Shown here: piece after piece, positions 1-64,000 of the stretch | Numbering within the stretch: the stretch's first letter is position 1 | Layout of the letters: each line of letters begins with the position of its first letter | Assembly (NCBI GenBank): GCA_028716725.1 | Contig: JAQUPG010000002.1 | Coordinates: forward strand, 25,824 to 89,823 | Direction of reading: 5' to 3' | DNA length: 64,000 nt | From: Patescibacteria group bacterium | Lineage (GTDB): Bacteria; Patescibacteriota; Patescibacteriia; Patescibacteriales; JAQTRU01 | Notes under the pieces: generated by a model | Database searches by the model: none | What the model was told of the DNA's origin: nothing | Seen by the model: only the letters and a program-made list of their open reading frames with translations | Program-made: the position numbers and the translations under genes

Positions 1-1186
1 GGACCAAAGGAAAAGTATTGGGTATTGAAGATTTGGCGAGGCACATCGTAAGGCTCGCTTAAAACGTTTTTGTTTGAATCAACAATGTTTTGGGCTATGG
101 TTCTATATTCATCTGCCAATTTTTCTAATTCCTTCGTATATTCACTCTGAAAAGCTAAACGTAATTCAATATCAACTTTTCCCGCCTCACCCGCCACCTC
201 GGTACTGCCCTGGGGAATAATCATCAAGGGGCACCCGGCTAAAGCTAACTCTTGGGTTTTTATACTTAAACCATCCCACATTTTATCAAGCTTTTCAGGG
301 TCGGTTTCTTTCGAGCCATAAGCTTGCGCTATTTCTCTTAAAAAATCCGGAAAACTTTCGTAAGAGGAAGGAATTTTATTTTCCAGGATAAGATTTTCCA
401 CTCTTTGAGCTAAGGTTTCTATCCTCCCAACCAGCCGAGACCATTCAAATTGAAAAACTTCACTATAAGTTTTTATGTCCGGATTTTCACCGCCAGCCTT
501 GTAAAGGTCATAGACATATTCAGACCCCTGTTTTCCCGCTAATTCAGTTTCGGCAGAGCCGCCCGGAGCGTCAGCCAACTCTATCTGTTTAACATAAGCC
601 TGGTCAACATATTTACCCAACAAAGCGGCCGCATCCAAAAAAAGGTCTAATTCCTCCCGGGTAGTCCCTATTTTTTCAAAAGTTTCTTCCGGCATTTCCC
701 TCGCCCAACGTTTTAATAAAACCGTTTTGGCTAATTGCCTTTCCGACGAAGCCAGTATCATTGACCGCCACGCGGAAGGATTAACGTCCCTTAATTTTTC
801 AATGCCGCCAAGGTACTGCAGCCTTAGGTTGGTTTCCATTTCGTCTCGGTCTGAAAGCGTTTCCTTTAATTCCTGATTCTCCGAATCATCAGCCGCTCCT
901 GCCCATTCACGGCATTTATCTTCAAAAAAATCTCCGGCGTATTTATCCCATTTCTCCGTCACGGCTTCATCCGCCTTTTCAAGAATTTCTTCTACACTCT
1001 TAATGTTCTCCGGGCAGGCCGGCCAGCCTTCTTTTTCGATTGATGTTCTTAAAAGATTCCTGATTTCTCTGGAAAAATCAATATATTCAGGCAACTTTTC
1101 GTCTCTTTTTAGAACATCAAGTCGATTTGTCTGGTCCGGGTTAAAACTTTCGCCGAACCTGGGGTTTCCAAAACCTTCTCTCATAT
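1..1186 (-). CDS. hypothetical protein, N-terminal ~395 aa; the gene runs off the window start
   Basis: Long open minus-strand frame starting at ATG 1186 (MREGFGNPRFGESFNPDQ...) with no stop before position 1. It is absent from the ORF track because it is truncated. No recognisable family motif. Confidence 0.5.
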
Positions 1187-1220
1187 TAGCCACTAATGAA
1201 TTAAATGAAATTAGTTAATC

Positions 1221-1275
1221 AGTCGGGCTGCGCAGAATTGAACTGCGATTGCACGCACCCGAAGCGTGCGTAATA
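1221..1275 (-). terminator. GC-rich hairpin downstream of mscL (acgcacgcttcgggtgcgtgc-type stem)
   Basis: Inverted repeat gcacgcacccgaagcgtgcgt in an AT-rich spacer immediately after the mscL stop. Confidence 0.3.
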
Positions 1276-1305
1276 GCCTTTATACCACAGCCCGCTAATT
1301 TTTTA

Positions 1306-1644
1306 TTATTTCTTTATCAAATCGTCTCTTTTCAAGATTTTTTTAACTACCACATATAAAATCACCATCACGATAATAAATGTCAGCAAAGAACTTATGA
1401 TTGTCCCGATGTCAAAGCGCGTCCCGGCAAGGTTAAACGCCAAATTGGAAAATTTTTCTCCCGGCACGATTAAATCAATTAGAGGCGTAAAAATGCCCTT
1501 AACGATTGAATCTATCAAATCCTTTGAGGTCTGGGCGACAATCACGCCGATAGCCAGGCCAATCACGGAATATTCCTTCAAAAATTCAAGCAACCCTTTA
1601 GAGAAGCTTGTTTTATTGCTTTCGTCTTTTTTTTCTTGTTCCAT
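1306..1644 (-). CDS. mscL: large-conductance mechanosensitive channel MscL
   Basis: 112 aa. Contains N-terminal amphipathic helix, TM1 (GLAIGVIVAQ), periplasmic loop, TM2 and a C-terminal charged helix (KKILKRDD), the typical MscL length and layout. Confidence 0.75.
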   Translation of the reverse strand: MEQEKKDESNKTSFSKGLLEFLKEYSVIGLAIGVIVAQTSKDLIDSIVKGIFTPLIDLIVPGEKFSNLAFNLAGTRFDIGTIISSLLTFIIVMVILYVVVKKILKRDDLIKK

Positions 1645-1794
1645 ATTTTTATATCTTAATTTATAATATGTAAAAATATATTATGCCCCACTTCGTTAAA
1701 ACTTCGCGGGGCCCCACTTCGTCCGTCTATTATCTATTAAATAATTTTGTGCGTGCGCCGCGGAGCTCGCTAAGCAAAAGCGAAGCGAGCGAAG

Positions 1795-1870
1795 TGGTGG
1801 ACCTGAGGAGACTTGAACTCCTTACCTTCGCAATGCGAATGCGACGCTCTACCAGATGAGCTACAGGCCC
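1795..1870 (-). tRNA. tRNA-Ala (anticodon CGC) with encoded CCA
   Basis: Reverse complement reads GGGCCTGTAGCTCA...TTCGCAT (anticodon loop)...GGTTCAAGTCTCCTCAGGTCCACCA. It has the G3:U70 Ala identity pair, a GGTTCAAGT T-loop and an anticodon CGC. Confidence 0.85.
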
Positions 1871-1890
1871 TAAAAGCTAAAAGCTAACAT

Positions 1891-2622
1891 CTATCCCCCT
1901 ACCAGCTCTATACTCTTTATCGTAATATCAGCTAGCGGGTGGTCGTTTTCATTAGCTTCCCCTGCCTCAATTTTATCTACTATCTCCATTCCGCTTGCGA
2001 CATAACCGAAATTAGTGTGTTTACCGTCCAGCCAGGGCGTAGATTCGGCCGTGACGATAAAAAACTGCGAACCGTTGGTGTTCGGCCCGGAATTGGCCAT
2101 AGCCAAACTGCCCCGCACTAATTTATGCTCATTGATTTCATCCTGAAATTGATATCCCGGCCCGCCTGTGCCGTCGTCCGCCCAGTTATCATCCTTGCTT
2201 AACGGGTCACCGCCTTGGATCATAAAATTCTTTATTACCCGGTGAAATTTTGTGCCGTTATAGAATCCGGCTTTGGCTAAATTTAAAAAATTGTTAACGG
2301 TTAAAGGGGATTCTTGGCTGTAAAAAGCCACGACAATATCGCCCAGATTTGTTTTTATCACGGCCTGGCTGACCCGCGAAGCCAAATCTTCCAGTTGAAT
2401 CTGATTTTCTCCGGCAGTATCGTTTGAAGCCGATGATTTCTTTGTTGGCTTTAATTTTGGCGTCATACCTTCGTTAATATCATTTATTCTCTGCACCACT
2501 CCGCTGTCATCATAACCGGATATATTATTCGGCATATTTTTTTCCGTTATTTCGCCAGTTGTGCTTTGGCTGCACCCGGAAACAATAAATAAAATTATAA
2601 TTAATAAAAATATTTTTTTCAT
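1891..2622 (-). CDS. ppiB: peptidyl-prolyl cis-trans isomerase, cyclophilin type, lipoprotein
   Basis: Signal peptide plus lipobox (LFIVSGCSQ). Cyclophilin core motifs FHRVIKNFMIQGGD and SQFFIVT...WLDGKHTNFGYV. Confidence 0.85.
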   Translation of the reverse strand: MKKIFLLIIILFIVSGCSQSTTGEITEKNMPNNISGYDDSGVVQRINDINEGMTPKLKPTKKSSASNDTAGENQIQLEDLASRVSQAVIKTNLGDIVVAFYSQESPLTVNNFLNLAKAGFYNGTKFHRVIKNFMIQGGDPLSKDDNWADDGTGGPGYQFQDEINEHKLVRGSLAMANSGPNTNGSQFFIVTAESTPWLDGKHTNFGYVASGMEIVDKIEAGEANENDHPLADITIKSIELVGG

Positions 2623-2626
2623 ATAA

Positions 2627-3226
2627 TTATAACTTCCGCAAAATCGCTTTGTTGATAATTTTTAAACCCTGCTCATAATCAGCTTCTATTAATTTCTTCC
2701 CGGCTGGCATAGTTTTCCGCCAGCTTCTTTCTAATTTAGCTTTAAGCCATTTCGCCCCCTCCAAGGTTTCATATTTATGGATATTAAAAGTCAAATAGCA
2801 CATATCAAAAAACTCGGTAATATGCGACATGGCGTCAGCCGAAGCTAAAATTCTGGCCTCTTTGCTTTTATGCTCCAGCCTGATGCTGCCGCGGTGGCTG
2901 ATAATGCATTCTTGGACTTTTTTAATCTTTTCTTTTGAGAAACCAAGCTCAGCGAGTATTTTACCAGCTAATCTGGCGCCGTGCAAGTGGTGCTTTTTAT
3001 ATAATCTATAATCCAAGATTCCGGCATAGTCATGGAGATATGCTGCCAATTCCAGAACTTCTAAATCAGCTTTTAGCTTTCTGCCTAGATATAAACTGTG
3101 ATCAACTACCGGTAAAATATGATAAGGCCAGTCTGTATAAGAAAAATGATTATGGGCAGAATAACAGGCGTCTTTTACTAATTTCTTCACTTTCTGTCTT
3201 ATTTTTTTATAATTATAATTCTTCAT
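2627..3226 (-). CDS. HD-domain phosphohydrolase
   Basis: H..HD motif (YLHDYAGI) with downstream His/Asp ligands, 199 aa. Confidence 0.6.
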   Translation of the reverse strand: MKNYNYKKIRQKVKKLVKDACYSAHNHFSYTDWPYHILPVVDHSLYLGRKLKADLEVLELAAYLHDYAGILDYRLYKKHHLHGARLAGKILAELGFSKEKIKKVQECIISHRGSIRLEHKSKEARILASADAMSHITEFFDMCYLTFNIHKYETLEGAKWLKAKLERSWRKTMPAGKKLIEADYEQGLKIINKAILRKL

Positions 3227-3674
3227 ATTTTATCACTTTGCCATTTTTATCAAAATAAAATCTTTTATGCTGATACTGCCCGCTAAGCAACGGCTTTAAC
3301 CAATATTGGTCATCGTCCCACATTTTATCCAAAGGCACCTCATTAATCTTAAACCATTTTAATTCACCCTCACCCATATCTTTCGGCTCGCCTTCCCAGT
3401 CGCGGCAGACAAAAACATTAGCTAAAGTGTTTATCGTTTCATTGCCGACAAAAATATATTCCAATTCCCCTAATTTTTCCGGCTTTTTCATTGTAACGCC
3501 TGTCTCCTCCTTAACCTCTCTTATAGCCGACTCCTCAAAAGTTTCATCAGGCTTCTTTTTCCCGCCCGGCCCGTTCCACTTGCCTTCCCCAAATCCCCGG
3601 CTCTTGCATTGCAGTAAAACTTCGCCTTTTTCGTTAAGTATGTAACAATGAGTGGTAAAAAATGAAAAATCCAT
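3213..3674 (-). CDS. NUDIX hydrolase
   Basis: Nudix box GPGGKKKPDETFEESAIREVKEETGV. Confidence 0.75.
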   Translation of the reverse strand: MDFSFFTTHCYILNEKGEVLLQCKSRGFGEGKWNGPGGKKKPDETFEESAIREVKEETGVTMKKPEKLGELEYIFVGNETINTLANVFVCRDWEGEPKDMGEGELKWFKINEVPLDKMWDDDQYWLKPLLSGQYQHKRFYFDKNGKVIKYEEL

Positions 3675-3796
3675 GGGTTAGCTAATTAGTTACTTAAAAA
3701 ATTAATTGATTATTTAGAAATTGGATATTGAAAATTGATTGAAAATTGATAATTGTAAACTGAAAATTGTTTACGTTATGCGTTATGCGTTCCACG

Positions 3797-4783
3797 TTAT
3801 GCGTTTATTAATTCATAATCTCTCGTCCCCAGCCCAATCTTAGCTCCATGCTCCAATTGCGCATCCCCGTTTTGTTTTTCAAAATCTTTGCATTGCTTAA
3901 TTACCAAATCATAGGATGCCTGGTCAATCGCTACTGGATCAGGCGAAGCTAATAAGCCAATATCGCTAGTCATTGGGCTCATCTCTTCGTTGGCGCAATC
4001 GCATTTTTCCGTAATGTTTATTAAAAAATTTATATAAAAAGCTTCTCTGCCTAAAACCCCGGCTAAAGCGTATTCGGCCAGCCTTTTTCTAAAAACATTT
4101 ACGTCTTTTTCTCCCCAGGGAATGGAAATCGCGCCCGTCGGACAAACCGAAATGCATTTTGAACAGCTAATGCATTTATCGGTATTGATCTTGGCTTTGC
4201 CGCTATTGTCAAAAGCAATCGCTCCCACCGGGCAATTAGCAATACAAGCGCCGCAAGCCGAGCATTTTTCTGGCTTAACCTGGTGTTTGATAAACGCGTG
4301 CAGAGCCAGTTTCCCTCTTCTGCCCGCCAGGCCCATGGATAAATTTTTTATCGCGCCGCCGAAGCCGGAGCTGATATGCCCCTTAAAATGGGAAATTACC
4401 AATAATGATTTATATTTAGCCAGGCCCTTGCCTAAAAAGCATTCTTTAAAAAACTCTCCCTTGATTTTTATAGCGTCCACATCATCCCCAAGCTCGCCAT
4501 CAAGAATATCAATCTCGGCAAAATCAAAACCGTGCTCACGCGCTAATTTTTTATGCGTAGTTGCCTGGCTCCTCGGGCTCTTATATAAAACATTGCATTC
4601 AACTAAAACCGGATTTTTTACCATCCCGGCTATTTCTTTAACGTAGCCAGCCGGCAGATAAGTAACATTGCCTTCTTCGCCAAAATGAACTTTTATCCCC
4701 AAAGGCGCGGGAAATTCAGGCAATAAACTTTTGATCTTATTTAATTCGCTTAATTTAACAAAATATACTTTTGCTTTAGCCAT
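3797..4783 (-). CDS. DUF362-family protein with two 4Fe-4S ferredoxin motifs
   Basis: CSACGACIANCP and CISCSKCISVCP clusters inside a DUF362-like scaffold, 328 aa. Confidence 0.65.
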   Translation of the reverse strand: MAKAKVYFVKLSELNKIKSLLPEFPAPLGIKVHFGEEGNVTYLPAGYVKEIAGMVKNPVLVECNVLYKSPRSQATTHKKLAREHGFDFAEIDILDGELGDDVDAIKIKGEFFKECFLGKGLAKYKSLLVISHFKGHISSGFGGAIKNLSMGLAGRRGKLALHAFIKHQVKPEKCSACGACIANCPVGAIAFDNSGKAKINTDKCISCSKCISVCPTGAISIPWGEKDVNVFRKRLAEYALAGVLGREAFYINFLINITEKCDCANEEMSPMTSDIGLLASPDPVAIDQASYDLVIKQCKDFEKQNGDAQLEHGAKIGLGTRDYELINA

Positions 4784-4811
4784 AGGGTTTGAACAAACTT
4801 CATTTATATTT

Positions 4812-4875
4812 CACCTCACCCCGTCGCTATCGCTCCTCCCCTCTCCTAATTAGGAGAGGGGTTGGGGGTGAGGTA
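4812..4875. repeat. GC-rich palindromic repeat, subfamily CCCCTCTCCT-AATT-AGGAGAGGGG...GGGGTGAGGT
   Basis: Near-perfect 60-nt palindrome centred on cctaattagg, intergenic between the DUF362 gene and cca. Related copies at 9737..9784 and 39511..39546. Confidence 0.6.
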
Positions 4876-4922
4876 TTATTCGTAATTTGTAGATTTGAAT
4901 TTATTTGCAGATTCGCATTATA

Positions 4923-6422
4923 TTATTTTACCCAAAATTCTCCCTTTAATTCTTTATCATCTTCCATTTTCTTTTCTTCAATTCTGCCTTTGGCTTTTTT
5001 CCTTAATTCGTCCAGCTCCATTTTATTCAACTCCTTGCTTCTTTTTTCCAGATATTTCTTATTATTCAATTCCGGGTCTTCAATCACTTCGGATAAAAGC
5101 ACGTCTAAAATCGCCCCGATTTTCGGCCCCGGAGTTATTTTCAGTAATTTTATTAAATCATCGCCGTTAATTTTAAGCATCTTGGCTGAAATCGGGTCTT
5201 TCCTGACTTTTTTCATCATATATTCAAGGTGCCGGAGTTTATAGGGTTTAGCCTTAGGCACGCCAGACCCGAGGCGGTCCGCCACCCGCAAATCGATTAA
5301 ATCAGCCAGGTTTTCCTCACCCACTTTTTTAATCAAGCGCCTGACCGAGGCTTCGGTTACTTCTCCGACATTATAATAAAACATATGGTGACGGATTAGA
5401 TTCGTTACCTTCTCCAAATCTTCGTTGGAAAATTTCAGGCGTTGCATTATTTTTTTAGCGATTTTAGCCCCGATAATGTCATGATTGTAAAAAGTGGCAT
5501 CTCCGCCGATAAACCTTTTGGCCTGCGGTTTGGCAATATCGTGAAGCAAAGAAGCGAATTTTACCCGCCAGTCCTTATTCGGGCAGTATTTTAAAGACAA
5601 AACCGAATGGTTAAAAACCGTGTAAATATGGTGCCGGTTCTGGTCAACCCCGACTCCCCGCTCCAGTTCCGGCAGGATATACTGCAATAATTTATTGTCA
5701 TGGAGAAACATTATTCCCTCATAAGCTTTATTGCTTTCCAAAATTTTTATGAGCTCATCGCGGATTCTTTCCTGAGAAACAAATTTAATCCCGCCCGCCA
5801 TTTTTTTTATGGCTCTTTCCGTCTTTGGCTCAATCGAAAAATCAAGCTGGCAGGAGAGTCTAATCGCCCGCATCATGCGCAAAGCGTCTTCCTTAAATCT
5901 GTCTTCCGGCTCCCCTACTGCCCGAATAATCTTTTTATCTAAATCTTTCCGCCCGCCGAACAAATCTACAATTTCAGCTTTATGACTAGCTACAGCATCT
6001 TTAAAATCCGAAATCCGAAATCCGAAATCCGAAATCCGAATTGCCATCGCATTTATCGTAAAATCCCGCCTCTCTAAATCTTTCTCTAAACTATCTTCAA
6101 ATCTAACCTCGTCCGGATGCCTGCGGTCGCTATAGCCCTGCTCGCTGCGGTAAGTGGTTATTTCTATGACGTCTTCGGTTTTATCCTCTTTATCCTTAAT
6201 CGGCACTAACACCGTACCAAACTTATTCTCATATTTACCTCCGGGGAAAACTTTCAAAACTTCCTCCGGCCGGGCCTTAGTAGTTACGTCCCAATCCCCC
6301 GGTTCTTTTCCCATTAATAAATCACGCACGCATCCACCTACAATATAGGCCGCAGAGCCCGCCTTTTCTAATTTTTCCGTTATTTCCTGAACATATCCCG
6401 GTATATTCATCTTCTTTTCCAT
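4923..6422 (-). CDS. cca: CCA-adding tRNA nucleotidyltransferase with C-terminal HD domain
   Basis: Head-domain motifs GGCVRDLLMG, DWDVTT and RRDFTINAMA. HD domain HHIYTVFNHS...LHDIAKP. Confidence 0.85.
   Translation of the reverse strand: MEKKMNIPGYVQEITEKLEKAGSAAYIVGGCVRDLLMGKEPGDWDVTTKARPEEVLKVFPGGKYENKFGTVLVPIKDKEDKTEDVIEITTYRSEQGYSDRRHPDEVRFEDSLEKDLERRDFTINAMAIRISDFGFRISDFKDAVASHKAEIVDLFGGRKDLDKKIIRAVGEPEDRFKEDALRMMRAIRLSCQLDFSIEPKTERAIKKMAGGIKFVSQERIRDELIKILESNKAYEGIMFLHDNKLLQYILPELERGVGVDQNRHHIYTVFNHSVLSLKYCPNKDWRVKFASLLHDIAKPQAKRFIGGDATFYNHDIIGAKIAKKIMQRLKFSNEDLEKVTNLIRHHMFYYNVGEVTEASVRRLIKKVGEENLADLIDLRVADRLGSGVPKAKPYKLRHLEYMMKKVRKDPISAKMLKINGDDLIKLLKITPGPKIGAILDVLLSEVIEDPELNNKKYLEKRSKELNKMELDELRKKAKGRIEEKKMEDDKELKGEFWVK
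6004..6038. repeat. (AAATCCG)x5 heptanucleotide tandem repeat inside the cca coding sequence
   Basis: Five perfect 7-nt units plus a partial unit (6003..6041). On the coding strand they encode RISDFGFRISDF within a loop after the RRDFTINAMA motif. Confidence 0.85.
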
Positions 6423-6549
6423 ATTCTTATTATAACATAAAAAGCCAACTTTTAAATTGGCATAATCTATATTAAATAATAACGAAAAATTAAAATCTAG
6501 TCAAAAAATATAAAAAATAAGGGCAATCCGCTTAGCAAGCAAATCGCCC

Positions 6550-6933
6550 TCAAATAGGTTGCACCTTTTTTGGTTTCCGGGCATATTCTTCCGCCAATCT
6601 TTGAAGCTCCCTGGCTTTTTCTTCTTCCAGATCTAATTTGGCAATTATTTCATCAATAGCCATTTTGGCTACGAAAGCGGCAAAAATCGGCGCACCCTCA
6701 AAAACTCTTTTGGCTAAATCGAATATCTCGCCGGGAAGGACAAAAATGGTTTTAAAAGCGCTCAAAGCCGCTTCTTTATTGCCTTCCGCCATCGCGCTCT
6801 TGACTGAGCTTGTCAAGAAACTCAATTTAAGCTCATATTGGAATGATTTGCCGCTGGCTTCTGGCAATCTATCGACTTTACCTTTCCCCGAATTTTTTGG
6901 CCCATCCGGGGGATTTACAGAATTAACTCCCAT
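6550..6933 (-). CDS. hypothetical protein
   Basis: 127-aa ORF, no recognised motif. Confidence 0.4.
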   Translation of the reverse strand: MGVNSVNPPDGPKNSGKGKVDRLPEASGKSFQYELKLSFLTSSVKSAMAEGNKEAALSAFKTIFVLPGEIFDLAKRVFEGAPIFAAFVAKMAIDEIIAKLDLEEEKARELQRLAEEYARKPKKVQPI

Positions 6934-7066
6934 CGGCTTGCTCCTTTCAATGTTAAAAAAAACAGATTTATTTTTAGCTTTTTATGCTATCATAATTTTT
7001 TCTTTATGTCAATAAAAAACACCGAATCTTGACAAAACGGCGCTCTATTATATCTTTAATAATTTT

Positions 7067-7540
7067 CTAACCCTGATAAATTTTCCCGACTTTATAATTT
7101 TTTATAATTCCTTCGGTATTATCAAGCATTTTGGCTGGCAAATCATCTAGACTATACCATCTCCATTCTTTACATTTATCCGGCTCCATTATCCTCGGCT
7201 CACCATCCTTATATTTGGCTTTAACTCCTAAGCCAAGATAATGCTTATTATCTGTCTTTATATAACGTAATTCGTCATAAACAGATATCAACTCGAATTC
7301 TTCCACGTCCAAATCGGTTTCTTCTTTTACTTCGCGTCTGGCAGTTTCAAAAACGGTTTCTCCAAAATCAAGATGTCCGCCCGGAAAGCTCCATTCTCCG
7401 GCTCCGTGCGAACCCTGGCGCAAACCTAAAAGCACCTCGCCCTTTTTGTTCTGGATCATCACGCCAATGCCGACACGAGGGTAGGGCCATTTTGAGTTGG
7501 CTCTTATTTTTTCTATTTCTCTTTTTGTTAATTTCTCCAT
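7067..7540 (-). CDS. NUDIX hydrolase
   Basis: Nudix box GGHLDFGETVFETARREVKEETDL. Confidence 0.75.
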   Translation of the reverse strand: MEKLTKREIEKIRANSKWPYPRVGIGVMIQNKKGEVLLGLRQGSHGAGEWSFPGGHLDFGETVFETARREVKEETDLDVEEFELISVYDELRYIKTDNKHYLGLGVKAKYKDGEPRIMEPDKCKEWRWYSLDDLPAKMLDNTEGIIKNYKVGKIYQG

Positions 7541-7541
7541 A

Positions 7542-8225
7542 TTACTTTTCCATTAATTTAAATTCCCAAAAACGAGCGCTTTTGTAATAATGGCCTTCCA
7601 TCGCCTTCTTTAGTTCAGTGATACTGACTAATCTCCACTTCGGTTCATTCCCGCCCGGATCAATTAATCTAACTTTACTGCCTTTCAAATAAACTCTGTC
7701 TACTACTGACAAATGTCCTCCGTCATTGCCCTGACCATACAACTTTTTATAATTAAAGCAAGCTAAAATATCTTTATTTTGTTTTTCGGCCTTAATTAAA
7801 AAATCACTAAAATCATTAATATTCTTAAATTTATCTATGGGATGAAATTTTATTTCTAAAGGTATTTTTAAACGTTTCAGCGCTTTATTCGGCTCGTATA
7901 TTTTTAAATAACTTCTCGTACCATAGCCGGCTGGCGGTCTTTTCCCGACTGCCACCCGCCAAAAATATTTTCTGTCTTTTTGGGGTACAATTAAACCCAA
8001 ATAATAACCTAACAATTCCTGAGATATTAAAGGAATATGGTGGCGGTACATAATCATTAATATACAGGTCGGTACACAACACCAAGGTTGTTGAGTGAAC
8101 GGAATATACCGTGTATCTTTTGGCGTAACATCTTTCATAAATTTTATGTTCACGATACTCATTATATGATACGAGATACGCGTTATGCGATTTAGAATCT
8201 TTTTAGCCATTTTAAAATTGCCCAA
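7542..8225 (-). CDS. hypothetical protein, possible papain-like (C39/BtrH_N-like) cysteine peptidase
   Basis: QQPWCCVPTCILMIMY resembles the Q...C catalytic region of C39-like peptidases. The call is weak. A TTG start would overlap the upstream gene; the internal start at 8162 avoids the overlap. Confidence 0.35.
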   Translation of the reverse strand: MGNFKMAKKILNRITRISYHIMSIVNIKFMKDVTPKDTRYIPFTQQPWCCVPTCILMIMYRHHIPLISQELLGYYLGLIVPQKDRKYFWRVAVGKRPPAGYGTRSYLKIYEPNKALKRLKIPLEIKFHPIDKFKNINDFSDFLIKAEKQNKDILACFNYKKLYGQGNDGGHLSVVDRVYLKGSKVRLIDPGGNEPKWRLVSITELKKAMEGHYYKSARFWEFKLMEK

Positions 8226-8725
8226 GCAATTAATCCTCCGGCTACGGCCGTGGCAAACTGCGGCCAGCTTAAAATTTGCGCTACCTTAATCGTCAATTCC
8301 TGTTTAATAAGCAGCCGGCCGATGAAATTTACGCTAGCCAGCAAAAATAAGAACTTTAATCCGGCGCCAACTAAAACTCCGAGCCAATAACCGCGAACTT
8401 CTTTCTTATTCTGATTATAAATCCATTCGATGCTTAAAACGAAAATTACGTTACTAATCATAATAAAAGGTATTACCGGAGCTAAAACCGCCGGCAATAA
8501 CCCTCCGGCCAAAGCCATCAAAGAAGGAATTAAACAAACTACTAAAGCGCTCCTGATGCCCACTAAGAACAAAACTAAGATTAAAATGGCGTTAATGATC
8601 GGACCGGTTATCCACTGCAGATGAATAAAAAACGGCAGAAGCGTCGCTACACTGGCCAGCCCTAAAAATTGCGCTATTGCCTTAGCATCCACGCGAGCTA
8701 TGGTTTGTTCTTCTGTATAAATCAT
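8192..8725 (-). CDS. small polytopic membrane protein, possibly an ECF-transporter S component
   Basis: 177 aa, about six hydrophobic helices, a size and topology typical of ECF S components. No definitive motif. Confidence 0.4.
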   Translation of the reverse strand: MIYTEEQTIARVDAKAIAQFLGLASVATLLPFFIHLQWITGPIINAILILVLFLVGIRSALVVCLIPSLMALAGGLLPAVLAPVIPFIMISNVIFVLSIEWIYNQNKKEVRGYWLGVLVGAGLKFLFLLASVNFIGRLLIKQELTIKVAQILSWPQFATAVAGGLIAWAILKWLKRF

Positions 8726-8899
8726 AATCTTAGTCTTAAAATATATAATAACTCAATAATCAAGAACCAATAATCAAACAATAATCAATAAATAATAAAC
8801 AAATGATACAAATAAAAAAATTTTAATAAAAAATAAGTTTGGTTATTAATTATTGAATTTTAGAATTTGTTTGGCTTTTGATTATTGATTATTTTACCC

Positions 8900-10642
8900 C
8901 TAACTTCTCTTTCTATAACTAGTATGCAGCACTTTATGTTCCAATTTACCCTGGCCTTCTAACCATTTTAAAACTTCTAAAACCCCCTTATTCTCATGGG
9001 CTTTTCTTATTTTTTTGCTTTTATCCAGCTTATACAAAGCAGCCGTTCTTTTTTTTCTGATTTCATCCGTGGTCGGAATCGGCTGGCCTCCCCCGCCAAT
9101 ACAACCGCCCGGACAGGCCATTACTTCAATATAGTCGTATTTATTTAGATTGGCTATGACCGGTTCTATATTGCCGATGCCGTTAACGACCGCCACTCTT
9201 AATTTTTTACCGGCCACGGGCACAATCGTTTCTTTCACCCCGTCCAGTCCGCGCACTTCTTTAAAATCAAGCCGGGTCGGGCAAATTTTTCTTTTATTTT
9301 TTCCGCAAGCTAAAAATTGGGCGGTGCGCAAGGCCGATTCCATCACTCCACCGCTGCCGCCGTAAATAACTCCGGCACCGCTATATTCCCCTAAAATATC
9401 ATCGGCTTTGGTCGGTTTTAATTTGGGGAAATTAATACGGTTCTTTTTTAAAAGCCAGGCCAGCTCCCTGGTGGTCAAAACGTAATCTACCGGGAAAAAT
9501 CCCTTTACTTTTAGTTCCGGACGCGTGGCCTCAAATTTTTTGGCGGTGCAAGGCATTACGGAAACGACTACAATATCTTTAGGGTTAATATTCATCTTAT
9601 CCGCCCAATAAGTTTTTACTATCCCGCCGAGATGAACATGGGGGCTACGGGCCGTAGTTAAATTGGGAATTAATTCCGGATGGTAAAACTCAACATATTT
9701 TACCCAAGCCGGGCAACAGGAGGTTATCATCGGCAACCTCTCCTCCCTTCCCCCTCCCCTAATTAGGGGAGGGTGGGGTGAGGTCTTTATTCGTTTCAAC
9801 AATTCTTCTGCTTCCACCATAGTCGTAACATCAGCCCCGAAACTAACATCAAAAATATAATTAAAACCAAGTTCTTTCAGGCCGGACACGATTTGACCGG
9901 TTAAAATTTCGCCATAAGCTAAATTAAATTCCTCGCCGATGCTTACCCGAATAGAAGGAGCAAATTGGGCGACAACAACTTTATTTTTGTTTTTCAGGGC
10001 TCTCTCCACCATTTCCCACTGGCTTTGTTCCTGGGCCGCCCCGACCGGGCAATGGACCGCGCATTGCCCGCAATAAATACAATCGATTTTTTTATCTTTA
10101 GTCGGCACTATCTCCTGGTCAATTCCCTTACCCTTCAACTCCAAATAATTAATATTTTGCAGAAGCGAACAGGCATCAAGGCAATTGCGGCAATCTATGC
10201 ATTGCGTGCCATCAATTTCCACGGCGTTGGCAAATTTATAAATTTTTCTTTTCCCCTTTCGGTCAGGAAAACGCTTTATTTCAATTTTATACCTTTCCGC
10301 CAAATCCAAAAGGCCACAATGCACATTCCAAATGCAAGTCGGGCATTTTTCAATATGTTCGGCAAAAATCAACTCAATATTTAAATTGCGCGATTTTTTA
10401 ACTCTTTCCGTATCAGTCCATATTTCCATGCCTTCCGCCACTGCCTTTTTGCAGGCTAGGGAAAGTTTTTTTCCTCCTTTAATCTCCACGACACAAATCC
10501 GGCAATTGCCTTTAATCGGAAAATCTGGATGGTGACAAAGTCCGGGAATGAATATCCCGTTTTCCCGCGCTACCTCCATGATAGTTCTACCGGGCAAACA
10601 ATTTATTTTTTTTCCGTTAATTTTTATTTCAATCTTTTTCAT
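8900..10642 (-). CDS. hydA: [FeFe]-hydrogenase catalytic subunit HydA (N-terminal 2Fe-2S and 4Fe-4S domains plus H-cluster domain)
   Basis: H-cluster motifs L1 TSCCPAW, L2 MPCTAKKFE and L3 EVMACPGGCIGGGGQP. N-terminal 2Fe-2S ferredoxin fold plus CxxCxxC clusters. Confidence 0.85.
   Translation of the reverse strand: MKKIEIKINGKKINCLPGRTIMEVARENGIFIPGLCHHPDFPIKGNCRICVVEIKGGKKLSLACKKAVAEGMEIWTDTERVKKSRNLNIELIFAEHIEKCPTCIWNVHCGLLDLAERYKIEIKRFPDRKGKRKIYKFANAVEIDGTQCIDCRNCLDACSLLQNINYLELKGKGIDQEIVPTKDKKIDCIYCGQCAVHCPVGAAQEQSQWEMVERALKNKNKVVVAQFAPSIRVSIGEEFNLAYGEILTGQIVSGLKELGFNYIFDVSFGADVTTMVEAEELLKRIKTSPHPPLIRGGGREERLPMITSCCPAWVKYVEFYHPELIPNLTTARSPHVHLGGIVKTYWADKMNINPKDIVVVSVMPCTAKKFEATRPELKVKGFFPVDYVLTTRELAWLLKKNRINFPKLKPTKADDILGEYSGAGVIYGGSGGVMESALRTAQFLACGKNKRKICPTRLDFKEVRGLDGVKETIVPVAGKKLRVAVVNGIGNIEPVIANLNKYDYIEVMACPGGCIGGGGQPIPTTDEIRKKRTAALYKLDKSKKIRKAHENKGVLEVLKWLEGQGKLEHKVLHTSYRKRS
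9737..9784. repeat. GC-rich palindromic repeat inserted in frame within hydA
   Basis: cctctcctcccttccccctcccctaattaggggagggtggggtgaggt. It encodes PHPPLIRGGGREER just upstream of the L1 motif and is a near-copy of the intergenic palindromes at 4812 and 39511. Confidence 0.6.
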
Positions 10643-11001
10643 AAACTCATTTGTTCATTTAACCAGCCCATAATAATTCCAACAATATAATCAACTTCTT
10701 CCTTTCTTAATTCCCGCCCAGCTTCTATTTTGTGCCATTTCGATAAACAGCCACGGCAACAGGTAGCAGTCGCATGCTGGGCAACAAATACCGGGTGCCC
10801 CCTCATGGGCGTTTGCTTGCCGTCATTTTTCGGATTAGTCGGAGCCAAACGATCTGCGATAAAATCATAAGCATGCTGCCGAATAATATTTTCACCCTTA
10901 TCCTCAAAATATTCTCTTTCTTTCTCTTTTAACTTAAAGCCTGACCTAAACTTTGATTTTTGCAACCGCGCTTTTATTTTCTCCCATCTTTCATTATTCA
11001 T
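10639..11001 (-). CDS. hypothetical Cys-containing protein (HATATCCRGC motif) between hydB and hydA
   Basis: 120 aa, translationally coupled on both sides (ATGA overlap with hydA, 3-nt gap to hydB). Not NuoE-like. Confidence 0.45.
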   Translation of the reverse strand: MNNERWEKIKARLQKSKFRSGFKLKEKEREYFEDKGENIIRQHAYDFIADRLAPTNPKNDGKQTPMRGHPVFVAQHATATCCRGCLSKWHKIEAGRELRKEEVDYIVGIIMGWLNEQMSL

Positions 11002-11004
11002 AAG

Positions 11005-12051
11005 TCATCTAAAACATTCACAAATCGTTTTCTTATCTAGCTTTCTTAAGTTTATTTTACTGGCTGGCATCTTAACCAAAACGTTATTCAGGTATGATTT
11101 AATCGGCACTGGCACTACGATGCCCAAACCGCAGAAAGCTATTTCTTCTAAATTAGTAAGTAACTCAGAAAAAAGCTGCCAATCCGGATTAGGCAAATCC
11201 ATCATTTCCCTTAAGCGATAAACCCCCTCCCGGCAGGGCGTGCATTTTCCGCAGGATTCGTTAAGAAAGAAATCAAGCCAGCTTTTGATTAAGTTCTCTG
11301 GCTTGTGCTTCATCATGCTGTAAACGGTAATTGAACCGGCTCCGCTTACTGGCTGCCTTAATTGCCTGCTTCCCAAAACTTCTCCTGAGGCTTCTCCGCC
11401 CACCTGGACAAAAAAAGGAAACCTCGGGTAATTCTTAGTTTCCTTTAATATTTTTTCAATTGTCCAATTATCCGGAAAGAGAAAAACGCCGGTCCATAAA
11501 CAATCGCCGCTGATTGTATAAAATCTTTCTTTTTTATACTGATTCAGAGCCACTAAACTTACATTATAAAAAGTTTCTACGTTATTAATTAAAGTTGGGC
11601 AACCCCATAAACCACTAGTTTGCGGAAAGGGAGGACGTAGTCTTGGCTCGATCCGTTTGCCCTCAATGGCATTAAGCATTGAGCTTTCCTCTCCGCCGAT
11701 ATAACCACTCTCAATCGGTTTTATAAAAAATTCAATTGGCGCTTTATCTATTATCTTAATTAAATTTTTACTGAATTTTTTATGGTAATTATGATTTATA
11801 TAAATATAAGCCTTTTTGGCTTTTAAAAAATCAATGGCTATTTTTATGCCACCAATCACTTTTTCGGGAAAATTTTCTAAGATATAGCTGTCCTTGGCTA
11901 CTCCCGGCTCCCCTTCGGAAGCGTTGCAGACTACGTATTTCTTCGCGCCCTTGGCTTTCTTAACCGCCTTCCATTTGTCTGCTACCGGGAAACTAGCTCC
12001 GCCCCGGCCCACTAAACCAGCTTTTTTAATTTTAACCAAGATATCCATCAA
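11005..12051 (-). CDS. hydB: NuoF-like NADH-binding flavoprotein subunit of hydrogenase (HydB)
   Basis: GRGGASFPVADKW, NASEGEPGVAKD (FMN site), GGEESSMLNAIEG (NADH site) and ESCGKCTPCREG (4Fe-4S). Confidence 0.8.
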   Translation of the reverse strand: MMDILVKIKKAGLVGRGGASFPVADKWKAVKKAKGAKKYVVCNASEGEPGVAKDSYILENFPEKVIGGIKIAIDFLKAKKAYIYINHNYHKKFSKNLIKIIDKAPIEFFIKPIESGYIGGEESSMLNAIEGKRIEPRLRPPFPQTSGLWGCPTLINNVETFYNVSLVALNQYKKERFYTISGDCLWTGVFLFPDNWTIEKILKETKNYPRFPFFVQVGGEASGEVLGSRQLRQPVSGAGSITVYSMMKHKPENLIKSWLDFFLNESCGKCTPCREGVYRLREMMDLPNPDWQLFSELLTNLEEIAFCGLGIVVPVPIKSYLNNVLVKMPASKINLRKLDKKTICECFR

Positions 12052-12056
12052 CTAAT

Positions 12057-12085
12057 TTTCAATTTTCAATTTTCAATTTTCAATT
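12057..12085. repeat. (CAATTTT)x4 tandem repeat in the AT-rich region upstream of the hyd operon
   Basis: caattttcaattttcaattttcaatt read directly. Confidence 0.6.
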
Positions 12086-12165
12086 ATTTGAAAATTAAAA
12101 AATTAAAAATTGTTTGAAAATTAAAAATTAAGAATTAAACATTCTTATTAATCCTAATAAAAAAT

Positions 12166-13203
12166 TTAAATTAACCTTTTCTTCCCTATATATTCGCACA
12201 ATTCGGCAAGCCGGCAGGAGTATCCCCATTCATTATCGTACCAGGCCACGATTTTGACTAAATCCCCGCCAATTACCTTGGTCAGGGATAAATCTACAAT
12301 CGCGCTAGCCGGATTGCCGATAAAATCCGAGGAAACCAACGGCTCTTCGGTGATTTCTAAAATATTTTTATATTTAGCGCTTCGGGAAAACTTTTTTAAA
12401 ATCTGGTTTACCTTTTTTTCTTCCGTTTTTTTACTGGTTATAAAAACAATATCACATAAGGAAACTACGGGTGTCGGCACCCTTATGGCCAGACCGTCGA
12501 ATTTTCCGGCCAAAGAGGGAATAGTTTTGGTTGTAGCAATGGCCGCCCCCGTCGTGGTCGGGACAATATTGGCCGCGGCTGCCCGGGCCCGGCGTAAATC
12601 TTTATGCGGCCCGTCCACGATATTTTGGTCGGCCGTATAAGAATGGACCGTAGTCATAATCGCTTTTTTAATTCCAAAATTCTGCCGGATTATATCAACC
12701 ACCGGCGCCAAGCAATTAGTCGTGCAGGAAGCCATGGAAATAACCTTATCGCCTTTACTTATTTTATTTTCGTTAACTCCCAAAACAATTGTTTTTACAT
12801 TTTCCGATTTAGCCGGCGCAGAAATTATAACTTTCTTCGCCCCGGCTTTTATGTGCGCCGCCGCTTCCTCTTTTTTTGTAAACCGGCCGGTGCATTCGAG
12901 GACTATATCCACATTTAACTCGCGCCAGGGCAGTTTAGCCGGATCTTTTTCCGCCAGCACCTTGTATTTCTTCCCGGCCACAATCAAATCATCGCCTTTA
13001 AAGCCGACGCTTGATTTATACTCTCCATAGCAAGTATCATGCTTTAATAAATAGGCCAAAGTCCTGACATCGGTCAGGTCATTTATGGCAACAATTTTAT
13101 TTTTAGACTTTTGCGCTAAAAAAGCCTTAAAGGTGTTTCGGCCAATTCTCCCGAACCCATTAACCGCAATGTTCACCCCGTTAGATATTTTTATATTTTT
13201 CAT
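12166..13203 (-). CDS. gap: glyceraldehyde-3-phosphate dehydrogenase (type I)
   Basis: NGFGRIGR Rossmann motif and the ASCTTNCLAP active-site Cys region. Confidence 0.9.
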   Translation of the reverse strand: MKNIKISNGVNIAVNGFGRIGRNTFKAFLAQKSKNKIVAINDLTDVRTLAYLLKHDTCYGEYKSSVGFKGDDLIVAGKKYKVLAEKDPAKLPWRELNVDIVLECTGRFTKKEEAAAHIKAGAKKVIISAPAKSENVKTIVLGVNENKISKGDKVISMASCTTNCLAPVVDIIRQNFGIKKAIMTTVHSYTADQNIVDGPHKDLRRARAAAANIVPTTTGAAIATTKTIPSLAGKFDGLAIRVPTPVVSLCDIVFITSKKTEEKKVNQILKKFSRSAKYKNILEITEEPLVSSDFIGNPASAIVDLSLTKVIGGDLVKIVAWYDNEWGYSCRLAELCEYIGKKRLI

Positions 13204-13347
13204 ATATTTTTTATGACCCCCGCTAAATTCAAATATCCAACGGGGTCCATATGTTTTTTATTTTTAATAATTATATAAATATTATAGCATAAAATAAAAA
13301 GAAATAAAAAAATACCCTGTTTTCACAAAGTATTTTTTATATACCAA

Positions 13348-14211
13348 TTATTTTTTCTTATTTCTATTTAAATCAACCTCTACAATACCGCCCTCTTCTC
13401 CCTTCTCTCCCGGAAACTGTACCCTTACCGATTGTTTTAGGATATGGTGCCCAACTACCGTTCCCCTTTTCCCGTCAACGTTTACCTTTGTCCCGAGGGG
13501 CGGCATATTCTTGGCTAACTCTTCATAGCCCTTTTCCTCAAAAGCCAGGCAGCACATTAAGCGACCGCACATGCCGGAAATGCGCTCACTGCCGCGGTGG
13601 ACGACCTGCTGGACTTCGGCCATTTCCGAAGTTATGGAAGCCAAATCCCCCAAAAACCTTTTGCAGCATAATTGCCGGCCGCAGGGCCCGTAATCGCCTT
13701 TTATTTTAGCTTCATCCCTGATGCCGATTTGATACAGCCTTATGGTTTTATTAAAATGACGGGTTAAATCTTTCACTAATTCCCGGAAATCAACCCGGCC
13801 GTCGGCAATAAAAGCAAAAGTGACTTTCGAGCCGTCAAAAGAAAAATTGACGTCAACCAGCTTCATTTCCAGCTGATTTTTTTCTACCATCTTCCGGCAG
13901 TATTCCAGAGCTTCTTCTTTATCTTTAGAACTGGCCCTTTTTCCCAAATCAAGGGGAGTGGCTTTTCGTATTATCGGCTTTATTGCCTTTTTGGTTTCCT
14001 GGTTTTTTTCTTCCTCCCCGCTCTCTTTATCGGGAATTTTCTCCTCAACCAACTCCGTCTCTTCAGCTTCGGCAAAGCCGACAACTTTCCCGATTTCCAT
14101 GCCCAAATCAGTCTTAACGATGACATTATCGCCCAAAACCAGAGTTAAATCGGCCTGGTCAAAATTATAAATTTTATCCCAGGGGGCAAATTGTACTTGG
14201 ACCATCTTCAT
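13348..14211 (-). CDS. ricT: PSP1-domain protein RicT/YaaT family
   Basis: MKLVDV...DGRVDFRELVKDL...IGIRDEAK...GPCGRQLCC...GMCGRLMCCLAFE matches the RicT core. Carries an acidic insertion in the N-terminal half. Confidence 0.8.
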   Translation of the reverse strand: MKMVQVQFAPWDKIYNFDQADLTLVLGDNVIVKTDLGMEIGKVVGFAEAEETELVEEKIPDKESGEEEKNQETKKAIKPIIRKATPLDLGKRASSKDKEEALEYCRKMVEKNQLEMKLVDVNFSFDGSKVTFAFIADGRVDFRELVKDLTRHFNKTIRLYQIGIRDEAKIKGDYGPCGRQLCCKRFLGDLASITSEMAEVQQVVHRGSERISGMCGRLMCCLAFEEKGYEELAKNMPPLGTKVNVDGKRGTVVGHHILKQSVRVQFPGEKGEEGGIVEVDLNRNKKK

Positions 14212-14224
14212 ATAATCGGAAAAA

Positions 14225-15031
14225 TTACAGGCTGTATCTTAAAAATTTTTCTACTTTTACCTCGCCTAAAATATCTTTCACTTTCTTTTTGTCGTCCTTT
14301 ATATATTCCTGTTCGAGAAGGCAAACTTCCTCAAAATATTTGTCTAATTTCCCGGCAATTATTTTTTCCATTATCGGTTCGGGCTTGCCTTCTTTCGCTA
14401 AATTCTCCCGGTAAATTTCCTTCTCTTTCTCTACCTCCTCCGGCAATACCTGCTCCCGGTTCAAATAACGGGGACTGGCCGCAACCACCTGCATGGCCAT
14501 ATCTTTGGCCAGCTCGTTCTCTCCGGCTTTATCTAAACTCAATAAAACCCCAATCCGACCGGCCGCATGGGAATAAGCCGCCACGCAAGCGCCGGTTAAG
14601 ACGGCAAACCTTTTAATCCCTAATTTTTCTCCGATCGTGCCGCTTAAGCTATCCAAACTCTCTTTTACCGTCCCTCCGTCCATCGTTTGATTCATAAGTT
14701 CATCCAAATCTTTCGGTTTATTATTCTTAACCACATTAAATACCGCCTCAGCCAATTTTTGGAATTTTTCATTACGGGCGACAAAGTCAGTTTCCGAATT
14801 GATTTCTAAAATATAGCCCTCATCGCCGGCATCGTTAGCCGCCACTAAAACTATGCCTTCGCCGGCCTCCCGCTCGCTTCTTTTAGCCGCCTTGGCTATT
14901 CCTTTCTTTCTTAAAATTTCGACTGCTTTCTCTATGTCGCCTCCGGATTCTTCCAAGGCTTTTTTGCAGTCAACCATACCGGCCCCGGTTCTTTCGCGGA
15001 GCTGTTTTATATCCTCCATTTTTATTTCCAT
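14225..15031 (-). CDS. tsf: elongation factor Ts
   Basis: LRERTGAGMVDCKKAL UBA-like N-terminus and EF-Ts core. Confidence 0.9.
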   Translation of the reverse strand: MEIKMEDIKQLRERTGAGMVDCKKALEESGGDIEKAVEILRKKGIAKAAKRSEREAGEGIVLVAANDAGDEGYILEINSETDFVARNEKFQKLAEAVFNVVKNNKPKDLDELMNQTMDGGTVKESLDSLSGTIGEKLGIKRFAVLTGACVAAYSHAAGRIGVLLSLDKAGENELAKDMAMQVVAASPRYLNREQVLPEEVEKEKEIYRENLAKEGKPEPIMEKIIAGKLDKYFEEVCLLEQEYIKDDKKKVKDILGEVKVEKFLRYSL

Positions 15032-15053
15032 ACTATTTAAAATATTAAATTTA

Positions 15054-15758
15054 TTAATTTTTATCTTTTTCCGCTTCTTTTTTCCCCTCCTCTATTGCCT
15101 CCTTAACTGAAGCAAGAATTAACTTTATTGTTTTTGTCGCGTCATCATTGGCTGGGATAATATAATTAACCGGCTCGGGATTGACGTTTGTGTCGCAGAT
15201 GGCGATAATCGGAATATTTTTTTTCCTGGCTTCCTCAACCGCGGTTTTCTCTTTTTTAATATCCCAGACAAACAAAGCATCAGGCAGCTTATTTAACCCG
15301 ACCAAACCTCCGACTTTTATTTCCAACCGGCCGATTTCCTTATCAAAGTCCACCCTTTCTTTCTTGGTATACTTTTCCAATTTTCCCGTTTTTCTTTTAT
15401 CAACCAGATCCTGGTATTTTTTTATCGTTTTTTTAATAATGTAAAAATTAGTCAGGCATCCGCCCAGCCATTTTTCCGAAACATAAGGCATGCCGGTCTC
15501 CTCGGCCATTTTCTTCAAGGGGATTTTTACCTGATTCTTGGTCCCGACAAATAGGACCACTTTGCCTTCGCTAACCATTTTTTTTATAAAATTCAAAGCC
15601 GCTTCCAGCATTTTTTGCGTCTTTGTCAAATCAATGACATAAACGCCTTTTCTGGAAGTAAAAATAAACGGCTTCATTTTCGGATGCCAGCGGCTGGTGT
15701 GATGCCCGAAGTGCATGCCCGCCTTAAGCATCTCTTCTAAACTTGGAATCTTTACCAT
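15054..15758 (-). CDS. rpsB: 30S ribosomal protein S2
   Basis: MVKIPSLEEMLKAGMHFGHHTSRWHPKM. I moved the start from the track's 15866 to the internal Met at 15758 by comparison with S2 N-termini. Confidence 0.9.
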   Translation of the reverse strand: MVKIPSLEEMLKAGMHFGHHTSRWHPKMKPFIFTSRKGVYVIDLTKTQKMLEAALNFIKKMVSEGKVVLFVGTKNQVKIPLKKMAEETGMPYVSEKWLGGCLTNFYIIKKTIKKYQDLVDKRKTGKLEKYTKKERVDFDKEIGRLEIKVGGLVGLNKLPDALFVWDIKKEKTAVEEARKKNIPIIAICDTNVNPEPVNYIIPANDDATKTIKLILASVKEAIEEGKKEAEKDKN

Positions 15759-15795
15759 AATTTTCTTTTTTGCCTCTATTCTGCAAAAATCCCGA

Positions 15796-15811
15796 TCCCG
15801 AGTACTCGGGA
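15796..15811. promoter_or_regulatory. perfect 16-nt palindrome tcccgagtactcggga in the rpsB-tsf leader
   Basis: Exact self-complementary sequence about 40 nt upstream of the rpsB start. Candidate operator or leader structure. Confidence 0.3.
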
Positions 15812-15858
15812 GGGACAAAGAAAAATTAGCAGAATATGAGAGATTATTAAATAATAAA

Positions 15859-15908
15859 CCCCGCACCTTTTGGATTGGGTATTAATCCCCGCCCAAAAAG
15901 GTGCGGGG
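15859..15908 (-). terminator. 13-bp stem hairpin (ccccgcacctttt ... aaaaggtgcgggg) between lepB and rpsB
   Basis: Perfect inverted repeat with a GC-rich loop, downstream of the lepB stop. Confidence 0.5.
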
Positions 15909-15992
15909 TAAATAAAAAATGGCTATTCGCCATATAAATAAACTATAACATTTTAGTTTTTATGTCAAGCAATATGCAATATGCGACACAAA

Positions 15993-16553
15993 TTATGGGG
16001 CAACAAATTTCCCCACAAAATCATTTGCCGACACAGCTCCGAATTTCCGGGAATCGGCTGAATCGCCGATATTATCTCCGAAAATCAAAAATGAATTTGG
16101 CGGGATGTGCCCGTCTTTTATATATAAATCCATTATCTTTATTTCTTTTTCCGCAAATGTATATTCCTGCCCGGTGGAATTTTCCATAATTTCATCATTT
16201 ATTTTTAATCGGCCGCCGAAAATTTCCACTTTATCAGCGCTAGTGGCCCTGACAATCTTTATCAGGGGATTTTTATGGCCTCCGTAATTATAGGCGATAA
16301 CATCGCCTCTTTTCACGGAGTAGCCGCATTTATAATAATTTTCCAGCAGTATTATCTCCTCCCCATTGGCTATCATCGGCGCCATGGAATCGCCCTGAAT
16401 TATTTTTTCTTCTTTCTGAAAACAGCCGGATATGTCCGGCGCTTGGTTTGTTTTTATTTTTTTATAACTAAAAAAAATATAGGATGAGATAAACAGAATA
16501 AAAAATAAAAACAAAAATATTGCTATTTTATAAAATTTTTTAATATCTCCCAT
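15993..16553 (-). CDS. lepB: signal peptidase I
   Basis: N-terminal TM, catalytic Ser in the GDSMAPMI box, Lys in the KRGDVIAY box, and GDNIGDSADSR. Confidence 0.8.
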   Translation of the reverse strand: MGDIKKFYKIAIFLFLFFILFISSYIFFSYKKIKTNQAPDISGCFQKEEKIIQGDSMAPMIANGEEIILLENYYKCGYSVKRGDVIAYNYGGHKNPLIKIVRATSADKVEIFGGRLKINDEIMENSTGQEYTFAEKEIKIMDLYIKDGHIPPNSFLIFGDNIGDSADSRKFGAVSANDFVGKFVAP

Positions 16554-16565
16554 CTTTAAAAAAAT

Positions 16566-17341
16566 TTAATTACTGCAACATAATAGCGGGTAAGCGGAGG
16601 AATAGCAATCCACAGTCTGATAAATAAAACCGTTGTTCGTCCACTTGGCGATTGTCCCGTAATGGCCAGGTCCGGCATAAACCTCAAGTTTATAATCATT
16701 GCAGTCCGCCCCCTCCACATTAGCTACCATGTTTTTACCGGTTCTGACCCAGCCCCCTAAAGTAATGTTAGAATTATAAACAAAATACGTCGGGTCAAAT
16801 CTGCGACCTATAAATTCTTCGACATTGCATAAATGGTAACCGGTAAAATAATTCTCACAGGCATATTTGGCAAAAAATCCGTAGATTTGGCTGCTATTGC
16901 CCATCATATACGTTCCTGCTCCTCCGCCGTCAGCGGTAGCGACGGCATTATCCATATATGCCTTAGTTGTTAAATTATTAGCTGCCGTCGGAGCCGCCGC
17001 ACTAATATTCCCGGTAGCACTGATATTGCTAGAAGCATTAATACTTGAAGCATTGATATTCCCGGCCACATCCAATTTAGCCGCCGGGTTCGCGGTACCG
17101 ATTCCGACATTCCCATACTGGACAATTAAGACATTTTCCGCCTCAAAATCAGTACTTAAAATTAACCCGCCTATCTTACTTGTCCGGTAGCGCCCCTATT
17201 AATCGGGGTGGCAATATTACCTTCCGGAGGATTTCCGGCCGGAGCGGTCCAGGCAGCCAAAAGAGAGCCCAGGGAAATAGATAACCCCAAGGTTAGGATA
17301 ATGGAGAATATTAATATTAGAGAAAATTTTCGGGCAAGCAT
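16566..17341 (-). pseudogene. secreted Cys-rich protein split into two frames: a signal-peptide ORF (17171..17341) and a body ORF (16566..~17195)
   Basis: The upstream 56-aa ORF is a pure signal peptide (MLARKFSLILIFSIILTLGLSIS...) ending at TAG. The frame shifted by one stays open from 17195 and continues into the 169-aa track ORF, which has no leader of its own. The two frames overlap by 25 nt. Confidence 0.4.
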
Positions 17342-17505
17342 GGGGAATTATTTTACAATTTTTAATTTTGTAATTTTTAAATAAACCTTAATTCCCAATT
17401 TTTGAAAATTAGGTCATTAAAAATTGATTAAAAATTTAAAATCGAGAATTGAAAATTCCTATTGTTATTATACCACAAAAAAGATAAATAAACAAAATAC
17501 CACCC

Positions 17506-18696
17506 CTAATACCTAGCACTCAACCCATAACACCCAATAACCCCTCCCCCTAAAACCTCATCTTTTCTGTAAAAAACCACGCTTTGCCCGGGGGTAATTG
17601 CCCTTTGCGGCTTTTTAAATTTTACAGAATATCTTCCTCTGTTGTTCTCCGCTTTTAGTTTTTCGATTTTACATTTTACTTGTTTGTGCCTGTACCTAAT
17701 TACCGCCTCGCAAGCCAGGGGCAGTTTGGGTTCTCGCCCGGCTATCCAATTAACATTATCCGCGACTAATTTATCATTACATAAAGCCGGGTCATCGCCA
17801 TCCTTCACCACATACAAAGTATTGGTTTTATAATCGCATTTGGCGACATAGAACGGGCCGATGCCGCCGATTTCCACCCCCCTCCTTTGGCCGATAGTGT
17901 AAAGCGGCAGGCCCTGATGTTCGCCCACTTTTTTACCATCTAAAGTTTTTATCGGACCTGATTTTAATTTAAGGTATCTTTTTAAAAAATCGTTATGGCT
18001 CTTGCCGGGGATAAAACAAATTTCCTGGCTTTCTTTTTTGGAGGCGACCGGCAGTTTAAATTTCCCGGCTATTTTTCTTACTTCTTCTTTTTTATAATCG
18101 CCCAGCGGGAAGAGCAGATGCCCCAATTGCCCTTGCGTTAAAGTCCAAAGAAAATATGACTGATCCTTATTTTTGTCTTTCGCCCGGAAAAGTCTGTACT
18201 GCCTGCCAGTTTTTTTCAAACGCACATAATGGCCGCTGGCGACATAATCAAACCCCAATTGCTTCGCCCGCTCAATCAGCAGGCCCAGTTTAACCAATTT
18301 ATTACAGCGGATACAGGGATTAGGAGTCCCGCCCTTCTTATATTCATTAAGAAAATAGTCAACCACTTCCTTTTTAAAAATATGGCTGAAATTCAAAGTG
18401 TAAAACGGCATATTGATATTGGAGCAAACCCGCCTCGCATCCATTAAGGCTTCAATTGAACAGCATTTATTTTCCGCTTCGCCCGCCTTTTCATCTTTCC
18501 AAAAATGCAAAAAAATTCCCAAAAGGTCACACCCCTGGTCTTTCAATAATTTTGCCGCCACCGAAGAATCCACCCCACCAGACATCGCTACAATTATGCG
18601 CTTTTTTTTATCGCCGCCCGCTTGCCCCGCAGAATCCCGAAGGGATTTGTGTGGGGACATCGCCACGATAATTTTTTTGTTTTCTTCTCCCGACAT
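17506..18696 (-). CDS. mnmA: tRNA-specific 2-thiouridylase MnmA
   Basis: PP-loop IIVAMSGGVDSSVAA, the CIRCN zinc/catalytic region and a C-terminal barrel. Confidence 0.85.
   Translation of the reverse strand: MSGEENKKIIVAMSPHKSLRDSAGQAGGDKKKRIIVAMSGGVDSSVAAKLLKDQGCDLLGIFLHFWKDEKAGEAENKCCSIEALMDARRVCSNINMPFYTLNFSHIFKKEVVDYFLNEYKKGGTPNPCIRCNKLVKLGLLIERAKQLGFDYVASGHYVRLKKTGRQYRLFRAKDKNKDQSYFLWTLTQGQLGHLLFPLGDYKKEEVRKIAGKFKLPVASKKESQEICFIPGKSHNDFLKRYLKLKSGPIKTLDGKKVGEHQGLPLYTIGQRRGVEIGGIGPFYVAKCDYKTNTLYVVKDGDDPALCNDKLVADNVNWIAGREPKLPLACEAVIRYRHKQVKCKIEKLKAENNRGRYSVKFKKPQRAITPGQSVVFYRKDEVLGGGVIGCYGLSARY
18621..18676. repeat. GC-rich hairpin element inserted in frame at the mnmA 5' end, flanked by an imperfect direct repeat
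   Basis: cccgcttgccccgcagaatcccgaagggatttgtgtgggg lies between attatcgtggcgatgtcc and ataattgtagcgatgtct (14/18 identical). The peptide IIVAMS is therefore encoded twice around a PHKSLRDSAGQAGGD linker. Confidence 0.5.
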
Positions 18697-18805
18697 AATT
18701 AAATTATATCTTTAATAATTTCATATTACAATACAAAGGACAGGGCAAAGCCCTGTCCCCGTAATTTTTATTTTATTATTTTATTTTTATATTATTTCAA
18801 TTTTT

Positions 18806-21319
18806 TTAATACAATCCCGGGAATTGCTGTTTAACTGCCTGGACGGCCTTATCATCGCCAGCTATGACTTCCAGCAAAGCTCCGACCGCTTCCCTGGCTT
18901 TATTATTTTCGCCTAATTTCTGATAAAGCAAAGCCAAACTATACAAGACATTGGCATGTTTCGGATTTAACTGATAAACGCTGTAAAAAATCTGTTCAGC
19001 CATAGCCAAATCATTGTTAGGGCTAACCGCTGCTCCGGCCGGCTGGTTTGACTCAACGCTTAATTCCTCGCCACCTTCTTCCTCGCTGCTGGTTATTTCT
19101 TCTTCAGTCAAGGCTTTGGTGGCGCTTTGCGACAGGTTAAGCTGGGAGACGCCACGGTTAAAATATAACCTGCCTAATTCAAAACGATAATCTATATTGT
19201 CTTTAACTAAAATTACCGCTTTCTTAAGTTCTTCAATCGCCGCATCATTATTGCCCAATTTTTCATAAGCAACCGCCTTGCCGTAATAAGCCGGCGCCAA
19301 ATCGTTTTTCTTCCCTATGGCCTCATCATATTTTTTTATAGCCTCGTTTACATAATACTCCTTTTCGGTTTTATCCTGTTCGGCGTTAGACCGAGCCATA
19401 TTTATTAAAGCAATGCGCAGAAACGGCGTCGGATTATCCGGCTCCAATTCTTCCACCTTGTTATAAAGATTCTCCGCCCATTCTAAAGCGCCTCTTGTAT
19501 AAAAACTGGCGTTCTCATATATCAGAGCCAAAGATTCTTCATCGGCCGCTTTGTTGGGGGAAATTTCCACGGCCCTTTTACCCATTTCAATCGCCTGGCT
19601 TAAATTATTTTCAATTTTCGTTTGGTCTCCCCCGGCACCAACCTCCTGGTTGGCCAAAATCATATAATTGCTGGCTAATTCCATATAATAACTGTCTTCA
19701 TAGGGAAATAAGGCCACTGCTTTCTTGAGCTCAACAATCTTGCCATTGGGATCCTCAATCGCCAAAGATTTTTTGGCATGGACTTCGGCCAGATACATTT
19801 TTACCCCCATGGTGAAAAGAACAACTACACCGGCGCTTACGCACAAGAATATAGCCGCTAAAGCCAGAGCGTATTTAGGCGAAGACCGGAAAGAAAGCAC
19901 CAGGGATTTAAATTTTTCCGGATAAAGCCGAATAGCGGAAGAAACCATAAAACAGGAAACCAGAACTGACCATAATATCAGGCTGTTATTTAAAGAAAAA
20001 AGCAGGGCGAAAATAATTATTACTATAAAACTGGAAAAGAGGGCTAAAATAATCGGCTGAAGTTCTTTATCGGTCATTTTCAGAAGCGTAAGAAAACAAA
20101 TGGACAGCGCTATCAAACCGACCACTATAAAAACCAGGGCTCCGACCACGCCAACGCTGGCCAGCAATTCGAAGATAATTCCGCTCCCGCTGTTAAAGCG
20201 GGCATTCCATAAAGGCGAAGCGTTAAAATCAGCCCCCTTAAACTTGGAAAAACTATAATAAAAAGTGGCCGGCCCGGAACCGAATATCGGATTTGCCCTT
20301 AAACTATTCTGGGCAATATCCCAGGAAGCGCTTCGGGAAAGACTCACTTCCGCCGGTAAATCTAAATTCATTGCATTAAAATTGCCTAAAACCAAAAAAA
20401 TTATAATAAGAAGAAAAACGGCCAAAGGAATAATTAAATTACTGCCCGAAACAGATATGATTTTAGCCAGAAAAAACATCAGGATAATCACTATCCCCAC
20501 TAAAGCGGCTGGCCAGAAAGTAAACCCGTTAAGAAGGACTAAAATAGTTAAATTCGCCAGGATTGTTGAAATAACCAAAATTTTCAAAAAAGCAGCGGCC
20601 GCCTTATTCAAGCGGGGGTGGATCTCTTTTATCTGGGAAGCCAGGATAATCAAGAACGGCAAGCAGGAAATGAGAAACATTGTCAATCCGGACGAAGAGC
20701 CAAGGGGGTTAAAACTTATTGTCTGCGTGAAGGGAAGGGGCAGAACGAAAAATCCCAATAATTGAAGCAAGGAATAGAAAGTCACGAGAGAAGAAGAAAT
20801 GATCAATGACCAAAATATTATTTTTATCCTTTTCGGGCTGATGTTGTTTGAAACCAAATAATAAAACAAGGAAAAAATAACTACGGCTGCCAGCCCTTTT
20901 GTTAAGTTTGTATAAACACCGATTAAGCTGTCTTTTGGGCTGACAGAAAGGATTGTGGCTATAATAAAAACCGCCACTAAAAGTAAAATTGGCCAATCAA
21001 GCGGCGTCCTTTTTAATTCCAACTCCCCTTCTAAAACCCCCTTTGTCACCCAGGCGACGGTAGCGGCCAGGACAAGAAAATAAAATAGCATTATTTTCTC
21101 AAAACCCAAGCCCGACAGCGCTTGGCCGGAAAAAAATAAAGGGCAAAGAAAAAATATCAGGACAATTAAACTGATAATAACAAAATCCAAAAGTTTAGTT
21201 GTCGATTTACCCTCCTCTTTCTTGGCCGCTCGCCCGAGCGACACTAAATTTTTCAATCCGGTCATAATTTTAATTTTAAAATTAATAATATTATTTTTCC
21301 AGCTCTTTAAAAACGTCAA
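18806..21319 (-). CDS. large polytopic membrane protein, O-antigen ligase/polymerase-like domain plus C-terminal TPR repeats
   Basis: 837 aa with about 12 TM helices, then tetratricopeptide-like repeats (AYYGKAVAYEKLGN...). Paralogous architecture to 41322..43610. Confidence 0.5.
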   Translation of the reverse strand: MTFLKSWKNNIINFKIKIMTGLKNLVSLGRAAKKEEGKSTTKLLDFVIISLIVLIFFLCPLFFSGQALSGLGFEKIMLFYFLVLAATVAWVTKGVLEGELELKRTPLDWPILLLVAVFIIATILSVSPKDSLIGVYTNLTKGLAAVVIFSLFYYLVSNNISPKRIKIIFWSLIISSSLVTFYSLLQLLGFFVLPLPFTQTISFNPLGSSSGLTMFLISCLPFLIILASQIKEIHPRLNKAAAAFLKILVISTILANLTILVLLNGFTFWPAALVGIVIILMFFLAKIISVSGSNLIIPLAVFLLIIIFLVLGNFNAMNLDLPAEVSLSRSASWDIAQNSLRANPIFGSGPATFYYSFSKFKGADFNASPLWNARFNSGSGIIFELLASVGVVGALVFIVVGLIALSICFLTLLKMTDKELQPIILALFSSFIVIIIFALLFSLNNSLILWSVLVSCFMVSSAIRLYPEKFKSLVLSFRSSPKYALALAAIFLCVSAGVVVLFTMGVKMYLAEVHAKKSLAIEDPNGKIVELKKAVALFPYEDSYYMELASNYMILANQEVGAGGDQTKIENNLSQAIEMGKRAVEISPNKAADEESLALIYENASFYTRGALEWAENLYNKVEELEPDNPTPFLRIALINMARSNAEQDKTEKEYYVNEAIKKYDEAIGKKNDLAPAYYGKAVAYEKLGNNDAAIEELKKAVILVKDNIDYRFELGRLYFNRGVSQLNLSQSATKALTEEEITSSEEEGGEELSVESNQPAGAAVSPNNDLAMAEQIFYSVYQLNPKHANVLYSLALLYQKLGENNKAREAVGALLEVIAGDDKAVQAVKQQFPGLY

Positions 21320-22475
21320 GATATTCTCCGGCCGCTTTCTGCCAGCTGAATTCTAAAACTTTCTTTTTCCCCCTTTCGATTAAATTGTTTCTGAGATTGC
21401 CGTCTGATAAAATTTTTCCTATCGCCCGGGCAATCTCCCCGCTTTTGTACGGGTCAACCAGCAAAGACGCCTCGCCCGCCACCTCAGGCAGGCTGGAAGA
21501 AAAACCGACTATTGTCGGCAGCCCGCAGGCCATAGCCTCTAGGGGCGGCAAACCAAAGCCTTCGTAAAACGAGGGGTAAACAAAAACCGAAGCTAAATTA
21601 TAAAGATAAACTTTATCCTCCCGGGGAATATAATTTAAAAATTTTATACCCTCCCGGTATTTTGATTCCTTCCATTCGTCCATAATCCCCGTTTCTTTCC
21701 AGCCCGCTCCGCCGGCTATCACTAATTCTACTTTCTCCTCCCCGAACCCGGTTTGCCTGAATTCGTTATAAGCTTTTATTAAACCGATAATATTTTTGCG
21801 TGGCTCCTGCGTCCCCAAAAATAAGATAAACTTATCTTCTAAATTATATTTTTTCTTAATCTCCTTAAGGGCCCCGTCATTTTTATCAACCGGCCTGAAT
21901 TCTTCAGCCACCCCGGAATAAATAGTTTTTACCTTATTCCCGTTAATCTCTCCCAGCTCTATTATATCATTTTTCGTATTTTCCGAAACGGCTATAATTT
22001 TATCGGATTCTCTTATCAATTTCTTAATGTTAATTATATAATGCCATAAGTTTCTCCGCGAGCTAAAAAAATTGGGATAGCGGAGAAAAGACAAGTCATG
22101 TACAGTTAATATTTTTCTCGCTTTAGGGGACAAGGAAATAAAATTAAGATTTGGCAGCCAAAAAATATCAACTCCGAGCATTTTATCAATCTTCGGGTGG
22201 CGCAGAGTTTTCTGGAATAAATAATTGAATATCTTATTGGGATAGCGGGTGCTGACTACTTCCGCATTGCCATTTTTAAATTCGGGCATTCTCCCGCTTA
22301 TATCCCGGCCGGAATTATAAAATAACTTATATTCATTCCTTTTGTCCTGGTCCAAAATCGCCTTAACTAAATTAAGCGTGTACTCTGACACGCCGCTATA
22401 TTCCCTCTCCATTAAAGTTCTTATATCAATGCCGATTTTCACCCCGTTAGAAATCTTCTTGTTTTCTTTCTCCAT
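21291..22475 (-). CDS. glycosyltransferase family 4
   Basis: C-terminal EGFGLPPLEAMACGLPTIV motif of GT4 (GT-B) enzymes. Confidence 0.8.
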   Translation of the reverse strand: MEKENKKISNGVKIGIDIRTLMEREYSGVSEYTLNLVKAILDQDKRNEYKLFYNSGRDISGRMPEFKNGNAEVVSTRYPNKIFNYLFQKTLRHPKIDKMLGVDIFWLPNLNFISLSPKARKILTVHDLSFLRYPNFFSSRRNLWHYIINIKKLIRESDKIIAVSENTKNDIIELGEINGNKVKTIYSGVAEEFRPVDKNDGALKEIKKKYNLEDKFILFLGTQEPRKNIIGLIKAYNEFRQTGFGEEKVELVIAGGAGWKETGIMDEWKESKYREGIKFLNYIPREDKVYLYNLASVFVYPSFYEGFGLPPLEAMACGLPTIVGFSSSLPEVAGEASLLVDPYKSGEIARAIGKILSDGNLRNNLIERGKKKVLEFSWQKAAGEYLDVFKELEK

Positions 22476-22580
22476 ATAATTTTTAATCTACCCTCCAAAG
22501 CTTTTCCCCGCCAATAATTTTACTATTCTTTCTAGCTAATTAAATTTCTAACGGGGTTCATATTTTTACGGGCCCCCTTC

Positions 22581-23687
22581 CTATTTTTCTTTAAACCTCC
22601 TGTATTCCTCCTCAATAAAACCTCTTAATTCTTTTTTGAATTTTTCCACAGAAAACCGCTCGGCCTGACGGCGAATTTCCGCCGGCTCCCACTTCTCGGA
22701 GCTAAAATTTTCTACGGCTTCGGCCACGGCCGCCGGTGTCTGCTCGTCAAAAAATATTCCGGTTTTCCATTCAACCACAGTTTCGGTGGCTCCGCCTTTG
22801 CGAAAAGCGATTATGGGCCGGCCGGAAGCCATGGCTTCTATAACGGTAATGCCGAAATCTTCTTCCTGCGGATTTAAAAATGCCCGGCAATGGCTGTATA
22901 ACTCCGCTTTGGCTTTATCGTCAACCCGTCCCAAAAACTCAATATTTTTGCTGCCGGCGGCAATCCCCTTTAACCTCTCCAAATCCACCCCGTCCCCAAA
23001 AATTTTAAGCTTTTTGCCTGAATTTTTAAACGCTTCCACGACAATATCTACCCGTTTATAGGGGGCCAGCCGGCCGCCGATTAAAAAATAGTCCTTGGGG
23101 CCGTCAGAAATATGGAAATTTTCAATCTCTACCGGCGGATAAATCACGGCCGAATCGCGCCGGTAATATTTTTTAATTCTTTTTTTTATGGTCCCGGAAT
23201 TGGCAATATAGGTATCTACCCGCTCCGCCGCCTGCTTATCCCAAACCCGAATATAATTTAAAATCAGAGAGATTATTTTTTTTAAATATTTATTGTACTT
23301 AAGCTCATTTATGTATTGGTGGGTATAATCCCAAAGATAGCGGGTCGGCGTATGGCAATAGCAAATATGCAAAGTGTCTATTGAAGTAATGACGCCTTTG
23401 GCAAAAGAGCTGGTGCCGGAAATGACTAAATCATATTCCCGCAAATCAAAAAATTCTACCGCCATGGGCATAAACGGCATATACCATTGGTAATGCTTTA
23501 TCCCGCCGGGAAGCTTTTGGATAATGGAAGTTTCTATCCGCCGGTTCTTAAAATATTTATCGGCGTTTTTCTTTTCGTAAAGCAAGGTATAAATCGGCGC
23601 CTCAGGAAACATCTCCGTCAATACCTTTAAAACTTTTTCCGCCCCTCCGTCTTGGGCCAGATGGTCATGAATTAAAGCTACGCGCAT
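22581..23687 (-). CDS. glycosyltransferase family 4
   Basis: EDFGITVIEAMASGRPIIAF motif. Confidence 0.8.
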   Translation of the reverse strand: MRVALIHDHLAQDGGAEKVLKVLTEMFPEAPIYTLLYEKKNADKYFKNRRIETSIIQKLPGGIKHYQWYMPFMPMAVEFFDLREYDLVISGTSSFAKGVITSIDTLHICYCHTPTRYLWDYTHQYINELKYNKYLKKIISLILNYIRVWDKQAAERVDTYIANSGTIKKRIKKYYRRDSAVIYPPVEIENFHISDGPKDYFLIGGRLAPYKRVDIVVEAFKNSGKKLKIFGDGVDLERLKGIAAGSKNIEFLGRVDDKAKAELYSHCRAFLNPQEEDFGITVIEAMASGRPIIAFRKGGATETVVEWKTGIFFDEQTPAAVAEAVENFSSEKWEPAEIRRQAERFSVEKFKKELRGFIEEEYRRFKEK

Positions 23688-23737
23688 TTTTACATTAATG
23701 GTTAATAGTTAAAAGTTAACTGTTAATTGTCATTACT

Positions 23738-25177
23738 TTATTCCGCTTTCCTCGGCCTTAAGATCGCCAGTGGCGTTCGCAGCAAAATAGATAAATCGAA
23801 CAAAAGCGACCAATTTTCAATATAATAAGTATCAAGCTTCACTTCGTCTTCAAAGCTTAAGTCGCTCCGGCCGGAAATCTGCGCTAAACCGGTAATTCCC
23901 GGCTTAATAGATAAAACTTTTTTGTGGTGCCGTTCATATTTGGCCACTTCGCGCGGCTGGTGCGGCCGGGGGCCGATTAAGCTCATACTGCCGAATAAAA
24001 CGTTAAAAAACTGCGGCAGCTCATCAAGGCTCCAGCGCCTTATAAATCTTCCCACTTTTGTTATCCTCGGATCCGCCGCGATTTTATAAACCGGGCCATC
24101 CTTGGTATTTTGTTTTTCTATAAGTTCCTTCTCAAACTTAACGGCTCTTTCGCTATTGGCATAATCTTCGCCGACGCAATACTGGATTGACATTGACCTG
24201 AATTTAAAAACCTTAAACACCCCGTTTTTGCTGACTCTTTCATTTTTGTAAATAACCGGCCCTCTTGATTCTAATTTTATGGCTAAGGCCGTAATAATCA
24301 AAATCGGGCTGAAAACAATAATGAAGAAAAGAGAAAAAATAATATCAAAAATCCTTTTAATAATCCGGCCCCAGCCTTCCAGGGGAGTTTTTTTAACTTC
24401 AACAATGGGTATGCCGGCGATTTCCACCACCTCGGTCTTTAAAACTTTTGTCCCCAAAAGATCAGCCGCGTACCTGAAAGTAATATGGTGCTCATCGGCA
24501 AAATCAAATAAACGCAGAATTTCTCCCTTAGTTAAATTCGGGTCGCTTTGGATTATTTCATCTATTTCCTCGCCTCTCTCCCGGCAGGTTTTTAAAAACT
24601 CGGCCAGCTCTTCAACCGCTTCAATGTTAAAATTACGCAAACGCTTTACAATTTCATAGCCGGACTTCTTATTGCGGAAAGACTCCCGGACTAAGGTGTC
24701 GGTCGTTTGGCTATTGCCGACCAAAACGATTTTATGGACGCCAATGCCGAAAGAAAAAAGAGTTCTCTGCAAACCCCGGATCAGAGCCCGGGAAAAGCTT
24801 ACGTAAAAAATAGCTAATATCCAGCCGGCTAAAACAATAAAACGGGAATCAAATAATTCCCGCCTGACAAAAATTAAAATTACTATTAGCATCAAACCGG
24901 TGGAACAAGCCAGCACGATTCGATAAAATTCTTTTACTAATCTCCGGGCGTCTTTTATGTTATAAAGCCCTGATAAAGCAAAAATAATTACCCACAAGAA
25001 AGAAATCAACAGGACTACTTTAAAATAAGAAGAAAAGGGTAAACTAAAAATAACCGGCCTTATTCCCGTGGTGAATTCGGAAAAACGGATATAGTAAGCG
25101 GAAATACCGGCTAAAACTACCATTAAAAAATCCAAGGGCACCAGTAAAAAAGTAAAAATTAATTCGCTACGCTTCAT
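23738..25177 (-). CDS. undecaprenyl-phosphate sugar phosphotransferase (WbaP/bacterial sugar transferase family)
   Basis: Four N-terminal TMs, then SLIGPRPHQP and KPGITGLAQISGRSDLSFEDEVKLD, motifs of the polyprenyl glycosylphosphotransferases. Confidence 0.85.
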   Translation of the reverse strand: MKRSELIFTFLLVPLDFLMVVLAGISAYYIRFSEFTTGIRPVIFSLPFSSYFKVVLLISFLWVIIFALSGLYNIKDARRLVKEFYRIVLACSTGLMLIVILIFVRRELFDSRFIVLAGWILAIFYVSFSRALIRGLQRTLFSFGIGVHKIVLVGNSQTTDTLVRESFRNKKSGYEIVKRLRNFNIEAVEELAEFLKTCRERGEEIDEIIQSDPNLTKGEILRLFDFADEHHITFRYAADLLGTKVLKTEVVEIAGIPIVEVKKTPLEGWGRIIKRIFDIIFSLFFIIVFSPILIITALAIKLESRGPVIYKNERVSKNGVFKVFKFRSMSIQYCVGEDYANSERAVKFEKELIEKQNTKDGPVYKIAADPRITKVGRFIRRWSLDELPQFFNVLFGSMSLIGPRPHQPREVAKYERHHKKVLSIKPGITGLAQISGRSDLSFEDEVKLDTYYIENWSLLFDLSILLRTPLAILRPRKAE

Positions 25178-25266
25178 AATGGATGGCGCATAACTTAAAT
25201 AACGTTTTAATTATAAAACGTTAATAGGCTACGCGGTTCGTATTATGCGAAAATAAATTCCACTAA

Positions 25267-25643
25267 TATCAGGGCAAGCTATAAGCCGGATTCTGTTTAA
25301 ATAGTCATCTATCTAGTTCCGAAGTTACCCTCGGAATCAAGCGAGCCACTTTTTTCCCGCTCAAATGCTTTAGCATTCTGGAGTGGGATTTGCTCTTGCT
25401 TCAGACAGGGTTTACCGCGTCACTCTGTTACCAGAGGACGATCCAAGTAGCGTAAATTAAACGGATATCCGAGATCAATTTACACACCCTGGAACTTTTC
25501 ACGTTTGGTCCCGATTGCTCGGGACTAGTATAGTCTCTGTGGCACTTTCCCTAAGATTACTCTTGGTGGGCATTACCCACTGCCTTTTTAATGAAGTCCG
25601 GACTTTCCTCCCGCCCAAATTTTTGGGCGATTGACTATCCACT
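25267..25643 (-). ncRNA. rnpB: RNase P RNA (bacterial type A)
   Basis: Minus-strand reading shows P4 5' strand AGGAAAGTCCGGAC, GGGTAATGCC, GTGCCACAGAGA and P4 3' strand ACAGAATCCGGCTTATAG. P1 pairs tcagggtaagt with agcttgccctga. The P3 hairpin is cgcccaaaaatttgggcg. Confidence 0.8.
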
Positions 25644-25858
25644 TACCCTGATATTATTGAAATTTAAAGGACTAATTATACGAATAACATAGCACTTGAT
25701 AACTTAAAAGTCAATAAATTTACTATATTATATTTAATTTTAGCCAAATTTACTAAAAATAAATAAATTAAAAACCTTGACAAATTATAAATTATATGAT
25801 ATAAAGGAATGTTCAACATGCACCTTCAAAACCGAGAAAAAAACAACGAAACTCAGAT

Positions 25859-26908
25859 ATGAGGAGGCTTGCCATGCAAATGGACATGCATTTTTACCTA
25901 ATATATTTTCTCGCCCGATTGTTAGGTTTTTGCGACAAAGATGCGAGGAAAATAGCTTACGCTTCTAACCATGTTGATTTTGCCGAGTGTAACAATCTGA
26001 TATACGCCGCCAAAATTTATATAAACATGGTTGGAACATCTCACCGGCCCCTAGATTTTAAAAAGCTTAGTGAAAGCAAAAATCGGTTCCGGCCCTGGAT
26101 ACCTTTTCATTTCCTACCGAGCATAAAGAACCTTATATGTGAAATGAATGGCGCATTGGTACAGCCGATGCTGGAATACGTTTTCTTACATAAGAACGAA
26201 CCGTATTTTTTGCATCTAGTTGGTGTTGTCCTGCACGTCCTCTGCGACTCCTACTCGCACTGGGGATTTATCGGACAAAACGATGAGAGAAACAGAATTG
26301 ATAATGGCTCTCTGAAAATCGTGAATCATAATACTTCAATCTTGGGACGACTCGTCGACGAATTGAAGACTTTTAAGGAAAAACTCCAAGGAACCATAGC
26401 CGAAAAAATGCCCGTAGGTCATAGCGCTATAGGCATGTGGGCTGATATTCCCTCGATTATCATCAGCTACAAAGCCGAGAACAGCGAAATAGAAATTATA
26501 AGGGACAATCCGAAAAACTTCCTTGAGGCGTCCCATCGGGTTTATAATTTCTTACTCCGGGTTCGGAAAGAGAGTCCTCAATATGGGCTGACAAATCCTG
26601 ACCAAAGTTGGGATGATGTAAGCGCCGAAATTGAAAAACTCATCTCCGACAAGTGCTCACTGGGAGAGCGCCTTAGCAAATGGCAGAAGTTGATAAACTC
26701 TGGAAAATACTTTCCTGCGACTAGCCGGGACAAACATCTCCTTTACGTTGCGGAAAGCTGGCGTCAGGATGAGTTGATAAAACAGCTTAACGCTGGTAAA
26801 GATCCCAACTCCTGCCATCCTCTCTTGTTTAACAGGGCTGCACGCATTCATGAAATGTTTGTTGAAAAGCAACTAAATGAATGCGGTTTAATCATCAGCG
26901 CAGCGTAA
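25859..26908 (+). CDS. hypothetical protein with His/Asp-rich motifs (HVLCDSYSHW), faintly like a Zn-dependent PLC/P1-nuclease fold
   Basis: 349-aa plus-strand ORF with GC (~44%) and codon usage slightly above background. No secure family assignment. Confidence 0.45.
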   Translation: MRRLAMQMDMHFYLIYFLARLLGFCDKDARKIAYASNHVDFAECNNLIYAAKIYINMVGTSHRPLDFKKLSESKNRFRPWIPFHFLPSIKNLICEMNGALVQPMLEYVFLHKNEPYFLHLVGVVLHVLCDSYSHWGFIGQNDERNRIDNGSLKIVNHNTSILGRLVDELKTFKEKLQGTIAEKMPVGHSAIGMWADIPSIIISYKAENSEIEIIRDNPKNFLEASHRVYNFLLRVRKESPQYGLTNPDQSWDDVSAEIEKLISDKCSLGERLSKWQKLINSGKYFPATSRDKHLLYVAESWRQDELIKQLNAGKDPNSCHPLLFNRAARIHEMFVEKQLNECGLIISAA

Positions 26909-26968
26909 TATCAACGGCGGAACTGCTAGTCAGTTCCGCCGTTTTCTTTTTTAAAAAAATCATTGACC

Positions 26969-27038
26969 CCACTTCGCCTCGCTATTGCTCGGAACTTCCT
27001 GCCTGCCGGCAGGCAGGCAAGGGGCGAGACGAAGCGAT
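26969..27038. repeat. nested GC-rich palindrome containing the 24-mer acttcctgcctgccggcaggcagg
   Basis: cttcgcctcgc ... cctgcctgccggcaggcagg ... gcgagacgaag. The 24-mer recurs exactly at 35819..35842. Confidence 0.6.
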
Positions 27039-27199
27039 GTGAAATCTAAAATTTTAAAACAGATTTACACATTTAGCCAGCGGGCGTGCCTAATTCTTGA
27101 CAATACTAAAAAAATACACTAACATAAAAAATCGCTCTTTTTATTTTTATCCTCCGAATTCAAAAAATTCACTGATATATCAACCGCAAGGAGCCGAAA

Positions 27200-27970
27200 A
27201 TGGCAAAAATTTTTATGGTTCATGGGTTATCCGGCAATAAAGACGTCTGGGGAAAAATTATTTTTTCCTTTAAAAACCTCTTTGAATGTGTTGCCATTAC
27301 CCTTCCGAAGAGGAAAAAACTGACGGAAAAGCCCAGCCCCGGCTTAGGGGAAGTGGCTACATGGGATGACCTCGATTTTCTGCTTGAGGAAGTAGGCAAA
27401 ATCAAAGAGAGTCTGTCGCCGGGAGAACTTTTCATAGGCATGGGCCATTCCCGCGGCGCTCTCTTGATACTCAAACTCCAACAATTTTTTGCCGAAAAGG
27501 GAGAAAAACTCTTTGACAAGATTGTCCTGATAACTCCGGCCGCACCCAAGGGAATAAAAATAATCAGCTTGCCGGTCCTGATAAGCCTGGCCGGCATTAC
27601 TCCTAAATGGTGCTTCTGGAAAAGGCCGGTCCGACGCAGTTTTTCTTGCGCTGCCTATTCGGTTCTGGACGAAAGAATGCCGGAAAAAGACCAAAGAGCT
27701 ATCTTTGAAGGGTTTTCCTGGGAATCGGGCCAGGTGGTGGCCGAAACCCTAACTTCCCCGATAGAAATTGACCAGAAAAAAATAACCTGCCCGGTTCTGG
27801 TTATTGCCGGCTCAAGAGACAGAATGGTCCCTCCTGATAAGGTAAGGCAAATTGCCGCCTTATTTGAGAAAAGTCGTTATCGTGAAGTTGATGGCCCTCA
27901 TTTTCTTCTTAAAGGGCCTGCCCACATGCCCCTTTGCCTAATCATCCGTGATTGGATTTGGGAAAAATAA
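27200..27970 (+). CDS. alpha/beta-fold hydrolase
   Basis: GHSRG nucleophile elbow, a downstream Asp, and a His in the DGPHF-type motif. GC ~46%. Confidence 0.65.
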   Translation: MAKIFMVHGLSGNKDVWGKIIFSFKNLFECVAITLPKRKKLTEKPSPGLGEVATWDDLDFLLEEVGKIKESLSPGELFIGMGHSRGALLILKLQQFFAEKGEKLFDKIVLITPAAPKGIKIISLPVLISLAGITPKWCFWKRPVRRSFSCAAYSVLDERMPEKDQRAIFEGFSWESGQVVAETLTSPIEIDQKKITCPVLVIAGSRDRMVPPDKVRQIAALFEKSRYREVDGPHFLLKGPAHMPLCLIIRDWIWEK

Positions 27971-28032
27971 CACAGATAACAAAACCCCTCTCGCTTACCA
28001 ACGAGAGGGGAATTTTTTTATTTTAAATTTTT

Positions 28033-29199
28033 TTATTTTCTTATTTCATCCATTAACTCCATATAAAATTCCAAATTATTCAGACTCGCCAGTTTTGCTC
28101 CCAATGGCTCCCTTAATTTAAACAAGTGATGCAAATAAGCTTTGGAGTAATTGCGCAGTTCCGGCAGTTTGCTTTCCGAATTAATCGGACTAAAATCTCT
28201 AGCAAATTTAGCATTATTAATATTGACCGTCCGATAAAAATCTTTTGACATTTGCCTGCCCGCCGTAGCCTTGGCGAAGGCGGGGAATTTAGAATTTCTC
28301 TTCCAAAGGAAGAGTTTTCCATGCCTTCCTTCTCTTGTCGGAATTACGCAATCAAAAATATCCCAACCCATTTCTGCTGCCCGGACAATATCTTCCGGCA
28401 GGCCTATGCCCAGGCCAAAACGGATAGAATCTTTCGGGATTAAATCAGCCGTGAATTGCAAGACTTTTCCTAAAAACCTCCCGTCCTTATCAATTGGCCG
28501 GGCGCCGAAACCATAACCGTCAAACCCGATTTTTATCAATCCTTCCGCGCATTTTTTTCTTAAATCCAGTTCGGCTCCGCCCTGGATAACGCTAAAGAGT
28601 AACGGCCTCTCCCCTACTTTCATCTTCCTCCCCTTAACTTGCCTGTCATATTCCGCCCGGCACCTGGCGGCCCAGCTAATTGTGCGCTCTACTGATTTTT
28701 CTAAATCTTTTCGGCTAAATTCATTCGGCGGGCAATCATCCAAACAGACCATCATATCAACTCCTAAATCAAACTGGATTTGGATGGATTTTTCCGGAGT
28801 TAGCTCATGAGAAGAGCCGTCCAAAGGAGATTTAAAAATTACCCCCTTATCGCTTATCTTACCCATAGCCGGCTTCTTATGGACTAAGGAAAAAACCTGA
28901 AAGCCGCCACTGTCAGACAAAATCGGCCCGGACCAATTCATGAACTTATGGATGCCACCTTGCCTCGCCGAAGTACCACGAAGGCGGGTGGTTTTTTTTA
29001 TAATTTTCATCCCCGGCTGCAAATAAAGATGCAACGTGTTAACTACTAGGGCCTTAACCCCCATATTTTTTAGTTCTTCATTATCGGTAAGCTTAACAAA
29101 CCCCCTGGTCGCATCCGGCATAAAAAAAGGAGTCCTAATGCTCCCATGCGGTGTTTTTATTATTTTAGACTTTCCTCTTTTTATCCCCATTTCGTTCAT
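28033..29199 (-). CDS. tgt: queuine tRNA-ribosyltransferase
   Basis: TPHG..TP.FMP.AT N-terminus, the VMVCLDDC region and overall TGT length. Confidence 0.85.
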   Translation of the reverse strand: MNEMGIKRGKSKIIKTPHGSIRTPFFMPDATRGFVKLTDNEELKNMGVKALVVNTLHLYLQPGMKIIKKTTRLRGTSARQGGIHKFMNWSGPILSDSGGFQVFSLVHKKPAMGKISDKGVIFKSPLDGSSHELTPEKSIQIQFDLGVDMMVCLDDCPPNEFSRKDLEKSVERTISWAARCRAEYDRQVKGRKMKVGERPLLFSVIQGGAELDLRKKCAEGLIKIGFDGYGFGARPIDKDGRFLGKVLQFTADLIPKDSIRFGLGIGLPEDIVRAAEMGWDIFDCVIPTREGRHGKLFLWKRNSKFPAFAKATAGRQMSKDFYRTVNINNAKFARDFSPINSESKLPELRNYSKAYLHHLFKLREPLGAKLASLNNLEFYMELMDEIRK

Positions 29200-29204
29200 A
29201 ATAT

Positions 29205-29330
29205 ATAAATTACAAATCCAAAATTATAAATTACAAATAATTTCAAAACTCTAAATTCAAAACTGTTTTGGATTTATGATTTTGGTCATTGTAATTTATT
29301 TGGAATTTGTGATTTTGAATTTTGGATTTT
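29205..29330. repeat. AT-rich imperfect inverted repeat (aaatccaaaa ... ttttggattt) between tgt and the next gene
   Basis: Long imperfect AT-rich palindrome read directly. Confidence 0.3.
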
Positions 29331-29331
29331 T

Positions 29332-31329
29332 CTATTCTACCCGTCCATCGCTGCTCATCCCGGCAATATCGTCATCTTCCAGTTTTGTGGTCTTAGCTTT
29401 TGCCGTGGCCGTAATATTACCCTGCGTTTCATTATCAACCGCCGTCACGCGAGCCTCGGGCAGCAGGACCATAATTCTATTTTTATCAGAATCTGCCGGC
29501 GTAATGCTTATGTTAAATTCGGCATCAGCCCGATAAACCGTAATCGGCAGCCGGCCGATCTGCCAGGTAACTTTCCGGGAATCGCTGTCATAACTAACAA
29601 CGCCGACCGAAGCCCGGTTCTTATTATCCCAATTTACATCTTCCGGCAGGCTGACTTCCACTTTTGCGTCATTCAGCTCATGCAAATTATTGGCCAGCGT
29701 CCAATAAACTTTAAAGCTCGTTGTTTCCCCGACTTTGGGCGGAAGCGGCCCGTTGCCGACCGGCACGTTGTCAGCGCTGAAATATCTCACTTCTTCTTTT
29801 AAAGACAAATCGCTGTTGATTTTATTAATAATCGTATTGCTGCGGTTATCAAGGTTTTCTTTAAATTCTTCGCTATTGCCGATGCTGAACTGGACATAGC
29901 TCTTTATCTGAAAGCTCCGGCTCGCCTTGGCCGTCGCCTCCTCCAGGGAAACAATATCAACGGAAAAATCTATTACCCTTTCTTTATTCGGCTCTAACTC
30001 GGCCAAAGCCGGGATTTCTTCTTTTGTCCAGGTAAGGGAATTGCCTCTTTCCTGCCCGTTATTTTCTTCTTTCAAAGTTTTCCAATTAAGGAAATCACTT
30101 TCCAAAACCGCCATTAGCACCACGTCTTTCATGCTGGTTTCGCCTTTGTTATTATAAACAAGAGAATAATTAAGCCGGTCGCCGAAATTTACCGCCTGGT
30201 CGTTTTTTGAGCCGTTTATAATTAAAGTCAGATTTAAATCGCTTTTCATTACCTCAATTTTAATTTTCTTCTCCAGAAAAGAGCGGGTTTTATCGTCTTC
30301 CGCTAAATTCTCAAAGCGCATGATAATTTCCTGCTCATCCGCGATTTTTTTGCTTAATTTATATTTTATTTTAAATTCCTGTTCTTCCTTCCCGATCTCG
30401 CTTACGTTATAAACGCCGGGCCTGACTTTTTCTATTTTTAAGTTCTGGTCCGCCTTATTTTCTTTCGCTTCCACGGCGGCGACGGAAATAATTTCCATAT
30501 TCTCCAAAGGATCAACGGTTAATTTAAACTGAGGCAGAAAATTATTTTCCTTAAGCCTAACTTTCACGGCAATCTCGCTTTCCTGCCCGACCAAGACGGA
30601 CGAAGAATAATCAAAATTTATGTCCAGCCCTATGTCTTCAACGGAAAAAGTGTGCGAGGCCTCTTTTTTAAATTCCGAAGAAAAATTTTCCGGGGTATAA
30701 GTTATCTTCGCCAGCAATACATTGCTGGTCTCTTTCTGATTAACTATTTTCCCTTTTATCTTTATCTCGCCGCTTTCCCCGGTCGCCAGGGTGTCAAATT
30801 TCCAGACCGAATCTTTTTCCGACGCCTTAGGCTGGCTGTCTAAAAATATAAAATTATCCGGATAAGTAACTTCAACCCTAACTTGGTTGGCATTGGCCCG
30901 GCTTAAATTTTTATAAGTTAAGGTGCAGAAAAACTCCTCCCCGGCAATAACTTTTTCCGGAGCGGAAACGGATAAATCCAAAGCGGTGGCGTCAGAACCG
31001 CCGCGAAAAATATAATAATAAAACCCGTAACCCAAGCCGGCGAAAATCGCCAGTAAAAATATAAGATTAAGCATCTTAAAGAAAAACCCGCGCTTCTTTT
31101 TTATGTTGAGCTTCATAACATCCACGATATCGCCCTTTTCGTCCTGATAAATTTCCGACAAACTCTCGTCAATTTCTCCTTCCCGCGCCTCTTCATGAAC
31201 CGCTTCTTCAAACTCTTCAATTTCATCGTCAGTCGGCAAAGGCCGTTTTACAAATTCCGACAAGCCGGAATTGCCGTTCCTTACTTTTATTTTTCCGTTA
31301 AAACCGTTATTTTTGTTTATGTTTGGCAT
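29332..31329 (-). CDS. hypothetical single-pass membrane protein with a large extracytoplasmic beta-rich region
   Basis: 665 aa. Acidic cytoplasmic N-terminus, one TM (LIFLLAIFAGLGYGFYYYIF), then repeated beta-type segments. Confidence 0.45.
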   Translation of the reverse strand: MPNINKNNGFNGKIKVRNGNSGLSEFVKRPLPTDDEIEEFEEAVHEEAREGEIDESLSEIYQDEKGDIVDVMKLNIKKKRGFFFKMLNLIFLLAIFAGLGYGFYYYIFRGGSDATALDLSVSAPEKVIAGEEFFCTLTYKNLSRANANQVRVEVTYPDNFIFLDSQPKASEKDSVWKFDTLATGESGEIKIKGKIVNQKETSNVLLAKITYTPENFSSEFKKEASHTFSVEDIGLDINFDYSSSVLVGQESEIAVKVRLKENNFLPQFKLTVDPLENMEIISVAAVEAKENKADQNLKIEKVRPGVYNVSEIGKEEQEFKIKYKLSKKIADEQEIIMRFENLAEDDKTRSFLEKKIKIEVMKSDLNLTLIINGSKNDQAVNFGDRLNYSLVYNNKGETSMKDVVLMAVLESDFLNWKTLKEENNGQERGNSLTWTKEEIPALAELEPNKERVIDFSVDIVSLEEATAKASRSFQIKSYVQFSIGNSEEFKENLDNRSNTIINKINSDLSLKEEVRYFSADNVPVGNGPLPPKVGETTSFKVYWTLANNLHELNDAKVEVSLPEDVNWDNKNRASVGVVSYDSDSRKVTWQIGRLPITVYRADAEFNISITPADSDKNRIMVLLPEARVTAVDNETQGNITATAKAKTTKLEDDDIAGMSSDGRVE

Positions 31330-31364
31330 AATAATATAAAAATTTAAAATATCATCTTTTTATA

Positions 31365-31459
31365 CCCTCCTTCTAAAGGAGGGTAGGGGGTTAATAAAGC
31401 GAACGATTATTTTTCACTTCTTTAAAACCCCCTTAATCCCCCTTTACAAGGGGGACAAT
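31365..31459. repeat. two GC-rich hairpin repeats (ccctccttctaaaggagggtaggggg and cccccttaatccccctttacaagggggacaat)
   Basis: Each has a near-identical second copy elsewhere (54305..54338 and 62301..62335). Confidence 0.55.
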
Positions 31460-31488
31460 TTATTATTGTCATTTTTATTTTTGATTTT

Positions 31489-34452
31489 TTAATTTTGATT
31501 TTCTAACATCACCGCCCAATACTTATCAATATCTAATTTATCACTTACATACCAGCCTGCCTGCGCAGACAGGCCATTGGGCATTAAAGGCAGACTGGCC
31601 GGGTATTTCCAGACTATTTTAAAATTATCAGGCAATTTTAAGCTGGTATTAATCTCACTTCCCAAAGAGCCCGCCTGCTTTTGCGCAAATAAAGTATAGG
31701 GCATAAGCTGTTTTTGCCCCGGGTTAAGAAGCGCTTTTATTTTATCAATAAAACCATCTCCCCTTTCTTCTTCTTTTAAAATAAACGGTAGTTTGTATTT
31801 TAAATAAATCGTGGCGGTTTTTCCCGGGTCAACCATCGACCAATTGGCAAAAACGGTTTTCCCGCTCTCGCCGTATATTTTCGTGCCGCTCGCTTCGTCG
31901 GTCTTAGCGGTTGTTTCTTCCTGGTAAACCAAGGGGTCTTTCGCCCATCCATCTTCCGGTTCCTCAAAATAAATCGGGTCAGGCTGGCTAAAGCCCTGGG
32001 CTTCTAAAAGCTCACTTCCCAAAGGGACATAAACTCTTAGCCAGTCTACATTCCTTACCCCGGCGAAGGGCTCATTTTTTATCCCTTCGTGGCTTCTTTC
32101 TATTTTTAAAGTATTGATTACGGAGCCGTTGGGCATAATTTCCGTTACCAAATTTATTTTCTCTTTTATCCTTTTGTCGCTCTTGCCGCCGGCAATATTG
32201 GTATTAATAACCGACAAATAATCTTTCCCTGTTTCCCTGATTTTTCCGTCCCAGCCCCGGGCTTCTATTTCTTTCTGCAGCTCCTCGTCGGTAAAATAAA
32301 ATAAGATATGTTTTTCTTCCAAACTTTCCTGCGCCAGAGCCAAAAGTTTTATTAGCTTGTCCTTATTTAAGTCGGAAGGCAAATCTCCAATAATTTTATC
32401 AAGCAAATCTCCGATAATTTTTTTCGGCTGGTTGGCTTCTCCGGCGGTGGGCTTGGCTTCAACGATCGTCTGGGTCGTAAGCCAAAAATTTTCCGCGGTT
32501 AAAGTCACGCCGTAATCGGCCGTCATATCAATCGGGCCGGTTATGGCCAGCAGTTTCTCTAAGACCGTCGGCGTAAAACTGATAACGCCGTCAACCGTCG
32601 GCCCGTCGCTTTTTTCATAAAACCACATCAATTCTTTGGCCGAGGTCGGCCAATCCGGCCACCAATTGGCATCCCAAAAATGCCACAAAGGGTTAACCAG
32701 ATGCAAAGGTCCCGGCGCCGTTACTAATTCCTTAAGGCCCCCTTCCGTATCGTAGCTGCCTCCGCCCGGCGCTTCTATATTTTTTATTTTCCCGCCGGCC
32801 ATGTCAACCAGGGCGAAACTTCCGATAAAGCCGCCCGAAGCTCTCATTTCCGCGTTGTTCTGGAAAACCAACAAATACCGCTTATCCTGGTTGGTTCCCA
32901 AAAAAGTTCCCAGCTTGTCCATTAAACCAACAAATTCCGCCAGCCCTTTTTCTAAAATTTCTGTCTTTTCCTGTAAAAATAAAAATTTATCTTTATACTC
33001 ATCGGGCAGGGCGTTTATATCAATTTCTTTCAATTTATTGTTTAAATCGGCGGCTTCGTCGGCGGTTATCTTCCCATACTTAATAAAGCTGTTTATCATC
33101 TCTGGAATATCCGTACCTTTATTCTCAAACAGGCTTTGCATCGCCAAGCTCAAATTTCCGCCCAAACTTGAAGTGACCTGCCCGGCGTCTAAAATTTTCT
33201 TGCTCTCTCCCGCTAATTTTATTCCCCCTCCGGGCGCTAAAGAAGCCAAAGAAAAAAACACATCATTTATTTCCGCTACCTGCTTTTGCGCCTCTAAAAA
33301 ATTTTCGCCGGCTTTGGAAAAATTATCGCTGGCCTCGCCGAAATTAAGCTGGGCGGCCGACTGCGAAGCCGTGGATAAGTCGCCCAGAGCGGCTTCAGAC
33401 GCGCCCAATATTTTGCCTTTGAGTTTGTCCAGATCAAGAGATTTATAATAAGCAAAAATTTTAAAAGGCAAAACTAAAATTAATAGAACTAAAGCAAAGC
33501 CCAAAACCGAACGCCTCCAGGTAAATTTTGCTTTCACCCCGTTAGAAGAAGGCAATTCTCTAACAGGGCCTATTGGCATCTCTGCTTTTTTTTCTTTATA
33601 ATTATTTTCCAGCCGCTGGCTAATTACCGCCTTCTCCCTCCTTATGCTTTCCGCCATGATCCCCGCTTTTACCCCGTTAGAAAAGAGCCTTTGATAAAAT
33701 CGGAAGTATAATTCTTTCACTGTCTGCGGCTTATAGCCACCGAAAAGAGGCACATTTCTAATGGGGTTTTCCAGCGACCCGTTCCACCCTATTTTTAAAT
33801 TCTTTGATGATAAAAGGATAAATTTTCTTATTGCCTCAAAAATATCTTTAACAAAATCCCTGAAATTTACATACAAAAATTGGCTGATAAACTTAAGGCC
33901 TAAACAAAATTTATAGACAGCTAAACAGGCTAAACCGGCAAGTTCATAAAGAACAAGGCCAAAAAACCGGATTAAAAATAAAACCAGCCAGCCAAGGCGA
34001 TAGCAAAATTTGTAAAAACTTTCAATTATTTTAAAAAGAATGGCGAGAATAAATTTAATTAAACTAAAAAAGGCCAGCTGTTTTAATTTCGGGCTGTAAA
34101 TATCAAGCCATTCAAACGCTAACTTAGAGCCGGCGATTAAAGACTCTTTTGTTTCCGGAGGCATTTTACTGACCGCCAATAATTTCCCGGCGCCGGTAGC
34201 AATATTGGCTTTATCCTGGCGGCAGCTATTAAAAAAATCAGAAAAATCTTTCTTTAAGCTCCTGCCCTTTTCAAAAAACTCCTTAAAATCAAACTCCTCC
34301 AGTTTTGTAAAAAAATCGCTGGAATAAATTTCTTTCTTCTCTTTATTACCTGATTCTTCCTCTTCGGCCGCCTTTTTTAAATCAACCACAAAACGGGAAG
34401 ACCGGTCTTCCTTTTTGACTGATAAAATGTTTTGTTTTTCGTCTCTGGGCAT
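31489..34452 (-). CDS. large hypothetical membrane protein (multi-TM N-terminal third, ~650-aa extracytoplasmic domain)
   Basis: 987 aa. TM cluster at residues ~110-200 plus one at ~300. No catalytic motif recognised. Confidence 0.45.
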   Translation of the reverse strand: MPRDEKQNILSVKKEDRSSRFVVDLKKAAEEEESGNKEKKEIYSSDFFTKLEEFDFKEFFEKGRSLKKDFSDFFNSCRQDKANIATGAGKLLAVSKMPPETKESLIAGSKLAFEWLDIYSPKLKQLAFFSLIKFILAILFKIIESFYKFCYRLGWLVLFLIRFFGLVLYELAGLACLAVYKFCLGLKFISQFLYVNFRDFVKDIFEAIRKFILLSSKNLKIGWNGSLENPIRNVPLFGGYKPQTVKELYFRFYQRLFSNGVKAGIMAESIRREKAVISQRLENNYKEKKAEMPIGPVRELPSSNGVKAKFTWRRSVLGFALVLLILVLPFKIFAYYKSLDLDKLKGKILGASEAALGDLSTASQSAAQLNFGEASDNFSKAGENFLEAQKQVAEINDVFFSLASLAPGGGIKLAGESKKILDAGQVTSSLGGNLSLAMQSLFENKGTDIPEMINSFIKYGKITADEAADLNNKLKEIDINALPDEYKDKFLFLQEKTEILEKGLAEFVGLMDKLGTFLGTNQDKRYLLVFQNNAEMRASGGFIGSFALVDMAGGKIKNIEAPGGGSYDTEGGLKELVTAPGPLHLVNPLWHFWDANWWPDWPTSAKELMWFYEKSDGPTVDGVISFTPTVLEKLLAITGPIDMTADYGVTLTAENFWLTTQTIVEAKPTAGEANQPKKIIGDLLDKIIGDLPSDLNKDKLIKLLALAQESLEEKHILFYFTDEELQKEIEARGWDGKIRETGKDYLSVINTNIAGGKSDKRIKEKINLVTEIMPNGSVINTLKIERSHEGIKNEPFAGVRNVDWLRVYVPLGSELLEAQGFSQPDPIYFEEPEDGWAKDPLVYQEETTAKTDEASGTKIYGESGKTVFANWSMVDPGKTATIYLKYKLPFILKEEERGDGFIDKIKALLNPGQKQLMPYTLFAQKQAGSLGSEINTSLKLPDNFKIVWKYPASLPLMPNGLSAQAGWYVSDKLDIDKYWAVMLENQN

Positions 34453-34460
34453 TTTTATTT

Positions 34461-35645
34461 TTAATTTTTAAAAACCTTTTCATAAACCCCCAAAGTCTCC
34501 TTTGCGCATTTCTCCCAACTATATTTCTTTACTTGCTCATAGCCCTTTTTTACTAATTCCTGCCGCAAATTTTTATCCTCTATAATTTTCTCAATTTGTT
34601 TTATCATCTCTCCTTCATCTTCCGGGTTAAAATAAATCGCCGCTTGGCCTAAAATTTCCGGCAAACTGGATTTATTGGAACTTATAACCGGACAGCCGCA
34701 AGCCATGGCTTCCAAGGGCGGCAAACCAAAACCCTCATAAAAGGAAGGAAAAACATAAGCTAAGGCCTGGCTGTACAAAATTTTTAAGTTTTCATCAGGC
34801 ACAAAGCCGGGAAAAATCACCGGACTTTCTTTGTCCCAATATTTTCTAGAAAATTCCTCTACCCGTTTATAAAAATAATCCTGCCTGCCCACTAAAACTA
34901 AACTTAAATCAGGCCTTTTTCCGTGGATAACGGAAAAAACCTTAACCAACCCTTCTAAATTCTTGTGGGGGTAAGCATTGCCCACATAAAGTAAGAAGGG
35001 GCTGCCTATATTATAACCCAAAAAAGTTTCTTTGTCATGGGAAAAATCACTTAATTTCTTATTGAGCAAACCGGAAACCCCTTCATAAGTAACCACCACT
35101 TTGCCCGGCTTGATTTTAAACTGCCTGGCAATATCATCTTTAGTGAATTGCGAAACGGCAATAACGGCCCTCGCTCTTCTTACGGCCAGCCAGATAACGA
35201 TCCGATAAATCCTATTTTTCAATTTATAAAAAAGCGGGCTTAAAGTCGTGGCCCGGATTGTCGGGAATTTAGTTAAAATTAAATCATGGATAGTAACGAC
35301 AAATTTAACCGGCGTTAAAATCGGCACGTTAAAATGGGGAAAATGCATTAAATCCAAACGCGCTTGCCAGATTAAATAAGGCATAATAATCTGCTCGGCC
35401 AAAGTATACCAGTGCACGTCGGCCAAAACCTTTTTTACTTTCGGATTATTGGGAATAAACTCATCAAAATTTTCCTTGCTTAAAAAAACTATATATTCAT
35501 TTTCCTTGTCTAAAACCACTACCCTGTCCACAACCTCTTTTGTATACCGGCCCAAGCCCTTGCCAATCGGGCCATAAAAACGGGCGTCAATCCCAATGCG
35601 CTTTATTTTTCCTTTATTTTTTCGCATATCTATATTATAGCACAA
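34461..35645 (-). CDS. glycosyltransferase family 4
   Basis: EGFGLPPLEAMACGCPVIS motif. Confidence 0.8.
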   Translation of the reverse strand: MCYNIDMRKNKGKIKRIGIDARFYGPIGKGLGRYTKEVVDRVVVLDKENEYIVFLSKENFDEFIPNNPKVKKVLADVHWYTLAEQIIMPYLIWQARLDLMHFPHFNVPILTPVKFVVTIHDLILTKFPTIRATTLSPLFYKLKNRIYRIVIWLAVRRARAVIAVSQFTKDDIARQFKIKPGKVVVTYEGVSGLLNKKLSDFSHDKETFLGYNIGSPFLLYVGNAYPHKNLEGLVKVFSVIHGKRPDLSLVLVGRQDYFYKRVEEFSRKYWDKESPVIFPGFVPDENLKILYSQALAYVFPSFYEGFGLPPLEAMACGCPVISSNKSSLPEILGQAAIYFNPEDEGEMIKQIEKIIEDKNLRQELVKKGYEQVKKYSWEKCAKETLGVYEKVFKN

Positions 35646-35721
35646 AATAAAATGAATGCTCTCTTATTTGAACATTCATTTTTTACTAAATATATACAAA
35701 TAAATATCCTTAAAAATCACC

Positions 35722-35872
35722 AAGGGGTTCGGGGGCCAAACCCCGCAATACTGGGGGGCAGGCTGAGCTAAGAATTGCTTGCCCGCCGAAGCTTTAGCGG
35801 AGGCGGGAGGCCCCCGAAACTTCCTGCCTGCCGGCAGGCAGGTTGCTTACTTTTGGTTACAAAAGTAAGTCC
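35722..35872. repeat. composite GC-rich structured element (gttcgggggcc ... ggcccccgaaac outer stem, the 24-mer palindrome, and a cttacttttg/caaaagtaag hairpin)
   Basis: Intergenic between parB and the GT4 gene. Shares the 24-mer exactly with 26994..27017. Confidence 0.5.
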
Positions 35873-35886
35873 AAGCGAAGCATTTT

Positions 35887-36765
35887 TTATTTTACTTTGT
35901 TCATAATATTCTCCAACTCTTCATCGCTAAAAAAACTGACCACAACCAGCCCGCCCTTTCCTTTTCGCTTAATTTCCACTTTCGTGCCGAAAAATTCCCG
36001 CAAGGAAAATTCCCGGTCTTTATCCGCGTAATCAATCTTAACCCGCGCCTGTTTTGTCCCGCCCATCTTTTTCGCTTCGCTGTCCGTATCCCGAACCGTT
36101 AAATTATGGCGAAGTATTTTTTTAAACAAAGCCAACTGCTTGGCCTGGCCGTCAAGGCCCATTAAATATTTGGCATGCCCTTCGCTGATTTTTCCTTCCA
36201 CTAAAGCCTGCTGGATTTCTTCCGGCAGATTAAGAAAGCGCAGGCAATTGGATATGGCCGACCTGGACTTCCCCACCCTTTTCGCCACTTCTTCCTGCGT
36301 CAGGTTAAATTCATCCGCTAATTTTTTATAAGCCAAAGCCGCCTCAATCGGATTTAAGTCTTCCCTTTGCAGGTTTTCCACTAAAGCCATTTCCAGTTTT
36401 CTCTGGCTAGAAGCGTCGCGGACAATAACCGGAACTTTTGTTAAGCCCACTTGTTTGGCCGCCCGAAGGCGCCTTTCCCCGGCAATAAGCTCGTATTTAT
36501 CGCCGGCTCTGGTAACTATCAAGGGCTGAATAATGCCATATTCTTTTATTGATTCAACCAATTCGTCCATATTAAAATCACTGAATTGGCTTCGCGGCTG
36601 CATCGGATTAACCTCAATCCTGCCCGGGTCTACCTCCAGCACCTTGCCCCGGTCGTCTTCGGAAGTAACATCAACCACGCTTATTCCCTCCTCGGGCAAA
36701 GCGTCTATTTTTTTTATTTTTTGCGGTATCAGGGAACCAAGCCCCCGTCCAAGTCCGTTAGGCAT
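35887..36765 (-). CDS. parB: chromosome partitioning protein ParB
   Basis: GLGRGLGSLIP box, ParB HTH and the C-terminal dimerisation region. Confidence 0.9.
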   Translation of the reverse strand: MPNGLGRGLGSLIPQKIKKIDALPEEGISVVDVTSEDDRGKVLEVDPGRIEVNPMQPRSQFSDFNMDELVESIKEYGIIQPLIVTRAGDKYELIAGERRLRAAKQVGLTKVPVIVRDASSQRKLEMALVENLQREDLNPIEAALAYKKLADEFNLTQEEVAKRVGKSRSAISNCLRFLNLPEEIQQALVEGKISEGHAKYLMGLDGQAKQLALFKKILRHNLTVRDTDSEAKKMGGTKQARVKIDYADKDREFSLREFFGTKVEIKRKGKGGLVVVSFFSDEELENIMNKVK

Positions 36766-36777
36766 AGAAATAATTTA

Positions 36778-36900
36778 AAATTTAAAAATCAAAATGTAAA
36801 ATTAAGGTATCGCGCTGCGCTCGCCTCGCTGAAGCTTCGGCGAAGCGGGCGCGATGAATTTTTAATTTTAAATTGTCATTTTGATTTTTGATTTTTACAT
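36778..36900. repeat. GC-rich hairpin (36808..36854, centred on gaagcttc) flanked by AT-rich inverted arms, in the parA-parB spacer
   Basis: atcgcgc...gcgcgat outer stem. The arms share aaaaatcaaaatg. It shares GCCTCGCTGAAG / CGAAGCGGG motifs with other GC elements. Confidence 0.45.
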
Positions 36901-36902
36901 TT

Positions 36903-37667
36903 TTAATTTTCTAAATCTATTACTTCCCTCGCCAGCCGTTCATACGCTTTTCCGCCCCGCGACCCCGGGTCATAATGGAGGATTGAGCGGCCATAGCTCG
37001 GAGCCTCCGCCAATTTTACGCTTCGGGGAATTACCGAGCGGAAAACCCGATTAGGAAAATACTGGTATAACTCATGCATAACCGAAGAAGCTAAACGGTT
37101 TCTTCCGTCATACATGGTAATCACCGCTCCCATAATCCCCAGCTCCGGCTTTAAATTATTCTGCACCAAACCGATAGTTTCCAATAACTGCCCCACGCCT
37201 TCCAAGGCGTAATATTCGCTTTGGATTGGAATTAAAATTTCATCCGCCGCCACTAAGCTATTTATGGTTAAAAGGCCCAAAGAAGGCGGACCGTCAATTA
37301 TAATATAATCATATTCATCCTTTATATTTTCAAGAATTCGGGCCAGCCGATATTCCCGGTTTTCCATATTGACTAATTCTACCCCGGCTCCGGCTAAAGC
37401 TATGGTAGAAGGCGCGATTTTATACCCCTCCTGCAAAGTTCTCTTGGTAATTTCAAATATCGGTTTAGCCCCGATTATGGCTTCATAAATTCCGCTTTCC
37501 AAATTTTTATGGTCAATGCCCAAGCCGGAAGTGGCGTTAGCCTGCGGATCAATATCCACTAGCAAAACCTGCTTACCTAAAGCCGCCAGATAAGCGCCCA
37601 AATTCACGGCTGTCGTTGTCTTCCCTACCCCGCCTTTTTGGTTAACAATGGATATAATTTTTCCCAT
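36903..37667 (-). CDS. parA: chromosome partitioning ATPase ParA/Soj
   Basis: MGKIISIVNQKGGVGKTTTAVNLGA Walker A. Start placed at the internal Met (track start 37706). Confidence 0.9.
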   Translation of the reverse strand: MGKIISIVNQKGGVGKTTTAVNLGAYLAALGKQVLLVDIDPQANATSGLGIDHKNLESGIYEAIIGAKPIFEITKRTLQEGYKIAPSTIALAGAGVELVNMENREYRLARILENIKDEYDYIIIDGPPSLGLLTINSLVAADEILIPIQSEYYALEGVGQLLETIGLVQNNLKPELGIMGAVITMYDGRNRLASSVMHELYQYFPNRVFRSVIPRSVKLAEAPSYGRSILHYDPGSRGGKAYERLAREVIDLEN

Positions 37668-37698
37668 ACGTACTAATATTATATATGAAAAAAAATTC

Positions 37699-37728
37699 TT
37701 TGACAATTTTTCTTACTTTCATTATACT
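37699..37728 (+). promoter_or_regulatory. consensus sigma-70-type promoter (TTGACA-18-TATACT) reading into the GC-rich element and tRNA-Leu
   Basis: Exact -35 and near-exact -10 hexamers with 18-nt spacing, read directly. Confidence 0.5.
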
Positions 37729-37747
37729 AAAAGCAGTTTCAAAAATA

Positions 37748-37857
37748 GGCCCTGGTGGCCCGCCTCCGTCCCGAGCGTCGGGACTTCGGCGAGGCAAGCG
37801 GAACTGGCATGCCTCGCTGAAACCGGGCTTCAGCTCGGCGAGGCCGGTAAACGCGCA
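37748..37857 (+). other. GC-rich structured element whose first 11 nt (gccctggtggc) and an internal gcggaactgg match the 5' end of the downstream tRNA-Leu. Candidate tRNA remnant, leader or small RNA.
   Basis: ~110 nt at ~68% GC in a ~40% GC genome. Internal hairpin cgaggca...tgcctcg and direct repeat tcggcgagg. Lies between the consensus promoter and tRNA-Leu. Confidence 0.4.
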
Positions 37858-37880
37858 CAATTAATTTAAAATACATTATA

Positions 37881-37964
37881 AGCCCTGGTGGCGGAACTGG
37901 TAGACGCGCACGACTCAAAATCGTGTGGACGCAAGTCCATGAGAGTTCGATTCTCTCCCTGGGC
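37881..37964 (+). tRNA. tRNA-Leu (anticodon CAA), type II with long variable arm, no encoded CCA
   Basis: Anticodon stem-loop cacga-ctCAAaa-tcgtg, variable arm tggacgcaagtcca, T-arm gagag-ttcgatt-ctctc, acceptor gccctgg/cctgggc with one T-T mismatch. Confidence 0.8.
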
Positions 37965-38068
37965 ACGGATAATTTAAGATTTCAGATTCTAGAATTCAGA
38001 ATAAAAACAAACACAAAATCACAAGCCAAAACCAAGGGGGGGGTATTGGCTTTTTTGTTCATTGAGAA

Positions 38069-39442
38069 TTGAATCAAACCAAGATAGACAAAAACATTTT
38101 AACGGGAGGTACGGAAATGATTAAAAGATTTACACTGCCGGAAATGGGATCTTTGTGGACCGATCTTCACAAGAAAACCATGTGGTTCAAAGCTGAATTA
38201 GCGGGATTGTGGGCGAAAGCCAAGCATGGTGATTTTTCCATGGAAATCTATAATCTCGCCAGGAAAGTAAAAATCACGGAAGGCGTACTCGCTAGAGCTG
38301 ATGAAATCGAAAAAAAAGGAGACCATGATCTCATCGCGTTTGTTTTAGCAGTCACTGAACTGCTGAACGACCTGGTTAAGCCCTTTTTTCACACCGGCTT
38401 TACTTCATTTGATATTGAAGACACTGCCCTCGCTCTGATATTGCGTGATTGCCTTTCAATCATTCTGACAAAACTGAGGCGCCTCAGAAGTGTTTTGCTG
38501 GCGAGAGCTATTGAACATCGCTATACTCTGCAAATCGGCCGAACACATTTTATCCATGCTGAGCCGATAACTTTCGGATTCAAACTCTTGGGATGGGTTG
38601 ATGTGCTTGACCGTCATATCATAAGGCTTGAATCCTTACGTAAAGAAATCGCAATCGGCAAATTTTCCGGAGCCGTAGGTATGTATACTCTTGACCCGGA
38701 AATCGAGCGTTTGGCATGCAAACACCTCAGACTCCGGCCGGCAATGATTTCCACACAAATTATCAGCCGCGACATACTTGGTCATTATGCGGCTACTCTA
38801 GCGGGAATAGCTAACTCACTTGATCGCTTTGCGACTGAAATTAGACATCTCGCCGGCACGGATATCAGCGAAGTTGCCGAATTTAAGAGACCAGGGGCTA
38901 AGGGCTCTTCCGCAATGCCTGGAAAAAGTATGCTCCGCAACCCGATCAAAAGCGAGAATACTTGCGGGCTGGCAAGAGTCTCTAGAGGATACCTCATTCC
39001 TGCTTTCGAATGTGAGGTAACCTGGGGCGAAAGAACTCTCGAGAACTCGGCCGCTGAGCGCGTCTACCTCCCTGATTTGAGCATTACATTGGATTTTATG
39101 CTCAATCGTTTTGCCGAAGTTATGGAAAAACTCGAAGTCTTTCCTGCGCAAATGGAAAGAAATATTTGGCGAACAGGCGGTATTGTGTTCTCGCAACGTG
39201 TTATGATCAAACTCACCGAAAAGGGAATGCATCGCGATCAGGCATACGATCTGCTTGAAGCGCTCGCCTTGTCCGTTGAACGTGGCACTTTTACAACCGC
39301 AAATGGCGAATCTTTTAAAGATCTCGCATATGCAAATAACTCTATCGCGGGATTGTTATCTTGCGAGGAGTTAGACGAATGCTTTGATCCGAAATCGGCC
39401 CTGAAGCACATTGACGAAATCTTCTCAAGATTCGCAGTATAA
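38069..39442 (+). CDS. purB: adenylosuccinate lyase
   Basis: RFTLPEMGSLWTD, GRTHFIHAEPITFG and GSSAMPGK...RNPI...EN fumarate-lyase signature. Colinear with Bacillus PurB. GC ~46%. Confidence 0.85.
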   Translation: MNQTKIDKNILTGGTEMIKRFTLPEMGSLWTDLHKKTMWFKAELAGLWAKAKHGDFSMEIYNLARKVKITEGVLARADEIEKKGDHDLIAFVLAVTELLNDLVKPFFHTGFTSFDIEDTALALILRDCLSIILTKLRRLRSVLLARAIEHRYTLQIGRTHFIHAEPITFGFKLLGWVDVLDRHIIRLESLRKEIAIGKFSGAVGMYTLDPEIERLACKHLRLRPAMISTQIISRDILGHYAATLAGIANSLDRFATEIRHLAGTDISEVAEFKRPGAKGSSAMPGKSMLRNPIKSENTCGLARVSRGYLIPAFECEVTWGERTLENSAAERVYLPDLSITLDFMLNRFAEVMEKLEVFPAQMERNIWRTGGIVFSQRVMIKLTEKGMHRDQAYDLLEALALSVERGTFTTANGESFKDLAYANNSIAGLLSCEELDECFDPKSALKHIDEIFSRFAV

Positions 39443-39510
39443 ACACAATTCTGGAATTTTCGAGCGGCCTCCGACTTATCGGAAGCCGCTTTTTTTATTT
39501 CCTAAACAAT

Positions 39511-39546
39511 CCCCTCTCCTGGCTAGGAGAGGGGCAGGGGTGAGGT
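39511..39546. repeat. GC-rich palindromic repeat (cccctctcct-ggct-aggagagggg-caggggtgaggt)
   Basis: Third member of the subfamily seen at 4812 and 9737. Confidence 0.55.
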
Positions 39547-39701
39547 AGTTGCTTTTTTATAAAAAGTCTGATAAAGTAAAGAAAGAAAAAACACATAAAA
39601 TAAACTAACTAAGGAGGTTAGTTTTTTGTTCCTTAGAATTAAATAATTCACTATAAGTACAACTGGAAAAATTAACAGTCTAACCGAGAGGCAGGAAAAC
39701 C

Positions 39702-40238
39702 ATGGAACAAGAACGGGTTTTAGTTATCGAAGGCAGCGAAAGCGACAACCCGAAAACCAATGAATTTCTGAAAATTCTGGAAGCATGTAACGTAAAATAT
39801 CATGCTCTCGTCGCATCCGCCCATGTGCATGCCGGTCAGGATTTCTTCAATTTTGTCGCAAGCCTTCCGGAAAGATTCATAGTCTTTATCGGAGGCATGT
39901 CCCTGGTGGCGCCAGGAATAATTTCCAGAACGCGCTACAATATGGGCAGATATGATACCATGGTTTTCGGGGTACCAACTGATCCCGAGGCTCGAAGTGC
40001 AGTTGAGGTTCTACCCCAAGGAACATTTGTGCTTACTTCAGGGCTGAACACCGTTAGTCCTACACATGGCATTCAGAACAATGCTCTGGCAGTCGCCCAC
40101 TTCGTTTTTATAGTCACGGGCGATACGGACATTGGCGAAGGGCTCACAGCCTGGTATAAAAACATGAAGGAGAAAAAACCGATTAAAAAGTTTGAACTGG
40201 ATAAAGATGGTCTTATCCCTGAAAAAGAAAAGAAGTAA
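39702..40238 (+). CDS. PurE-like (AIR carboxylase / N5-CAIR mutase fold) protein with a divergent active site
   Basis: GSESD, SAHV (canonical SAHR) and IGGMSLVAPG (canonical AGGAAHLPG). PurE fold with altered catalytic residues. Confidence 0.55.
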   Translation: MEQERVLVIEGSESDNPKTNEFLKILEACNVKYHALVASAHVHAGQDFFNFVASLPERFIVFIGGMSLVAPGIISRTRYNMGRYDTMVFGVPTDPEARSAVEVLPQGTFVLTSGLNTVSPTHGIQNNALAVAHFVFIVTGDTDIGEGLTAWYKNMKEKKPIKKFELDKDGLIPEKEKK

Positions 40239-40310
40239 AACTACCCATCACCAGAACCCTTGCCGAAGCTTTAAAAGCGGCTTAAGGGCAAAACCTGAAA
40301 GGAGTAAATC

Positions 40311-41210
40311 ATGGAACTGGCACCCGTACTGCTTCGAACTGACATCCCGGTTCTACAAAATCCGGGCAGAGGAAAGGTCCGCGATATTTACGATCTGGGC
40401 GGCCACCTTCTGATTGTCACCACGGACCGCATCAGTGCCTTTGACTGCATTCTGCCCACCGGCATTCCGGGTAAAGGCGGAGTTCTCAATACCATGTCGG
40501 CTTTCTGGTTCGAATTCGTGAAAGATATCGTCCCCAGCCATCTCGTTACCACAGACATCCACGGCTTCGCGAAAAAATTCTCGCCGGAACTTGTACCTTT
40601 TCTCGACCAGCTCAAAGGCCGGTCAATGATCGTCCGCAAAGCCCAACGCATTGATGTGGAATGCATCGTGCGCGGCTATCTTTCCGGAAGCGGCTGGAAA
40701 GAATATAAAAAGAGCGGAACCGTCTGCGGTATTCCCCTCCCAGCCGGCCTGGTCGAATCGGACCGGCTTCCTCAGGCCATTTTTACCCCTTCCACCAAGG
40801 CCGAAAACGGGCATGATGAAAATGTCAGCTTCGACATCGTCGTCAAGATGATCGGCCAGCCGCTGGCGGAGAAAATCCGCGACCTCTCGCTCGCCGTGTA
40901 CGAAAAGGCACGGGCCTATGCCGAAACCAAGGGCATTATCATTGCCGATACAAAATTCGAATTCGGGGAGGTGGACGGCCAGACAATTCTGATCGACGAA
41001 ATTCTCTCCCCGGATTCATCGCGGTTCTGGCCGAAAGCGCTTTACCGTCCGGGCGGCCCGCAGATGTCGTTCGACAAGCAATATGTTCGCGACTGGCTCG
41101 AAGCCGTCGGCTGGAATAAAGAGCAGGATACGGCGCCCGAATTGCCGCCCGAAATCGTCGCCAAGACCACGGAGAAATACCAGGAAGCTCTCAAACTCCT
41201 TGTGCCATAG
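40311..41210 (+). CDS. purC: phosphoribosylaminoimidazole-succinocarboxamide synthase (SAICAR synthetase)
   Basis: [16 protein letters not shown] and IPGKGGVLN...SAFWF motifs. GC ~55%, far above background. Confidence 0.9.
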
Positions 41211-41230
41211 GAGGATAATTTTACAAAAAC

Positions 41231-41266
41231 AAAGCACCGAATCTACGGAAACGGTGCTTTTTTATT
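41231..41266 (+). terminator. rho-independent terminator after purC
   Basis: agcaccg-N12-cggtgct followed by TTTTTT. Confidence 0.7.
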
Positions 41267-41321
41267 TTATAAAATTCTTCTATTTCTAAATACTAAATAC
41301 TATATACTAGATACTCATTCC

Positions 41322-43610
41322 CTACTTTTCCAGCTCCTCTACCTTTTTCTTAATTTCCGCGTTATTCGGATTTAACTCCAAGACTTTTTTAAAATATTCT
41401 AAAGCTAATTTGTCTTCGCCTTTTAATTCTAAAGCCAAGCCAATACTGTAAAGGGCGTTAGAGTGAACCGGATTAATTTCAATCACTTTCAAAAATTTGT
41501 CTAAAGCTTTATCAGTTTCTCCCTGGTTATAATATAATCTCCCCTGCTCATAATAAATTCGCTCGTCTTTATAAATCTTGCCTAGCTGGTCTAAAATCCC
41601 CAAGGCCTCATTGGTTTTTCCCTGCTTGCCATAAAGCTGGGCCAGGGCGAAATCAGCTTCATGATAATTATTTTTAAGTTCCAGCGCCTTCTTCAGGGAT
41701 TGCTCGGCTTCGTCCAGTTGACCGGCATCCAAATAAGCCTTGCCTAATTCCGTTATAATTACCGGATTGGACGGCTCCAGGGAAGAAGCCTGGTTAAAAG
41801 ATTTAGCCGCCCAAATTTCACTGCCCTGAGTAAAGGATCCTATGTCGCGGTAAACCATACCTAAGGTTTCCCAGGCAGCCACGGCCCTAGGAGAAATTCT
41901 GGTCGCTTCCTTGGCCCAGGCCACACTGCTGTTAATCGACTTCTGGATTAATTCGTCATCCCTAAAATCAGCCGGCTTTAAAGCTTCACTCCTTATTTTA
42001 TTAAGGTAAGTTTTAGCTAAACGGATATCATAATCGCCTTGATAAGAATTTAGCCGGGCGGATTTAATTAAATTAGTTTCGCCTCCGGCCCGGGCGTAAA
42101 AATCAGCCAGCCAGTAGCGGATGGTAAAGCCGGCTAAAACGAGCCAGGCGGAAAAAAAGAAAAACGCTCCAATCTCAAGTATCTTAAAAAAAAATTTTTC
42201 TCCTTCTAATTTTATCTCTTTAAATACCAGCCAGCCCGGATAAACCCGCCAGGAAACCATTAAAAGGGCCAGCATCAGCCAAAACAAGAATAAGGTGGAA
42301 GTGCTGGCATAATAGGAAAACTGGAAAAAGATTAAAACTAAAAGCGCCACCAGCAAAAAGGAAGCCGGGCCGCTTTCCTCTTCTCCGCTCCCCCTTTTTA
42401 AAAAAATAAAAATTAAATAAAAAAGGGATGATAAGATAAGAAGATAACTTAAAATTCCCAGGATTCCTATAGTCCCAAGCATCTCCAGGATAGAGGAAGC
42501 GCCATGGTCAAACCTGAACTGCCAAAGGTCCGTGTTGTTTAAACTATCCGGGCGATACAGGGAAAAAATATAGGAAAACGTCCCGGGTCCGCTGCCTAAT
42601 ATTATGTTTTCCTTAAAGGCCGGAAAGATAACGGAGGCGGTGTCTTTAAAGCCAAGATTTATTTCCGGGGAAAGGTCCTGACCGGTTAGATATTTGCCCA
42701 TTCCGCTTAAACGAGCGGGGAAAATTAAAAACGCCGCGGCTAAAATGATAAAAAGAGAAAAAAATAAAACCTTTCTCTTATTTAACCCGCCAACCTTAAA
42801 TCCGGCGTTCCTTAATTCCAAAAAAATAAACAGGCAGCCGACGATTGCCAGCCCCTGCCAGGCCAAGGAAAAATTTACTATTACCAAAAAAATCAAGGAA
42901 AAAAATAAAATTATTCTAAACAGCCAGATGCTTGCCCCGTTAGAAATAACGCCCCCACTGGAATTTCTAACGGGGCTTGCCTTTTTGGCCCCGTCCCGGC
43001 GGCAGCAAAATATTATTCCCGGCAGCACCGCCATCATCACAACGCTGTAAAGCGCCAGCATCTCCAGGGAGCCACCAAGAAAATTAAAGTTTAAGGAAAA
43101 GAAAGTATTTGTTTTCTGGAGCAGCTTGTCCCATAATCCAAAAACGGAAAGAAAGGCGGAAAGAAGAATTAAGACATAAGAATAAAGCAACAATTTCAAT
43201 AAAGAAAGAGGAGTTAGGCGCCCGTCCGCATTGGCTAAATTAACAATTAAAAAATAAAAAATGGCCAAAGCCAGAAGGCCGAACCAGGCGTTGCCAGCCG
43301 CGCCGGAATAACCGAAAAAAGAAGCCAACCGGTCCTGGCTGAAAATACTGGACAACAGGGTAAAAATTAAAAAAGTCAGAATCGGAATATCAAGGGGCGT
43401 ACGCTTAAATATTATTTTCTTCTCAAATTTAACCATCTTCACCAGCCATAAAACCGCGGCCAGAATCCCCGCCAGCCAGAGCAGAGCCTGCTTGTTAAAT
43501 TCAAAAAATTCCAGCGTCCAAGGCAAAAAAAACAAAGGTAAAAAGAAGACCAAACCCTTTACTAAATAAATAACCAAATTGTTTAAAATAACGTCAAAAC
43601 GATTGGACAT
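41322..43610 (-). CDS. large polytopic membrane protein, O-antigen ligase-like plus C-terminal TPR repeats
   Basis: 762 aa with the same architecture as 18806..21319 (TM block, then TPR-like AYLDAGQLDEAE..., ALEYFKKVLELNP...). Confidence 0.5.
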   Translation of the reverse strand: MSNRFDVILNNLVIYLVKGLVFFLPLFFLPWTLEFFEFNKQALLWLAGILAAVLWLVKMVKFEKKIIFKRTPLDIPILTFLIFTLLSSIFSQDRLASFFGYSGAAGNAWFGLLALAIFYFLIVNLANADGRLTPLSLLKLLLYSYVLILLSAFLSVFGLWDKLLQKTNTFFSLNFNFLGGSLEMLALYSVVMMAVLPGIIFCCRRDGAKKASPVRNSSGGVISNGASIWLFRIILFFSLIFLVIVNFSLAWQGLAIVGCLFIFLELRNAGFKVGGLNKRKVLFFSLFIILAAAFLIFPARLSGMGKYLTGQDLSPEINLGFKDTASVIFPAFKENIILGSGPGTFSYIFSLYRPDSLNNTDLWQFRFDHGASSILEMLGTIGILGILSYLLILSSLFYLIFIFLKRGSGEEESGPASFLLVALLVLIFFQFSYYASTSTLFLFWLMLALLMVSWRVYPGWLVFKEIKLEGEKFFFKILEIGAFFFFSAWLVLAGFTIRYWLADFYARAGGETNLIKSARLNSYQGDYDIRLAKTYLNKIRSEALKPADFRDDELIQKSINSSVAWAKEATRISPRAVAAWETLGMVYRDIGSFTQGSEIWAAKSFNQASSLEPSNPVIITELGKAYLDAGQLDEAEQSLKKALELKNNYHEADFALAQLYGKQGKTNEALGILDQLGKIYKDERIYYEQGRLYYNQGETDKALDKFLKVIEINPVHSNALYSIGLALELKGEDKLALEYFKKVLELNPNNAEIKKKVEELEK

Positions 43611-43631
43611 ATCTAAAAAATATTTTTTATT

Positions 43632-44684
43632 TTAAACTTCTCTCCCCTCCCCCGCTTTTTTCCCCTCAAACATGTCTTTCAGGAAAACGCCGACGGCGGT
43701 CGCAACCGGAAGGGACAAAATCGCCCCGATAATACCGGCGACTTTAAAGCCAACCAATAAAACCACGATGCTGACAATCGGGTTTAAGCCCACTACCTTC
43801 TGCATCAACTTCGGCACAATAATGTGGTTTTCCATCATTTGGATAATATAATAAAGGGCCAATGTAAATAAAGCGAGCATGGGCGACTGGGTAAAAGCTA
43901 AAAATATGGCCGGGATAGACGCCAAAATCGGCCCCAAATAAGGAATAAATTCGGTCAGTCCGGCGATTAAAGCCAAAGTTAAAGCATAATTTACTCCCAA
44001 GATAGAAAGCCCTAGAAATGTTAAGGCAAATATTATCAAGGAAAGGATTAATTGGCCGCGCAGCCAAAGCCCGATTTTTCTCTGCATCCGGCTGATTAGC
44101 TGCATAATATAGGGCTGATATTCTTCCGGTGCTAACGACCAGATAATCTTCTTCATCGCGCTTTCTTCAACCACCATATAAAAAGTCATGACTAAAATCA
44201 GGAAAAAAGAAAGAACGCCACCTACGATTCCGGAAACAGTCGAAAAGACTCCGCCGGCCGCCCTTTCTAGATTAGCGCTAAAAGTGCCCAAACTGTCTTT
44301 AATATTATCCAAAACGCCGTGCTGGCTGGCATATTCCTTAAAGGCGGAAGCTCCGGAAATTATTTTCTCCAGATAGTGAGGGAAAGTTACTGATAATTCT
44401 CTAACCTGGCTGATAATCGGCGGAATGATAAGATAAAAAGCGGCGCTGACAATAACAAACAGAGTAAAATAAATTAAAATTATGCCTATCCCGCGGGGTA
44501 TTTTTTTCTTATGCATCCAATCAATCCACGGCTCGAGGGCGCTGGCCAGTATCAAAGAGATGAAAATAATAACCAAAATCTCCCTTACCAGATAGAGAAA
44601 GTAAAGCGCCAACAATATTAAAATAGCTTTTACGATGGTTACCGTAGAAATACTAATATTAATTGGCCTTTTGCTTATTTCCAT
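43632..44684 (-). CDS. AI-2E family transporter (PerM/UPF0118-like)
   Basis: 350 aa, 7-8 TMs with the family's characteristic spacing and a C-terminal cytoplasmic tail. Confidence 0.65.
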   Translation of the reverse strand: MEISKRPINISISTVTIVKAILILLALYFLYLVREILVIIFISLILASALEPWIDWMHKKKIPRGIGIILIYFTLFVIVSAAFYLIIPPIISQVRELSVTFPHYLEKIISGASAFKEYASQHGVLDNIKDSLGTFSANLERAAGGVFSTVSGIVGGVLSFFLILVMTFYMVVEESAMKKIIWSLAPEEYQPYIMQLISRMQRKIGLWLRGQLILSLIIFALTFLGLSILGVNYALTLALIAGLTEFIPYLGPILASIPAIFLAFTQSPMLALFTLALYYIIQMMENHIIVPKLMQKVVGLNPIVSIVVLLVGFKVAGIIGAILSLPVATAVGVFLKDMFEGKKAGEGREV

Positions 44685-44744
44685 ACGGATATTAATTAAT
44701 TTTAGAGATGATTATATTATAAAGCATATTGCGTAATAACACAA

Positions 44745-44773
44745 TTGACGCCTGAATATTTAGGTGATATTAT
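44745..44773 (+). promoter_or_regulatory. sigma-70-like promoter (TTGACG-17-TATTAT) upstream of lysC
   Basis: Hexamers and spacing read directly. Confidence 0.4.
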
Positions 44774-44819
44774 TTTATAACGCTCTTTAGACAAAAAACC
44801 TTTACTATAGGAGGGACTC

Positions 44820-46043
44820 ATGTCTCTAATCGTGCAAAAGTGCGGCGGCACTTCGGTGGCTACTCCGGAAAAAATCGGAAAAGTGGCGGACCATATAAGG
44901 CGCTGCCGGGAAAACGGAAATGATATCGTTGTTGTTGTTTCGGCTATGGGAGAAGAAACCGACAGGCTTATTGATCTGGCCAAAGGAATAAGCCCAAATC
45001 CTGACGAACGGGAAATGGACCAACTTCTGCAAACCGGAGAGGTGGTTTCAGCCGCCTTGCTGGCCATGGCTCTTAACGGTAAGGGGACGCCGGCTAAAAG
45101 TTTAACCGCGGCCCAGATTGGCCTTGTCGCTGCCGGCGAGTTCGGAAAGGCAAGGATAAAATCCTTAAAAAACCGGGCACTCATAAGAAACCAGTTAAAA
45201 CAGGGAAAAGTAGTCATTATCGCCGGATTTCAGGGTATCTCCGAAAAAGGCCTAGACATAATTACTTTAGGCCGGGGCGGATCCGACACTACGGCCGTGG
45301 CTTTAGCCGCTTTCCTGAAGGCCAAGGTCTGTGAAATCTATACGGACGTTGACGGCGTTTATACAATTGATCCGCGTTTAGTGCCTAACGCCCGCCGTTT
45401 TGACATAGTCTCCTACGAGCAAATGATTGCTATGTCTGTGGCCGGAGCTGGCGTGCTAATGGACAGGGCTGTTATATTGGCCAAGATGTATGGCGTGAAG
45501 ATCAGAGTGCTAGTTTCCCCCAGTATTAAGGAAAGCACTGGCGGCACTTTAGTTACCGCTACCAGCGGCAACATCTCTGATCTGGAAAAAACCGCCGACC
45601 AAAGCGGAATAGCTATAAAAAAAGAGGTTGGCTGTATCCATGTCTTTGGCATCCCCGATGAGCCTGGAAAAGCCGCGGAAATTTCCTCCCCCCTTGAAAA
45701 AATAAATGTAATTGACATTGCCCAAAGCCGAGGAGCGGGAACTGCGCAAATTTCTTTTCTCCTGGACGTGGCAACGGCAGAAAAAGTTTTCCCGAACATG
45801 GAGAAAATGGGGGGAGCAGAAACCGCCTTGCGCCAAGGACTTGTAGCTATCTCTCTTGTCGATCTGGCCATGAAAGAAACGGCTAACTATTTCCGGAGAA
45901 TTGCCAAGGTGCTGGGAGATAACGGCATAAACATTGAATTCATCTCCACTAGCCAGACCGGAATCACGATGGCGATTTCTGACAAATACCTGAACAAGGC
46001 TGCTCAAGCTTTAGCCCGAGAATTTGACCTTTTGTCGTCTTGA
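44820..46043 (+). CDS. lysC: aspartate kinase
   Basis: VQKCGGTSVATPEKI, VVVVSAMG, C-terminal ACT domains. GC ~50%. Lone plus-strand gene. Confidence 0.85.
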   Translation: MSLIVQKCGGTSVATPEKIGKVADHIRRCRENGNDIVVVVSAMGEETDRLIDLAKGISPNPDEREMDQLLQTGEVVSAALLAMALNGKGTPAKSLTAAQIGLVAAGEFGKARIKSLKNRALIRNQLKQGKVVIIAGFQGISEKGLDIITLGRGGSDTTAVALAAFLKAKVCEIYTDVDGVYTIDPRLVPNARRFDIVSYEQMIAMSVAGAGVLMDRAVILAKMYGVKIRVLVSPSIKESTGGTLVTATSGNISDLEKTADQSGIAIKKEVGCIHVFGIPDEPGKAAEISSPLEKINVIDIAQSRGAGTAQISFLLDVATAEKVFPNMEKMGGAETALRQGLVAISLVDLAMKETANYFRRIAKVLGDNGINIEFISTSQTGITMAISDKYLNKAAQALAREFDLLSS

Positions 46044-46048
46044 TACAA

Positions 46049-46085
46049 TAGCCCACCCGCTTTTAACCGGTGGGCTATTTTTTAT
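46049..46085. terminator. bidirectional hairpin terminator between convergent lysC and thrS
   Basis: agcccacc-N11-ggtgggct plus T-run. Confidence 0.7.
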
Positions 46086-46096
46086 TTTTAAAATTT

Positions 46097-47833
46097 TTAT
46101 TTTCTGCTTTTTATCTTTTCTTTTACTTCAGCAATAAATTTTTCTTTATCCACTTCTCTGGTCTTCTGCTCCCCGCGATCGCGCACGGCTAAATTGGCAG
46201 ATCCCATCTCTTTATCTCCGACCACCAAAACATAAGGGGTCTTTTCGCCCACCGCTTTCCTGATTTTATTGCCCACGGTTTCATTGCTTTTATCCACCTC
46301 CACTCTGACATCTTCTTTTCTAAAATCTCCAGCTAACTTTTGGCAAAATTCAATATGGCCTTCTCCGACGGAAATGATTTTAACCTGCACGGGAGCCAGC
46401 CAAACCGGAAAAGCGCCGGCGTAATGCTCAATCAAAATTCCGATAAAGCGTTCCAAGGACCCCATCAAAGCCCGATGGACTATTACTGGCTGTTTTTCTT
46501 TCCCCTCTTTATCTATATATTTTAAACTGAATTTTTCCGGCATGAAAAAATCTAACTGAATTGTGCCTGTCTGCCAGGTCCGGCCCAAGCTGTCTTTAAC
46601 ATGGATATCAATTTTTGGACCGTAAAAAGCCCCGTCTTTTTCTTTTAATCCGTATCCTATTTTATTTTTCTTTAAAGCGTTAGCTAGAGCTTTTTCCGCC
46701 TTGGCCCAGATTTTAGGATCACCCATGGCGTCGTCAGGCCGAGTGCTTAAAAATACTTCGGTTTTTAAGCCAAACGGCTCATATATTTCCTGCATAATCT
46801 TTAAAACCTCAGTCACTTCGTCTTCAATCATATCCTCGCTGATAAAAATATGGGCATCATCTTGGGTAATGTGCTGGACCCGCAAAAGGCCGTGCAGTTC
46901 TCCGGATTTTTCATTTCTATACACAATTCCCAATTCAGACCAGCGTAAAGGAAAATCCCGGTAGCTTCTTAAATCCTCTTTATAAACTAAAATCGCGCCC
47001 GGGCAATCCATCGGCCGTAAGGCCATTTTTCTGCCCTCATTGGAAGTAAAAAACATACTGTCTTTATAATGTTCATAATGGCCGGATTGCTTCCAAAGGC
47101 CAACGTCCAAAATATGGGGCAACTTTAATTCCGCATAACCGTGATTTCTCTGGATTTTCCGCCAACGCTCGGCCAAAGTGTTAAAAATAATATTGCCTTT
47201 GTCGTGCCAGAAAGGCATGCCCGGCGCTTCCTCGTGCATTGAGAATAAATCCAGTTCTTTGCCGATTTTCCTATGGTCTCTTTTTTCCGCTTCCGCCATC
47301 ATTTTTAAATAATCTTCCAGTTCTTTTTTAGATGCAAAAGCCGCGGCGTAAATCCGGGTAAGCATCGGCCTTTTTTCATCTCCGCGCCAATAAGCCCCGG
47401 CCAGTTTCGTTAATTTAAAACCGGAATTTTTCAGCTTGCCGCTTGAAACTAAATGCGGTCCGCGGCACAGATCAATAAAGTCTTCCAACTTATAATAACT
47501 GACTTTCTTTTCACCCTCGCTTTTAAAATCTTTTACCAGCTCCTGTTTATAAATTTGCCCTGATTTTTTCTCCTTGGCAATCGCTTCATCTATTTTCATT
47601 TCTGACCTTTCAAACTTTAAGTCTTTTTTTATAATCTCTTCCATTTTTTTCTCAATTTTTGCTAAATCTTCCTCGCTTACTTTCTCCTGGCCAAAGTCAA
47701 AATCATAATAAAATCCGTTCTCTATGGCCGGGCCGATAGCGAATTTTACTTTTGGCCAAAGCTGCCTAACAGCCGCGGCCATAACATGCGACAGCGAATG
47801 CCGCATAATCTCTAATTCTTTTTCTTTATCCAT
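46097..47833 (-). CDS. thrS: threonyl-tRNA synthetase
   Basis: Editing-domain HxxxH (RHSLSHVMAAAV), class II motifs and a C-terminal anticodon-binding domain. Confidence 0.9.
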   Translation of the reverse strand: MDKEKELEIMRHSLSHVMAAAVRQLWPKVKFAIGPAIENGFYYDFDFGQEKVSEEDLAKIEKKMEEIIKKDLKFERSEMKIDEAIAKEKKSGQIYKQELVKDFKSEGEKKVSYYKLEDFIDLCRGPHLVSSGKLKNSGFKLTKLAGAYWRGDEKRPMLTRIYAAAFASKKELEDYLKMMAEAEKRDHRKIGKELDLFSMHEEAPGMPFWHDKGNIIFNTLAERWRKIQRNHGYAELKLPHILDVGLWKQSGHYEHYKDSMFFTSNEGRKMALRPMDCPGAILVYKEDLRSYRDFPLRWSELGIVYRNEKSGELHGLLRVQHITQDDAHIFISEDMIEDEVTEVLKIMQEIYEPFGLKTEVFLSTRPDDAMGDPKIWAKAEKALANALKKNKIGYGLKEKDGAFYGPKIDIHVKDSLGRTWQTGTIQLDFFMPEKFSLKYIDKEGKEKQPVIVHRALMGSLERFIGILIEHYAGAFPVWLAPVQVKIISVGEGHIEFCQKLAGDFRKEDVRVEVDKSNETVGNKIRKAVGEKTPYVLVVGDKEMGSANLAVRDRGEQKTREVDKEKFIAEVKEKIKSRK

Positions 47834-47844
47834 ATTTTTATATT

Positions 47845-48384
47845 TTAATTCTTATATTCTTTTCTCAAAATTCCCATAATAATCTCATCTAAATATTTTC
47901 CTCTTTTCATAATAGATTTTCTTTTTCTCCCTTCCTCTTTGAAGCCACATTTAGTATAACACTTGAATCCGGCTATATTGAGAGGATAAACAGACAACTC
48001 TACTCTATTTAATTTTAGTCTAGTAAAACAAAATTTTAAAACCGTCTTTAGGGTGTCGGTGCCATAACCCTGACCCCAATAACTTTTTTCGCCAATTACG
48101 ATCCCCCAAGTAGCTTTTTTATTTCTTTTTAAATCTAAATCGTGCAATCCCGTATCGCCAATATGTAGTCCTCCCATAGTATAAATAGACCACACTATTT
48201 TATTTTTATTCTTCCTAATATTTTTGATAATTTTTCTTTCCTTTTTTAAATTCAAATCCTTCCCTTCTACCCTTAAGAACCTAGTAACTTTAGAATCTTT
48301 AAACCAATGCAAAAAATTCTCAGCTTCGCTAACTTTTATCGGTTTAAGTATTACTTTTTCCCCTTTTAAAATTGGCCCAATCAT
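47845..48384 (-). CDS. GNAT family N-acetyltransferase (RimJ/RimL-like)
   Basis: GQGYGTDTL acetyl-CoA binding motif. Confidence 0.7.
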   Translation of the reverse strand: MIGPILKGEKVILKPIKVSEAENFLHWFKDSKVTRFLRVEGKDLNLKKERKIIKNIRKNKNKIVWSIYTMGGLHIGDTGLHDLDLKRNKKATWGIVIGEKSYWGQGYGTDTLKTVLKFCFTRLKLNRVELSVYPLNIAGFKCYTKCGFKEEGRKRKSIMKRGKYLDEIIMGILRKEYKN

Positions 48385-48439
48385 ATTATTCTTAATTCTA
48401 AATTCTTACTTCTTAATTTAAAAACTCCGCCTCAATGCC

Positions 48440-48560
48440 TTAAAATAATTTAACGCACCGGGACGGAGTTTTTAATTCCGCGGTTCCACCCAGCTTGTCT
48501 CGCCTTTGGGCAAGACCTCTCTTCCCCTATCCCTCTGGTTTAGTCCCGGATACCCGGAAT
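48440..48560. other. GC-rich non-coding block with hairpins (tcccggatacccgga), function unknown
   Basis: ~55% GC, no ORF. Lies between the GNAT gene and the acidic ORF. Confidence 0.25.
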
Positions 48561-48627
48561 CCCGAATTTTCAGGACCATGGCTGGTAACCATAGCAATCA
48601 CCTTATGGATAGTTATAATAAATTTTA

Positions 48628-49002
48628 TTAAGCGACATTTTTTATTCTTTCTATTTCATCCATCTCTTCCTCGAACACACTATTAATAAAGGCGGTACCC
48701 ATCTCGCTATGGACTTTTTCTCTTAATTCATCCCGGCTTAATTCATTATTGCTCGGCTCTAAAAAAGTATCAATGGTTATTATCCTGTTAAAAGCCTTCC
48801 AATGCGCATTATGAGTTTCTGAATTAGCCGGGAGGCTCTCTCTTAATAACTTTTGATCCTCATCATGTAAACTATCACGCTTAACTCTTAATTCATTCCT
48901 CCATTTTTCTTCGCTATCCTCCTGTCCTCTCTCTTGAGACTCATTTCCTTCGCTGGCAGACATATTTAGCCCTTTTTCCCCGGACCCAAAAAATTTAAAC
49001 AT
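48628..49002 (-). CDS. hypothetical acidic protein
   Basis: 124-aa ORF rich in Glu/Asp. No motif. Confidence 0.4.
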   Translation of the reverse strand: MFKFFGSGEKGLNMSASEGNESQERGQEDSEEKWRNELRVKRDSLHDEDQKLLRESLPANSETHNAHWKAFNRIITIDTFLEPSNNELSRDELREKVHSEMGTAFINSVFEEEMDEIERIKNVA

Positions 49003-49037
49003 ATATTTATTTCAATTATAAACTTTTCTTTAATTTT

Positions 49038-50483
49038 CTATTTCTTCATTTCTATTTTAATCCGATCCGCTAAATTCGGCACTTTATCTATAAAAGACGG
49101 GAAGAAATTAATTTCATAGCCGGCGATTTCCTTAAAGCCGCTTAAATAATCTTCTAATTGGGCGCGGGTTAAATTAACGATTTTCTGCCGGTCAATGATA
49201 TCGGCCCCGCCTTTTAAGCTCATTTTCCCCTCAAAAGTAGCATTAACCGTTGCCCGGCCCGTTTCTAGGTCAAAATTATTTAAAGTGTAATTTATCTCTT
49301 CGGGCTTAAATTCTATCAATTCCTTATTATCCGGCACTACTTCTTCTAATTTTCCTTTAGCCATTTTTCCGGCTTCGTCGCCGGAGAAAGCGACAATCGT
49401 TACCATCGCCTTCATGCTGACATCGAATTTATCCTTCTCTTCGCCCACCTTACCGTTGACCTCGGTGCTGATGGTATTTTCATCGACGCTGTAAATAACT
49501 TCATTATAACCCTTATAATTTTCCCCTAGTTCGTTTTTCGCTTTTTCCAAAAGGCTTCTTTTTAAATCCTTAATCGCCTGGTCAATGTCCGATTGCTGAA
49601 TATATTTTTTTGCCTGCTGCCCATAAACGAATTTCTCTTTGCTTTCCGCATAAATCTTATCCTGCAACCCGGCCCATAATCCCGGAATGGTGAATTTCGT
49701 CGGGCCGATAGCCATATCCGCGCTCACCTCATCGGCGTATATTTCCACTTCCTGCGACCCGCCTGCCGGCACATTGATTGTGTTTTTTATCCGGAAAAGT
49801 TTATTGTCCGGAGACAGCAATCTCGTTGTCGCCACCAAGGGCTGATTCTTATTGTAATTATTTATAACCGTAACCTTTCCGGTCACTTCTTCGCCGATCT
49901 TTTCCGACCCGCTGGCGGAATAGGTATTTTTTTCCTCAATGCTGGTTTGTTCCACGATGCCGGTTAACGATTTCCCCGGTACGGCCGGCTCGCTCCCGTT
50001 TCCATAGATATCTATAGCCAAACTGTCGCTTAATCTTTCCTGCGCCGGTATTAAAACAATATTTAACTTTACAAAAGAAAAATAAAAAATAACACCTAGC
50101 AAAACAACGGTTAAAACAATAAAACTCACGGCTATTTTTCGGTATAAATTTATTTTTGGGGAATTCATATTTTTTTTCGCCTCTTTTCCGGCCGGTCCGC
50201 CCAAACTCGGCGAAGCTGAGACAGCCTCGCTCGCCTTACTTTGCCTGCCTCGCTCTGCGGGCAAGGCTGGCGGCCGAAGCGGGCTTGGTTCTAATTTTTT
50301 AAAATTTTTATTCTGCTTTTTAAAGTTATAGCCAGTATTAACTGCAGAGGAAGAAGACGGCCGGAGAACTTTACCTATTTTGGGGAGAGGCTTAGCCTCT
50401 TTTTCAATAATTACAGGAACGACCTCTTTTTTGGCTTTATCTGGGAGAGAAGATTTCCCTGTTTTTTTCTTCGCTCTTGGCAT
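49038..50483 (-). CDS. hypothetical membrane-anchored protein (Lys/Pro-rich N-terminus, one TM, large extracytoplasmic domain)
   Basis: 481 aa. The N-terminal region includes a GC-rich in-frame segment. Confidence 0.5.
   Translation of the reverse strand: MPRAKKKTGKSSLPDKAKKEVVPVIIEKEAKPLPKIGKVLRPSSSSAVNTGYNFKKQNKNFKKLEPSPLRPPALPAERGRQSKASEAVSASPSLGGPAGKEAKKNMNSPKINLYRKIAVSFIVLTVVLLGVIFYFSFVKLNIVLIPAQERLSDSLAIDIYGNGSEPAVPGKSLTGIVEQTSIEEKNTYSASGSEKIGEEVTGKVTVINNYNKNQPLVATTRLLSPDNKLFRIKNTINVPAGGSQEVEIYADEVSADMAIGPTKFTIPGLWAGLQDKIYAESKEKFVYGQQAKKYIQQSDIDQAIKDLKRSLLEKAKNELGENYKGYNEVIYSVDENTISTEVNGKVGEEKDKFDVSMKAMVTIVAFSGDEAGKMAKGKLEEVVPDNKELIEFKPEEINYTLNNFDLETGRATVNATFEGKMSLKGGADIIDRQKIVNLTRAQLEDYLSGFKEIAGYEINFFPSFIDKVPNLADRIKIEMKK
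50180..50295. repeat. GC-rich repeat-family element in frame within the 481-aa gene
   Basis: ~115 nt at ~68% GC encoding LRPPALPAERGRQSKASEAVSASPSLGGPAGKEA. Shares CTCGGCGAAG, GCCTCGCT and GCCGAAGCGGGC motifs with the intergenic elements at 36808 and 37748. Confidence 0.5.
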
Positions 50484-50534
50484 AATACCTCCTTATTTTA
50501 AAAACTAAAATATATTATTAATATAACAAACTTT

Positions 50535-53500
50535 TTATTTTTTGTCTACAACCTCCAGGCTGTCGCCGAATAAACCAATTATTTCCTCCCTTAAATAATA
50601 ATTGTTGTTCACGCGAAAACTCGTTTCCATTACGTTCCTCCCCCCGGCCTGCTTAACTATAAAATAAACTTTATCTTCTCCCCTGTTCTTTAAAAATATC
50701 CCCTTGAGTTCTAGAAGCTCTTCGGAATTCAAACTCTTTTTAAATAACAGCCCCAAAGGCCGGCTGATAGCTTTAGAAGGAGAAGGAACCGCTGTCTGGC
50801 TGGCGAATTTTTCCCTGCGGCCGCTTAAGTTATTTCCGCCTTTTCCCCGGGTAAAACCGTTATTAACCGCTATTTTTTTAAAATTATTCAGGGAATTTTC
50901 AATGGTTTCTAAAATTAATTCTTCGGCTTTATTGGCTAATAATTTTATTTCCCGGTCTTTGGTAGATATCTTCCCCTGGCAGATAACCGCTTTCCCTTCC
51001 TGCCAGATATGGCCGGTTTCCTTTAATAAGCGCGGAAACACTAAAATTTCCACATTGCTTATCGCATCCTCTATCTTAACAAAAAACATTGATTCGTTTG
51101 TGCGGGTAATTATTTTTTTTATGCCGGTAACTATGCCGGAAACATTAACCAGTTCGCCATTTCCGTTTTGGCCGGAAGAAAGATTCACTTCTCCATCAGG
51201 GCCGAAATCCTCTAACAAGGCCGATTGCAATTGGGCTAAGGGGGTAATTGTATCCAGTAAATATTTTTCATAGCTGGAAAACGGATGTTCAGTAATATAA
51301 AAGCCCAATAATTCCTTTTCCCAATTAAGCTTTTCCCGTTCTTGGGCCGGCGGAGCCGGGGCCATTCTTGTCCCGTTTCCTCTTTCTAAATTAGGGGAGT
51401 CAATAAATAGACTGTTTTGTTTGCTCCCCTTGGCCTTACTTATCTCCTTATTAAAGATAAGCAGGCCGTCAATATTGGCAAGCATCTGCCCCCGCTCCCC
51501 GAATTGGTCTAACCCTCCGCTTTTTATAAGGCTTTCCAGGGATTTCTTATTTAAATCCTTGTCAGTCACCCTGGTTAAAAAATCAAAAATATCTTTGTAA
51601 GGCCCGTTCGCTTTTCTTTCTTTTATAATCATTTCCACGATATGCTCGCCGACATTCTTCACGGCTCTTAAGCCAAAACGGATAGTCTTAACTTCTTCAT
51701 CCTCCCCGACCGCCCGGTTGGTTTTCGTGCCGCTGGTAACGACGGTAAAAGAAGCAAAAGATTCGTTTATATCGGGCGGCATGATCTTAATTCCCATTTT
51801 CCGGCATTCTTCAATCTCAATGGTAATTCTGTCCGTATTCTGCTGGTCGGAAGTTAGCAGAGCGGCCATAAACTCCGCCGGCCAATGAGCTTTTAAATAA
51901 GCGGTCTGATAGCCGATTAAAGCATAGCAGGCGGCGTGGCTCCTGTTAAAGCCATAGCCGGCGAACGGCTCAATAAAGGAAAAAATCTTTTCCGCCTGCT
52001 CCTTGGCAATGCCGTTCTTCACGCAGCCGTCAACAAATTTTTCCCTTTGTCTGGCCAGTAATTCTAAAATCTTTTTCCCGACGGCTTTTCTTAAAACATC
52101 CGCCTCGGCCATGGAAAACCCAGCCAAGCTTTTAGCGATTTCCATAACCTGTTCCTGGTAAATCGCCACGCCGTAGGTTTTAGAAAGGATCGGTTCCAGC
52201 TTAGGGTGAAGGTAGGAAACTTTTTTGCGCTTATGCTTCCCGCTGATATAATCGTCTATCCATTCCATCGGGCCGGGCCGATACAGGGCCACCATGGCGA
52301 TAATATCTTCAAATTCCGTGGGTTTAAGCTCGCGCAAATATCGCTTCATGCCGGAAGATTCAAATTGGAAGACTCCCGTTGTTTCCCCGGCTTGAAATAA
52401 CTCATAAGTCTTTTTGTCACTCAAAGGGATACTATCGATATTGATTTCAAGGCCGCGAGTATTTTTTATGATTTTTATGGCCGACTCGATAATCGTCAAG
52501 TTTTTAAGCCCTAAAAAATCCATCTTTAAGAGGCCCAAGTCCTCAATCGGATGCAGGCTGTACTGGGAAACAATGCTCTTATCGGAAGAAGAAGCGTATT
52601 GCAAGGGCACATAATTTACTAAAGGCTCTTTAGTAATAAGGACCCCGCAAGCATGGGTAGAGGCGTGCCGAGCCACGCCCTCTAAACGTTTGGCATAATT
52701 AATAATCCGCCGGGCCGCTTCTTCGTTTTTATATATTTCTTTTAACTCATCAACATTTTTAAGGGCCTCATCAATTTTAAAAAACATCGGGATCATCTTG
52801 GCTAATTTATCGCAATAGTCATAAGGGTAATCAAGAACCCGGCCGACATCGCGCACAGCCGCTCTGGCCGCCATCGTCCCGAAAGTTATGATCTGGGCGA
52901 CATGGTCCTGGCCGTATTTTTCTTCCACATAACGGATTACCTCATCCCGCCCGGTATCGGCAAAATCCATATCTATATCCGGCATGGAGATACGGTCAGG
53001 ATTTAAAAAACGCTCAAACAGCAAATCGTATTTTAAGGGATCAAGGTTGGTTATGCCCGTCAGATAACAGACTAAGGAACCGGCCGCTGAGCCGCGCCCC
53101 GGCCCGACGACAATCCCATTGTCTTTCGCCCAATTAACGAAATCCGCCACAATCAAAAAATAAGAAGAAAAGCCCACTTTTTCAATTACGGATAATTCAT
53201 AATCCATCCTCTCTCTTATGGCTTTGCTGGCTTCATCGTAACTTTTTCCGTATCTTTTGGAGAGCCCCTGCCGGCACAAATGCCCTAAATAATTTATTTC
53301 ATTATAGCCCTCCGGCACCTCAAAAAAGGGAAGGGTAATATCGCCTAAATTAATATTCACTTCGCAAGCGGCCGCAATTTTTTCCGTATTGGCAATCGCT
53401 TCCGGCGCCTCGCGAAAAGCTTCAATTATTTCCCGGCCCGGCCGCAAAGAATAGTCGACGCCGGTCATATTCATCCGGTCGCTGTCTTCTTTCTTTTTTT

Positions 53501-54179
53501 TATTCTGCAGGCAAAGAAGAATATCCTGGGCTTCGTCATCTTCCTTTTTTAAATAATGGACATCATTGGTGGCAATCAAGGGGACCCCCAATTCCCGGGA
53601 AAATTCAATCAATTTCTTATTAACTTCGGCTTGGCCGGGAAGATTAGGATGATCCTGCAGTTCCAGATAAAAATTATCCTGTCCGAAAAGCTCATTATAT
53701 TCCTCAATTCTTTGCCGGGCTTTTTCCGGCTTGCCTGATAAAATCAGATGGGGTATTTCTCCGCCCAGACAGGCGGTAGCGGCAATCAGGCCGTCATGAT
53801 ATTTTTCTAAAACTTCCCAGTCTATTCTCGGCTTATAATAGAACCCTTCCAGATGGCCGATGGTCGTGAGCTTTATTAAATTTTTGTAGCCCTCATTATT
53901 TTTCGCCAAGAGAATGAGATGGTAATAATGTTCATCCGCTCTGGAATTTTTGTCAAAACGGGATTTTGGCGCGAGATAGGCTTCAACTCCAATGATCGGC
54001 TTTATCCCGGCCTTCTTGCATTTCTGGTAAAATTCAATTGCCCCATACATAACCCCGTGGTCAGTCAAAGCCAAAGCTTCGGCTCCGTCTTCTTTGGCCG
54101 CGGCCACGAGTTCATCTATCTTGGTTAAGCCGTCAAGCAAAGAATAATGGCTATGGAGATGGAGATGGACAAATTTCAT
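50535..54179 (-). CDS. dnaE: DNA polymerase III alpha subunit
   Basis: PHP domain (HLHLHSHYSLLDG), the polymerase core and a C-terminal OB domain. 1214 aa. Confidence 0.95.
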   Translation of the reverse strand: MKFVHLHLHSHYSLLDGLTKIDELVAAAKEDGAEALALTDHGVMYGAIEFYQKCKKAGIKPIIGVEAYLAPKSRFDKNSRADEHYYHLILLAKNNEGYKNLIKLTTIGHLEGFYYKPRIDWEVLEKYHDGLIAATACLGGEIPHLILSGKPEKARQRIEEYNELFGQDNFYLELQDHPNLPGQAEVNKKLIEFSRELGVPLIATNDVHYLKKEDDEAQDILLCLQNKKKKEDSDRMNMTGVDYSLRPGREIIEAFREAPEAIANTEKIAAACEVNINLGDITLPFFEVPEGYNEINYLGHLCRQGLSKRYGKSYDEASKAIRERMDYELSVIEKVGFSSYFLIVADFVNWAKDNGIVVGPGRGSAAGSLVCYLTGITNLDPLKYDLLFERFLNPDRISMPDIDMDFADTGRDEVIRYVEEKYGQDHVAQIITFGTMAARAAVRDVGRVLDYPYDYCDKLAKMIPMFFKIDEALKNVDELKEIYKNEEAARRIINYAKRLEGVARHASTHACGVLITKEPLVNYVPLQYASSSDKSIVSQYSLHPIEDLGLLKMDFLGLKNLTIIESAIKIIKNTRGLEINIDSIPLSDKKTYELFQAGETTGVFQFESSGMKRYLRELKPTEFEDIIAMVALYRPGPMEWIDDYISGKHKRKKVSYLHPKLEPILSKTYGVAIYQEQVMEIAKSLAGFSMAEADVLRKAVGKKILELLARQREKFVDGCVKNGIAKEQAEKIFSFIEPFAGYGFNRSHAACYALIGYQTAYLKAHWPAEFMAALLTSDQQNTDRITIEIEECRKMGIKIMPPDINESFASFTVVTSGTKTNRAVGEDEEVKTIRFGLRAVKNVGEHIVEMIIKERKANGPYKDIFDFLTRVTDKDLNKKSLESLIKSGGLDQFGERGQMLANIDGLLIFNKEISKAKGSKQNSLFIDSPNLERGNGTRMAPAPPAQEREKLNWEKELLGFYITEHPFSSYEKYLLDTITPLAQLQSALLEDFGPDGEVNLSSGQNGNGELVNVSGIVTGIKKIITRTNESMFFVKIEDAISNVEILVFPRLLKETGHIWQEGKAVICQGKISTKDREIKLLANKAEELILETIENSLNNFKKIAVNNGFTRGKGGNNLSGRREKFASQTAVPSPSKAISRPLGLLFKKSLNSEELLELKGIFLKNRGEDKVYFIVKQAGGRNVMETSFRVNNNYYLREEIIGLFGDSLEVVDKK

Positions 54180-54363
54180 AATCTTATTGTCATTCCGGGC
54201 TTGACCCGGAATCCATTTTAATCCTTATTTCACCTATTATCATACCTAAGAAAAAGGGGGTTGGCAAATGAAAAAAATTTTCAATTTTAGCCACAATAAA
54301 AATACCCTCCTTGTAAAGGAGGGAGGGGGAGGTTAAGGTTCATAAAATCTAACCCCTTTGGCA

Positions 54364-54397
54364 GGGTCACAGTCCCTTTTCAGGAGACTGTGACCGG
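54364..54397 (-). terminator. 10-bp perfect hairpin ggtcacagtc/gactgtgacc downstream of uppP
   Basis: Read directly. Neighbouring hairpins ttccggg-cttga-cccggaa and ccctccttgtaaaggaggg. Confidence 0.45.
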
Positions 54398-54416
54398 GCT
54401 AACTTATACTCGAAAT

Positions 54417-55187
54417 CTAGCACCAAAGCCAGGCTAAAATTATTAATCCTAAAATTATCCGATAAACTCCAAAATAGAAAAAATTATATTTAGTGATAAA
54501 TTTCAGGAAAAATTTCACACCAGCCAGGGCGGCAAAAAAAGAAACTAAAAAACCGACTAAAAGCGCTTCAAGTTCCCCGCCAGAAAAATTAAATCCGGTT
54601 TTAATTAAATCATACCCGGTTGCCGCCAGCATCGTCGGAACAGCCAGCAAAAAAGAGAATTCCACGATGGCCCGGCGGGAAAGCTTTAAAGACAAACCGC
54701 CGATAATCGTGGCGGCCGCCCGAGAAACTCCGGGAATCACCGCGACCGACTGGCACAAGCCGATTAAAAAAGCCTTTTTATAAGTAATTAAATCGCTCCC
54801 GTTATCCGCGGTTCTTTTGCTCTTGCCCGCCTCAAAAATAATAATAATTATTCCGCCCAGGAGCAAAGCCAAGGCGATAACCGAAAGGCTCTCCATTAAA
54901 AAATTCTTTATAATCTGGTAAAAAATAAAACCGACCACGGCGGTCGGCAAAAAAGCTACAATTATTTTTTTTAAATAGTCCAAATCTTTTAAAAATTTTT
55001 GCCAATACAAAACCATGACAGCCAGAATCGCACCCAATTGGATGATAATTTCAAAACTTTTGGCAAATTCAGTTTGGCCGATCGCCAAAAGCCTGGCCGC
55101 GATTATTAGATGGGCGGTTGAAGAAATGGGCAAGAACTCGGTCAAACCCTCAACGATGCCCAAAACTATACTTTGAATAAAATCCAT
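54417..55187 (-). CDS. uppP: undecaprenyl-diphosphate phosphatase
   Basis: GLTEFLPISSTAHL and the PGVSRS-type motif. About 8 TMs. Confidence 0.85.
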   Translation of the reverse strand: MDFIQSIVLGIVEGLTEFLPISSTAHLIIAARLLAIGQTEFAKSFEIIIQLGAILAVMVLYWQKFLKDLDYLKKIIVAFLPTAVVGFIFYQIIKNFLMESLSVIALALLLGGIIIIIFEAGKSKRTADNGSDLITYKKAFLIGLCQSVAVIPGVSRAAATIIGGLSLKLSRRAIVEFSFLLAVPTMLAATGYDLIKTGFNFSGGELEALLVGFLVSFFAALAGVKFFLKFITKYNFFYFGVYRIILGLIILAWLWC

Positions 55188-55205
55188 GGAGTTAAATGTT
55201 AATTG

Positions 55206-56612
55206 TCAATTCTTCATCTCTTCCAGCTTCACCTTAACTTCCTTGTTTTCACCCTTATGCAAAATCTTTAAAGTAATTTCATCTCCGACTTTAAATTTGC
55301 CGATCGCTGAAGACAGAGGATTATTGGCGTCAATTTTTTTGCCGTTTACTTCCAGAATAATATCATTTTCCGCTAACCCGGCTTTATCCGCTGGTGAACC
55401 AGGAATAACGGCCAAATCAGTCCGGTTTTCTCCCCGGACAATCAGGGCGCCGTAATCAACGCTTAATTTATTAGCATCAGCTATAGATTTATCAACCAAA
55501 ACATATCTTACCCCCAGCCAAGGCCTGACAATCCGGCCGTTTTTCTTAACGCTTTCAATCGTGTCTTTTAAATCATTAATCGGAATAGCAAAGCCGATAT
55601 TCTGGGCGTTCTGCGCGATGGCGGTATTTATGCCAATTACCTGGCCGGCCAGATTAAGCAACGGACCGCCGGAATTGCCGGAATTAATAGAGGCATCAGT
55701 CTGGATAACGCCGCTTAATTGTTCGCTTCCTAACCCGATCCCGCCGGCGGTAATTGAGCGGGACAAGCCGGAAATTACCCCGGTCGAAACCGTATTCCTG
55801 AATTCGCCCAAAGCATTGCCGATAGCGATGACAGTCTGCCCGACTTTTAAATTGCTTGAATCTCCTAATTCCACCGTCGGAAATTTTTCTCCCTCGCCCG
55901 CCGAAGCTTTGGCGGAGGCGGGCTCAATCTTTAAGACGGCTAAATCGGTGGCCGGATCCCGGGCCAAAACTTTCGCTTCATGTTTTGTTTCATCATTCAT
56001 TAAAACCGTATATTCCGCTTCTTCATCAAGAACCACGTGCTTGTTGGTGACTATATAACCGTCGGAAGAAACAATAAAGCCGGTGCCGCCCCCTATTTCC
56101 TGTTTCGTTGTGCCGTTCTGTTTTTGCTTCGGCGCAGGCGGATTGGCATTGGGGCCGAACAATTCATCAAAATTATCGCCGAAAAATTGGCGCAAAAAAT
56201 CGTCCCCAAAAGAATTATTATAATACTGTTCAACCGTGGGCAAATCCTTGCTGATAATAATGCTGACTACGGCCGGTGAAACTTTTTCCGCAGCCGTAAT
56301 AACGCCCGACTCCTCCTCTACTTTTACGATTTTCTCCCCCTGGTTTGCGCTTCCCTCTAACCCAGAACCAGCCGGCTGGCCGGTAGCAACCCCCTTTAAC
56401 CAGCTAAATAAATTAAATTGGGCGGCAGACGATACCGTGCCGGCCCAAAAACCCATTGCTCCCCCAAAAACAGAACTAACTATCATGGAAGAAACAATAA
56501 TGGTTATAAAAGTCTTCTTAAAATTGTTCTCCATATTAATTTTAGGATAAGGATGGGGAAAGATATCCTTTTTATATAATATAATACGAATTAAACCGCT
56601 TTCTGCTTTCAC
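55206..56612 (-). CDS. htrA: HtrA/DegP-family serine protease with PDZ domain
   Basis: Trypsin-like triad context and GNSGGPLLN. C-terminal PDZ. N-terminal TM anchor. Confidence 0.85.
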   Translation of the reverse strand: MKAESGLIRIILYKKDIFPHPYPKINMENNFKKTFITIIVSSMIVSSVFGGAMGFWAGTVSSAAQFNLFSWLKGVATGQPAGSGLEGSANQGEKIVKVEEESGVITAAEKVSPAVVSIIISKDLPTVEQYYNNSFGDDFLRQFFGDNFDELFGPNANPPAPKQKQNGTTKQEIGGGTGFIVSSDGYIVTNKHVVLDEEAEYTVLMNDETKHEAKVLARDPATDLAVLKIEPASAKASAGEGEKFPTVELGDSSNLKVGQTVIAIGNALGEFRNTVSTGVISGLSRSITAGGIGLGSEQLSGVIQTDASINSGNSGGPLLNLAGQVIGINTAIAQNAQNIGFAIPINDLKDTIESVKKNGRIVRPWLGVRYVLVDKSIADANKLSVDYGALIVRGENRTDLAVIPGSPADKAGLAENDIILEVNGKKIDANNPLSSAIGKFKVGDEITLKILHKGENKEVKVKLEEMKN

Positions 56613-56697
56613 GCTGTAGGATTCTCGGGATTTTTAAAAAACAACTCTATCTCAAGAATCCTAAGAGTCTTAAGAATCCCAAAAATCTCAATTAGCA

Positions 56698-58161
56698 CTA
56701 GGCGAACGGCAAATTAGCCGGAGGGGAAATATCTTTATTAGGATTATTACCGTTTCCGGCCGCAACCCCGCCCCGCAATTCCTTCCGGCCGTTTTTATTG
56801 TTTGCCTCCTCTCTTATAAATTCCGGCTCAAGCATAGCTTCGCTTACTATTTCCTCGCCGATCGGCAGCTGCATAGGCGGGCCGCCTTTTCTGCCCGGCG
56901 CTTTTTGGATCATCGGCGCTTTAACCACGAACTCTATCGGGAAATGCCAAAGGGTCGCCAGTTCTTCTATGGTCATTATGCCCATATTTCTTCCCCGGGT
57001 GGTGCTGCGGCCTTTATAAGCCCGCATAATTTTATTTTTTCTTATCTTAACGCGGTAATCTGTAAAAAAATAATCTGCCGAAGTCGCCGTTATGTCCATG
57101 TCCGGTTTTAAATTATTCAGGTCTAAATCCATAAATTGCTTCATGTAGCCGACAAACCCTTCTCTGACTTTTGGTTTGTTCATTATCTCTTTTTTGGCGA
57201 CATAAATAAACCGGGATTTAAATTGAAAGCCTAATTGGCTGGACTTATTCTGAATAGCCTCAACCTTCTTTTTTTCTTTCGGCTTTAAATTCATCATCTT
57301 CAAAGCGTCGTCTTTTTCATCCTTTTCCTCGATATCCCCCCAAAGCTTATAAACAGCCTCACTGAATCTTTCTATCCAACCCAATATATTATCTATCACC
57401 CTATTCGAAAAAGTAGCTGGCAATTTTTCCTTTAAAATTCTTTTTACTTCCTTTTCCCCTTCTTCCGGCCAATCAAACCCCATTGGCTTAATCAGTATCT
57501 GAAACCAAAACTGTTCGCCTTTTTTTAAGCTGCTGCATAAATCCATCAAAGTCGCCATAGTATCTTTGTATTGGGCTTCTGGCGGACCCATCTGGTGCTC
57601 AAATTCTTTATAAGTCTTAATCGGGTAGACGGGACTTTTAGCCTGGATAAATTCGCATCCCCAGATATCATAAACTTCATCCGGATATTTATCCGGTATG
57701 CCTTCGGTATAATCATCAACTTCGGTAATCTCCGCGTCCGGGTATTGGGAATAAACCGCGGCTTCAACCATATCCCGGAATTTCACGTGCGGGCGGATTA
57801 AAAACTGGGTGTAACCTTCAATGCTGACGATCTCAAAACTGAAAGGTATTTGAAATTGCCCCTCCCAATATTTTTCTATCAGGGTATGGGTTTTGTGGGC
57901 CCCGCCGATATAAGTAAATAAATTTTCTACCGCTTTAATTGTCTGCTCATTGCTGCGCGGAATATCAACGGCCAAAAGAACATACTTATTTGTCTTATCC
58001 CACTGGGTCTTTATATAAAAAAGCCAAGATTCCTTCGCCCCCCAAAGGAAAGCGATAGAAATCGGCAGCCAGCCGAACAATAAAAAAGTCCGCCACATCA
58101 GTAAATCCGGCCTGGTATTAAAAAAATTATAAATAGACGAAAAGTCAATAACTATATCCAT
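56698..58161 (-). CDS. hypothetical membrane protein (two N-terminal TMs, ~400-aa cytoplasmic or extracytoplasmic domain)
   Basis: 487 aa. No recognised motif. Confidence 0.45.
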   Translation of the reverse strand: MDIVIDFSSIYNFFNTRPDLLMWRTFLLFGWLPISIAFLWGAKESWLFYIKTQWDKTNKYVLLAVDIPRSNEQTIKAVENLFTYIGGAHKTHTLIEKYWEGQFQIPFSFEIVSIEGYTQFLIRPHVKFRDMVEAAVYSQYPDAEITEVDDYTEGIPDKYPDEVYDIWGCEFIQAKSPVYPIKTYKEFEHQMGPPEAQYKDTMATLMDLCSSLKKGEQFWFQILIKPMGFDWPEEGEKEVKRILKEKLPATFSNRVIDNILGWIERFSEAVYKLWGDIEEKDEKDDALKMMNLKPKEKKKVEAIQNKSSQLGFQFKSRFIYVAKKEIMNKPKVREGFVGYMKQFMDLDLNNLKPDMDITATSADYFFTDYRVKIRKNKIMRAYKGRSTTRGRNMGIMTIEELATLWHFPIEFVVKAPMIQKAPGRKGGPPMQLPIGEEIVSEAMLEPEFIREEANNKNGRKELRGGVAAGNGNNPNKDISPPANLPFA

Positions 58162-58280
58162 CTTTGTTTTTTACATTTACTATCAACTATCCTTATTTTA
58201 ACACATTTTCCTGTTTTTAGACAAATAAAAACCGCCCCCTTGGCGAGGGAACGGTTTTTCTTATGTAGATCCTATAAATT

Positions 58281-59516
58281 TTATTGTCCGGCAACAGCCG
58301 TCTTTAAACTTTCTATTAACTGATATTTATTCCCGGCCTTCTCAAACATTTCCCTGTTCATTAAAGCTAAAACTATGGTTGTCTTTTTTACCAGGCGCTT
58401 TTCTAAAACCTTGTCAATAATCTCGTCGCGGGTCAGGGGCTTGCCGGCTTCAATTAAAACATCTTTTATGACTTCAGCCACCGTGCCTTCTTTATACCCC
58501 CATTCCTTCAAGCCATAAAGACCCCGGCCGACTAAAACATATTTGTCGTCAAGAATCAGTTCGTTGTGGACCGTGGCGGCATTGGCCTTTTTGCTGTCAA
58601 AGCCGGTCTGATTGATGTGGTCGGCAATCTCGGCAAAATGCATCGGCTTGCCATGATTTTTTAAGACCAGATATATTTTATCGTTTATTGTCTTCGGCTT
58701 TATTTCCCGCCAGTCATAAATTCCCCAATGCCCGAATTTATTCTGCTCCACCTTCCTTAAGGCCCGCAGAAGAGAATATAAAACTTTATTATTGTTTATA
58801 ATATCCATTTTTTCCTCAACCGGGCTATTGCCTAAAATTCTGGAAATATCAAGGCTATAAGGAATATTGAACTTCTCCCGATTCTTATCATAGCTTTCCA
58901 GTTTAGTAAAAAGCTCTATCAATTCTTCTGTTTTAAATATTTTCTTTAAACTTTCTATTTTTCCGATCAATTCACGGGATAATTCTTCAAGATGGTCAAG
59001 GGTCTGGTACCTTAATTTATAAAAATCCAAAAATAGCTCGGAGTCGCTTACTTCCTCAAACTCTTCCGGCAATAATTTCGAAATAAGAAAGTCAAGGTGG
59101 CTTTTATGGATCAGCTCTTCGTCTTTTTCCCGGCCATCGCCGTTTAAAGAAAACTTAGCTAAAGCATTAAGCAGATACTGCCTTTCCATAAGGCCGCCGT
59201 GTTCTTCCAAAAGCTGCGAAGTTACTTTCTTTAAAATATCAACATAACTTTCCAATTTTTCCAGCTGGCGCAGTTTTTTTATGCCGGAAACTTCAATTTG
59301 CCTTATTCTTTCCCTGGTTAATTTATGGGCCTGACCCACCTTTTCTAAGGTTTCTTTGCCAAGGCCATGCAAACCAAAACGACGGGTAAGAACGTCTTTC
59401 TCCCTATCCGCTAGTTCACTAAGCAAATTATTTACGATTTCCACCGCATTTAATTTTGCTATTTCTTCGGCTTTCTGATTGTTTATGATTTTGTCGAGTA
59501 TTGAGATATTTTCCAT
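58281..59516 (-). CDS. protein with an N-terminal sigma-70 region-4 HTH followed by a ~320-aa uncharacterised C-terminal domain
   Basis: DVLTRRFGLHGLGKETLEKVGQAHKLTRERIRQIEVSGIKKLRQ is a textbook sigma-70 region 4.2. Nothing upstream resembles regions 2 or 3. Confidence 0.5.
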   Translation of the reverse strand: MENISILDKIINNQKAEEIAKLNAVEIVNNLLSELADREKDVLTRRFGLHGLGKETLEKVGQAHKLTRERIRQIEVSGIKKLRQLEKLESYVDILKKVTSQLLEEHGGLMERQYLLNALAKFSLNGDGREKDEELIHKSHLDFLISKLLPEEFEEVSDSELFLDFYKLRYQTLDHLEELSRELIGKIESLKKIFKTEELIELFTKLESYDKNREKFNIPYSLDISRILGNSPVEEKMDIINNNKVLYSLLRALRKVEQNKFGHWGIYDWREIKPKTINDKIYLVLKNHGKPMHFAEIADHINQTGFDSKKANAATVHNELILDDKYVLVGRGLYGLKEWGYKEGTVAEVIKDVLIEAGKPLTRDEIIDKVLEKRLVKKTTIVLALMNREMFEKAGNKYQLIESLKTAVAGQ

Positions 59517-59725
59517 AAATTTCTAAAAGCAAGGGGTATTTAAAATAAAAAAATTATTTATAATTTTAGCTAATATTAGTTAAAATATAATAATAAATTA
59601 AAATATTTTGTCTACTATGTTGGTAATATAGCATAAATTTTTATATGTGTCAATAGCTATAAAAAATAATAAAACAGGGCCATCCGCCCCGCTCTTTTTA
59701 CATTCACCTCCTAAAAGCTAATACC

Positions 59726-60664
59726 TCAAAATCCCAAATACTGCACTTCTTCCTGCAATTGGATATTAAATCTGTTTCTGACTTGTTGCTTTATATAGCT
59801 AATAAGCATAATAATATCCTCGGCCGTGGCCTGGCTGGTATTAACGATAAAATTAGCATGCTCCAGGCTTACTTTCGCTCCCCCGATTTTCTTGCCCTTT
59901 AGCCCGGCCAATTCTATCAGCCAGCCAGCCCCAACTTTGCCGTCTTTAATCACGCCGGCTTGGTTCGCTAAATCCGCGATATTCGCATTGTTCTCCTTTA
60001 AATAATCAATTGGCAAATTCTTAAAAACCGATCCGGCACTGGGCAGTTTCGGCTGGCGGTTTTGCCTGGATTCTAAAAACTTATTGACCGCGGATTCAAT
60101 TTCTTTTTTATTTCCTTTTGCCAATTTTAAAACAGCGTTCCAAATTAAATAATTATTATCTTTTTTAAAAACACTTTCCCGATAATCAAAGCAACAGTCT
60201 TTATGGCTGAACAATTCAAATTTTCCTTTTTTTATATTAAAAACTTCAATCGTTTCCACTATATCATTCATAGATGAGCCAAAAGCTCCGGCGTTTCCCC
60301 TAACCGCTCCCCCGATTGTTGCTCTCGGAATGCCGGCCGCCCATTCCAGGCCGGATAAATTATCGCCCATGGCCAGGCGCACGGCCCGGGCTAAAACCGC
60401 TCCGGCTTGTGTCTCCATTCTCTCCCCATGGATTTTAATATTGTCATTGGCCATTCTTACCACTAAACCATCTACGCCTTTGTCATTAATTATAATATTG
60501 CTACCCCCGCCAAGAATATAAAATTTCTCTTTATTTTCTTTAGCCCATTTTATCGCTTCCGATAAATCATCTTTCTCTTTTACTTCAATAAAAAACTTAG
60601 CCGGACCGCCAATCCGGAAAGTCGTAAATTGGGCTAAAGGTATGTTTTCTTGAATTTTATCCAT
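59726..60664 (-). CDS. murB: UDP-N-acetylenolpyruvoylglucosamine reductase
   Basis: FTTFRIGGPA FAD-binding N-terminus and the GGGSN motif. Start placed at MDKIQEN (track start 60736 adds a hydrophobic extension). Confidence 0.8.
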   Translation of the reverse strand: MDKIQENIPLAQFTTFRIGGPAKFFIEVKEKDDLSEAIKWAKENKEKFYILGGGSNIIINDKGVDGLVVRMANDNIKIHGERMETQAGAVLARAVRLAMGDNLSGLEWAAGIPRATIGGAVRGNAGAFGSSMNDIVETIEVFNIKKGKFELFSHKDCCFDYRESVFKKDNNYLIWNAVLKLAKGNKKEIESAVNKFLESRQNRQPKLPSAGSVFKNLPIDYLKENNANIADLANQAGVIKDGKVGAGWLIELAGLKGKKIGGAKVSLEHANFIVNTSQATAEDIIMLISYIKQQVRNRFNIQLQEEVQYLGF

Positions 60665-60830
60665 ATATCCCGAGAATCTTAAGAATCCTAAGAATCCAAA
60701 AGATCCTACTATAAATTTTACCAAAAAAACAGGCAAAAATCCAGCCTTGACTTCCTTATTGATTAATGCTTAAATAAATTAATTTACAATAAAATATCGT
60801 AAACGCACATTTCAATCAAGGAGCGGTTCA

Positions 60831-61448
60831 ATGAAAAGGTATTTCCTTTTCTTCGTTTTAGCGCTTTTCATCCTGTCTTCACATACTGAAGCCCAATGGT
60901 TTAAATTTTCCAACGCCAAGATTTCATACGGCCAAAGCCCATTTTTCTCAAGTTTCAATGCCGAAGGAACTTTTGAAAAACAGGGGCGCAAGCTTGTGGG
61001 CGCAGTTAATGAGACAAGGGGTTATACTAAATACGGTATTGTTTTTCCGCATATAACTCTGTTTGCAAGCGGTGGCATTCAAAATAAGGCTCCATGGCTT
61101 GGCCCGGAAGCGGACTTTAGTTTCTGGAAATTTTCTACTCTCCACTGGACGGGTTGGATGTTCGGATACCTTGACGAGGAAAGTAAAAAATATTTGCCAA
61201 GGTGGCAAAATCCGCATTATTTTTTCGCCCTGAATGCCATATATCTTTCGCAGGAGTTCTTAAAAGGGAAAATAACCATAAGCCATACCGTTTTCCATAA
61301 GCCGAACCAAAAACCGGATCACATGCCCGGTATTTCTCTCCAGCTTCCGTTCGGAGAAAATGGAAATTTCTCGTGGTCTATAGGCGGAGATTACAGCCTA
61401 TTGCACCAGTCGCCACTATTCAATATGAGTTTAAAGTACATCCCTTAG
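60831..61448 (+). CDS. hypothetical secreted protein with signal peptide
   Basis: MKRYFLFFVLALFILSSHTEAQ leader. Aromatic-rich beta-like body. Confidence 0.5.
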   Translation: MKRYFLFFVLALFILSSHTEAQWFKFSNAKISYGQSPFFSSFNAEGTFEKQGRKLVGAVNETRGYTKYGIVFPHITLFASGGIQNKAPWLGPEADFSFWKFSTLHWTGWMFGYLDEESKKYLPRWQNPHYFFALNAIYLSQEFLKGKITISHTVFHKPNQKPDHMPGISLQLPFGENGNFSWSIGGDYSLLHQSPLFNMSLKYIP

Positions 61449-61470
61449 CAGAAGACTTGCCTACGCTCCC

Positions 61471-61505
61471 ATCAAAAACGCCCGGTTACCCGAGCGTTTT
61501 TTATT
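61471..61505 (+). terminator. hairpin plus T-run terminator (aaaacgcccggttacccgagcgtttttt). A near-copy lies at 62250..62282.
   Basis: Read directly. Confidence 0.5.
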
Positions 61506-61531
61506 TTCTATTTTAAATCGTCTCAAAATGG

Positions 61532-62053
61532 TTATTTTATTTTATCAAGATCATCAACTTTTAAACCCATTTCTTCGAGAACAATATCACGGAAATAAAT
61601 TGATCCGGCCAACATAACTTCAGCTAAAGTAATACCTTTACTAAAAGCATAATTTTTCAATCTGTTGGCTTCTTGCTCTGATAACCCAAGTTTTTCAATC
61701 GTAAAAGTATTTTTGGTTGTTTCCTGGACATCATAAGCGGTTTGCGGTTTTGACTCCTTGATTTTTTTTATTAGAGATTCTTTTTGGGCTTTTAATATCT
61801 CTAAAATTCCGCTATTTTGCAGAACTTCTTGACCGAGCGGGGTTAATTTAATCGGCGATTGCCCTATAGCAACACCAAAGAGTTTGCCTTCAATTTTGCA
61901 AATTCTTTTATCTATATCGGATAATTTATCATTTGCCTTATCCCAACAGTCCTTTAAATCGTCAAGAATCTGAAATTTTCTGCCTATACAAAGCAACCCG
62001 ATAATAATAGATGGGATACCAATGCCTAAAATAATTTTTAAAGCTAAATCCAT
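61532..62053 (-). CDS. hypothetical protein with N-terminal TM helix
   Basis: 173-aa ORF. Confidence 0.4.
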   Translation of the reverse strand: MDLALKIILGIGIPSIIIGLLCIGRKFQILDDLKDCWDKANDKLSDIDKRICKIEGKLFGVAIGQSPIKLTPLGQEVLQNSGILEILKAQKESLIKKIKESKPQTAYDVQETTKNTFTIEKLGLSEQEANRLKNYAFSKGITLAEVMLAGSIYFRDIVLEEMGLKVDDLDKIK

Positions 62054-62340
62054 ATTGTATTATAAAATCTATATATTTTTTATAACAAAAAATTAACAAC
62101 CATTGTGATAGCGTTTGCTAGCCCGTTACACATAAAATTTATGTTTAATTTTGAGTCCCTTTATACTTATCCACATTATACCATAAACAGCAAACGTTAT
62201 CCAAATATAGCACCCGGGAAGATTATGTCAATACCCCTTGACTTAGCCTAAAAGCCCGGTTCACACCCGAGCGTTTTTTTTATTAAAGATATGAGAAAAT
62301 CCCCCCCCTAGTCCCCCTTTTCGAAAGGGGGCAATGTTAT
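62054..62340. other. 290-nt non-coding region with a perfect DnaA-box-like 9-mer (TTATCCACA, 62167..62175), a second box with one mismatch (TTATCCAAA) and a ~100-nt long-range hairpin (gatagcgtttgct/agcaaacgttatc)
   Basis: Read directly. Confidence 0.3.
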
Positions 62341-62367
62341 GCGTTCCACGTTATGCGATATGCGACG

Positions 62368-64000
62368 TCAATCCACCTCTCCCATTCTCTGCAGTTTTAA
62401 CAATTCGGCATACAAGCCGCCTTTTCTGTTGGCCAGTTCAAAGTGGCTGCCTTCTTCGGATACTTTTCCGTCTTCCAAAACAATAATTTTATCCGCTTTT
62501 TTAATCGTGCTTAAGCGGTGGGCAATAATTATTACCGTCCTGTCCCGTTTGATTTTTTCCATTGCTTCCTGAATTAATTTTTCGCTTTTGCTGTCTAAGT
62601 TGGAGGTCGCTTCGTCAAAAATTAAAATCCGCGGATTGGCCAAAACCGCCCGGGCAATGCCGATTCTCTGCTTCTGCCCGCCGGAGAGTTTAATCCCCCG
62701 TTCCCCGACCAGAGTTTCATATTTACCCGCTAACTGACCAATAAACTCATCGGCATTGGCAATTTTAGCCGCAGCTTTAATTTCCGCCAAACCGACGCGC
62801 GGGTTGGCATAAGAAATATTGTCGCGCACGCTCGTATTAAAAACTTCCACTTCCTGCGGCACAATGGCAATAAATTTTCTGAATTCATATAAATCATAAT
62901 CCTTTAAATTTTTGCCATCCAAAAATACGGTTCCGCTTTGCGGGTCATAATGCCGGTAAATCAGGCGCACGACCGTAGTTTTGCCCCCGCCGGACGGGCC
63001 GACCAGAGCCGTAGTGCAGCCGGAATTTATTTTTAGATTTACTTTGTCAAGCGCCTTGGTATGGCTGCCTTCATAAATAAAATTTACATTATTGAACTTA
63101 ACCTCCCCCTTTAAATCTTTAACTTTAAGGCCATTTACCGGATTAATAATATCAAGTTTTTGATTGGCCAGTTTATAGAGGCGGTTGATCGCTTCGCTTG
63201 AATCCATGATCCGGTCATAAAGCCGGGAAATTCTGAATAACGAAATCAGGGCCTTTTCTGAAATCGTAATTATGAAGACTAAACTGCCGATAGTGATGCC
63301 GCCGCTCCAAACCAGATAAACGCCAAAAAGTATTATTAAAACCCGGCCGACAGTTATAACCGTACTGCGGGAATAATTATAGCTGAGCATCTTAAAAAAT
63401 TCGAACAGCGCGACTTTTTTACTCTTGTCTTTTATCTTTTTAAACTCATCTACCTCCCTGTCTTCCTGAACAAATGACTTTACGGTATTGATATTTATTA
63501 TTGTCTGAGTCATTTTGCCGGCGGCTTCTTCATATAAATCATGGCGCAACCGGCGCAGCGGAGAAATCTTTTTATTTAATTTCGCGGTCAGATAAATAAA
63601 AACCGGAGTAAAGAGGGAAAAAATTAAGCCGAAACGCCAGTCAACCAAGAATAAGATGACTCCGGTCATGACTACCTGGATAATCGTCGGCCCGACTTCC
63701 CAGAAAAAATTTCCGATCAAATCGGTTATCTTATCAATGCCCCGATGAATCTTAAAAATTTTATTGCCGGTATTTTCTTTTTCATGGTAGCTTAATCCCA
63801 ACTCCACCATTTTTTTCTGGGCGTTAATCGACAAATACCTTTCCACGCCGACAATAATTCTAAATATTTTTTTATCGGCAAAATAATCGATTAAATTGAC
63901 TAATAAATCAGAAATTAATATTAAAATAATCAAGATTATTATATCTTTTATGTACTCAACTTTAAAATCGGTAATTAAATCAATAATCCGTTTTAGCAGG
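62368..64000 (-). CDS. ABC transporter, fused permease plus ATP-binding protein (exporter type); N-terminus lies beyond the window end
   Basis: Walker A GPSGGGKTT, ABC signature LSGGQKQRIGIARA, Walker B ILIFDEATS, H-loop. The frame stays open upstream of the track's TTG start through position 64000. Confidence 0.85.
   Translation of the reverse strand, partial: LLKRIIDLITDFKVEYIKDIIILIILILISDLLVNLIDYFADKKIFRIIVGVERYLSINAQKKMVELGLSYHEKENTGNKIFKIHRGIDKITDLIGNFFWEVGPTIIQVVMTGVILFLVDWRFGLIFSLFTPVFIYLTAKLNKKISPLRRLRHDLYEEAAGKMTQTIININTVKSFVQEDREVDEFKKIKDKSKKVALFEFFKMLSYNYSRSTVITVGRVLIILFGVYLVWSGGITIGSLVFIITISEKALISLFRISRLYDRIMDSSEAINRLYKLANQKLDIINPVNGLKVKDLKGEVKFNNVNFIYEGSHTKALDKVNLKINSGCTTALVGPSGGGKTTVVRLIYRHYDPQSGTVFLDGKNLKDYDLYEFRKFIAIVPQEVEVFNTSVRDNISYANPRVGLAEIKAAAKIANADEFIGQLAGKYETLVGERGIKLSGGQKQRIGIARAVLANPRILIFDEATSNLDSKSEKLIQEAMEKIKRDRTVIIIAHRLSTIKKADKIIVLEDGKVSEEGSHFELANRKGGLYAELLKLQRMGEVD

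Follow-up and report, generated by a model that had tools for sequence, protein, structure and literature searches.

What is the origin of a short run of purine biosynthesis genes that stands next to a tRNA in a Patescibacteria genome assembled from a metagenome (MAG)? The window, by which we mean the whole 64-kb stretch of DNA that was analysed, carries three consecutive plus-strand pur-type ORFs at 38069-41210, in a region where 44 of the 51 long ORFs lie on the minus strand. A preliminary description had recognised the trio as purB, a purE-like gene and purC, had placed it between a tRNA-Leu(CAA) and a terminator, and had read all three genes as a GC-rich islet, acquired horizontally and integrated beside the tRNA. 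The arrangement and the gene identities are confirmed here, and we describe in the following how far the proposed origin holds for each of the genes.

Gene content and transcription signals

The features of the block, by their positions in the window, are as follows.

37882-37966, plus strand: tRNA-Leu(CAA) (ARAGORN; Rfam 53 bits)
38023-38058, plus strand: terminator-like hairpin with U-run, 3' of the tRNA (fold -12.3 kcal/mol)
38117-39442, plus strand: purB, adenylosuccinate lyase, 441 aa (TIGR00928; Lyase_1 and ADSL_C domains)
39462-39498, plus strand: intrinsic terminator of purB (fold -21.6 kcal/mol, z -4.45)
39511-39550, no strand assigned: palindromic dispersed repeat (REP-like) of about 40 nt in the spacer between purB and the PurE-like gene, a window-specific insertion
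39549-39577, plus strand: promoter-like site for the PurE-like gene and purC (TTGCTT, 17 nt, TAAAGT; from a consensus reading only)
39603-39632, plus strand: leader hairpin with U-run in the 5' untranslated region of the PurE-like gene (fold -7.9 kcal/mol, z -1.5)
39702-40238, plus strand: divergent PurE-like (AIRC superfamily) gene, 178 aa (PF00731, 34 bits)
40311-41210, plus strand: purC, SAICAR synthetase, 299 aa (NF010568; ATG 40311 with an AGGAG ribosome-binding site)
41231-41268, no strand assigned: terminator hairpin with U-run, 3' of purC (inverted repeat; fold -15.6 kcal/mol, z -6.0)

The two outer genes encode ordinary members of the canonical bacterial families (TIGR00928 for purB; NF010568 / PRK13961 type for purC), and both proteins match over their full length above the curated equivalog cutoffs. 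PurB scores 396 bits (cutoff 326.2) and contains PF00206 (4.8e-40) and PF10397 (2.1e-17), and PurC scores 403.7 bits against a cutoff of 251 and contains PF01259 (7.1e-75). The only difference from the canonical genes lies in the origin of purC, a Latescibacterota-type gene in a CPR genome. With the Pfam AIRC family (GA 30 bits) the middle ORF gives a match just above threshold. The purB ORF opens already at TTG 38069, but its likely start is ATG 38117, which is preceded by a GGGAGG ribosome-binding site and gives a 100% match to the 441-aa NCBI protein P0133. With this start, the block begins 150 nt after the tRNA and not 105 nt as first described. For purC, NCBI calls a protein of 297 aa from a start at 40317, and an exact-protein look-up returned no record for the 299-aa PurC or for the cyclophilin at 1891-2622, owing to start-codon or record mismatches.

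The block probably does not form a single operon: purB ends in a terminator of its own, and a promoter-like site that is conserved lies ahead of the PurE-like gene. None of 200 shuffles folded as stably as the purB terminator, the stem of which is kept in the related loci L005 and L092, and at the promoter-like site the window, L005 and L092 have the block TTGnnTTTTTATAArAAGTCTGATAArGT in common. The REP-like repeat is missing from both of these loci in the alignment; in the window it has a second copy at 4838-4877 and a degenerate copy at 9751-9774, against a chance expectation of 0. The leader hairpin gives weak evidence of a weak terminator or attenuator-like element, and L005 also has a hairpin at this position with different stem letters (alignment, by eye). 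The hairpin 3' of the tRNA is kept in L005 and L092 as well, and the nucleotides 37954-38119 are 86% identical to L092. The strong hairpin after purC, again equalled by none of 200 shuffles, is apparently bidirectional and common to purC and the convergent TPR gene (41322-43610, minus strand). We infer that the module would be transcribed in two parts, purB by itself up to its terminator, and the PurE-like gene together with purC, from the promoter-like site to the hairpin common with the TPR gene.

Between 37600 and 41400, Rfam identified no riboswitch or known RNA besides the tRNA. Matches to Yfr10 and ncr1175 were sub-threshold and fall on terminator hairpins, and the GC-rich stretch at 37745-37860 was ruled out as a known RNA such as SRP RNA, as it has no Rfam match.

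Composition and conservation of the block

The deviating composition that had been ascribed to the whole block is that of purC alone. This gene has a GC of 0.550, a GC3 of 0.654 (z 4.1) and a codon-usage z of 4.2, and it ranks first among 51 genes on GC3, codon usage and tetranucleotides. Against a background GC3 of 0.440 +/- 0.052, purB (0.455, z 0.28) and the PurE-like gene (0.453, z 0.24) are normal, and the total GC of purB (45.6%) is inside the range of its neighbours, for example parB with 46.8%. On synonymous codon usage purB nevertheless ranks third of 51 (z 2.3) despite its normal GC3, an observation that counts against the explanation that we favour below. The high GC3 of purC is also found in relatives (0.67 in L005, 0.58 in L092 and 0.63 in L095). 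In L099 and L100 the GC3 of the entire pur trio is raised above the neighbouring genes, which hints at a gene-specific or module-wide effect beyond horizontal transfer of purC only. We also considered the aspartate kinase gene at 44820-46043 as part of the same acquisition, and treated it as a separate event because its GC3 z is only 1.3, two minus-strand genes lie in between, and it is missing from L005.

The genomic position of the module is conserved. In the window it is flanked by parAB and tRNA-Leu(CAA) on one side and the TPR gene on the other. L005 repeats the order parA, tRNA-Leu, purB, PurE-like gene, purC, TPR gene and AI-2E transporter; in L009 and L010 we find parB, parA, tRNA-Leu, purO, purB, PurE-like gene and purC. 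In L001, L002, L005, L009 and L010 the tRNA-Leu(CAA) separates parA from the pur genes, and a metagenome scan with a tight alignment gave 6 loci. Across the Patescibacteria relatives with this arrangement ParA is 84-96% and the PurE-like protein 45-77% identical, and the linkage of tRNA and pur genes is kept out to relatives with only 45% PurE-like identity. The trio, or the PurE-like gene with purC, is also found in other neighbourhoods (L099, L100, L102).

The content of the slot is less constant than its position. L092, L093 and L094, from three independent samples, are closer to the window than L005 in the flanking genes, with 79-84% identity in the TPR protein and 88% in the AI-2E transporter, yet their PurB has only 27% identity to that of the window, and they carry an AIRC gene of another type. 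At the nucleotide level, homology to the window ends at the purB start codon and returns about 70 nt upstream of purC. The locus is still plastic, and the slot would be prone to recombination, with the purB-purE pair exchanged for non-homologous versions in such a closer relative.

Could the entire block be a recent islet, brought in by site-specific integration beside the tRNA-Leu(CAA)? The position directly downstream of the tRNA, the minority strand, the terminators at the end of the block, the strong compositional outlier purC and the swapped pair of L092 would all agree with this. In addition, directly after the tRNA, L005 and L092 repeat its 3' end in att-like copies within tandem units of 116 nt, and recombination therefore does occur at this tRNA. 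The likeness to tRNA-linked islands with an integrase and an att duplication extends to these features: a block directly 3' of the tRNA, one gene of foreign composition and att-like duplicates in relatives. Across the 64 kb, however, the 19-nt tRNA 3' end with up to 3 mismatches is found only in the tRNA itself, no att-like repeats bound the block (locally, the best repeat matches at 12/13 positions, within purC), and the annotated neighbours (ParA, ParB, TPR, AI-2E transporter) include no integrase or transposase family. The only long ORFs between tRNA and terminator are the three pur ORFs. An acquired element would be atypical as a whole, whereas here purC alone deviates and the other two genes are compositionally normal. 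Among the relatives we find no empty site: L005, L009 and L010 carry the block there, and L092 has the swapped version. The block is syntenic across the lineage, down to the distant relatives mentioned above, and in relatives the conservation extends even through the spacer between tRNA and purB, as far as the start codon of purB. Together with the ancestry of PurB described below, these observations largely refute an integrated islet, which we regard as extremely unlikely.

Ancestry of purB and purC

The approximately 80 PurB homologues run from 100% down to 50% identity without a break, and all of those with a named source are Patescibacteria (Falkowbacteria, Buchananbacteria, Parcubacteria). 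The series then drops to 44-46%, where cyanobacteria and Firmicutes are the first matches outside the CPR. As judged from sequence, the PurB homologues are congruent with the host lineage, and by these relatives the organism would stand near the Falkowbacteria and Buchananbacteria. The preliminary description had suggested trees of PurB and PurC to see whether they group outside the host lineage, and had itself named such congruence as evidence against its proposal.

For purC the proposed acquisition is supported, by composition and by phylogeny alike. With Latescibacterota-type and diderm PurC its protein shares 65-70% identity, including 65-67% with proteins named Latescibacterota and 70% with the PurC on a 737-kb contig that also encodes LptD, an LpxL-type acyltransferase, MreBCD and an adjacent purH, and on which purC has a GC3 of 0.74. 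Its identity to the PurC of CPR relatives is lower, with 54% for L010 and 36-40% for L006 and L011. The PurE-like proteins show the reverse order, as those of L006 and L011 (54-56%) are nearer to the window than that of L010 (45%). A scan of genome contigs with PurC gave, among the matches listed, relatives of 54-62% identity from many phyla and no Patescibacteria. In a tree built by neighbour-joining on corrected distances, not by maximum likelihood, the CPR-A group and the Latescibacterota-type PurC clade come together with 100% support in 200 bootstraps, against 20-odd other phyla. In the same tree the PurC of the closely related CPR locus L095 (PurE-like identity 73%) lies inside the Latescibacterota-type clade. 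CPR-A itself is sister to this clade and not nested inside it, so that it is mainly composition that indicates the direction of transfer. PurC evolves slowly, with 55-65% identity across phyla, so part of the incongruence could be noise.

The slow evolution of PurC also bears on the possibility that its high GC is a stable property of the gene, maintained by mRNA or codon selection or by biased gene conversion, and that purC was inherited vertically. High identity across phyla would then be partly expected. The GC3 of purC is 0.58-0.74 in every relative examined, and the raised trio of L099 and L100 fits as well. Such a property does not account for the fully supported clade with the Latescibacterota type, for the position of L095 inside that clade, or for a PurC that is nearer to a diderm bacterium than to its CPR relatives, in an order contradicted by the PurE-like distances. 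We consider vertical inheritance of purC quite unlikely.

Our preferred reading, which we hold to be probable, is that of a lineage-typical CPR purine module for the AIR-to-AICAR chemistry, in which purB and the PurE-like gene are vertical and purC is a xenologous replacement. Of the horizontal acquisition first proposed for the block, this leaves purC alone, which would be foreign and imported from another phylum. The donor may have been a GC-rich, Latescibacterota-like bacterium, and the transfer would have preceded the split of the window, L005 and L092 lineages; purC is equally GC-rich in sister lineages and was therefore acquired before those lineages split. The GC spike of purC would be explained by a xenologue that is only partly ameliorated, which the dS of 0.5-1.7 between the window and L005 makes plausible. 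The locus resembles xenologous in situ displacement in conserved operons: purC would have been replaced by a foreign orthologue in the same position, and in the sister lineage the purB-purE pair likewise, with breakpoints at gene boundaries. Donor and mechanism, perhaps homologous recombination on the flanks, are putative.

The PurE-like protein and the role of the module

The middle gene encodes an unusually divergent PurE-like protein. On the NCBIfam purE model TIGR01162 its product scores 29.4 bits, far under the trusted cutoff of 149.6, and its relatives score 22-42 bits. Structure comparison nevertheless identifies the PurE fold. The AF2 model (pLDDT 94.3) has only PurE among its top 50 Foldseek matches (TM 0.66-0.78; 0.70-0.78 to E. 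coli PurE), and the family profile matches the PurE structures 2ywx (1.6e-27) and 1qcz (1.9e-22). The class II structures are matched far less well, 3rg8 in the N-terminal half only (7.7e-10) and 4ja0 at 6.5e-4. A LarB-like identity was set aside on the PurE length, the purC context and the best matches to class I PurE structures.

Compared with class I PurE (N5-CAIR mutase; E. coli 1QCZ/1D7A, M. jannaschii 2YWX), the protein has the same fold at 24-26% identity, a similar size (about 160-180 aa) and a gene beside purC. In the GSxSD motif of the phosphate/ribose loop G11, S12 and D15 are invariant across the PurE-like family, and the catalytic His H41 (E. coli His45), within SAH in the window, is kept in at least 90% of its members but missing from P0010 and P0011. 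The 70s loop differs: class I has GGAAHLPG and the family GGMSL(V/A)APG (GGMSLVAPG in the window), and the class I His75 is therefore lost, its column being Val or Ala. Where E. coli has Arg46, the window protein has Val42, and the family varies between R, W, V and K. The family also adds a conserved VPTDxAARSAIExLP motif and a GLIPxxEKK tail. Class II PurE (AIR carboxylase; Treponema denticola 3RG8, human PAICS) belongs to the same superfamily and would explain function without PurK, but its 70s-loop signature SNGLGP is absent from the PurE-like protein, as compared by alignment alone. In human PurE a Lys replaces the class I Arg (PMC10484210), where the window protein has Val. In two very large protein collections the family is rare, with 12 matches among 5.8 billion clusters in one and 24 representatives among 1.84 billion in the other. 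Its genes sit in CPR-type loci wherever the context is visible, directly upstream of purC at every locus where the next gene was identified, and it appears to be restricted to the CPR.

From this sequence evidence we infer that the PurE-like protein would perform the AIR-to-CAIR step, making CAIR from AIR or N5-CAIR. PurC would then add aspartate to give SAICAR, and PurB would release fumarate to give AICAR, while also serving the step from adenylosuccinate to AMP. One may ask whether a protein this far under the purE cutoff acts on AIR or N5-CAIR at all; it might have another substrate or role, or be non-catalytic, and the trio would not run from AIR to AICAR. Both PurE classes contact the substrate phosphate with an Arg or Lys (PMC10484210), which the window protein has lost together with the class I loop His, and two family members have also lost the catalytic His. 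Neither the 64-kb window nor the related loci, within 10 kb of their annotated parts, contained a purK. On the other hand, most substrate contacts of PurE are made by the backbone (PMC10484210), purK is also absent from methanogens and other high-CO2 organisms (PMC3261824), and the fold, GSxSD and the catalytic His are retained in the window protein. A PurE role is also favoured by the position of the gene, which in every locus found is strictly next to purC and usually next to purB, and by the use of another AIRC-type gene in the same slot of L092; we think a different function unlikely.

The window and about 10 kb past its right end contain no other pur genes; within the same range read, purF, purD, purN, purL and purM, as a source of AIR, are likewise absent. 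Complete de novo purine synthesis was found in 32% of 399 CPR MAGs in a published survey (PMC11608272). The PurE-like family is missed by the standard equivalog models, and completeness surveys may therefore score the AIR-to-CAIR step as absent.

A bolder reading, which we find doubtful, is that the PurE-like protein represents a third PurE class, apparently restricted to Patescibacteria and working without PurK. The trio, with purO in some relatives, would then be a self-contained route from a scavenged aminoimidazole intermediate to AICAR or IMP in organisms without the early de novo steps, and the slot would exchange genes with neighbouring phyla such as the Latescibacterota. With regard to a third class, we observe that the protein has the 70s loop of neither class, that the phosphate-contacting Arg/Lys seems dispensable, and that the family has its own VPTD motif.

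What had been taken for an islet is largely ordinary, a conserved CPR purine module with one foreign gene. With its altered active-site loops the PurE-like protein, from a rare family, is a candidate PurE of distinct biochemistry. As an example of xenologous replacement, gene by gene, in a streamlined CPR genome, the locus is small and clean. It bears on how the reduced genomes of episymbionts keep or renew their metabolic genes and might hint at their ecological partners; if the slot does exchange genes with phyla such as the Latescibacterota, this may point to physical partners.

Gene content, transcription layout and the tRNA site

The block holds three ORFs, all on the plus strand, as the preliminary description had it. 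The purB ORF encodes an adenylosuccinate lyase (TIGR00928 396 bits, cutoff 326; Lyase_1 and ADSL_C domains) and the purC ORF a SAICAR synthetase (NF010568 404 bits, cutoff 251). The PurE-like ORF between them (178 aa) narrowly passes Pfam AIRC (34 bits, GA 30) and reaches only 29 bits with NCBIfam purE, far under the cutoff of 149.6 bits. The recorded sources of identical proteins are two MAGs named 'Patescibacteria group bacterium' (GCA_028712785.1 and GCA_028713775.1), which makes the window part of a CPR chromosome. For purB the likely start is ATG 38117, which has a GGGAGG ribosome-binding site upstream and agrees with the 441-aa NCBI protein; this places it 150 nt past tRNA-Leu, and not 105 nt as had been proposed. 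The most likely purC start, ATG 40311, has AGGAG upstream, and the orthologue on the related contig L092 likewise begins with MELAP.

37882-37966, tRNA-Leu(CAA)
38023-38058, hairpin and U-run after tRNA-Leu
38117-39442, plus strand, purB
39462-39498, strong purB terminator (-21.6 kcal/mol, z -4.45)
39549-39577, putative promoter in the purB / PurE-like spacer (TTGCTT, 17 nt, TAAAGT)
39603-39632, plus strand, hairpin and U-run in the presumed PurE-like 5' leader; the loop contains an SD-like AAGGAGG
39702-40238, plus strand, PurE-like gene
40311-41210, plus strand, purC
41231-41268, hairpin at the purC end (z -6.0), opposite a convergent TPR gene

The three genes do not form one operon. The spacer between purB and the PurE-like gene measures 260 nt, and sequence that reads as a promoter is kept there in the window, L005 and L092. 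The leader hairpin of the PurE-like gene is also present in L005 with different stem bases and could be an attenuator; Rfam found no riboswitch in this region. The hairpin after purC agrees with the clean terminator described for this position. The same spacer carries a copy (39511-39550) of a small dispersed palindromic repeat, also found at 4838-4877 and 9751-9774, with the layout CCCCTCTCCT-N4-AGGAGAGGGG followed by GGGGTGAGGTA, for which the chance expectation is zero matches. Compared with L005 and L092, this copy is an insertion.

Gene order around the related loci was as follows.

Loci related to the window, with protein identity to the window and gene order
L005 (another Patescibacteria MAG): PurE-like 77%, ParA 96%; parA, tRNA-Leu(CAA), purB, PurE-like, purC, TPR, AI-2E transporter, ThrRS
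L009 / L010: PurE-like 45%, ParA 84%; parB, parA, tRNA-Leu(CAA), purO-like IMP cyclohydrolase, purB, PurE-like, purC
L006, L011: PurE-like 54-56%; PurE-like-purC divergent from pyrimidine genes
L099, L100, L102 (metagenome contigs): PurE-like 42-45%; purB-PurE-like-purC or PurE-like-purC, neighbourhoods unrelated

In all loci with an identified downstream gene, purC directly follows the PurE-like gene. The linkage of the tRNA and the pur genes is old. No further copy of the 19-nt 3' end of tRNA-Leu was found within the 64 kb at up to 3 mismatches, and no integrase-type family occurs among the annotated neighbours. Right after tRNA-Leu, tandem 116-nt units are found in related loci, one in L005 (1775-1899) and at least two in L092 (1-325), where the two copies are 99% identical to each other. 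The last 19-22 nt of each unit are a copy of the tRNA 3' end (CGATTCTCTCCCTGGGCAC), and the window is without any such unit. The units resemble att scars or a miniature integrative element. Between tRNA-Leu and purB, a CPR relative at greater distance (L009, 2018-2758; L010, 1132-1872) has a divergent archaeal-type IMP cyclohydrolase, PurO (precomputed PF07826; NF003167 65 bits, under the cutoff of 150; GC3 0.68). On the 5' side of tRNA-Leu in the window lies a non-coding GC-rich (~64%) element (37745-37860, plus strand), preceded by a strong sigma-70-like promoter at 37700-37728 (TTGACA, 17 nt, TATACT). The element's fold is a closed junction of three hairpins (-59.9 kcal/mol, z -3.5), and it has 15-nt and 22-nt pieces in common with the 5' part of tRNA-Leu. 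Rfam gave no match for it, and neither L005 nor L009 conserves it; it may be a novel small RNA or one derived from a tRNA.

Composition and descent of purC and purB

The background for composition was 51 ORFs taken as genes, with a GC3 of 0.440 +/- 0.052. The plus-strand setting of the block was described correctly, since 44 of these ORFs are on the minus strand and three of the seven on the plus strand are the pur genes. A deviating GC content and codon choice had been proposed for the block, and this holds for purC, the sole extreme outlier (GC 0.550; GC3 0.654, z 4.1; synonymous-codon distance z 4.2; rank 1 of 51 in the tetranucleotide measure). It does not hold for the GC3 of purB, which is ordinary (0.455, z 0.28), as is that of the PurE-like gene (0.453, z 0.24). 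The codon usage of purB ranks 3 of 51, for which no explanation was found. In sister lineages purC has a high GC3 as well (L005 0.67, L092 0.58, L095 0.63).

The PurC sequences point outside the CPR. After a handful of CPR orthologues (L005 79%, L092 71%, L095 69%), the next matches, at 65-70%, are proteins named Latescibacterota. One match at 70% is encoded on a 737-kb contig, next to purH; the contig also carries LptD, an LpxL-type acyltransferase and MreBCD, a gene content which indicates a diderm organism outside the CPR. The purC on this contig has a GC3 of 0.74 in a region of 59% GC. Window PurC shares only 54% identity with L010 PurC and 36-40% with its L006 and L011 counterparts, and for the PurE-like protein the distances are reversed, L006 and L011 being nearer to the window than L010. 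In a neighbour-joining tree of 47 taxa (200 bootstraps), the window group and the Latescibacterota-type sequences make up one clade, to which about 20 other phyla do not belong (100% support). Support for the window group itself is 78%; the close CPR relative L095 falls inside the Latescibacterota-type clade, and L010 PurC is placed elsewhere. Between the window and L005 dS is 0.5-1.7, and 0.69 for purC, so that synonymous sites are unsaturated. We conclude that purC came from a GC-rich Latescibacterota-like donor, that it was taken up shortly before the window and sister lineages split, and that its amelioration is ongoing.

PurB, which is also required for the synthesis of AMP from IMP, has a different history. 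Roughly 80 homologues form a smooth series of falling identity, from 100% down to about 50%, and all its source-named members are Patescibacteria (Falkowbacteria, Buchananbacteria, Parcubacteria), a pattern of vertical descent. The first matches outside the CPR are at 44-46%, in cyanobacteria and Firmicutes. The proposal of a horizontally acquired islet therefore stands for purC, on its GC3 and tree, and falls for purB and the PurE-like gene, given their ordinary GC3 and the vertical PurB series.

In the distant relatives L099 (635-3434) and L100 (8533-11521) the GC3 of the trio exceeds that of its neighbours by 0.05-0.25, purC not being alone, and a transfer of purC only does not explain this. 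On the minority strand of the window, an aspartate kinase gene (44820-46043, plus strand; NF005155 402 bits) is mildly GC-rich (0.494, GC3 z 1.3). Its absence from the corresponding AI-2E / ThrRS junction of L005 suggests that it was gained or lost in a separate event. The window also holds a [FeFe]-hydrogenase large subunit, a NuoF-like partner and a DUF4186 gene (8900-12051, minus strand), and a class A RNase P RNA (25266-25650, minus strand, 214 bits).

Replacement of purB and the PurE-like gene in L092-type organisms

Three contigs from three samples (L092, L093 and L094) show a different content of the same slot. The L092-type organism is more closely related to the window than L005 (its TPR is 79-84% and its AI-2E transporter 88% identical to the window's). 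Its purB is a 476-aa lyase with 27% identity to window purB, under the TIGR00928 cutoff, and its AIRC gene is of a third divergent type (GSDSD / ASIHR / AGWANALTG; hhalign probability 94.6 against the window family). The swapped slot is at 486-2590 in L092, is also found in L094, and is seen from the purC side in L093. Nucleotide homology between L092 and the window covers the tRNA-purB spacer (86%), ends at the purB start codon and restarts about 70 nt 5' of purC. As the window type is common to L005, L009 and L010, it is the ancestral arrangement, and the swapped one is that of L092. The earlier idea of gene movement at this site is right in general, and wrong in this genome for purB and its PurE-like neighbour.

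The PurE-like protein and the purine pathway

Relatives of the PurE-like protein are rare, with 12 in a collection of 5.8 billion clusters and 24 representatives in one of 1.84 billion, and single-sequence search of these collections reached no canonical PurE. The family profile strongly matches PurE structures (M. jannaschii 2ywx, 1.6e-27; E. coli 1qcz, 1.9e-22), and the class II PurE of T. denticola weakly (3rg8, 7.7e-10). The AF2 model has a pLDDT of 94.3 and its best Foldseek matches are all PurE (TM 0.70-0.78 for the enzyme from E. coli). The protein retains the GSxSD loop as well as the catalytic His (His41, corresponding to E. coli His45), but Val42 stands where PurE has an Arg beside this His; the family column is R, W, V or K. 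This Arg touches the substrate phosphate, and it is a Lys in human class II PurE (PMC10484210). The 70s loop reads GGMSL(V/A)APG and lacks the class I His, and the motifs VPTDxAARSAIExLP and a GLIPxxEKK tail are peculiar to the family. In two members (P0010 and P0011) an Asp replaces the otherwise near-invariant catalytic His (ASVDWH / ASADWH); either the register has moved to the next His or the copies are inactive.

From its constant adjacency to purC and its replacement by another AIRC gene in L092, we infer that the PurE-like protein is a putative source of CAIR for PurC. No purK was seen in any PurE-like locus examined. In methanogens and other high-CO2 organisms purK is also missing, and PurE alone is thought to be enough there (PMC3261824). 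We found no further pur genes in the 64 kb, nor in roughly 10 kb beyond its right end, where cell-wall genes lie. Complete de novo purine synthesis was reported in 32% of 399 CPR MAGs (PMC11608272), which makes a scattered full pathway plausible. The locus is a purine module conserved in the CPR, in which one gene, purC, is xenologous and the PurE is divergent.

Follow-up and report, generated by a model that had tools for sequence, protein, structure and literature searches.

In-frame palindromic repeats are already known. The Rickettsia palindromic elements (RPEs), reportedly the subject of Ogata et al. in 2000, are selfish palindromic repeats lying in frame in the genes of reduced genomes, where they add a peptide at permissive sites and spare the protein, and RPE-1 is 100-150 nt long. 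The GC clusters of yeast mitochondria are palindromic islands in an AT-rich genome, are occasionally in frame (as in var1), and show presence/absence polymorphism. PARCELs are coding DNA with dyad symmetry that gives similar peptides in both orientations, and are built of 25-residue tandem-array units forming whole repeat proteins. Bradyrhizobium REPs with large inner loops, REPs in frame inside genes of Opitutus terrae and R. conorii, and intragenic single REPs in several species have all been described, as have RPEs (Di Nocera et al. 2013, PMC3733652). In our literature search, no paper was found that ties REP-like repeats to Patescibacteria, and a search on hairpin-encoded peptides returned nothing relevant.

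Here, we compare these systems with GC-rich elements in a 64-kb stretch of a Patescibacteria genome (the whole stretch of DNA that was analysed is called the window). We refer to the element in the parA-parB spacer as E1, to the element near tRNA-Leu as E2, and to a GC-rich block at 50180-50295, inside an ORF of 481 aa, as E3. A sequence-only reading of the window had proposed that all three belong to a family of mobile GC-rich palindromes that is tolerated inside coding sequences. The hairpin family is real and does occur in frame in genes; E3 is not an intact copy of it, and the family may be mobile, judging from gain or loss among orthologs. The reading that we prefer, at a probability of roughly 0.55, is that E3 is a disordered linker that arose by in-frame insertions and deletions and drew some of its sequence from eroded hairpin copies. 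It is neither an intact element nor one that is mobile at present.

The canonical hairpin family

The family unit is a 30-nt GC-rich hairpin, CCCGCCTNCGCYRARGCTWCGGCGGRCARG. Across 123 copies, the consensus is CCCGCCTNCGCYRARGCTWCGGCGGRC followed by ARG(C), with a sharp 5' edge (no base is conserved 5' of CCCGCC) and ARGC as the 3' tail. The architecture comprises an outer CCCGCC/GGCGGG stem, an inner mini-palindrome (GCY-RA-RGC), and a loop of the form C(UWCG)G, which we take to be a UNCG tetraloop. Consensus positions 12 and 15 co-vary, being C-G in 74 copies, T-A in 41, and mismatched in 8, and GTAG is found only within the loop of W=A variants. The 64-kb window holds three canonical and five divergent copies. 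The hairpins discussed below are as follows:

55892..55922 (-), canonical copy within the HtrA-like protease gene (55206..56612(-)), in frame, encoding PASAKASAGE, 42.8 bits
28254..28284 (-), canonical copy within the TGT gene (28033..29199(-)), in frame, encoding PAFAKATAGR, 44.7 bits
28958..28988 (-), divergent copy within the TGT gene, also in frame, using another reading frame (TTRLRGTSARQG), 29.8 bits
35777..35807 (-), canonical intergenic hairpin between a glycosyltransferase gene and parB, 46.8 bits
36819..36850 (-), E1, divergent copy between parA and parB, forming the middle of a longer inverted repeat that is AT-rich, E=6.8e-7, 36.4 bits
37768-37799 (+) and 37807-37843 (-), E2, two divergent copies, 31 and 21.7 bits
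18617..18671 (-), divergent copy at the N-terminal end of mnmA, in frame, with a UUCG loop (PHKSLRDSAGQAGGD), partial profile match

Copies within coding sequence keep the reading frame, as the sequence-only reading had supposed. Compared with DegP-like structures, the HtrA hairpin inserts exactly 10 residues, and so does the TGT copy at 28958..28988 when set against the TGT of Z. mobilis; the other TGT copy lies within a 22-residue extra segment. The ThrRS genes of two relatives, L001 and L006, carry an extra 30 nt (PAFAKA[ST]AGK) that is absent from the window's ThrRS, in which the empty site lies at ~47521 (AAAAGCGAG^GGTGAAAAG). Judged from these alignments, the presence and absence of the ThrRS copy is direct evidence for gain or loss of the hairpin, and such gain or loss among orthologs suggests that the hairpin is, or has been, mobile. 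The mnmA and hydA cases, which had been put forward as parallels to E3, are genuine in-frame hairpins. The mnmA hairpin is flanked by duplicated KKIIVAMS / KKRIIVAMS coding sequence, and the hydA hairpin is of a second, separate family. Membership of the 30-nt family holds for E1 and for each half of E2 (HMM E=7e-7 to 1.5e-4; 22-36 bits under the covariance model), and the E2 copies lie inside a partly duplicated tRNA-Leu 5' end. Family hairpins are mostly co-oriented with transcription. A transposase domain was found in 0/51 of the window ORFs scanned for domains (50 from the list of ORFs of at least 110 aa, plus the 481-aa ORF), and Rfam returned no family for E3 or the canonical hairpin at either gathering or E-value thresholds.

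By analogy, the canonical hairpin behaves like a REP. Like GTAG/CGTC-tagged REPs, the canonical hairpins are GC-rich stem-loops, multi-copy, and mostly downstream of or between genes, and like intragenic REPs, some are in frame in genes for known proteins. Many near-identical palindromic copies of 20-40 nt, which mark a REP, were found for the canonical hairpin and not for E3. Unlike REPs, however, the canonical hairpin has no terminal GTAG/CGTC tag, by which those REP super-families are defined, lacks symmetry (its 5' edge is sharp, its 3' tail is a conserved ARGC, and its loop is UNCG), and is near-identical in contigs of 32-71% GC; in addition, no RAYT or transposase was seen in the 51 scanned ORFs. 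Because the tag is missing and no RAYT was seen in those ORFs, we do not file the hairpin as a strict REP. With RPEs, both E3 and the canonical hairpins share in-frame insertion in an open ORF, but the hairpin unit is 30 nt against 100-150 nt for RPE-1 and comes from a different lineage, and E3 is not a repeated 100-150-nt palindrome: it has an RPE-like length without dyad symmetry or any other copy. The yeast GC clusters differ in being organellar and of other sequence families, and at 41.6% GC the AT bias of the present genome is only moderate. As in PARCELs, the peptides encoded in the two orientations of the hairpin are similar (PAxAKAxAG and LPAEAxAxAG), but here they are single 10-codon insertions in housekeeping enzymes rather than tandem arrays.

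The hairpin is also found beyond the window. A scan of metagenome contigs recovered at least 120 hairpin stretches, and among the matches listed the contigs span 32-71% GC, with a 27-base core recurring almost unchanged over that range. One hairpin-bearing contig encodes proteins identical to those of a Bradyrhizobium sp. Among the matches listed from contigs below 47% GC, 34/44 hairpin copies lie within ORFs of at least 120 aa, and 27 of these 34 use two frames, with the sense peptide PA[FSY]A[KE]A[ST]AG or the antisense peptide LPAEA[SL]A[QK]AG. A BLAST search of 7.3 Gb of plasmids with the canonical hairpin gave chance-level partial matches only.

E3 and its host protein

The features of the locus, including those predicted within E3, are as follows:

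49038..50483 (-), ORF of 481 aa, with an N-terminal tail (residues 1-109), a predicted TM helix (112-136), and a C-terminal domain rich in beta structure
50076..50150 (-), codons of the predicted TM helix (residues 112-136), adjoining the 3' side of the E3-bearing tail, with invariant alignment columns
50180..50295 (-), E3, in-frame block rich in GC, covering ORF codons 63-102 and encoding KLEPSPLRPPALPAERGRQSKASEAVSASPSLGGPAGKEA
50247..50267 (-), small hairpin 1 in E3, GCCUUGC-CCGCAGA-GCGAGGC, within the 36-nt middle part
50210..50230 (-), small hairpin 2 in E3, GCGAGGCUG-UCU-CAGCUUCGC, from folding prediction
50188..50215 (-), highest-scoring gapped alignment between E3 and the canonical hairpin, sense, CTTCGCCGA-GTTTGGGCGGACCGGCCG, 23/28 positions

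The 481-aa protein is a conserved Patescibacteria hypothetical protein. An identical protein is present in NCBI as a 'hypothetical protein' of a Patescibacteria MAG (gene PHZ04_03275), and there are more than 1000 homologs, many of them labelled Falkowbacteria. A Pfam search of the protein returned zero domains, and Foldseek against the PDB returned weak phage baseplate (Mu gp47-like) matches alone (TM ~0.2), a likeness of the predicted model that we treat as only a hint. In the AlphaFold (AF2) model, made with 19 homologs as input, residues 1-109 are predicted to be disordered (pLDDT <50, at 30-40), the helix at 112-136 has a pLDDT of 77-84, and a confident beta-rich domain follows. Because the tail is Lys-rich and lies ahead of the single TM helix, it is presumably cytoplasmic.

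The block had been described as ~115 nt at ~68% GC, encoding a low-complexity Pro/Ala/Ser/Gly linker. Its coordinates and coding context hold, and its GC content is 64.7%, against 41.6% for the whole window. The linker is there as well: residues 63-102 form a Pro/Ala/Ser/Gly/Arg-rich peptide, with the ORF frame kept and zero stop codons. The best 60-nt window in E3 reaches 72% GC, where the 99.9th percentile of the window is 70%. At codon positions 1/2/3, the GC of E3 is 0.675/0.675/0.575, compared to 0.45/0.32/0.455 in the remainder of the gene. Positions 1 and 2 place E3 in the top 0.02% of 38-codon windows from long ORFs; its GC3 is ordinary, with 16% of 38-codon background windows attaining the same value. 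The GC excess of E3 is therefore largely at positions 1 and 2, as expected from its Pro/Ala/Gly/Arg content alone. E3 is not palindromic overall, as folding on both strands was no better than in shuffles (z of -1.67 for RNA and -0.84 for DNA), and Tandem Repeats Finder detected no tandem periodicity in 50100-50400. Self-BLAST of E3, E1, and E2 found no second copy of E3 in the 64-kb window, the best match being 40 nt at 72% (E=0.019).

The N-terminal tail, including E3, is probably translated, as its conservation suggests. In the alignment of 19 homologs, the MPxxKK start is kept in distant homologs, many of which are without the internal Met105; the frame of the tail is open in 7/7 close relatives, over a stretch of AT-rich DNA exceeding 100 codons; and length differences of the tail among close relatives are all multiples of 3. 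Between the window and L001, the closest relative (83% protein identity), differences at the three codon positions number 17/16/17 in the tail, 9/9/13 in E3, and 19/20/98 in the C-terminal domain. Substitution in the tail and in E3 is near-neutral, and since it shows no codon-position bias, the peptide is under very weak constraint. With its low pLDDT, biased composition, and variable length, in addition to near-neutral substitution, E3 resembles intrinsically disordered linkers, and the alignment of 19 homologs shows hypervariability in both its length and its sequence. E3 departs from ordinary disordered linkers in one respect, since these do not share words with a family of genomic repeats to a significant extent.

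A comparison with orthologs bears on how E3 was built. The stretch from KKLE to KEAKKNMN is 102 nt long in the window, 84 in L001, 78 in L014, 51 in L015 and L016, and ~24 in L017 and L003, these six being the orthologs with a GC-rich version; the insert of L002 is far longer and AT-richer. The window's stretch thus exceeds those of the orthologs by 18, 24, 51, and 78 nt, which are not multiples of 30 nt. The left end of E3 (SPLRP) and its right 18 codons are collinear with L001, and its middle 36 nt stand in place of an unrelated 18 nt, so E3 was built piecemeal and not as one insertion. The extra 27 nt of L015 looks like a local tandem duplication of an SP[FL]RP unit, which seems to set both L015 and L016 apart from L017. 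The small hairpins of E3 lack conservation among the orthologs, L001 included.

E3 compared with the hairpin family

Three short motifs had been said to be common to E1, E2, and E3. For the 8-mer GCCTCGCT (5 matches vs 1.7 expected) this is correct, as both E1 and E2 contain it exactly and E3 holds two exact copies, but CTCGGCGAAG and GCCGAAGCGGGC are exact only in E3 and match E1 and E2 with one mismatch. Word sharing between E3 and the family is nevertheless significant beyond composition. E3 and the family have 18 8-mers in common, compared to 3.4 in dinucleotide shuffles (p<0.0005), and 16 GC-rich control islands held a mean of 2.1 family 8-mers, with a maximum of 9. We repeated the word test with copies found independently of E3, to remove the selection bias of the sequence-only reading, and found 24 7-mers in common, compared to 8.8+-3.9 in shuffles (p=0.0005), a count matched by 0/41 control GC-rich islands. 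In a scan of the whole window with a metagenome-only vocabulary, E3 ranks 4th, behind the three canonical copies.

Alignments gave another picture. Local alignment of E3 to E1, E2, and four further hairpins yielded p=0.19-0.59 against dinucleotide shuffles, whereas in the same shuffle test the other elements align to one another at p<=0.02, most of them at <=0.004. An nhmmer profile of seven copies recovered those seven (E=7e-7 to 1.7e-4) and returned no E3 match at E<=50. Under covariance model R1 (26 copies, filters off), in which accepted family copies score 22-47 bits, the best match in E3 reached 12.2 bits (E=3.9) and falls on the middle hairpin, at 50243-50270(-). The gapped match at 50188-50215 scores 30 (shuffle p=0.087), higher than all 41 control islands in a comparison with 115 metagenome copies, and is possibly an eroded hairpin copy. 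The family architecture, with outer stem, inner mini-palindrome, and loop in order, was not found in E3, which holds fragments only (GCCCGCTTCG, GCTTCGGC, CTTGCCCGC, and AGCGAGGC), out of order and wrongly spaced, and no insertion of 30-nt length relative to orthologs was found there either. The proposal that E3 is a third element of the family is thus not supported: E3 has a single copy in the window, cannot be aligned to the family, and is not a palindrome, and its differences from orthologs are of 18-78 nt. The alignment of GC-rich islands proposed by the sequence-only reading does join E1, E2, and the other hairpins, and leaves E3 out; the absence of any similarity beyond composition, named there as the refuting outcome, holds for the alignments of E3, yet its word sharing exceeds shuffles.

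Origin and significance of E3

We suggest that E3 is a disordered, fast-evolving and probably translated segment in the N-terminal tail of a conserved, membrane-anchored Patescibacteria protein. This region would tolerate almost any sequence if the frame to the TM helix and the C-terminal domain stays, and in-frame insertions and deletions would therefore accumulate there. In this lineage, part of E3 most likely comes from the GC-rich hairpin repeats of the genome, as one or two old copies that would since have been broken by indels and substitutions. Such eroded copies would explain shared words without any alignable copy, and a resemblance at the level of words alone points to erosion rather than to a mobile element that is still intact. 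Apart from serving as a spacer, E3 shows no evident function. Descent of its words from hairpin copies, which we infer, is supported by the word enrichment, by the partial matches (23/28 positions; 12 bits), and by the in-frame insertion known for the family. It is weakened by the lack of significance in every test that requires contiguity, by orthologous segments in relatives that are mostly without the word enrichment, by the 0 of 120 homolog tails in which a six-frame search found the canonical hairpin peptide, by length differences that are not 30-nt multiples, and by a GC excess that matches the amino-acid content.

Alternatively, the words of E3 could come from a common hairpin-prone GC vocabulary and not from descent. 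E3 would then be a purely compositional linker, made by local replication slippage without repeat ancestry, its words convergent with the hairpins. The extreme GC at codon positions 1 and 2 beside an ordinary GC3, the failure to find contiguous similarity to the family, the apparent 27-nt tandem duplication that separates L015 and L016 from L017, and the 120 tails without the canonical peptide are all consistent with such an origin. However, neither dinucleotide shuffles nor the 41 real GC-rich islands ever equal the word sharing of E3, which stands just below the canonical copies in the whole-window scan, and the GC of E3 is nearly flat over the three codon positions, unlike that of normal coding sequence. 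We hold this explanation, the main rival of our reading, to be possible, although somewhat unlikely.

E3 could also be an intact member of a separate mobile GC-rich family of ~100 nt, similar to RPEs and recently inserted in frame. Its length is similar to that of RPEs, it is in frame in a permissive region, and it is larger than its counterpart in all six relatives with a GC-rich version, but the best candidate for another copy in 64 kb is the match of 40 nt noted above, overall dyad symmetry and tandem structure are both missing, and the collinearity of its left and right thirds with the L001 ortholog argues against a one-piece insertion, which makes such an element very improbable. A role at the RNA level, with mRNA hairpins slowing ribosomes before the TM segment emerges or protecting the transcript, would find some ground in the two predicted local hairpins of 7 and 9 bp, in the position of E3 at 10-50 codons upstream of the TM helix, and in the co-orientation of family hairpins with transcription. 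Given that the folding energy is no better than in shuffles, that these hairpins are not conserved in orthologs, and that an Rfam match is absent, we consider it hardly plausible that E3 is kept for such a role. It has also been considered that the tail is untranslated, with the true start at Met105 and E3 in a 5' leader; an SD-like AAGAGG lies ~11 nt upstream of the ATG at codon 105, and tail substitutions are without codon-position bias. This reading was rejected as highly unlikely on frame conservation (an open ORF in all seven close relatives, and every indel a multiple of 3) and on the MPxxKK N-terminus, which is kept in distant homologs, many of them without the internal Met.

A disordered linker, built partly from eroded hairpins, is thus the reading that we retain. 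As a spacer in a protein tail, E3 alone is of little weight. The broader interest lies in a Patescibacteria genome with REP-like 30-nt hairpins in frame in an HtrA-like protease, TGT, and MnmA, and in the ThrRS of relatives. A more speculative view, which we consider unlikely, is that the hairpin is a cross-phylum mobile mini-element shared by Patescibacteria, Bradyrhizobium, and other high-GC soil bacteria. It would enter essential genes as exactly ten codons by a mechanism independent of a nearby transposase, favouring two Ala-rich frames, and would then decay, leaving hypervariable disordered segments, E3 among them, as graveyards of insertions. If true, reduced genomes would continually gain new disordered protein sequence from the hairpin. 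The family itself would account for short insertions of the Ala-rich 'PAxAKAxAG' type seen in annotated proteins, and would point to one origin of the artefacts that arise in alignment and annotation of metagenome-assembled genomes. It would also offer a tractable case of selfish hairpins turning into protein sequence.

In-frame hairpins in housekeeping genes

The 30-nt GC-rich hairpin of this window, CCCGCCTNCGCYRARGCTWCGGCGGRCARG, forms exact 10-codon insertions, with the reading frame kept, in the HtrA-like protease, at two sites in TGT and in the ThrRS of two relatives. The ThrRS of the window genome is without the hairpin, and its empty site lies at about position 47521. A further in-frame hairpin sits at the N-terminus of mnmA (17506..18696), where it lies between the two halves of a diverged coding direct duplication of ~24 nt (KKIIVAMS ... 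KKRIIVAMSGG). Its target, immediately before the PP-loop motif, was apparently duplicated on insertion.

55892-55922, minus strand, in-frame insertion in the HtrA-like protease
28254-28284, minus strand, in-frame insertion in TGT, site one
28958-28988, minus strand, in-frame insertion in TGT, site two
L001:5923-5959 and L006:3510-3545, in-frame insertions in ThrRS of relatives
18617-18671, minus strand, in-frame hairpin in mnmA

Other hairpins and palindromes of the window

The window holds a second family of hairpins, CCCC(T/C)CTCC-nnnn-GGAGAGGGG, with three intergenic copies and one in frame in hydA, the [FeFe]-hydrogenase gene, whose product has a Pfam match spanning ~53 residues more than the profile. 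A third short palindrome, CCTGCCTGCCGGCAGGCAGG, has two intergenic copies, one of them separated from a canonical hairpin by 16 nt. The parA-parB spacer (36770-36900) holds an AT-rich inverted repeat, AAAATCAAAATGTAAAATTAA ... TTAATTTTAAATTGTCATTTTGATTTT, far longer than the family member E1, which forms its GC-rich centre.

9750-9775, minus strand, second-family hairpin in hydA (8900..10642), read as SPHPPLIRGGG
4838-4861, 27985-28010 and 39511-39534, second-family intergenic copies
26998-27021 and 35823-35842, intergenic copies of the third palindrome

Spread of the hairpin core in metagenomes

Our scan of metagenome contigs (L018-L137) found a 27-nt core of the hairpin nearly unchanged in at least 120 stretches, on contigs of 32-71% GC (for example L085:6003-6029, L029:5274-5300 and L082), and proteins on L085 are identical to those of Bradyrhizobium sp. 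Among the matches listed, most copies on AT-rich contigs lie within long ORFs, in two Ala-rich frames, and tRNA ends adjoin several copies (L062, L089, L114). Also among these matches, short tandem repeats with units of 5-10 nt (such as CCGTT, CCAATGA and GTCCAAG) directly adjoin the hairpin in several high-GC contigs, following it in L032, L038, L044, L065 and L080. A search of 7.3 Gb of plasmid sequence for the hairpin returned no true copy.

Hairpins at a T-box leader and a tRNA gene

A reduced T-box leader precedes the GNAT gene and ThrRS; it lacks most of stem I and matches Rfam RF00230 at 34 bits, under the gathering score. In relatives, a family-type hairpin takes the position of T-box stem III (L006:3059-3095, L017:1696-1723, L002:3970-4014). 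The element upstream of tRNA-Leu (37882-37966) opens with a copy of the tRNA's 5' part, GCCCTGGTGGC ... GGAACTGG ... TAAACGCGCAC, split by two family hairpins, and is a broken duplicate beside the intact tRNA-Leu gene.

48456-48601, minus strand, reduced T-box leader
37748-37857, plus strand, element upstream of tRNA-Leu
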